Of a stretch of DNA of 20,000 nucleotides, positions 1 to 20,000 are shown in pieces (position 1 is the stretch's first letter; every line of letters begins with the position of its first letter). The notes below the pieces were generated by a model that was not told the DNA's origin, did not search any database, and worked only from the letters and a program-made list of their open reading frames with translations. Location: contig BAAIJX010000077.1 of NCBI GenBank assembly GCA_054600435.1, forward strand, positions 50,530 through 70,529, in the 5' to 3' direction. The DNA comes from Neophaeotheca triangularis. Its lineage: Eukaryota. A program made the position numbers and the translations under genes.

Positions 1-1
1 C

Positions 2-757
2 TCACCGCAAAACGAACGTCAAGCTCACCTCGGCGCCCAAGAAGACTACCAAGACAGTAACTCGGATGACTTCACTGACCGCGGCTTCTCTTTCGGCTTC
101 ACCGACGGCGGACTCCAGGACGGCGGAACCTCCGGCTACCCTCACCAAAGAGGCAAATCCGCCGATATCTCAACCTACCCGCGTCGCTCTGAGGAGAGCA
201 GCACAAACTCCGACCCGCACAACCGCTCCGGCGCCGCATCGAGCAAATACCCCAACACTGAGCCTGACCTCGACACCTACCCACCCCCAGATCTCCCAAA
301 TCACGCGGACGACCCAACCCAGCACCCAGAGAACCTTAACCGTGCCCCCTCCCTCGAACCCCTCGGCGACCTGGGCGGCGACTTCAACCTCCCCTCAAAT
401 TTCAACTCCCGCCACAACTCTCGCGCCTACACCCGCAATTCCGGCACTTCCTCTCACCATCCCAGCACAACCGCCCACCCAATGGGTACAGACTGGCTAC
501 GCGCAGTCGACGAACTCGACTGGAATGCCAACAACAACAACAATAACGACAGCAGCGGACCAGGCGTCCCTCGTAAAAGCTCCCGGCGCCAGCCGAGCAT
601 GGACTTCCATCCTCGGGGCCCTGGCGGTGCTGTTGGCGACGAGGAAAGACCCGCAAGCTTTCATGTCAGCAAGCACAAGGCTGGCGATAGTTTGCATCGG
701 AATTCTCTGGGCGCACAAGCGGGTTTGGGCGAGCGGAGGGCCGAGTTTGACGAGTGA
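2..757 (+). CDS. 3' part of an uncharacterised, low-complexity/disordered fungal protein (5' end outside window)
   Basis: Frame +2 is open from the window edge (SPQNERQAHLGAQEDYQD...) through the track ORF 482..757 (MGTDWLRAVDELDW...GERRAEFDE) to TGA at 755-757. Third codon positions are C-rich, and a G/T-rich 3'-UTR-like tract follows. No recognisable domain. Confidence 0.6.
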   Translation, partial: SPQNERQAHLGAQEDYQDSNSDDFTDRGFSFGFTDGGLQDGGTSGYPHQRGKSADISTYPRRSEESSTNSDPHNRSGAASSKYPNTEPDLDTYPPPDLPNHADDPTQHPENLNRAPSLEPLGDLGGDFNLPSNFNSRHNSRAYTRNSGTSSHHPSTTAHPMGTDWLRAVDELDWNANNNNNNDSSGPGVPRKSSRRQPSMDFHPRGPGGAVGDEERPASFHVSKHKAGDSLHRNSLGAQAGLGERRAEFDE

Positions 758-2285
758 GAAGGCGAAGTCGGGAGGGGGGGTTTTCTGGGGAGTGTTAACG
801 AATTTTCTTGATTTTTTTGGGGTGGACTCGGAACTCGGTGCTGCACCTTGCATGCCACTTCGGATGGCAGGTTTTGGTTTTTACTCGGCAAGAAAATTTT
901 TGGTGGGCTTCTCGATTTAGCGATGGCGTTTGTTGAAGTGTTTTTGCTTTTTCTGACTGGATTCTGTACGTGGCTGTTTACATGGATGGGTCGATATGAA
1001 TGGCTGACTGTGTGGTTTTGTAGATATGTACATGTATGCTTTCGATACTAGTGGGTGTTTTGTAGAGAGAGGGTTTTGCAGCTTTGCAACTATCGCCGGT
1101 GCTTGCGGTGGATGCTTTCGTCATATATATTCGGACTCTGACATTTCCTTCCATCCAATACGCTTAGTAAAGCGGGCAGTCATGAACCGCGCAGAAGGGT
1201 TTAGACGGTTTCTGGAGAGCTTAGTACTGCAGTGAAGGAAAATCAGGAGACGCAGATCTCTCACCCAGTGCTCGACGGCTGGTCTGGACCTCTATTCAAT
1301 ATTCGAACAATGGCTGTCGTCTTGCCCGGCTCCCAAAAACTTCGGTCTCTTCTAATGTGCTTGAGGAGGAGCTGCAAATGTCGCAAGATGATTCGGAAGT
1401 TTTTTAAGGGGTTTCATCGGGTGCTGTGGCGGACGCTTGTCGTGGACATGCTATCCGATCGGCAGTTCTCTTCGATGCTCTGACTTGACTCTGGATCTCG
1501 CAACTATATTGGTTCTCGTCTTGCTCGGTTTCAGATCTGACCGTTCATCTGATGCTTCCGAGTGAGCGGTTGGGGAGTTCGGGAAGTAGAAATTTGTGGC
1601 GACGTGGTGTGGCCACGAAAGCATCTGATCTCTTTTAGTAGGAAGAGCGTGACATGGGTCCCTGACGGGATATGGTAATCACTCCGATCAGGTCCAGGGT
1701 GGAATGTCGCTCTTACAAGAAGCTGGAATTAGGGTAACTATCTGATCGGTCAACGCTTGATAGTGGTATTCTAAGAGGAGGATCTCATCGTACGCAAGAT
1801 ACCTGTCGGAGATATGTACAGTGGAAAGCATCTTTTTCGAAATACTCATGAGGATTGAGCTAGACAAAGTCACAACAAATCTCGCCATACTACACACATA
1901 CAAGTCAACTCTATATACTAGGTTACTACTAGCAGGCGAATAAATTTGTTTGCTAGTATATAGCAAACGTCGACGGTAACTCGATCAGAGGACACACATA
2001 GTGAGTACTTGTAGGCCGTGATGAGATCGGATGAAAAAGCCGTAACCGCATAGAAGCGGTAATGCGATCAGAGGACACAAGCCGTAACCAAATGCAAGGG
2101 CGAATAGCGTTGACCGTGGAAGCATCGAGGAATACTATATCTACGCCTTGCTCTCCTGCAAATTTTCTCGACCTACAACCATCAACCCATTTCCCACATT
2201 CTACATCTACCGACCCAAATCACCAATATCAAAACATCCAACCTCCTTACCCGATCATCCAAATCACGTTTCAACGATGCCAACC

Positions 2286-2696
2286 ATGTCCGACGAACAC
2301 TACAAACGCTCCCATCCGGCCGGGGACTGGCGCAAACCCAAGAAAATTCGCCGTAACTATCTTGTCGCAAACGGGATGCTGGCATCCAAATCCGCGAGAT
2401 CCACTCAACGTCAAGAAGATGACAAACCTCGCCGTCCGCCCGGCCATCAGAGCAAGTCAACGCACTTTGGCCGCAGCGCCCTTGCTCCAGACGACATACT
2501 CCCAACTGTATCTGAAAGCTTTCCGGACGAAAATCCGTTTCGGCATGTCGTCATCGGCTCGAAGGTAGGATGCTCTTGGTACGGCGACGTCGATTTGCAG
2601 GGCGAAAGCGGTGAGGGCGTTGCAGACGATGGTACCACGATATCTCAAGGCCGTTCGGACGAATCCACCTGTCAGAATTTCGTCCAGGGCTTGTAG
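2286..2696 (+). CDS. possible small orphan protein (136 aa, basic N-terminal half)
   Basis: ATG in a good fungal context (CAACC-ATG-TC) after a C/A-rich 5'-UTR-like stretch (about 2170-2285). Open to TAG at 2694-2696. No homology recognised. Confidence 0.3.
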   Translation: MSDEHYKRSHPAGDWRKPKKIRRNYLVANGMLASKSARSTQRQEDDKPRRPPGHQSKSTHFGRSALAPDDILPTVSESFPDENPFRHVVIGSKVGCSWYGDVDLQGESGEGVADDGTTISQGRSDESTCQNFVQGL

Positions 2697-3690
2697 GCGG
2701 CGTGCTCGGGGTTACCGCCTGTCATCACTTGCGACGAAAATAGGGGGTCAGAGCCCGGGAGAAGTGGGCATGTCCTTGTTCGGACGGGGATGCAGTGTTC
2801 TGAAATGCAAAGTTAGCGATATATGACTGTGTCCTTCTTGGCCAATATCACTTACTGCTTCACCATTTTGATCCTTTCATTCAGTGCAAAGCTTCTTTAG
2901 TTCAGTGCAAAGCTCACTCTTTTGCCCTTCTACTTTCAGAGCTTTCTTGACTTAAAACGAAACGGCCTTTGCTGAGTTTCTTAATAGCGATCTAGATGCA
3001 TCATCCCAGGATGCAAAGTCAAGCATACGTGACTTTGACTTTCTTAGTCAGATTCGCTGAGTCTTCGCCAACTCGATGCTTCACGCTTTTGTTTGTGCGG
3101 GTGTAGGTTTCACTGCTCTGGCTTTTGCTTGGGGTAAAGCCTAGCCTCTGAGATTTCTTCCGATGATGCTTCTTTTACTTTGTTATAGAAGGGCTTTGAT
3201 GAAGTTTCTCGAGGATTAAGAGACCATCACCCCGTTGCGAGTGCTCGCTGTAAACTTACATTCTCAAGCCACCACCATTAATGCCCTTTTCATTTCGTCT
3301 CTTTCATCGGAAAAGTCAGCGGTCGCCTCGGGCCAAGCTTACCTTCATCCTAAAATGATCGTTTCAAACTCTCATACTCGACAGTGGACTGTGGTGTCCT
3401 CCTGAGGAGGTACGGCAGTAACATCGAATATTGACAGTCGATTGAATGCATAGGCTTGCAATTGGGAAGGCGACTTCTATCTTTGACATCCAAGTGTCAG
3501 ACCTGCACTCTGTCGGCGGTCTTGAAGCCATGCGGCTGCGATATACTTCGTTGTTCTCGGATTGCCAACTCGTGTGACTTGCAACGAAATCTTGGATGCA
3601 GCTCAAGTGGTGAACAGGAGTAGGCTCTAAGCATCGTGGATCGAAGCCCGCCTCCTTCAAGTGATACGTCATTGCCTTGGGCTGTGTGAT

Positions 3691-5666
3691 TCAACCGTTC
3701 CAACTCCCAACAGCGCCTAGTGAAGCCCCGAGGCTTGTCGAAAACCCCTTCCCTGGAGTTCGAGAGCTCTTTCCAATGGTAACAGGAGACGATGCATGGG
3801 TAATACTTGCTCGCCTCCCAGGTTCCGGGAGAGGGCGTGTAGAATGGTCGGGCGAGTTTAATAATGGGTTGCCCGCGCTGGTCTCTTTGCCGTCAGCACT
3901 TCCGCGGAAAGATTTCCCGTCACCACAAGCAGGCGCGGAATGCTGCCGGGACACGAGAGCAGAGACTTCAGAAATGGTTGCATCCCCACGAGGCCCCTTG
4001 TTCAACTCTCCTTCCTCCTCGTCCCCGTCCTTAGCCACCTCTTCATCCTCCCCGAAGCCTTTGCCCTCAATGAGCCACCAAACAGGCACAGCGGCAGCCA
4101 CAGCAATCCCAGTCAGCAACCACCAGGGCGCAATAATGTAGCCCTGCTCGACACCCCAAGTGAAAACTGCTCCGGTGACCGCAGGACCCACAGCTCTGCC
4201 AATAGCAGAAGTAGAGACCGCGATGCCATTCAGAGTGCCCAAGACCCTCAAACTGCTCGCAGAGTTCGTCAACAAGATTGTCGAACACGGGAAACTGAAG
4301 ATCGCACAGAAGCCTTTCAGAACGTAGATTACGAAGCAAGTCCATTTGGCTGACTGCTGCGTTGGTAGGAGTGCTGTGAAAGGTACTAGAAAGTAAGTGA
4401 TTGGGAAACCGATGGCGCAGACTTTGAGGCAGTTGAGCGATCCGAAGCGGCGCACAAGGGGTGGGAAGAGCACGAGTTGCGTTAGCAAGCTGATGATGCC
4501 GTAGAGGGTGCTGAGGAAGCCAATCTGGGCTGAGGTCAGACCAAGGCCGCCGGAAAACTGAAAGGCATTGGTGGAGGAAGCATTGAGGTGGTTTTGGGGA
4601 TTTGAAGTTGAGTGGAGGCGCGGGTAGTGCATGAAGACTGCGAGGATCTGGTCGCAGACCAGAGTGTGTGCGGCGAGGAGGGTGTAGACGACGAGGTTGA
4701 TGACGGATTGCCGGTTGAGAACTTCGCGGTACGAGGGAGCGGGAAGAGAGGGTTTTCGAGTCTTGTGCGCAACCATAGTGTCTTCGTCGTCGGAGTAGAC
4801 TCGCTTGATGAGAGGGTCGGTCTCCCCATCCCCTTGCTTGGCTAGGTCCCGCAGAAGATGTAACAGCTCTCCTAGCTTAACGGCGTGATGGCTGATGCCA
4901 CTTGTAATCTTTTTCCCCAGCAAGATTCCGTAGTCTCGGTTATGTTTCTTGCTTTCCAGCGTCTCTTTCAAGAACAAGACTCCAGTCACTGACCCAATGC
5001 CGAAAAAAGCAGCCGAGACGATGTTTGGCAGCGCATAAGGGTACTTTACTAACAATCCACCTTTGCCTCCCATCTCTTCTGGCTCGAGTCCCAACGGATT
5101 CGCCAAGACGCCTCCAAGTATCGGTCCTAACACGCTGCCTACGTTCCATACCAAAGGCATCACGCTGAAAGCCCGGGGCTGCAACTCCTTGTATGGCACC
5201 ATTTCCGCAACAGTCGTCCTTATAATGCCTACGTTGCCTGCACCAGCTCCCATCAGCCCCCTCGCTATCAACGCCTGTGTCATGCCTGTGCTAAAGCCAA
5301 ATAGCAAGCTGCACATCAGTGTCGTTGTCAGTCCCAGTAAGATGGCAGGCTTTCGACCATAGCGATCCGACCCTCTGCCCCAGGGTATCCCCATAGCGGC
5401 TTGGCTGAGTGAGAAGACGGAGCCGCAGAAGCCTGCATATTTCGGAACGCTCGAGGCCGGGATGGAGAACGACTATATCATTTCCGGCAGGTAGGGGAAG
5501 ATGGAGGTTTGGGCTAAAGGTTCGGCGAAGCGGCAGACGGCTGGATCAATGAAACGGTTAGCATTGATGATCTCTGTCGACAGGGCTTATCTCGATTCTC
5601 ACCCAGAATGGCCAGCTGCTGGTAGGGTAGCTTTCGTTCATGGAGGCTGCTCTCCGAGGTGGCCAT
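3691..5666 (-). CDS. MFS transporter (DHA1/ZIFL1/YCR023C-like), 2 exons (5603..5666, 3691..5540), interrupted by an in-frame TAG at 5473-5475
   Basis: The spliced N-terminus reads MATSESSLHERKLPYQQLAILAVCRFAEPLAQTSIFPYLPEMI*SFSIP. MFS motif A (WGRGSDRYGRKP) and multiple hydrophobic helices are present. Intron 5541..5602 has a GTGAGA donor, GCTAAC branch and CAG acceptor. 637 codons if the stop is bypassed. Confidence 0.85.
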
Positions 5667-6145
5667 GATGAGTATGGATATGAGAGAGGCATAGGTGTAG
5701 CAAGGGTGTCCCTCCAACAGCAGGCATTTCAAGTAGCCGAAGTTGTTTGCTATCTATGTACGATAGGGTACGGTAGGGTTAGTCACACAGCCTCATGCAC
5801 AGCCCGCAGTCAGATTGCCAACGAGGTGTTCAAGTAGGTGCAGGAGGTACCTGCCTTCAGGTCTTGTCACTGTGTAGATGTGGGGTTTATCGTTTGGCGT
5901 GGCATGTGATAGGCATATCGGTCCGTTCAAGCCGTTGTGGATCTGGACTGCTGGATCTGGAGATATCGAACGACATGCCATTGGATTGTGGTGACTACTT
6001 TCTCATGCACTCTTCCTGTGATACCCAAAGCTTCAAGAATAAGACTTGAGTTCCTTTGGATGATATCTAAAGCAGAGCTTCTCATCTCTTACGTGATATT
6101 GTGCAGTCTTCCACGGTGGTGATGACAACCTTTACCGACCTCCAT

Positions 6146-6484
6146 CTACGCAAAGCAACCGCGCGACAGTGGAACCACTCTCACCCACAGCATCACCATC
6201 AACCCTCCAAAATCCACAAAGTGAACTGGGCCCTGGTCTTGGCCTTGAGGCGGAATTACCGCAGGCAGAGCGATATGATTGACCACGTCATTGTCATTCG
6301 TAAGGACCAAATCAATGCAGACTTGGAGCCCGTGGACAGCGGAGTCCATGTCGTAGTAGCTGGATGCGACACACGCGTCCCAATTAGCGCCGCTGTCGTA
6401 AGACTCCGCGTAGCACCTGTCGTAGCGTTTGTTGTTGCTGCCGATGTTGCCGGGATTCCAGTGAGTTGAGGAAGTGGGCGGCAT
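6146..6484 (-). CDS. small orphan protein (112 aa, MPPTSSTHWNPG...LSRGCFA)
   Basis: A canonical 48-nt intron 6491..6538 (GTAAGT...ACTAAC...CAG) ends 6 nt before the ATG at 6484. The ORF has C-ending codon bias and stops at TAG 6146-6148. Confidence 0.5.
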   Translation of the reverse strand: MPPTSSTHWNPGNIGSNNKRYDRCYAESYDSGANWDACVASSYYDMDSAVHGLQVCIDLVLTNDNDVVNHIALPAVIPPQGQDQGPVHFVDFGGLMVMLWVRVVPLSRGCFA

Positions 6485-7347
6485 CTTGAGCTGTGAGCTG
6501 TTAGTTGTGCTCTGGAAGGTCTTGAGAGAAACACTTACTTTCCAAATAGTTTGTGTTGCATATGATGAAGAGTGTGGTTGGTGGTGAGTTCGAGCACCGA
6601 CGGCCCGGCGTAAATGGTGCTCAGTCAGCGCACAATCCTCACGTTGAACGCAGCCGCGAATAGCGTTCTCACACAGACAACGTTTCGCCTCGTCTAAGAC
6701 CACAGCAAAGCTTGGTATTCTCTCTTAGAGGCTTAAACATCCACGACATGCTCGCCATGGGAATTGGTGTGTGTTCTACCGTAGGTATAGCTATGCTGAG
6801 AAGGTTCTTGTATCGTCTTCAGTTGCCTGGATATTCGTAAGGCAGCGGGACGTTGTCTGCGAACAAACATCGGCTCTCGTTACCAAAGATGAGCTCACAC
6901 TACTATCACGGTGGACATTGATGAAAAGAGATTTGCACTGGTCAATTGTGACTACTGATTTGACGCATCCACACTCTGCTCCCTCAACTGTCCCCGCCCA
7001 TTGCAAGTTGTATTTTCCGTGCTTCATGCGACACCACCCGTCCCAGTATACTGCCTTCTTGCTCACCCAGTCCATTCATGCGCCTGTGTATCCCGGACGT
7101 TACCACTCACTCAAACGGTCATAGCCAGCTCCTCCGCCATGGGCGCTCAATCAAACGAAACGCACAGAAGTCATCCTGCGTCTGTCCAATTGTGTCTCAT
7201 GGCAGATGCTTTGAACTCACCTAACGTGCCGAAGTCTGGATCCATCTGCGTGCAGTTGGAGTTGTCGTAGATCTGCAAGACCACTATTAGCAAAGAGACA
7301 CCAAAGGTGCGTTCATTAAAGCAAGAAGGGGGGGAGGGAGAGGGGTC

Positions 7348-7431
7348 GTAGTCAGACGAAAGATGGTTGGATGCCGTCAGCGCGCCATTGGCGCTCAGTA
7401 TGAAAAGCACTCATTGCTGTCATCACGTAGA
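7348..7431 (-). ncRNA. intronic box C/D snoRNA, double guide (25S Am817/snR60-type site and a U26-type site)
   Basis: Box C GTGATGA (7420-7426), D' CTGA (7395-7398), GCGCC/GGCGC internal stem, box D CTGA (7352-7355). The D guide is complementary over 11 nt to the conserved LSU sequence CGAAAGAUGGU. The D' guide is complementary over 12 nt to LSU AUGAAAAGCACU. Lies inside intron 7273-7464. Confidence 0.85.
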
Positions 7432-7969
7432 AAGAGGGAATGAGGGGAGATGGTTAAGACTCACCACCTGATCCTTTGCTGTCGTCGTTCCAAGGAGCTT
7501 TCTGCTGCGCTTCGATCGTCTTATCCACAGACGCGACTTTAGCAGGGTAAACCAGTCTAGGCTTCTTGTTGCGTATGTGTGCGAAGTTGCCGTTTCCTGA
7601 GGGTCAGCCCAGTTTTGACCAATCAGAGTTAGCAAGAAGCTCGCAGCTCCGAACGCGGGTCATCCTTGCGGAACGTAGAAGGACACCGACCTTGCGCATC
7701 GATCGGACGATGTCGTTGAGCCCGCCAGACGTCCATATCTTTTCTGGGGTATCCTATGACCTTGCTCTTTCTGCTTCGTACGGGGAATCGTTAACGCGCG
7801 GATGCGTACGTGTGAGTGATGTTGGTGTTTTTGAGCCTTGCGAACACTGCTTGACAGAAAAACTCGATCAATCCGAAATTCTGCGTCTTGAGGTAGCTAC
7901 ACCTGTCGAAATGTTTGTTGTCAGCAAAGAACTTTCGACGTCAGTCTGGCAAAAGGACAAGACAGGGCT

Positions 7970-8062
7970 CGCATCTCAGACACCGCCCGATATCGCACTT
8001 TTCATGCGGATCTCGCGCTTCATTAGAAGCTCAGTCGTTGGGGTTTTGTCATCATCGATAAC
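7970..8062 (-). ncRNA. intronic box C/D snoRNA with guide to the 18S decoding region (snR70/U43 region)
   Basis: Box C ATGATGA (8049-8055), D' CTGA (8031-8034), box D CTGA (7976-7979), short terminal stem (TATC/GATG). The 10-nt guide CGGGCGGTGT is complementary to the universal SSU sequence ACACCGCCCG. Lies inside intron 7903-8089. Confidence 0.7.
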
Positions 8063-8631
8063 GCAAAGGGGGATAGTAAAGGTACTTACAAGTATCTTTG
8101 TCTAATGACCATCCTCATTTCCAGAAAAGACTTGCGTGATCTCTGTCCCTCTTGGTCTTGCCGTTACACTGAAAGAGGTACTTTGGGGTCTGTTGATTTG
8201 ATCGTCGCGTTGTCATGGGTTGCTAAAATGCTTCAGCAAAATCACGCGCCTTGAAGATGCAAGAGCAATGTACCTTGAGTATCCAGACCGCGGAAGTGGA
8301 GCCCTGCGAGTTTGGTAGTCTCGTCGGAAGATCGTTGACGTTGCCTCTAAGCGCGGATCCATGGGCGTAGGGAAAGTGAAAACGGGTTCTGGTGATGGGG
8401 CGTGAGTCAGCCTTTGCTCTTCAGGGATGATGGAAGCGAAGGGTTAAGTGCCCTGCTCTTTCTTCCGAAGCTTCTGCGGTACTGGCAGTTATTCGGAGGC
8501 TTTAGGAGCGGATGGATTGTGCACGCTTTCCAGATAGGCGCAGACGTTGCGATATCTTTGGTGGTCTAGACGAGATGTGTTAGCAATGCTGATTTAGTTT
8601 GATTCAACAGAAGCTGGCGGCGGCAAGCTAA

Positions 8632-8741
8632 GCTTTCAGAAACTAACATCTTTTTTATCTCCGTAAGTGCATCGCTCATTGCGCTGGCTGTCTGCCCGTA
8701 GGTGTTGACGCCGCACTCGATAATTTGTATAATCACAAAGC
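8632..8741 (-). ncRNA. candidate intronic box C/D snoRNA (possible 18S helix-45 complementarity)
   Basis: Variant box C GTGATTA (8730-8736), box D CTGA (8636-8639), GCTT/AAGC terminal stem and possible D' CAGA (8691-8694). Lies inside intron 8566-8773. Confidence 0.5.
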
Positions 8742-8897
8742 AGAAAGGGATCAAATGAACAAAGTACACTCACTAGGCTTTTTCTTGTCACAATCCAAGC
8801 TCGTGAGTCACCGGAAGCTCTCTTGTTTGTAGGAATTGGAAAGGATCGCAGACCATGTCGACGGTTCGTGGGAAAGGTCATAGCGACGGAAAGATAA

Positions 8898-10338
8898 GAC
8901 TGATGGTCGATGGCCCATCCTCAGTCAATCGTGCGGCAGCTCTCTGTGTGACGCGACCGCCCCATCTGTGATTTGTACCTTGTTAGCTAGAACGAGAAGG
9001 CATGAACAGACCGGAGCTCACCATCGAATTCTTCACTCCACTTTTCTCGGACCAAGGCTGCTCCAGCTGAGCGGGAGCGATGATCATCTCTGGTGACTTG
9101 AGGCCCGCCCACCTCAAGCCTGCGGCAGCCCTTGCAAAGAGCACGTACGATGCTGCCGCCCCACTGGAATCCTGGAAAAGTCAAGGGCGTTAGTACATCA
9201 TTGAGCCGTCGGCATGAAAAGAGAACTCACTACGAGTAGGAAGGGGCCCGCCCACCACCATCCATACGACAGCCCTGGCCCAAAGGACGCAAAAGCTCGC
9301 TGTCGCCCCACTGGAATCCCTAGGCAACTGTTAGCTTTCGAACGTTGCTTGTTGGAGGAGACTCACCTCTGTTGTCACTTATCAGACTGGGAGTCCGTCC
9401 CCAAGTGGCTGGGGTCCCGCCCACCCTCAGCCGTGCGGCAGCCCAGAAGCTTTTTGCTGCCGTCCCGCTGTCTGTCGAAGTGTCAGACTGCTCTTGCTCA
9501 GGGGGGGGACACGTACCTATTTCGCAAAGCTGACACACAGATAGTCTGAGGGCCCGCCCTCCCTCAGCCTGCGGCAGCCCAGAGAACGTTCAGCTGCCGC
9601 CCCGCTACCTGTAAAAGTGTCAGAAGCTTTTCGGGGAGGAGACTTATCAGGTTCCTTGAAGTCGACCAGAAAAGATGGTCTGAGGTCCCGCCCACCCTCA
9701 GCCTGCGGCAGCCCAGAAAGCATTCAGCTGCCGCCCCGCTACCTGTGAAAGTGTCAGTAACTGCTTTTCAAAGGGGAAGCGGACGTACCTGGTATGAGGC
9801 AAACGACACACACTTGAATGAGGGCCCGCCCACCCTCATCCTGCGACAGCCCAGAAAGCATTCAGCTGCCGCCCCGCTACCTGTGAAAATGTCAGCAACT
9901 GCTTTCCAAAGGGGAAGCGCACGTACCTGGTTTCAAGAGACGCACACTTGGATGAGGGCCCGCCCACCCTCATCCTGCGACAGTCCAGAAAGCCCTTCAC
10001 TGCCGCCCCGCTCCCTGTAGGAATGTTAGTGCACTCACCTCGCCTGGCTGAGGTCCCACCCTCCCTAGCCCGCGGCAGTCCATGAAGCCCTCTTCTGCCG
10101 CCCCGCACTCACCTCGTCTGGCTAAGGTCCCACCCTCCTTAGCCTGCGGCAGCCCAACTGCTCGACGCTGCCGCCCCGCTGCCTGTGAAACGTGTCAGCT
10201 AAGAGTGCCTCGCTGAGTGAGATTCGGGTGAGAATACTGACTGACTTTGGATGCAGACGAAGCTGCGTTTGGAAGAGGGCCCGCCCACCCTCAACCATGC
10301 GGCAGCCCAGACGCTGAATGCTGCCGCCCCGCTGTTTT
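8898..10338 (-). repeat. tandem array of about 11 diverged exon+intron modules (about 134-150 bp period), each with two hairpins
   Basis: Recurrent minus-strand consensus CAG|...GGGGCGGCAGC-N13-25-GCTGCCGCA-GGCTGAGGG-TGGGCGGG-CCCTCAG...|GT. Acceptors at 10339, 10183, 10015, 9881, 9743, 9609, 9472, 9320, 9172 and 8966, plus one unit without its own intron at about 10039-10106. Confidence 0.95.
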
Positions 10339-10457
10339 CTGTGTGCAGCATGTTAGCGATGACCGAGACAGCACTGCAGTGTAAGACTTCCCTCATTGGA
10401 GCTATCAGCCGCCGTGTGGGCGTTGTGTTGGAACGATGGCGTGATGGGTTGGGAAGT

Positions 10458-10833
10458 CTGATGAGCGAGGAAAAATTAGCGAAGAACAGACTGCTCGAAG
10501 GGAAGGGAAAAGGGGAGGGTAATGAGCACCTGGGCCTGAGCAGAACTCAGACTTTGTTTGGTAGCCGGTCAGACTGAAACAATGTTGGCGGGTCGTTCTC
10601 GCAAGCGGTGGGGCAAGACTATTGCGCAACGATTAGCGAAGAACGAGTTGTTCGACCAGAAAACGTGGGGGGGGGATGAGCACCTGGGCTGAGCCAATGG
10701 CTCAGCAAGCAAATGGTCAACTTGGTGGGTAGCCTTATGGGGTGCTGATGGGCGGGTGCGACGGCGAGGCTAGGTGTCTGCATGTAGTTATTGAGTGATC
10801 TCGTGGTCAACGTTTGAAGGGAGGGTTGAGTAC
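10458..10833 (-). repeat. second family of 2-3 duplicated exon-intron units
   Basis: Plus-strand ATTAGCGAAGAAC...ATGAGCACCTGGG(C)CTGAGC occurs at about 10476-10551 and 10632-10706. A related GTACTC..CCCTCCC donor lies at 10833. Confidence 0.7.
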
Positions 10834-13800
10834 CTAGGCCATGGAGTGCGAGACATGCCATGACCAGGTGGGCATATGGTCACTTGAAACGTCGGATGTG
10901 GTGAGGTGTTGATGATTGTCGATGCTTATGGGAAGGTATGTTAGTAAGAGTCTATTCAGCAAAGGTATGGAAGGAAGGTTATGTGAGGATGTGTCAAGAG
11001 ATGAAGGCATTGGGTGTGTTTGATGTGAGGTGAAGTATATGTCAAGGAAGACGTGATCAATGTCATACCATGTGTGGTTGCTGCAATGGTGTGTCGATGG
11101 TAGGCGAAGGTGGTATGGTAGAGACAGTTGTGTAAGAGAGTGGAGGTGAGGAAGTTGTCGAATAATGTTGGTTGTTGGTCGATGTCGAAACTATTTAGAG
11201 GAGTGGGAGATACAGGTCAGCCAGCCGAGTTTTGTCAAAAAGCAAGTGGTCTATGCTTTTCGCTACCACTCCGGTGTGCGTTTGAAAGTGGGACTGTCGA
11301 AACCAGTGGGACGTGTTTGCCTTGGCGGCAGCAAGGCGGCGGTATGGTATGGTCTGAAGAGTTGCCGTATACGCGTTGGTGTACCCTATATTGCTCATGG
11401 ATCGACGTGGTCGACCGACATGTTTCTACTGTGTGATATCCATTGGTTTGAACATCATATCCTGTCCCTGACAGACACCATTGTTGTGTTTTCCCCATTG
11501 GATCGCAAATAAGGGCTTCCCAGCCAGAAGTCTTGTACAGGGGAGGCTGCCTCAGGCTGGGGGGCCTCCCAGGCCGCAGTGAAGTTCACCAGGATAGTAT
11601 TATTGTCGGTGGGCAGCAATAATATCGCGCGAGTCTGATCTCCCCTGGAATACTAGGAGATAGACATAAGAGAACCTCACAAAGGTGCTCTGTTGTAGTT
11701 TTGCCGCCAGACGTACTCTTATGCAATACGCTGGCCTGTCTTACTAGAGGTTCCAACACGCAAGAGGAACGCTTGTCAAACACGCTCTCACTTATTCTCT
11801 CGTCTACCAGGGCGCTGATGTTGTGTGTTTGGGTCTTGTGGCCCTCACAAGATCGAGTGTATTGCACATAGAGCCGTTTGGCAGTACTCTTAACGACTCT
11901 CAGTGCGGCGCATAGTCTAGCTAATTGTCGTTGAAACGCGTCCCAACGTGCCCTGGGAAATATGGTACAGGTAATCAGTCTTTCTGGCGCGCCATGCTGT
12001 AACCATCTCGTATGAGGTCCAGAGGCAGAGAGATTTGGCCTTCTATTCGAAGTTGGAACGGTTTCAACCATTGAGTACGAATCGGAAAACTGAGGCCCAA
12101 CTGGCTATGATAGTACCACAAAATGCTGCATCCACCGGCGTTACTGGTGAGAGAAAAGCAATGCCGAACCAAGAACGTCAAGGTTCCAGACGAGCCGAAA
12201 CTGGCAAAGCAATGGCACAGTACAGCATGCCATCGCAATGATCCCCCTACGCACTCGCAACATCGACCTACCCAACCGCTATCGAACCTTTTTCACTTCG
12301 CCGAGACAAGACAGAGACTTTGGTGAAATGCAAGAAACAGCGCGTTTCAGTTCGCCTAGAAAATAGTAACGACCGTGCGCAAGGGGCTATTGTTTCCCTA
12401 CCTGGGCTACATTGATGGAAGAGACGGGCCTAGGGCGACGAGTACCGCATTCGCGACAGGAACTATTCTATACGTGAGCAAGAGGAGTCTACAGGCAAGG
12501 CCGGGCATATCGATCACAAACATCCCTGAGAATGGCAACTGGCGCTGCAGTAATGGCTGTTGCGGAAGGCTGGCAATGTGGCCGATCGTACGGTAGGTTG
12601 ACGATGCGAGCAGAAGAGCAATGATAAAGAACGGTCACTGAGTGTTGACTAGAAAGACGAGTACATAGCATCTAGTTCTTACGGAAGTATCGGGAGCACG
12701 CGATGACTTAGAGAAGCACCCGGTAGCATCGTTTGCTAGTTGCTGTATCAGCTTCCAATTCCAAGCCACAGGGCAGCTCTTTTTGCAGTACCGCAAGCTT
12801 GTATCTGACGCGTTCACGAGAGTTATCTGGTGAGATCAGACACAGCCCGTGGCAGACCCTTCGAGCCTTATCAACACTGTATCTTTGCCGTGAGCAGAAT
12901 GCCAAATCTTTCAATAATCTGCTTTCCGCCTTGAACTCTGGTTCACTTGCGCCAGTGCATCAGAAGAGCGAGCTGTTTTCGGGCTGACGAATCGACATCC
13001 TCAACAAACTACCAACAGGCCTCCACCGTTCAATCCATTGGATAGGGACCTCACGATGAGATCTTTTCAGTCAAGATGCGCTCCTCTGGCTTACACTAAT
13101 ACCTACACAGCTTTTCCCGCGCCGCGATCAACGTACAGGCTGGCCACGCGAGCTAACGATTCCAACCTCTCGAAACTAGAAGAGTATCTACCCAGTTAAC
13201 CAACGGGTCTAAGAATTTGGCGGCCATCGAGGTCTTCAAGAGCTTTAGGGTGATTCACAAGGCAAGCGATGTCTAAAGAGCTAAGAAAAGCTGGATCAGG
13301 ATATAAAAACGATGATAGAAGGAAGCTGATTGGATGTAGGCGGATGGTCACAATGGCAGGCAGATAACGGCAAAGTACTGCAGTGCTGTACTAGACTCGA
13401 GTCGAGCGTTTACATTAGCTCTTCTGGCCGGTCGAAATCTCTTCGCTAAGCGACGTCTCATCCGCGATTAGTCTGTGCCAAAATCAACGAGGGTCTACTG
13501 TAACGCTGGCAGTAGGGCTCGAGCTATTTTCTGTAGGTTTTATAGATGCTGAGCGACCGAGAGAGGGCAGTGGAAGAAACGTCTGTAGAGGCTATGGAGC
13601 AGCGAGGGTATGAAAGAATGAAGCATTGATTCTTCGGGGCAACAACACTGGCATTCAAATGAGAGCGAGCGGTTTGGACTGCAACGAGCCCCGCAAAGGC
13701 CTGATGTATGATCCGTCAAGGCTAGGAGCCCTATTCGCAACAGGAAAATCATCGGCTGTGGGTTGAGCTGAGAAGCCCTGACGAGTTTCCGCTGGGATTG

Positions 13801-14473
13801 ACGGCTTGCGATCGTCGACTGGAATACTTCATGAGCGCGTTCACTGGGTTTTATTCCTCGTCCAAGAGATTACATACGTTTGATAGCGCCGTTAGAACGT
13901 ACAAGGTAGACAGATACAGAAGAGACAATCAGGGAGCTATAAAAGGCGCTTGAGGAGAGTAAAAAAGAACAGAGAGGGCAAGATGCTTGGAAGCCTGACA
14001 GACAGGTGGAGACCGTTCGATATGAAGAATGAGGGACGAGGGTGGCTGATCACGTTTATTGAAAACAATCAATCGCCTGTTCTGTTGGACGGCGGTCTTT
14101 TCTAATTCGTACGTGAGCAGCGCTTGCCATCTCCGGCCCCTTAAGCATTGTATTCTAGTAGAATACTTATGGGCGTTAGAGTTTGCGGTGTGTGGCACAA
14201 GCTTTTATTCGGCATGAGAGACACAGAGGGCAAAAGAGACTCAAGTTTGGTTCACTTCAACGGACCGGCGCGGCGCGAGCTCCTCTTCACCGTCGTGTCC
14301 TTCTACGTAATAGGAGACAATATCGACCCGATTCTGTTCTGTCCAAACTGCCCAATGTATCTCCCAATCCACAGCATCTCTGCCAATCAACACCAGCTCT
14401 TTTCTCCAAATCATTCCCACCCAGATCTGCCAGCTCTCGCCACGAAATCCTGTGATCCTGTGATCCTTGAGAA

Positions 14474-14965
14474 CTACTTCTTCGTCAGCGCAAGTCCATT
14501 CAAGGCAACATCTCCTAGCCGTGTTATTCTTTCTCGGCCTTCCAAATTTCTTTCCAGAGAGTACATAGCGTGACGATGAACGCTGATGAAGCACGTTGTT
14601 CTTGCCCTATCCGTGGTATGCAACTCAGTACCGGTAGTACAATCGGTATGCTAACACATCTAATCTTCCTCAGCTCCAGCATTTGCTTGTCTGGCTGGTC
14701 TTGCTCGTTCTTCGTTCAGTGCCGGTCTTTTTTTTTTTTTTTTCTATGCGCTCCAATGCCCTGGCTCCGCATCCGCGGTGTCTCATCGATGGGTAAATAG
14801 GGTATTCATTTTGTCGTGCGGATACGTATGCCGGTAACTCGGAAGGCTCTGAGAAGAGGCGTGAATTCGTAAGCTCATGATGTCGACAACGGGGGTTTGG
14901 GAGCGCGGGTTGGGGTCGGAAGACATAGTGTGAGTAGTGCGCGGAAGCTGTGATGTCACTGGCAT
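14474..14965 (-). other. candidate small spliced gene or ncRNA (exons 14826..14965 and 14474..14606; 90 aa if coding)
   Basis: Possible intron 14607..14825 (GTATCC, internal A-run, TACTGAG branch, TAG). Upstream are a pyrimidine-rich leader (about 15050-15200) and a TTTAAATAAA element (about 15468-15477). No homology recognised. Confidence 0.3.
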
Positions 14966-16255
14966 TGTTGGCACAATTGGATAAAGGTCGTTGGCGTAGA
15001 CGATCGATGGGTTTTCGGTCGAGAGCCGCAAATATCAGCAGAGGGTCATCTCTGAAGCGAGACGGGAGCGAACCAAAAAAAAAATAGGGACGAAATCGAC
15101 GATACCAAGAAAAGAGAGAGCGAGATATACAGCAAAACAACTAAAACAACAGTATACAACAAATCCAAGAAATACCCTCCCAAAAATTCAAAAAGGGAGT
15201 TCAACTTCCAAAAGCCTCTACGGGAAACCCCACTCGCGTCCAATCGAACGTTCCAGCACGAGCACCAGCCCTCAAATCCACCCCGCCGCCCTTCTGCAGC
15301 AGTGTCTCCTCGACCTACCTGTAGTAGACCGAACCACTTCTCCGTCAATCCCAGGCCTCGTGTGTTCAATTTTCAGTGCAGGTACTTGGGTCATTGGGTG
15401 TACAGCAAAATCCAGCCCCACAAACGGCGAAGTCAAGCATCCAAACCCTGCCGGGCAGTCCCAGCAGTTTATTTAAACAGCCCAGCTGGATCAAGCTTAA
15501 ACATCCTTAGGTTCGGCACGCAAAGCCAGCCGGGCTTCGGGGGGGGGGGGGGCGGGGGGAGGGGCATTTTTAAAAGCCGCTTCGAGCGCCGGATGGGCGA
15601 CTTTCGGTGTTTCTACCTCATACACACGGCGGTTAGGGGTGGCAGCGTTTTCAAAGTGTGGAATGAGCTTGATACGGCACGAGTGCTTCGCGTGCGTTAG
15701 GTTGGAATGTAGCTAGGTGTAGGATCTTTGATGCTCTGCAGCGCCGGGAGCTGAGCTAGAAGGACATTGACGCTTTGCAGTGTGGTTAGGGTCGGAATTG
15801 GTGTTGTCTGTCTGACTTGGATTGAGGAAGACAACCCCTTTAGATTTCAATGAGTTGAAGGCGGGGATATCTTAGTCGCAATTCGGTGATGTGAGGCTAT
15901 TTATTTTCCCAAAGGTGACAGTCACTCACGCTGGCATATGATCAACATACGCGGAGGCGATATCGTGATGTCTTGCTGAGGCTTAGGTCGCAACTTTGGG
16001 AACATACATTATGATGCGGTTTCCGAAACAATATCTTACTACATAACGCTACGCTGGGAGCAGGGAGCGTCACATCAAAGTGAACACTAGTACACTATGA
16101 CCAACTACGAGGTCCTTTTTCGCTTCTATCATAGTCGTTGACAACGACCGCCTGCCTCCAACGCCTCGAACGCCGCGCTAACCCAAACACAATTGCCCAC
16201 CCAAGCCTTGCGAATTAGCCTGCAACTGCATCGTGAAGATGTCCGTAACCCTCCA

Positions 16256-17884
16256 TCATCTCAACTCCCCAACGCCCGCCGGATTCCTCTCCAACTCCTT
16301 CCTGCTCCCGCCAACCCCACGCCTTCTCTCCTCATCCCGCTTCACAACGCCATCCATGACATCCTGCCTAGGCAAAAAGTCGCTAACAACCCACGGCGCA
16401 TTCCTTACATATCTCAACTCCCACTCGATCTTCTTGATCATTTCTTCGATATCCTTGTCTTTGGTTTCGTTATTGTGCAAACGCGGGAATGAGGGGAAGA
16501 GTTTTCCATCGCCGTGGACGCGGCCGGAGAAAGCTTCCGGACGGGGCACGATGTCCATGGGAATGCTGTCGGGGAGGTTGTTCTGCGTCGTAAGAGCCGT
16601 TTCGTGACACCAGGCCCGCGCGACGTTGCGGGCCGTATAGCCGCCACCACCGAGGACGAGGAGAGGTAGGTTGTGTTTCTGCACGTATGCAAGGCATTCG
16701 CCGTGTTGGCGGATGTTGAGGTTGAACTGCCCGAGGCGGTCGCCGCCGAGACTGTCAGCACCGCATTGAAGGACGATGGCGGAGGGTTTGTAGGAGGCGA
16801 TTACGCGTCCTGTGACGGATTCAAAGAGGTGGCTGTATTGTCTGTCGTCTATGCCGGAGGGGATAGGGACGTTGAGGGCAAAGTGCTCTCCTACGGTGCC
16901 TTTGAGTCCGGTGTCGGAGAGGTCGCCGGTGCCGGGGAAGAACTTATGGCCGGTGTCGTCGTAGGGGCCGTAGCGGTGGAAGGAGAGGGTCATGACGCGG
17001 GGTTGGCGCTGAAAGGCTTCTTCCACACCATCGCCGTGATGGACGTCAATGTCGATGTAGAGGACGCGCGGCCAGACCTTGAGCATTTCTAGTATGGCGA
17101 GGACGATGTCGTTGATGTAGCAGAAACCGCTGGCTTCGGCTTTGTGGGCGTGGTGTAGGCCGCCGCTCCAGTTGATGGCGATGTCGGATTCTTTGGAGGC
17201 GAGCTGGCGGGCTGCTGCGAGCGTTGCCCCGGTATACATGAAGAGGTAGCTCGACATTCCGTCAAAAACCGGGCAATCCGCTCCGGGGCTTTTGCTGAGA
17301 TTGTAAGGCCCGAGGTCAACATTATCACCCTCATGCTTAGGGGGGATGGCTCTGTAAAACTCTGGACGTTCGCATAGTTTCTCAAAAGTCTGCGGGGAGA
17401 CTTGAGATAAGAAGTCGACATAGTCTGGGTCGTGAAAGGCGCGGACTGCATCCTTGGTGGCTGGCATAGCTTCGTGGGTAGTCATGGCGTACTGGAGGCC
17501 GTACGCGAGGACGAGATGTTTGGTCAAAGTAAGACGCCAAGGCTTCATCGGATGTGTGCGACCAAAGTGCATATTCTCTACTTGACTGTTGTAGTGGAAG
17601 GAAACCTTGTGGCCTTTGGGGGCGGTGATGCCATTTTCCTCTACATTCTGCATGATGCGCTGGCGAAGCTCTTGCTCTTTTGCCCATTCGTGGTCATCGT
17701 CAGTCATGGGTGGGGTGACAGTGCCGTTCCCGTTCAAGGGCGCCTCGACATCGTGGCCGTTGGGCATGTCTTGGTGAGACCATGGCGAACGGGCGTGGGA
17801 GGGTGGTGGATTGGGATTGCTGGGATGCCAGTTCTTGACTATCGAGTTGCGTATGTCGGCTCGGTTGTTGGTGGGGCCTGCCAT
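16256..17884 (-). CDS. HOS2: class I histone deacetylase, Hos2/HosA type (542 aa, intronless)
   Basis: Hos2-type HFGRTHPMKPWRLTLTKHLV. Intact catalytic motifs GGLHHA, SGFCYINDIV, YIDIDVHHGDGVE, FFPGTG, QCGADSLGGDRLG and GGGGYT. First in-frame ATG at 17884. Confidence 0.93.
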   Translation of the reverse strand: MAGPTNNRADIRNSIVKNWHPSNPNPPPSHARSPWSHQDMPNGHDVEAPLNGNGTVTPPMTDDDHEWAKEQELRQRIMQNVEENGITAPKGHKVSFHYNSQVENMHFGRTHPMKPWRLTLTKHLVLAYGLQYAMTTHEAMPATKDAVRAFHDPDYVDFLSQVSPQTFEKLCERPEFYRAIPPKHEGDNVDLGPYNLSKSPGADCPVFDGMSSYLFMYTGATLAAARQLASKESDIAINWSGGLHHAHKAEASGFCYINDIVLAILEMLKVWPRVLYIDIDVHHGDGVEEAFQRQPRVMTLSFHRYGPYDDTGHKFFPGTGDLSDTGLKGTVGEHFALNVPIPSGIDDRQYSHLFESVTGRVIASYKPSAIVLQCGADSLGGDRLGQFNLNIRQHGECLAYVQKHNLPLLVLGGGGYTARNVARAWCHETALTTQNNLPDSIPMDIVPRPEAFSGRVHGDGKLFPSFPRLHNNETKDKDIEEMIKKIEWELRYVRNAPWVVSDFLPRQDVMDGVVKRDEERRRGVGGSRKELERNPAGVGELR

Positions 17885-18440
17885 GGTCGCGGTATCATAG
17901 TGGGGATAATGTCCAGCCACCTTGTCACCCAAGCAAGATGAAGTGATGTGCGGTGCAATTGATTGACGAGAGGCTTTCAAGTCGTGTGGAAGTTCAGATT
18001 GTCCAACATCGACCTAGGCTAGGCTAGGTAGCTTTCGGACATGGATGTGCAAGGGCCATGCGGCTCGGCGGTTGAATGTCCCGATTCCTGGGGTAAAGCC
18101 CGCCTACTGGTAGTCCCTTGAAACCTCCAGGGTTAGGGTTAGCGCTGCCTTCGTGCTTCGGCCCGCTTTCCAGTGTCGTTCAGTCGTCCTTCACTTGCAC
18201 CTGAACTTTCCCAACGCGTGCAACGAATATTCATCAACAATACGACTAAGACACACGTGATTATCATCAAAAAAACAACATAGTACCCAGGGATCCCTCA
18301 TTGCCTGACCCTGCGTCTGAGCCGCGACTGAAGTCCTAAAGTGTCTTACAAGGGCATTGAGGACTCCCCCCGGCGCAACACCTCCACGGAACGAACAAGC
18401 CGAAAGTTGAGGTGGGCTTAAAAGCCTCCCTGGTGGCAAG
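17885..18440. promoter_or_regulatory. 556-bp divergent promoter region with a telomere-like motif
   Basis: Lies between the HOS2 (-) and YNG2 (+) start codons. Contains AGGGTTAGGGTTAG at 18129-18142 and (CTAGG)3 at about 18014-18028. Confidence 0.6.
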
Positions 18441-19831
18441 ATGAACGCCCCTGAAGATGCAGCTACCGTGCTTGAACAATTTATGCATGATGGTACGTAT
18501 CGATGGATACAAATGCCTTTTCCTGCTCGATTCAATTTACTAACTTCGTTGCAGTGGCAAACATCCCCGCAGAAGTCCAGCATCTGCTCCAGGAGATGAC
18601 GGCCAAGGACACTCAGATCGCCAATTTCAAAGTCGAAATCGACAAGAGAGACGCTGCCCTACAGAAATGGGTGCGGGTGAATGGTGGCCATGTACACAAC
18701 CCCAAGGAGGAACAATTTTCACGTTACGTGAGCGAGTGCTACGACCGCTGCGAGATCTTGCAGGCCGAGAAGCTGGGTTTGAGCGAAAAGGCCCTGTTGC
18801 TTCTAGAAAGGCAAATGAAGCGTCTTGATGTCGGCGTCAAGGGCTTGCAAAATGCCGACCTCTTCCCTACCGACTGGAACGGACCATCTCTTCTCAGCGG
18901 TACTGGAACAGGCCCGAACACCCCCGCCAGCGGCAATGGTTCAGGACAACTCCCACTCCAATCCATCAGCAGCAATGTAGGAGTCACAGCCGGTGCTCCC
19001 AGCCTTGCAAACGCCGCTCAAGCCCGCATGGCCCACGCCAATAACCGAACCGGCTCCGGAGCGGCAGGCGCCTCCACTCCTAGCAACGTCTCTCGCTCCC
19101 AACGCGAGGGCAGCTCCGACACCTCCAAACGACGCCGCCTCAATGCCTCTTTAGGAAACTTGCCCACGGCATCCTCCAGCCTCCGTCAAAGCTCTCTAGG
19201 CCCAGGCACCCCCAAAGCCGGCACCCCCTCCGGCACCGGGCCCTCCGCCAACAGCAGTTCCCGCGCCGGCTCAGCCCAACCCTCTCGCGCCCCGACCAAC
19301 AAAAAGGGAGCAACTACAAGCACCACGGCACCCCCGAACGCCCGCAAAACGGCCCCCCACCAAGCCCCCGCCACAAGCAACACGCGCAAACGGCCCCGGC
19401 CCTCCACGAGCACAACCACCACGACAACCTCCAGCAAAAACCCCAAAGACCGCCGCCGCACGCTCGCAACAACAAACACGGCCCGCAACACCCCGACGCA
19501 CTCCCTCTCCCCGACGCCTTCCTCCGCAGCCTCGGCCTCCCCAACCCCCTCTTCCCTGCACACGACCAAAACCCCCGCCAACACGCACGCCCAGCGCGGC
19601 GGCAACAGCAAAAACGACAGCAACGACGAAGAAGAAAACGACACGACGCTGTATTGCTACTGCAGCAAGGTCAGCTACGGCGACATGGTGTGTTGCGACA
19701 ACGACGATTGCGGGATCCAGTGGTTCCATTGGGATTGCGTGGAATTAAAGCGTGAGCCCGAGGGCGAGTGGCTGTGTCCAGATTGCCGCAAGTTGCCGCG
19801 GGGCAAGATTAGGGTGAGCAGGGAAGATTAG
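18441..19831 (+). CDS. YNG2: ING-family PHD-finger protein, Yng2-like (NuA4 subunit), 2 exons (18441..18492, 18555..19831), 442 aa
   Basis: Spliced N-terminal ING domain MNAPEDAATVLEQFMHDVANIPAEVQHLLQEM. Intron 18493..18554 (GTACGT, TACTAAC, CAG). C-terminal PHD YCYCSKVSYGDMVCCDNDDCGIQWFHWDCV...WLCPDC. Confidence 0.88.
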
Positions 19832-19854
19832 CCCGAGTCTGGGAATGTCCGAGG

Positions 19855-19855
<1 letters not shown>

Positions 19856-19896
<41 letters not shown>

Positions 19897-20000
19897 GGGG
19901 GTTTGGGGGGGGGGTTTTGGGGGGTTTTGGTTGGGCTGGTTTTTTTGTTGGGGTGGGTGGTGGGGGCGATGGGGGGTTTAGGGTGGTTTGTGTTGGGGGC
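19856..20000 (+). repeat. G39 homopolymer followed by a G/T low-complexity tract
   Basis: G run at 19856-19894, then irregular G4-9/T2-7 blocks just downstream of the YNG2 stop. Confidence 0.9.

Follow-up and report, generated by a model that had tools for sequence, protein, structure and literature searches.

A candidate non-coding snoRNA host gene with a tandem array of structured exons in the fungus Neophaeotheca triangularis

GAS5 of human and mouse is a snoRNA host gene whose spliced exons hold a hairpin that acts as a glucocorticoid receptor decoy. The A-repeat of Xist consists of tandem hairpin-forming repeats within one exon and is thought to recruit protein many times. Introner-like elements are scattered over many genes, their conserved, structured part being the intron itself. 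Fungal snoRNA host genes that are non-coding, contain many introns and have short ORFs are described in the sections of PMC2780460 and PMC3596301 that deal with them. According to the corresponding part of PMC3596301, the exons of these genes are poorly conserved and sometimes wholly lost.

The locus described here lies on the minus strand of a 20,000-nucleotide window of the N. triangularis genome. As far as the pertinent parts of PMC2780460 and PMC3596301 describe Neurospora crassa clusters I-V and Euascomycete clusters I-III, it resembles them in having numerous short introns and long introns with one C/D snoRNA each, as well as canonical fungal splice signals and short ORFs (159-267 bp in the described clusters, at most 88 amino acids here). 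It differs from them in that a constrained two-hairpin module is present in at least 10 of its exons and most introns (at least 10 of 14) lack a snoRNA. On balance, the locus is probably a non-coding host gene of snoRNAs with a tandem structured array in its exons, and the exonic hairpin copies set it apart from known host genes. The stretch from approx. 11,150 to at most approx. 7,080 would constitute a single RNA polymerase II gene of the fungal UHG/GAS5-like class, without a protein product. At least 14 introns would be spliced out of the host RNA, three of the four long 3' introns would each release one box C/D snoRNA, and the spliced RNA of approx. 2.5-2.8 kb would carry 10 copies of the module, an 11th being intronic. 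What can be read directly from the DNA is its anatomy and the pattern of constraint; transcription, splicing, co-transcription and any binding are inferred. An earlier sequence-only reading had recognized a long non-coding multi-intron unit on this strand, intronic C/D snoRNAs and a constrained-looking repeated exon structure; the sequence supports these features, whereas the count of about 20 introns was generous.

The module, approx. 67 nt long, occurs in 11 copies in the 5' half of the locus (8904-10336), all on the minus strand: u1 (10336-10270), u2 (10183-10119), u3 (10110-10045), u4 (10015-9949), u5 (9881-9815), u6 (9743-9677), u7 (9609-9543), u8 (9472-9406), u9 (9315-9237), u10 (9168-9094) and u11 (8969-8904). 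Its consensus is composed of GGGG, hairpin 1 (GCGGCAGC / GCUGCCGC), AGG and hairpin 2 (CUGAGG / CCUCAG) with the loop (G)UGGGCGGG; each module thus exposes GGGG on the 5' side of hairpin 1 and UGGGCGGG in the hairpin 2 loop as single-stranded, G-rich elements. A covariance model found exactly these 11 matches (49-84 bits), and the next best match in the 20 kb reached 11 bits. Tandem Repeats Finder (TRF) reported periods of 134 and 272 with 77-78% matches, and unit 2 and unit 3 are evidently the product of a recent duplication. When the interval 8900-10340 was compared with Rfam 15, neither the gathering score nor a cutoff of E = 10 yielded a covariance-model match, and no homologue turned up. 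Ten of the 11 units are exonic and start 3-9 nt past an acceptor site, whereas unit 3 lies within the intron 10112-10015, so the repeated exon structure proposed earlier applies to all copies but one. Upstream of the array, four modules, A-D (10339-10924), are associated with weak introns on the same strand: 10833-10778 (donor GTACTC), 10683-10619 and 10529-10458 (both GTGCTC), and 10374-10339 (GTGCTG, only 36 nt). Modules B and C have in common the conserved blocks GCCCAG/GTGCTCAT and GTTCTTCGCTAAT, as well as a CUGAG/CUCAG hairpin directly 5' of the putative donor, which differs from the hairpins of the array.

Splice signals in the region 7220-11068 were counted by a strict scan for non-overlapping triplets of GTRNGT, then CTRAY, then YAG, spanning 40-260 nt. 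The minus strand contains 10 such triplets and the plus strand 2, which bears out the dense, single-orientation signals described previously: 200 dinucleotide shuffles of the minus strand gave a mean of 1.11 and a maximum of 4, and same-sized stretches elsewhere in the window hold 0-3 per strand. The minus-strand count is, however, inflated by tandem duplication, since three near-identical modules add to it. Between 11,068 and approx. 7,080, 14 minus-strand introns have good signals, 9 with full consensus and 5 with one deviation, and 6 of the approx. 20 originally proposed are doubtful. Apart from the four weak upstream introns, the doubtful ones are the position following unit 6, where ATAAGT stands in place of a GT donor, and 8273-8223 (donor GTACAT).

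Five short introns with full consensus and one with a single deviation follow one another along the array: 9881-9926 (46 nt; GTACGT ... GCTGAC ... CAG), 9743-9788 (46 nt; GTACGT ... ACTGAC ... CAG), 9472-9516 (45 nt; GTACGT ... TCTGAC ... CAG), 9320-9366 (47 nt; GTGAGT ... GCTAAC ... TAG), 9172-9230 (59 nt; GTGAGT ... TACTAAC ... CAG) and, with the deviant donor, 8966-9021 (56 nt; GTGAGC ... GCTAAC ... CAG). The intron containing unit 3 (10015-10112, 98 nt; GTGAGT ... CACTAAC ... CAG) likewise has full consensus; its alternative donor at 10038 would leave a 24-nt intron, which is too short for splicing. One deviation is found in the candidate intron 1 (10925-11068, 144 nt; GTATGA ... TACTAAC ... 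AAG), in the intron after u1 (10183-10241, 59 nt; donor GTCAGT, with alternative GT dinucleotides at 10245 or 10237) and in a possible further intron at the opposite end (7083-7220; GTGAGT ... GGTAAC ... CAG). The remaining introns are the four long ones discussed below.

The absence of a spliced ORF was also borne out. Under splice models removing 0, 9, 14 or 19 introns, the longest ATG-initiated ORF encodes 81-88 amino acids. Moreover, no Pfam match was found for 34 stop-to-stop ORFs (79-214 amino acids, between 5517 and 16604) picked from the 122 listed ORFs of at least 50 amino acids. The whole locus is overlooked by ORF-based gene callers.

When six diverged modules were aligned over exon plus intron, identity was 85% in the hairpin core, 40% in the exon tail and 62% in the intron, where conservation is limited to the donor, a C-tract, CTRAC and the acceptor. 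Substitutions in the splice signals remain within consensus (CTGAC to CTAAC, CAG to TAG). Of 182 cells at paired positions, 89.6% are paired, and 6 of the 17 base pairs have changed on both sides; the covariation score was reached by none of 500 shuffles, and slid controls were paired at 29-52%. In particular, hairpin 2 offers two-sided changes from G-C to A-U (u6 versus u2) and from C-G to A-U (u6 versus u4/u5), and in u10 it has an additional U-A pair. Because core and tail differ in identity, introns keep only their splice signals and base pairs change on both sides, this pattern points to selection on splicing and on RNA structure alike. The short, unconstrained exons of the host-gene family are thus not what is found here. 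The array probably arose by tandem duplication of exon-plus-intron modules, after which hairpins and splice signals would have been kept while all else drifted. This evidence comes from paralogous, non-independent copies of a single locus, and core-restricted gene conversion could, as an alternative to selection, be the source of core identity. Relative to base composition, the folding energies of single units are unexceptional (z from -0.4 to -1.65), and the strand cannot be told from pairing (9 G-U versus 6 A-C cells).

By analogy with known systems, a protein with affinity for GC-rich hairpins or G-tracts might use the exon array as a multivalent platform or be held by it as a decoy, a tentative proposal that would make the host RNA bifunctional. 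The ten selected two-hairpin modules with their exposed G-tracts could conceivably recruit or titrate an RNA-binding protein repeatedly, and the availability of this protein would be coupled to the transcription that yields snoRNAs. 'Bifunctional' is used here as a hypothesis, the hairpin constraint being seen among the paralogous copies of one locus only. GAS5 is the closest model of such a host, as it combines intronic snoRNAs with a structure-based second function of its exons (here proposed); however, it has a single hairpin of unrelated sequence rather than a tandem array. The Xist A-repeat is similar in its approx. 8-11 tandem, short, GC-rich modules with predicted hairpins and unconstrained spacers, but its repeats lie within one exon, whereas in this fungus nearly each module is an exon of its own between mini-introns, without sequence similarity to Xist. 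Introner-like elements of fungi share with the locus the multiplication of similar short introns with complete splice signals; identity with them was rejected, as the conserved core is exonic here and the copies lie in tandem at one locus within the 20 kb.

Alternatively, the hairpins could belong to the same transcript and act only in cis, in exon or intron definition, in the pace of splicing or in protection from exonucleases, and thereby ensure efficient processing of the snoRNA introns without a trans-acting partner. The start of the exonic units at 3-9 nt past the acceptors, which places structure and splice site in a fixed register, agrees with such a role, as do the near-minimal size of the introns (45-47 nt) and the different hairpin right before the putative donors of upstream modules B and C. 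We nevertheless regard it as unlikely, given that GGGG and UGGGCGGG are kept as sequence, beyond structure, which fits recognition by a partner, and that fungal snoRNA hosts, to the extent covered by PMC2780460 and PMC3596301, function without such exons.

The 3' half of the locus contains four long introns of 208, 187, 213 and 192 nt, three of them with C/D boxes, as the sequence-only reading had stated. The introns 8566-8773, 7903-8089 and 7273-7464 have full consensus and contain snoRNAs A, B and D, respectively, each set at a regular distance from the 5' (30-36 nt) and 3' (66-74 nt) splice sites. In the intron 7597-7809 (GTACGC ... GCTGAC ... CAG, one deviation), no recognizable snoRNA was found. 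Candidate A (8632-8741, 110 nt) has a deviant C box, UGAUUA, with one mismatch (in the context GUGAUUA), a D box CUGA and a terminal stem of 4 bp by scan or 5 bp (GCUUU/AAAGC) by eye; no rRNA target was found for its guide.

SnoRNA B (7973-8059, 87 nt) has the C box AUGAUGA, D' and D boxes CUGA and a 4-bp terminal stem. The 10 nt 5' of its box D are complementary to ACACCGCCCG, on the decoding-site strand of small-subunit rRNA; the complement occurs once in E. coli 16S rRNA, at positions 1396-1405, and we take this stretch to be identical in fungal 18S rRNA. SnoRNA B is predicted to guide 2'-O-methylation of the small-subunit C equivalent to E. coli C1400, presumably 2 nt from the snR70/U43 modification site. 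SnoRNA D (7347-7428, approx. 82 nt) has the C box UGAUGA (GUGAUGA) and D' and D boxes CUGA, and no terminal stem of 3 bp or more was found in the scan. Its guide, ACCAUCUUUCGU/CUGA, is complementary to CGAAAGAUGGU of large-subunit rRNA. In Rfam ceN109, assigned to the large-subunit GAAAG site, the antisense element AACCAUCUUUCG of snoRNA D recurs at the same spacing of one nucleotide to box D; the match of this family to snoRNA D, an alignment of the 3' half only, reaches 18.2 bits, the gathering score being 52. Yeast snR39/snR59 (A807) are presumably the snoRNAs of this GAAAG site. With the N. crassa 26S fragment ACCCGAAAGAUGGUG the guide of snoRNA D forms 11 bp, and according to supplements 1 and 4 of PMC2780460 it corresponds to the element of N. 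crassa CD47 (26S-Gm785) shifted by 2 nt. SnoRNA D is thus predicted to guide 2'-O-methylation of the large-subunit A located 2 nt 3' of N. crassa 26S-G785, next to the site of CD47/snR39b. Guide complementarity was checked against the N. crassa 26S fragment and E. coli 16S rRNA, and the snoRNA matches stay below the Rfam gathering scores (at best 18.2, 17.1 and 16.1 bits versus 52, 42 and 40). Identity with cluster III (snR41-snR70-snR51) was rejected, since the guides of N. crassa CD9, CD17 and CD6 differ from those of the present set.

Between 5400 and 11600, the minus strand has a single TATA-like hexamer, TAAATA at 11192-11197; as it is followed by a pyrimidine-rich stretch, transcription may start near 11150. 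AATAAA, ATTAAA and TATAAA are all absent from the minus strand in the same interval. The array and the snoRNA introns are linked by a 192-nt exon (8774-8965), which comprises unit 11 and its tail and runs from the final acceptor of the array to the first donor of a snoRNA intron. Since this exon offers scant space for both a poly(A) site and a promoter, a single transcript is the economical reading of the two halves. Two independent genes, a spliced array ncRNA (approx. 11,150-8,800) and, with its start downstream of the array, a snoRNA host transcript in its own right, appear improbable: intron length and exon type do differ between the halves, their linkage is deduced from sequence, and the snoRNA genes of N. 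crassa cluster V, in the part of PMC2780460 that treats them, each have a putative promoter of their own though co-transcribed by RT-PCR, but the linking exon lacks any TATA-like or AATAAA-like hexamer and the run and orientation of splice signals are unbroken.

Such a host gene aside, the array could be a DNA-level tandem duplication without RNA function (a young minisatellite, a foldback or palindromic element, or a zinc-finger GC-box cluster) whose splice-like signals are copies of one chance or ancestral intron. This is the least probable account: the TRF periods, the recent duplication of units 2/3, the strand-symmetric pairing, the unremarkable fold z-scores and the GC-box-like words in each unit (GCGGGG, GGGCGGG), which presumably resemble binding sites of CreA/Mig1-type factors, are in keeping with it, but neutral copies should decay evenly rather than keep cores over tails and only splicing signals in introns, a protein-binding DNA site does not need pairs changed on both sides, and all 11 copies share one orientation, the exonic ones in the same splice-site register, with none elsewhere in the 20 kb.

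The exons of snoRNA hosts are usually regarded as disposable. If the constrained, repeated exon structure proposed for this host gene is true, the locus would be a clear bifunctional host outside animals and a rare fungal long non-coding RNA with a defined 67-nt functional element. It would then be the fungal equivalent of GAS5 or of lncRNA scaffolds based on repeats, assembled one exon at a time via duplication of exon-intron modules. Moreover, entire exon-intron modules have been duplicated as this array grew, and signals and structure were kept as the spacers decayed, which makes the locus a natural read-out of what selection sees.

The locus, which lies on the minus strand from 11,068 to approx. 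7,080, is best read as a non-coding host gene for snoRNAs, resembling those known from Neurospora crassa and other Euascomycetes. The window has a fungal character: its introns are short and marked by GTRNGT, CTRAY, and YAG signals. Under a strict rule (GTRNGT, then CTRAY, then YAG; length 40-260 nt; non-overlapping), 7220-11068 holds 10 triplets on the minus strand, a count inflated because tandem duplication made three modules (unit exon plus intron) near-copies, versus 2 on the plus strand. Across two hundred dinucleotide shuffles, the minus strand yielded 1.11 triplets on average and never more than 4, and equal-sized stretches elsewhere in the window held 0-3 per strand. By hand, nine introns with the full consensus, five with one deviation, and six doubtful ones were tallied; the latter comprise three with GTGCTC or GTACTC donors, one 36-nt candidate, one with a GTACAT donor, and one with an ATAAGT slot. 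The figure of about 20 introns proposed in the sequence-only reading can be reached if the doubtful six are included, but it is generous, and 14 is the defensible number. The four long introns of that reading (208, 187, 213, and 192 nt) are present, three of them with C/D boxes, and its view that no spliced ORF exists was borne out: the longest ATG-initiated ORF is 81-88 amino acids with 0, 9, 14, or 19 introns removed, and stops are scattered through the spliced model in each of its three frames. A coding interpretation was rejected on the grounds that the frames are broken by stops, exon lengths are not divisible by three, and none of the plus-strand ORFs tested has a Pfam match. The anatomy first described is essentially right, and the locus is real and unusual.

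Three of the long introns contain box C/D snoRNA candidates, all on the minus strand. Candidate A (8741-8632, in intron 8773-8566) has GUGAUUA, CUGA, and a terminal stem, GCUUU/AAAGC. Candidate B (8059-7973, in intron 8089-7903) has AUGAUGA, a 4-bp stem, and two copies of CUGA, one internal and one terminal. Candidate D (7428-7347, in intron 7464-7273) has GUGAUGA and likewise an internal and a terminal CUGA; in its case, scanning gave no terminal stem of even 3 bp. All three are placed 30-36 nt past the donor and 66-74 nt ahead of the acceptor, and this regular spacing argues for genuine snoRNAs and genuine splice sites alike. Across the whole window, no Rfam match reached the gathering score of its family. 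With E up to 10, the interval 6500-12000 gave three matches, namely a weak snoRNA-like ceN109 within the locus and two outside it (6551-6654, plus strand), and a scan of 7200-8800 gave four weak snoRNA-like matches.

The guide preceding box D of candidate D, ACCAUCUUUCGU, aligns to the Rfam ceN109 guide with the same box D spacing, at 18.2 bits only. Compared with the supplementary tables of PMC2780460, it corresponds, with a shift of two nucleotides, to the CD47 element of N. crassa (UACCAUCUUUCGGGU followed by CUGA, 26S-Gm785; supplements 1 and 4), and it forms 11 base pairs with the N. crassa rRNA fragment 5'-ACCCGAAAGAUGGUG-3' printed in the same paper. Under the fifth-nucleotide rule, the predicted target is the A located 2 nt 3' of G785. 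This residue is presumably yeast A807, the site of snR39/snR59. The D' guide of candidate D (AAUGAGUGCUUUUCAUA followed by CUGA, 7393-7417, minus strand) overlaps by 8 nt the N. crassa 26S CD11 stretch GAUGAAAAG, site Am356; we suspect a longer match to large-subunit rRNA. An exact search for six candidate guide words in the N. crassa snoRNA supplements found none of the six. In candidate B, the last ten guide nucleotides are complementary to ACACCGCCCG, which occurs once in E. coli 16S rRNA (1396-1405) and, to our knowledge, is universally conserved in small-subunit rRNA. By the fifth-nucleotide rule, its predicted target is the equivalent of E. coli C1400, two nucleotides from what we take to be the snR70/U43 site; candidate B is thus not classed as an orthologue of snR70. 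For candidate A, no target could be identified. The remaining long intron (7809-7597, minus strand, 213 nt) has no C/D or H/ACA features and folds no better than its shuffles (z +1.34); it falls in the size class of the three snoRNA introns and could contain a snoRNA that has decayed or that belongs to an unrecognised class. As a set, the snoRNAs of the locus do not match cluster III of N. crassa and other Euascomycetes.

The array half of the locus consists of 11 units, copies of a two-hairpin module of about 67 nt (10336-8904, minus strand). When a covariance model built from them was run on the 20 kb, it recovered exactly these 11 at 49-84 bits, the next best match scoring 11 bits. That best match outside the array, a GC-rich hairpin (GGGAGGC ... 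GCCTCCC; 11534-11575, plus strand, 11.3 bits) lying some 350 nt ahead of the putative start, probably has no relation to the units. Each unit is ordered GGGG, hairpin 1, AGG, hairpin 2. Hairpin 1 is composed of GCGGCAGC, a loop of 13-25 nt with a YUGG or AGG end, and GCUGCCGC, and hairpin 2 of a CUGAGG/CCUCAG stem around (G)UGGGCGGG. Ten of the 11 units start 3-9 nt past an acceptor and are followed by a variable tail and a short intron; the exception, unit 3, was copied recently from unit 2 and lies within the intron 10112-10015. The tails of units 6 and 8 (approx. 9650-9642 and 9385-9377, minus strand) have CUGAUAAGU in common at the slot of the GTACGT donor of other modules, with G+1 changed to A. 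Unit 8 has acquired a GTGAGT, 14 nt downstream of the lost donor; unit 6 has no replacement, so that intron retention is predicted there and units 6 and 7 probably form one exon. On inspection by eye, the units were not accepted as K-turns, Smaug-type CNGG loops, TPP riboswitches, or canonical four-tract G-quadruplexes, since in most units the defining motifs are missing or incomplete. The conservation of the single-stranded GGGG and UGGGCGGG argues that sequence, and not shape alone, is recognised. The exon array might serve as a multivalent platform or decoy for a protein recognising GC-rich hairpins with exposed G-tracts, a function that we propose tentatively. Ranked second is an action of the hairpins purely in cis, on splicing or stability, which we consider unlikely.

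The exon that lies between the acceptor at 8966, before unit 11, and the first snoRNA-intron donor at 8773 measures 192 nt and contains no TATA-like or AATAAA-like words; it is unlikely to accommodate both a terminator and a promoter. The sole TATA-like hexamer on the minus strand of 5400-11600 is found at 11197-11192. Provided that the locus is expressed, the array and snoRNA halves are probably co-transcribed, and their production as separate transcripts is improbable.

All constraint figures compare paralogues at one locus, which are not independent copies: among six whole modules, aligned as exon plus intron, mean identity is 85% in the hairpin core, 40% in the exon tail, and 62% in the intron. 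In the introns, conservation is limited to the donor, the CTRAC branch site, the acceptor, and a C-rich tract, and the substitutions at these sites still fit the consensus. Gene conversion confined to the core could mimic this constraint. In the alignment of all 11 paralogous units, of 182 cells, 89.6% pair under the two-hairpin structure, a proportion that falls to 29-52% when partners are slid by 1-3 columns. Changes on both sides were seen in 6 of 17 pairs, with a covariation score reached by none of 500 shuffles; they include a C-G to A-U transversion in units 4 and 5, a G-C to A-U transition in unit 2, and a U-A pair gained in unit 10. That the array is a non-functional DNA repeat is very doubtful, as a neutral minisatellite or an array of DNA-binding sites would not give this pattern of paired change and constraint. 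Folding energies of single units (z -0.4 to -1.65) are unremarkable for such GC-rich sequence. Moreover, G-U in 9 cells versus A-C in 6 gives no strand signal, and the strand therefore rests on the splice signals.

Two modules upstream of the array (10777-10619 and 10618-10458) have in common the blocks GCCCAG followed by GTGCTCAT and GTTCTTCGCTAAT, and in both a small CUGAG/CUCAG hairpin ends at the putative donor. Their odd donors may be in use, which we rate as doubtful. The exon 10777-10684 contains CCCGCCCA (10749-10756, minus strand), the exact complement of the hairpin-2 loop, and shorter versions, CCCGCC and GCCCAC (10587-10592 and 10416-10421), are present in the next two upstream modules; these complements could pair with the array loops or reflect chance in GC-rich sequence.

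The locus is flanked by protein genes. The MFS transporter ORF (3691-5394, minus strand) lacks its N-terminus; a likely first exon, MATSESSLHERKLPYQQLAIL..., is located upstream across an intron, at approx. 5600-5666 on the minus strand, which would put the MFS promoter at most about 1.5 kb from the 3' end of the non-coding gene. On the other side are genes for a histone deacetylase (16256-17980, minus strand) and an ING/PHD protein (18503-19831, plus strand). Between approx. 5,700 and 16,250, no Pfam match was obtained for 34 stop-to-stop ORFs of 79-214 amino acids, picked out of 122 listed ORFs of at least 50 amino acids; among the ORFs tested in the stretch of about 5 kb from the putative start to the histone deacetylase 3' end (11200-16250), none on either strand matched Pfam. 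No tRNA genes were found in the window. It also contains a 16-nt T run (14728-14743), a 26-nt G run (15539-15564), and, near its end, a homopolymer-like, G-rich run (about 60) with GGGTT-like repeats (19856-19990).

A metagenome scan with a 26-base gapped pattern returned nine loci, each a single match on contigs of 61-73% GC and none in an array. They were taken as chance rather than as homologues, scoring at most 27 bits with the covariance model versus 49-84 for real units. Of 4459 candidates (predicted proteins of 85-273 amino acids), none matched a 156-amino-acid plus-strand ORF across units 4-7 at E up to 0.01. Keyword searching of the open-access literature turned up no report of repeated structured exons in a fungal host gene or lncRNA, a weak indication that no such case has been published.

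In the accounts of PMC2780460 and PMC3596301, Euascomycete snoRNA host genes have many introns, only short ORFs, and alternative splicing, and fungal host exons are described as poorly conserved and dispensable. In contrast to known fungal host genes, ten exons here carry a constrained structured module. The idea of a bifunctional host, raised in the sequence-only reading, is plausible but unproven. GAS5 has a decoy hairpin and the Xist A-repeat is made of tandem structured repeats; by analogy, these would be the nearest counterparts of the array.

Follow-up and report, generated by a model that had tools for sequence, protein, structure and literature searches.

The window, i.e. the whole 20,000-nt stretch of Neophaeotheca triangularis DNA that was analysed, contains an MFS gene and an ING gene with true introns. 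Between positions 8900 and 10338, on the minus strand, are 11 units in which a short GC-rich module is repeated in tandem, with intron-like spacers between the modules (Table 1). On its two sides are the genes of the MFS transporter and of a histone deacetylase. The two ORFs flanking the array, 7551-8102 on the plus strand and 11589-12104 on the minus strand, had no credible match in the ESM Atlas. The tandem exon-plus-intron units had been proposed from a sequence-only reading of the window, and three approaches agree on their presence. Tandem Repeats Finder reported an array at 9416-10018 (period 134, 4.4 copies, 78% matches); a repeat search of the window listed a 30-nt core 11 times, from 8913 to 10308; and a covariance model built from the units gave exactly 11 matches (52-85 bits), all of them on the minus strand. 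No further copy was found in the 20-kb window, the next best match of the model scoring only 11.8 bits. The eleventh of these units, at 8900-8967, is decayed and lies beyond the units listed in the sequence-only reading. Most of the exon lengths proposed there (93, 70, 88, 92, 92, 105, 89 and 150 nt) were reproduced; the exception is the 95-nt exon of unit 6, which has no consensus donor. The nearest GT of this unit (GTCTCC) would give a 99-nt exon and a 35-nt spacer.

The core of each unit consists of a GGGG run followed by two hairpins, H1 and H2. The unit period across the array is 73-199 bp. Units 4-7 form a young array with a period of 134-138 bp and 87% core identity; the old units have diverged, and unit 3 is followed by a spacer of only 24 nt. 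Selective constraint falls on the core and not on the exon tails. For example, the core of about 60 nt keeps an identity of about 0.70 among the old units versus 0.51 for shuffles; whereas the exon tails of these units have decayed to chance (0.35 versus 0.36 shuffled). A second small repeat is located beyond unit 1, and it is possible, though uncertain, that it belongs to the same putative transcript as an upstream part. Unit 11 is possibly the last exon of the predicted transcript.

Table 1. Coordinates of the repeat units with their predicted exons and introns, the spacers and the neighbouring small repeat in the window.
Feature	Position	Strand	Details
Second small repeat	10458..10833	-	Copies 10475-10535 and 10632-10689; CAG|GTGCTCAT ... 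CGCTAAT ... YAG; donors weak
Unit 1 exon, 93 nt	10246..10338	-	H1 arms 10320-10327 and 10299-10306; G-rich loop 10284-10290; covariance-model match 10266-10334, 78.2 bits
Intron-like spacer 1, 63 nt	10183..10245	-	GTCAGT ... GCTGAC ... CACAG; donor +3 C non-consensus
Unit 2 exon, 70 nt	10113..10182	-	H1 10167-10174 and 10146-10153; H2 GGCTAAGG/CCTTAGCC at 10120-10144
Intron, 98 nt	10015..10112	-	GTGAGT ... ACTAAC ... CTACAG; encloses unit 3
Unit 3, without its own acceptor	10039-10112, core 10041-10108	-	Inside the 98-nt intron; covariance-model match 67.5 bits
Unit 4 exon, 88 nt	9927..10014	-	H1 GCGGCAGT/ACTGTCGC, loop-closing pair compensated; H2 GGATGAGGG/CCCTCATCC at 9950-9975
Intron-like spacer, 46 nt	9881..9926	-	GTACGT ... 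GCTGAC ... CACAG
Unit 5 exon, 92 nt	9789..9880	-	Covariance-model match 85 bits
Intron-like spacer, 46 nt	9743..9788	-	GTACGT ... ACTGAC ... CACAG
Unit 6 and spacer	9609..9742, core 9673-9741	-	GTGAGT-bearing stretch of unit 8 absent; branch TCTGAC and acceptor TTTTACAG retained
Unit 7 exon, 92 nt	9517..9608	-	H2 CTGAGGG/CCCTCAG at 9546-9567, loop AGGGCGGG
Intron-like spacer, 45 nt	9472..9516	-	GTACGT ... TCTGAC ... GACAG
Unit 8 exon, 105 nt	9367..9471	-	
Intron-like spacer, 47 nt	9320..9366	-	GTGAGT ... GCTAAC ... CCTAG
Unit 9 exon, 89 nt	9231..9319	-	H1 GCGACAGC/GCTGTCGT at 9266-9306, 25-nt loop; H2 degenerate
Intron-like spacer, 59 nt	9172..9230	-	GTGAGT ... ACTAAC ... TCCAG
Unit 10 exon, 150 nt	9022..9171	-	H2 GGCTTGAGG/CCTCAAGTC at 9095-9120; register shifted by matching indels in both arms
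Intron-like spacer, 56 nt	8966..9021	-	GTGAGC ... GCTAAC ... CACAG
Unit 11, decayed	8880..8965	-	H1 GCGGTCGC/GCTGCCGC; G-rich loop lost; inverted repeat GACTGA..TCAGTC kept; covariance-model match 8900-8967, 52.2 bits

The H1 stem is GCGGCAGC/GCTGCCGC, an 8-bp GC clamp closing loops of 12-25 nt. Its arms are paired in 96.6% of the cells, while the sequence and the length of the loop vary freely. A constant stem with a variable loop and compensatory variants had been described beforehand, and the double changes in unit 9 (G-C to A-U) and unit 4 (C-G to U-A) agree with this. H2 presents the loop (T/A)GGG(C/T)GGG on stems of 6-9 bp that differ from unit to unit. The hairpin coordinates quoted in the sequence-only reading were exact in all six cases, and the sequences at these positions are as it stated, with a conserved H2 loop on changing but still paired stems.

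Analysis of the stem columns showed standard pairs in 89.7% of 185 cells, and both sides had changed in 6 of the 17 pairs. This count of pairs was reached by 1 of 500 shuffles in one alignment and by 3 of 500 in another; when the partners were slid as a control, only 29-49% of the cells paired. Compensation on both sides was found in 24% of the variant cells, compared with 3% when 555 other pairs of columns were taken from this alignment, and none of 5000 resamples of re-paired columns reached the observed 24%. The stems covary beyond the shuffled, slid and re-paired-column controls. About four of the nine compensated cells derive from one register shift in unit 10, and therefore we count only about five independent compensatory events. 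It had also been claimed that most of the imperfect pairs are G-U on the minus strand. This did not hold, as the 28 imperfect cells comprise 9 G-U, 6 A-C and 13 other mismatches. The A-C cells are G-U on the plus strand, so there is no wobble asymmetry (9 versus 6), and the choice of strand depends only on the splice signals. Folding stability against dinucleotide shuffles was modest, the mean z being about -0.95 for the minus strand and -1.25 for the plus strand; only one of the 11 minus-strand exons, that of unit 2 (z of -2.65), was more stable than all 200 shuffles. The lower folding energies of the minus strand are compositional. A minus-strand preference from wobble pairs or folding energy was rejected on the cell counts and on z-scores that are no better than those of the plus strand.

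The intron signals point to the minus strand, as had been proposed, with spacer counts far above chance. Of the 10 spacers, 7 have the donor/branch/acceptor arrangement on the minus strand and 2 on the plus strand; whereas in 500 dinucleotide shuffles the mean was 0.17 and the highest count 2. A strict form of the pattern has 10 matches in the 20-kb window, six of which fall within the 1.1 kb of the array, all on the minus strand; one of the four matches outside is the real intron of the ING gene. These signals match those of the true introns of the window, for example the 63-nt intron GTGAGA..GCTAAC..CAG of the MFS gene and the 61-nt intron GTACGT..ACTAAC..CAG of the ING gene. The splice signals are under constraint: units 8, 9 and 10 retain GTGAG(T/C), (G/A)CTAAC and YAG; whereas the spacer interiors are barely alignable (identity 0.56 versus 0.49 for shuffles). 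Mutually exclusive exons were rejected because the exon lengths differ modulo 3.

No Rfam family matches the array, in agreement with the sequence-only reading. A search of 8000-11500 on both strands against Rfam 15, with E-values up to 10, gave nothing near a gathering threshold (SNORD50, 17.1 bits against 42; mir-1538, 17.1 bits against 78). A self-cleaving ribozyme array and a snoRNA cluster, being without Rfam support, were rejected. Mutation by RIP leaves an excess of transitions, a TpA/ApT index above about 0.89 and a (CpA+TpG)/(ApC+GpT) index below about 1.03. A RIP-like bias had been named beforehand as a possible refutation of the covariation; the indices are normal (0.79 and 1.39), the changes between units comprise 66 transitions and 78 transversions, and RIP was rejected on these grounds. 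A metagenome scan for the pattern of H1 arms and G-rich loop gave 32 loci with one match each, 29 of them at a GC content of at least 0.60. None of these 32 loci had unit-like flanks or arrays, and the matches were treated as chance. Helitron ends and pheromone or RiPP precursors were dropped, since they do not agree with the spacing, the loop sizes and the stop codons. In open-access full texts, no precedent was found for the loop motif, for a spliced lncRNA of tandem repeats in fungi, or for exon duplication in a fungal non-coding RNA.

The array might instead code for a protein, with one repeat in each exon, or be the recent pseudogene of such a gene; the protein could be, for example, a Gly/Ala/Arg-rich repeat protein or a repeat-peptide precursor. 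Some properties of the units would suit this: the distance from the GGGG run to the G-rich loop is the same modulo 3 (41 or 53 nt) in 7 of 10 units, in units 3-7 a -1 change in the linker makes up for a +1 change in the H1 loop, and short peptide motifs recur, such as GSGAAAECFLGCRR(L/M)RVGG. An open path of 232 aa can also be constructed; however, it is possible only via alternative splice sites, with differing donor and acceptor choices in neighbouring, near-identical units. Under the canonical splice model every frame of the predicted spliced product contains stops, and the exon phases disagree among units, which bears out the earlier claim that the units do not keep frame. Assembly indel errors are an unlikely cause of the broken frames, because the three long ORFs of the real genes in the window are uninterrupted. 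The conserved arm GCTGCCGC would be read in different frames by different units, as AAA in units 1 and 8 and as GCR in units 4-7, which indicates conservation at the nucleotide level; the H1 loop lengths (12, 13, 14, 22 and 25 nt) are also out of step with codons. Three word-indexed searches for protein relatives, covering proteins of 49-2000 aa for the minus-strand frames and of 85-273 aa for the plus-strand ORF, found none, and no Pfam domain was detected in the ORFs of the array. A full HMMER search returned a single match, an 850-aa protein with 27% identity over 64 aa, which by our reading is a trypsin-like protein with a repeated TWAAGW motif. It was rejected as a relative, since each stretch scored only 22-29 bits and the E-value was inflated by summation over five repeats. 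We consider the coding explanation quite improbable.

The 11 tandem copies with the same two hairpins, separated by intron-like spacers, are most likely explained by a spliced non-coding RNA of repeated structured exons. The array is a candidate for the body of an unannotated, lineage-restricted gene of this kind on the minus strand, and we put the chances of this at about even. Such a gene would have originated by repeated tandem duplication of one exon-plus-intron module. Each exon would carry a core of about 60 nt, in which the GGGG run is followed by H1 with a free loop of 12-25 nt and by H2 presenting (U/A)GGG(C/U)GGG. If the locus is transcribed and spliced, splicing would join about 10 modules into an RNA of roughly 1 kb with about 10 copies of one G-rich loop. 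This multivalent RNA might bind a single kind of partner many times over, whether a G-tract-binding protein or a C-rich RNA of complementary sequence; that it acts as a protein sponge or scaffold is only what we infer. The lost donor of unit 6 and the missing acceptor of unit 3 are signs of decay, which count against the RNA explanation.

The same broken signals would suit a neutral G-rich tandem repeat, such as a long-period minisatellite that arose from a duplicated exon-intron fragment. Any transcript of it would be noise, and its palindromes would be preserved by mutation rather than by function, for instance through gene conversion among the units or template switching inside quasi-palindromes. 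The youth and similarity of units 4-7, the modest folding z-scores and the strong strand asymmetry of the G-runs (54 versus 14) are consistent with such a repeat. Template switching produces matched indels in both arms of a hairpin, and the change in the two H2 arms of unit 10 is of this kind. However, the old units keep the core and three splice signals while the exon tails and spacer interiors are at chance, a difference on a 30-60-nt scale that gene conversion or neutrality would not produce, and the H1 loops diverge freely between conserved arms. A match to a known minisatellite had been named beforehand as a refutation of the RNA explanation; an ungapped search of the window for the published human hypervariable core, allowing up to 3 mismatches, gave 0 matches (PMC9069542). 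Like GC-rich minisatellites, the array is a G-rich, strand-asymmetric tandem repeat, and its loop bears a loose resemblance to that human core once a single gap is introduced (PMC9069542); whereas the splice signals, the covarying stems, the period of 73-199 bp and the divergence of the old units set it apart. Overall, a neutral origin seems unlikely. There is a very slim chance that the array is an element acting at the DNA level, with GC-box or GCGGGG-type zinc-finger sites or hairpin-containing G-quadruplexes on the G-rich strand, which controls a neighbouring gene or the local chromatin. GGGCGGG-type and GCGGGG motifs are present in every unit, and seven of the 11 units agree with the hairpin-G4 schema G3-N11-40-G3-N1-G3-N1-G3; outside these seven, the window has no GGGNGGGNGGG site on the G-rich strand. 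In human promoters such hairpin-G4s are reported to fold and affect expression (PMC8501965). The seven units, as G3-N(31-40)-G3-N1-G3-N1-G3, could likewise form H1 in the long loop; however, the published sites are single DNA sites in human promoters (PMC8501965), and those of the array lie in arrayed putative exons. Moreover, protein binding sites would not covary between the arms of a palindrome, an H1 spacing of 12-25 nt is ill-suited to a dimeric DNA binder, no recognisable gene lies within several kb, and the conserved splice signals would be left unexplained.

The spliced RNA and the quadruplexes might also be combined. Each exon would then be a bistable module, which adopts either the two-hairpin form (H1 and H2) or, provided that H2 opens, a G-quadruplex. 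To this quadruplex the invariant 5' GGGG run would contribute one G-run and GGGNGGGNGGG the other three, and H1 would be its hairpin loop. The spliced RNA would be a fungal scaffold of about 10 hairpin/G4 switches, which would have arisen by exon-intron duplication and could sense ions or helicase activity, or switchably gather a G4- or G-tract-binding protein. The bistable module would explain the H2 covariation together with the invariance of the flanking G-runs, whose letters vary least within the unit and are unpaired in the hairpin model. The G4 model of ViennaRNA preferred the two-hairpin fold in 9 of 11 units and the G4 in 2 of 11, and the covariation of H2 speaks for selection on the hairpin form. 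We regard this switch as a long shot.

If the spliced non-coding RNA is real, the array would be a compact model for multivalent RNAs arising by exon-intron duplication, in which selection on RNA structure is visible inside a single locus. It would also be a tractable 1.4-kb locus in a haploid fungus for studying the partner of the G-rich loop or the switching of RNA G-quadruplexes in vivo. If it is untranscribed, the array would still be a useful case of palindrome-preserving evolution in a tandem repeat.

To our knowledge, nearly all structured lncRNAs built of repeats, Xist and NORAD among them, come from animals, and a structure or mechanism has been defined for very few lncRNAs of fungi. 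Tandem core copies with supported secondary structure, which characterize the Xist A-repeat and NORAD kind, are also found in the array. In the A-repeat of the mammalian lncRNA Xist, a short GC-rich core is repeated in tandem about 8-10 times; the copies are predicted to form hairpins and serve as a multivalent protein-binding platform. The array likewise has tandem GC-rich cores, each predicted to form hairpins, in a putative non-coding RNA. However, the Xist repeats lie within one exon and have U-rich linkers; whereas introns are predicted between the fungal units, the RNA is itself predicted from sequence, and there is no sequence similarity and no Rfam match. Sponges of the NORAD type also have duplicated units that pair a short recognition motif with a hairpin, and multivalency has been proposed for them; but the units of NORAD are about 300 nt long, lie in a single exon and contain Pumilio sites, whereas those of the array are putative exons of 70-150 nt with a G-rich loop. 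The snoRNA host genes of fungi and animals are multi-exon, spliced and without an ORF, and the array similarly has one repeated unit per exon-intron module and no ORF; however, the part conserved in host genes is intronic, that of the array lies in the predicted exon, and no snoRNA family matches. The double-hairpin elements and GC clusters of fungal mitochondrial DNA are dispersed, short and GC-rich, with two hairpins and many copies. The array resembles them in its many short GC-rich two-hairpin units; however, it is nuclear, located between genes with spliceosomal introns, and its units are strictly tandem and tied to splice sites.

The array (8900-10338, minus strand) was divided into eleven units of 73-199 nt, numbered from unit 1 at the 10338 end to unit 11 at the 8900 end. 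Run across the whole window, a covariance model built from these units gave exactly eleven matches; each of them lies on the minus strand and scores 52-85 bits, compared with 11.8 bits for the next best match. The array noticed in the sequence-only reading was thus recovered, and the six hairpin coordinates of that reading all reproduce the quoted sequences. Judged from the sequence, the array most plausibly represents a putative spliced non-coding RNA gene with about ten duplicated structured exons, a reading given roughly an even chance.

Each unit starts 5-13 nt downstream of an acceptor-like YAG. The order of elements is a GGGG run, a first hairpin (H1), a linker of 1-3 nt, a second hairpin (H2), an exon tail, and an intron-like spacer. 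H1 is formed by the nearly invariant arms GCGGCAGC/GCTGCCGC, and its loop (12-25 nt) varies freely in sequence. H2 has a 6-9-bp stem that is variable among the units, with the loop (T/A)GGG(C/T)GGG. The exon tail past H2 is 6-72 nt long and unconserved. In the old units (1, 8, 9 and 10), the 60-nt core showed an identity of 0.70 versus 0.51 in shuffles, whereas the tails were at chance (0.35 versus 0.36). Constraint, or a process mimicking it, therefore affects only the core and the splice signals.

Pairing of the two stems was well conserved. Standard pairs accounted for 89.7% of the 185 stem cells, and both sides were changed in 6 of the 17 pairs, in the MAFFT alignment as well as the model-fitted one. 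This six-pair count was reached by 1/500 and 3/500 shuffles for the two alignments, and the paired percentage or covariation score by none. Pairing was 29-49% when the 3' partner was moved by 1-3 columns. A relatedness-preserving control was drawn from the same alignment and comprised 555 other column pairs in which the commonest pair is also complementary: 24% of the variant cells were compensated on both sides in the true pairs versus 3% in the control, and the nine compensated cells observed were reached in 0/5000 resamples. The compensatory events include G-C to A-U (unit 9) and C-G to U-A (unit 4) in H1; in H2 they are C-G to A-U by two transversions (units 4 and 5), G-C to A-U (unit 2), and a register shift via matching indels in both arms (unit 10). 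There are about five independent events versus roughly a dozen uncompensated mismatches. RIP-like transition bias, named in the earlier reading as a possible source of the changes, was rejected; the indices were 0.79 (TpA/ApT) and 1.39 ((CpA+TpG)/(ApC+GpT)), and the 66 transitions versus 78 transversions among the units showed no transition excess. Folding energies of whole exons were modestly better than those of dinucleotide shuffles (the mean z was about -0.95 for the minus strand and -1.25 for the plus strand), and only unit 2 was more stable than all 200 shuffles.

In all eleven units the minus strand gives the more stable fold; this is a composition effect, since the minus-strand shuffles are also more stable. 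The strand had earlier been read from imperfect pairs said to be mostly minus-strand G-U; however, the 28 imperfect cells comprise 9 G-U, 6 A-C and 13 others. As neither argument holds, the strand assignment depends solely on the splice signals. On the minus strand the spacers (45-63 nt) carry GTACGT, GTGAGT or GTGAGC, then (G/A/T)CT(A/G)AC, then YAG. A loose form of this arrangement was found in 7/10 spacers on the minus strand versus 2/10 on the plus strand (dinucleotide shuffles: mean 0.17, maximum 2, n=500), and a strict form in 5/10 versus 0/10; units 4, 5 and 7 are of recent common ancestry and are not independent in these counts. The strict pattern has ten matches in the whole window. 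Six of these, all minus-strand, are within the 1.1 kb of the array; the four outside include the true intron of the ING-type gene. The old units keep all three signals, and their spacer interiors could hardly be aligned (identity 0.56 versus 0.49 in shuffles). Unit 6 has no consensus donor, and the stretch bearing GTGAGT in unit 8 is missing from it (apparently 16 nt including the donor). Unit 3 lacks an acceptor; it falls within a putative 98-nt intron that extends from the unit 2 donor to the unit 4 acceptor.

The array might instead be a protein-coding gene with one repeat per exon, or a recent pseudogene. The best splice model has exons of 93, 70, 88, 92, 99 (poor donor), 92, 105, 89 and 150 nt, followed by a terminal piece. 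The earlier observation that exon lengths do not keep frame agrees with its product, which has stops in all three frames and inconsistent intron phases among units. In units 3-7 the H1 loop has a +1 change and the linker a -1 change; this single inherited event hints at frame compensation. A dynamic-programming search of alternative sites yielded an open path of up to 232 aa with consensus-like donors; this path requires differing site choices in near-identical neighbouring units. The 452-aa path obtained with any GT donor is what flexibility alone would give. The conserved arm GCTGCCGC would be translated as Ala-Ala-Ala in units 1 and 8 and Gly-Cys-Arg in units 4-7, which indicates conservation at the nucleotide level. 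No protein relative was found with a read-through of all three minus frames, searched at near and at longer lengths, or with a 156-aa plus-strand ORF. The lone match of the full HMMER search (an ORF through unit 1) was rejected, as its E-value is built up from five weak repeats with 27% identity. Assembly error is an unlikely cause of the broken frames, since no indel interrupts the long ORFs of the three real genes. A coding origin is regarded as highly improbable.

A neutral minisatellite, with palindromes preserved by the mutation process, would account for the young units (4-7) and the matched indels; however, it leaves the sharp core/tail contrast of the old units unexplained and is considered unlikely. 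The human minisatellite core, as given in PMC9069542, has no ungapped match in the window, with as many as 3 mismatches allowed. A DNA-level regulatory or structural element, such as a binding-site array, would explain neither the covarying arms nor the splice signals, and has a very slight chance. Runs of at least three G number 54 on the G-rich strand versus 14 on the other, and 7/11 units fit the 'hairpin-G4' schema of PMC8501965 (a G-quadruplex with a hairpin-forming long loop), with H1 as the long loop. By the ViennaRNA G4 model, the quadruplex is favoured in just two units (3 and 9), the two with a degenerate H2. In the boldest reading, which is given a small chance, each exon might act as a hairpin/G4 switch; this would account for the unpaired G-runs being the most invariant letters of the unit.

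The DNA of the window is nuclear and fungal, and the array lies in the middle of a stretch (5500-16250, about 10.7 kb) without a recognisable gene. Among its 59 stop-to-stop ORFs with a length of 75 aa or more, 57 had no Pfam match; those of the MFS and deacetylase genes, which border the stretch, make up the remaining two. By the ESM Atlas, two flanking ORFs that are among the longest do not look like real proteins. Such gene poverty is unusual for a fungal genome. True spliceosomal introns occur in two of the genes: GTGAGA..GCTAAC..CAG (63 nt) in the MFS gene, and GTACGT..ACTAAC..CAG (61 nt) in the ING-type gene. The second exon of the MFS gene has an in-frame TAG (...YLPEMI*SFSIP) in an otherwise intact 593-aa ORF, which suggests a nonsense mutation, pseudogene or base error. 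The longer G run may be genuine or may stem from the assembly. Immediately upstream of the array, the second direct repeat is weak-intron-like on the minus strand (CAG|GTGCTCAT ... CGCTAAT ... YAG), preceded by short palindromes such as GCTGAGCC-ATT-GGCTCAGC. The C-rich segment CCCGCCCATCAGCACCC shows 76-82% complementarity to the 5' arm of H2 together with the G-rich loop in seven units (inverted repeats I4, I8-I12), and could be their intramolecular partner if in the same transcript.

Features of the window and the array
Feature	Position	Strand	Basis or remark
MFS transporter	3694-5472	minus	Pfam
In-frame TAG, MFS gene	5473-5475	minus	
Core repeat, 30 nt, 11 copies	8913-10308		Repeat search
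Common CTGATAAGT motif, GATA-type site	9375-9388, 9644-9655	minus	Exon tails of units 6 and 8
Repeat, period 134, 4.4 copies, 78% matches	9416-10018		Tandem Repeats Finder
Second small direct repeat	10475-10535, 10632-10689		Families D12, D13
Short palindrome	about 10687-10705		
C-rich segment	10740-10756	minus	
Shorter G-run	15539-15556		
Histone deacetylase	16259-18013	minus	Pfam
PHD-finger/ING-type gene	18491-19831		Authors' reading of translation
About 60-70 G, interrupted by few T	19856-19924	plus	Just beyond ING/PHD-finger ORF end; Tandem Repeats Finder

Most of the sequence-only interpretation therefore survives, including the non-coding nature, the paired stems and the intron signals; the G-U argument for the strand does not. 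The candidate RNA belongs to no known family, and the array has no match in Rfam. A metagenome pattern scan gave chance matches only, and no described fungal precedent was found in the full text of open-access papers and preprints. In its proposed way of working, the array might be likened to the repeat modules of Xist or NORAD.
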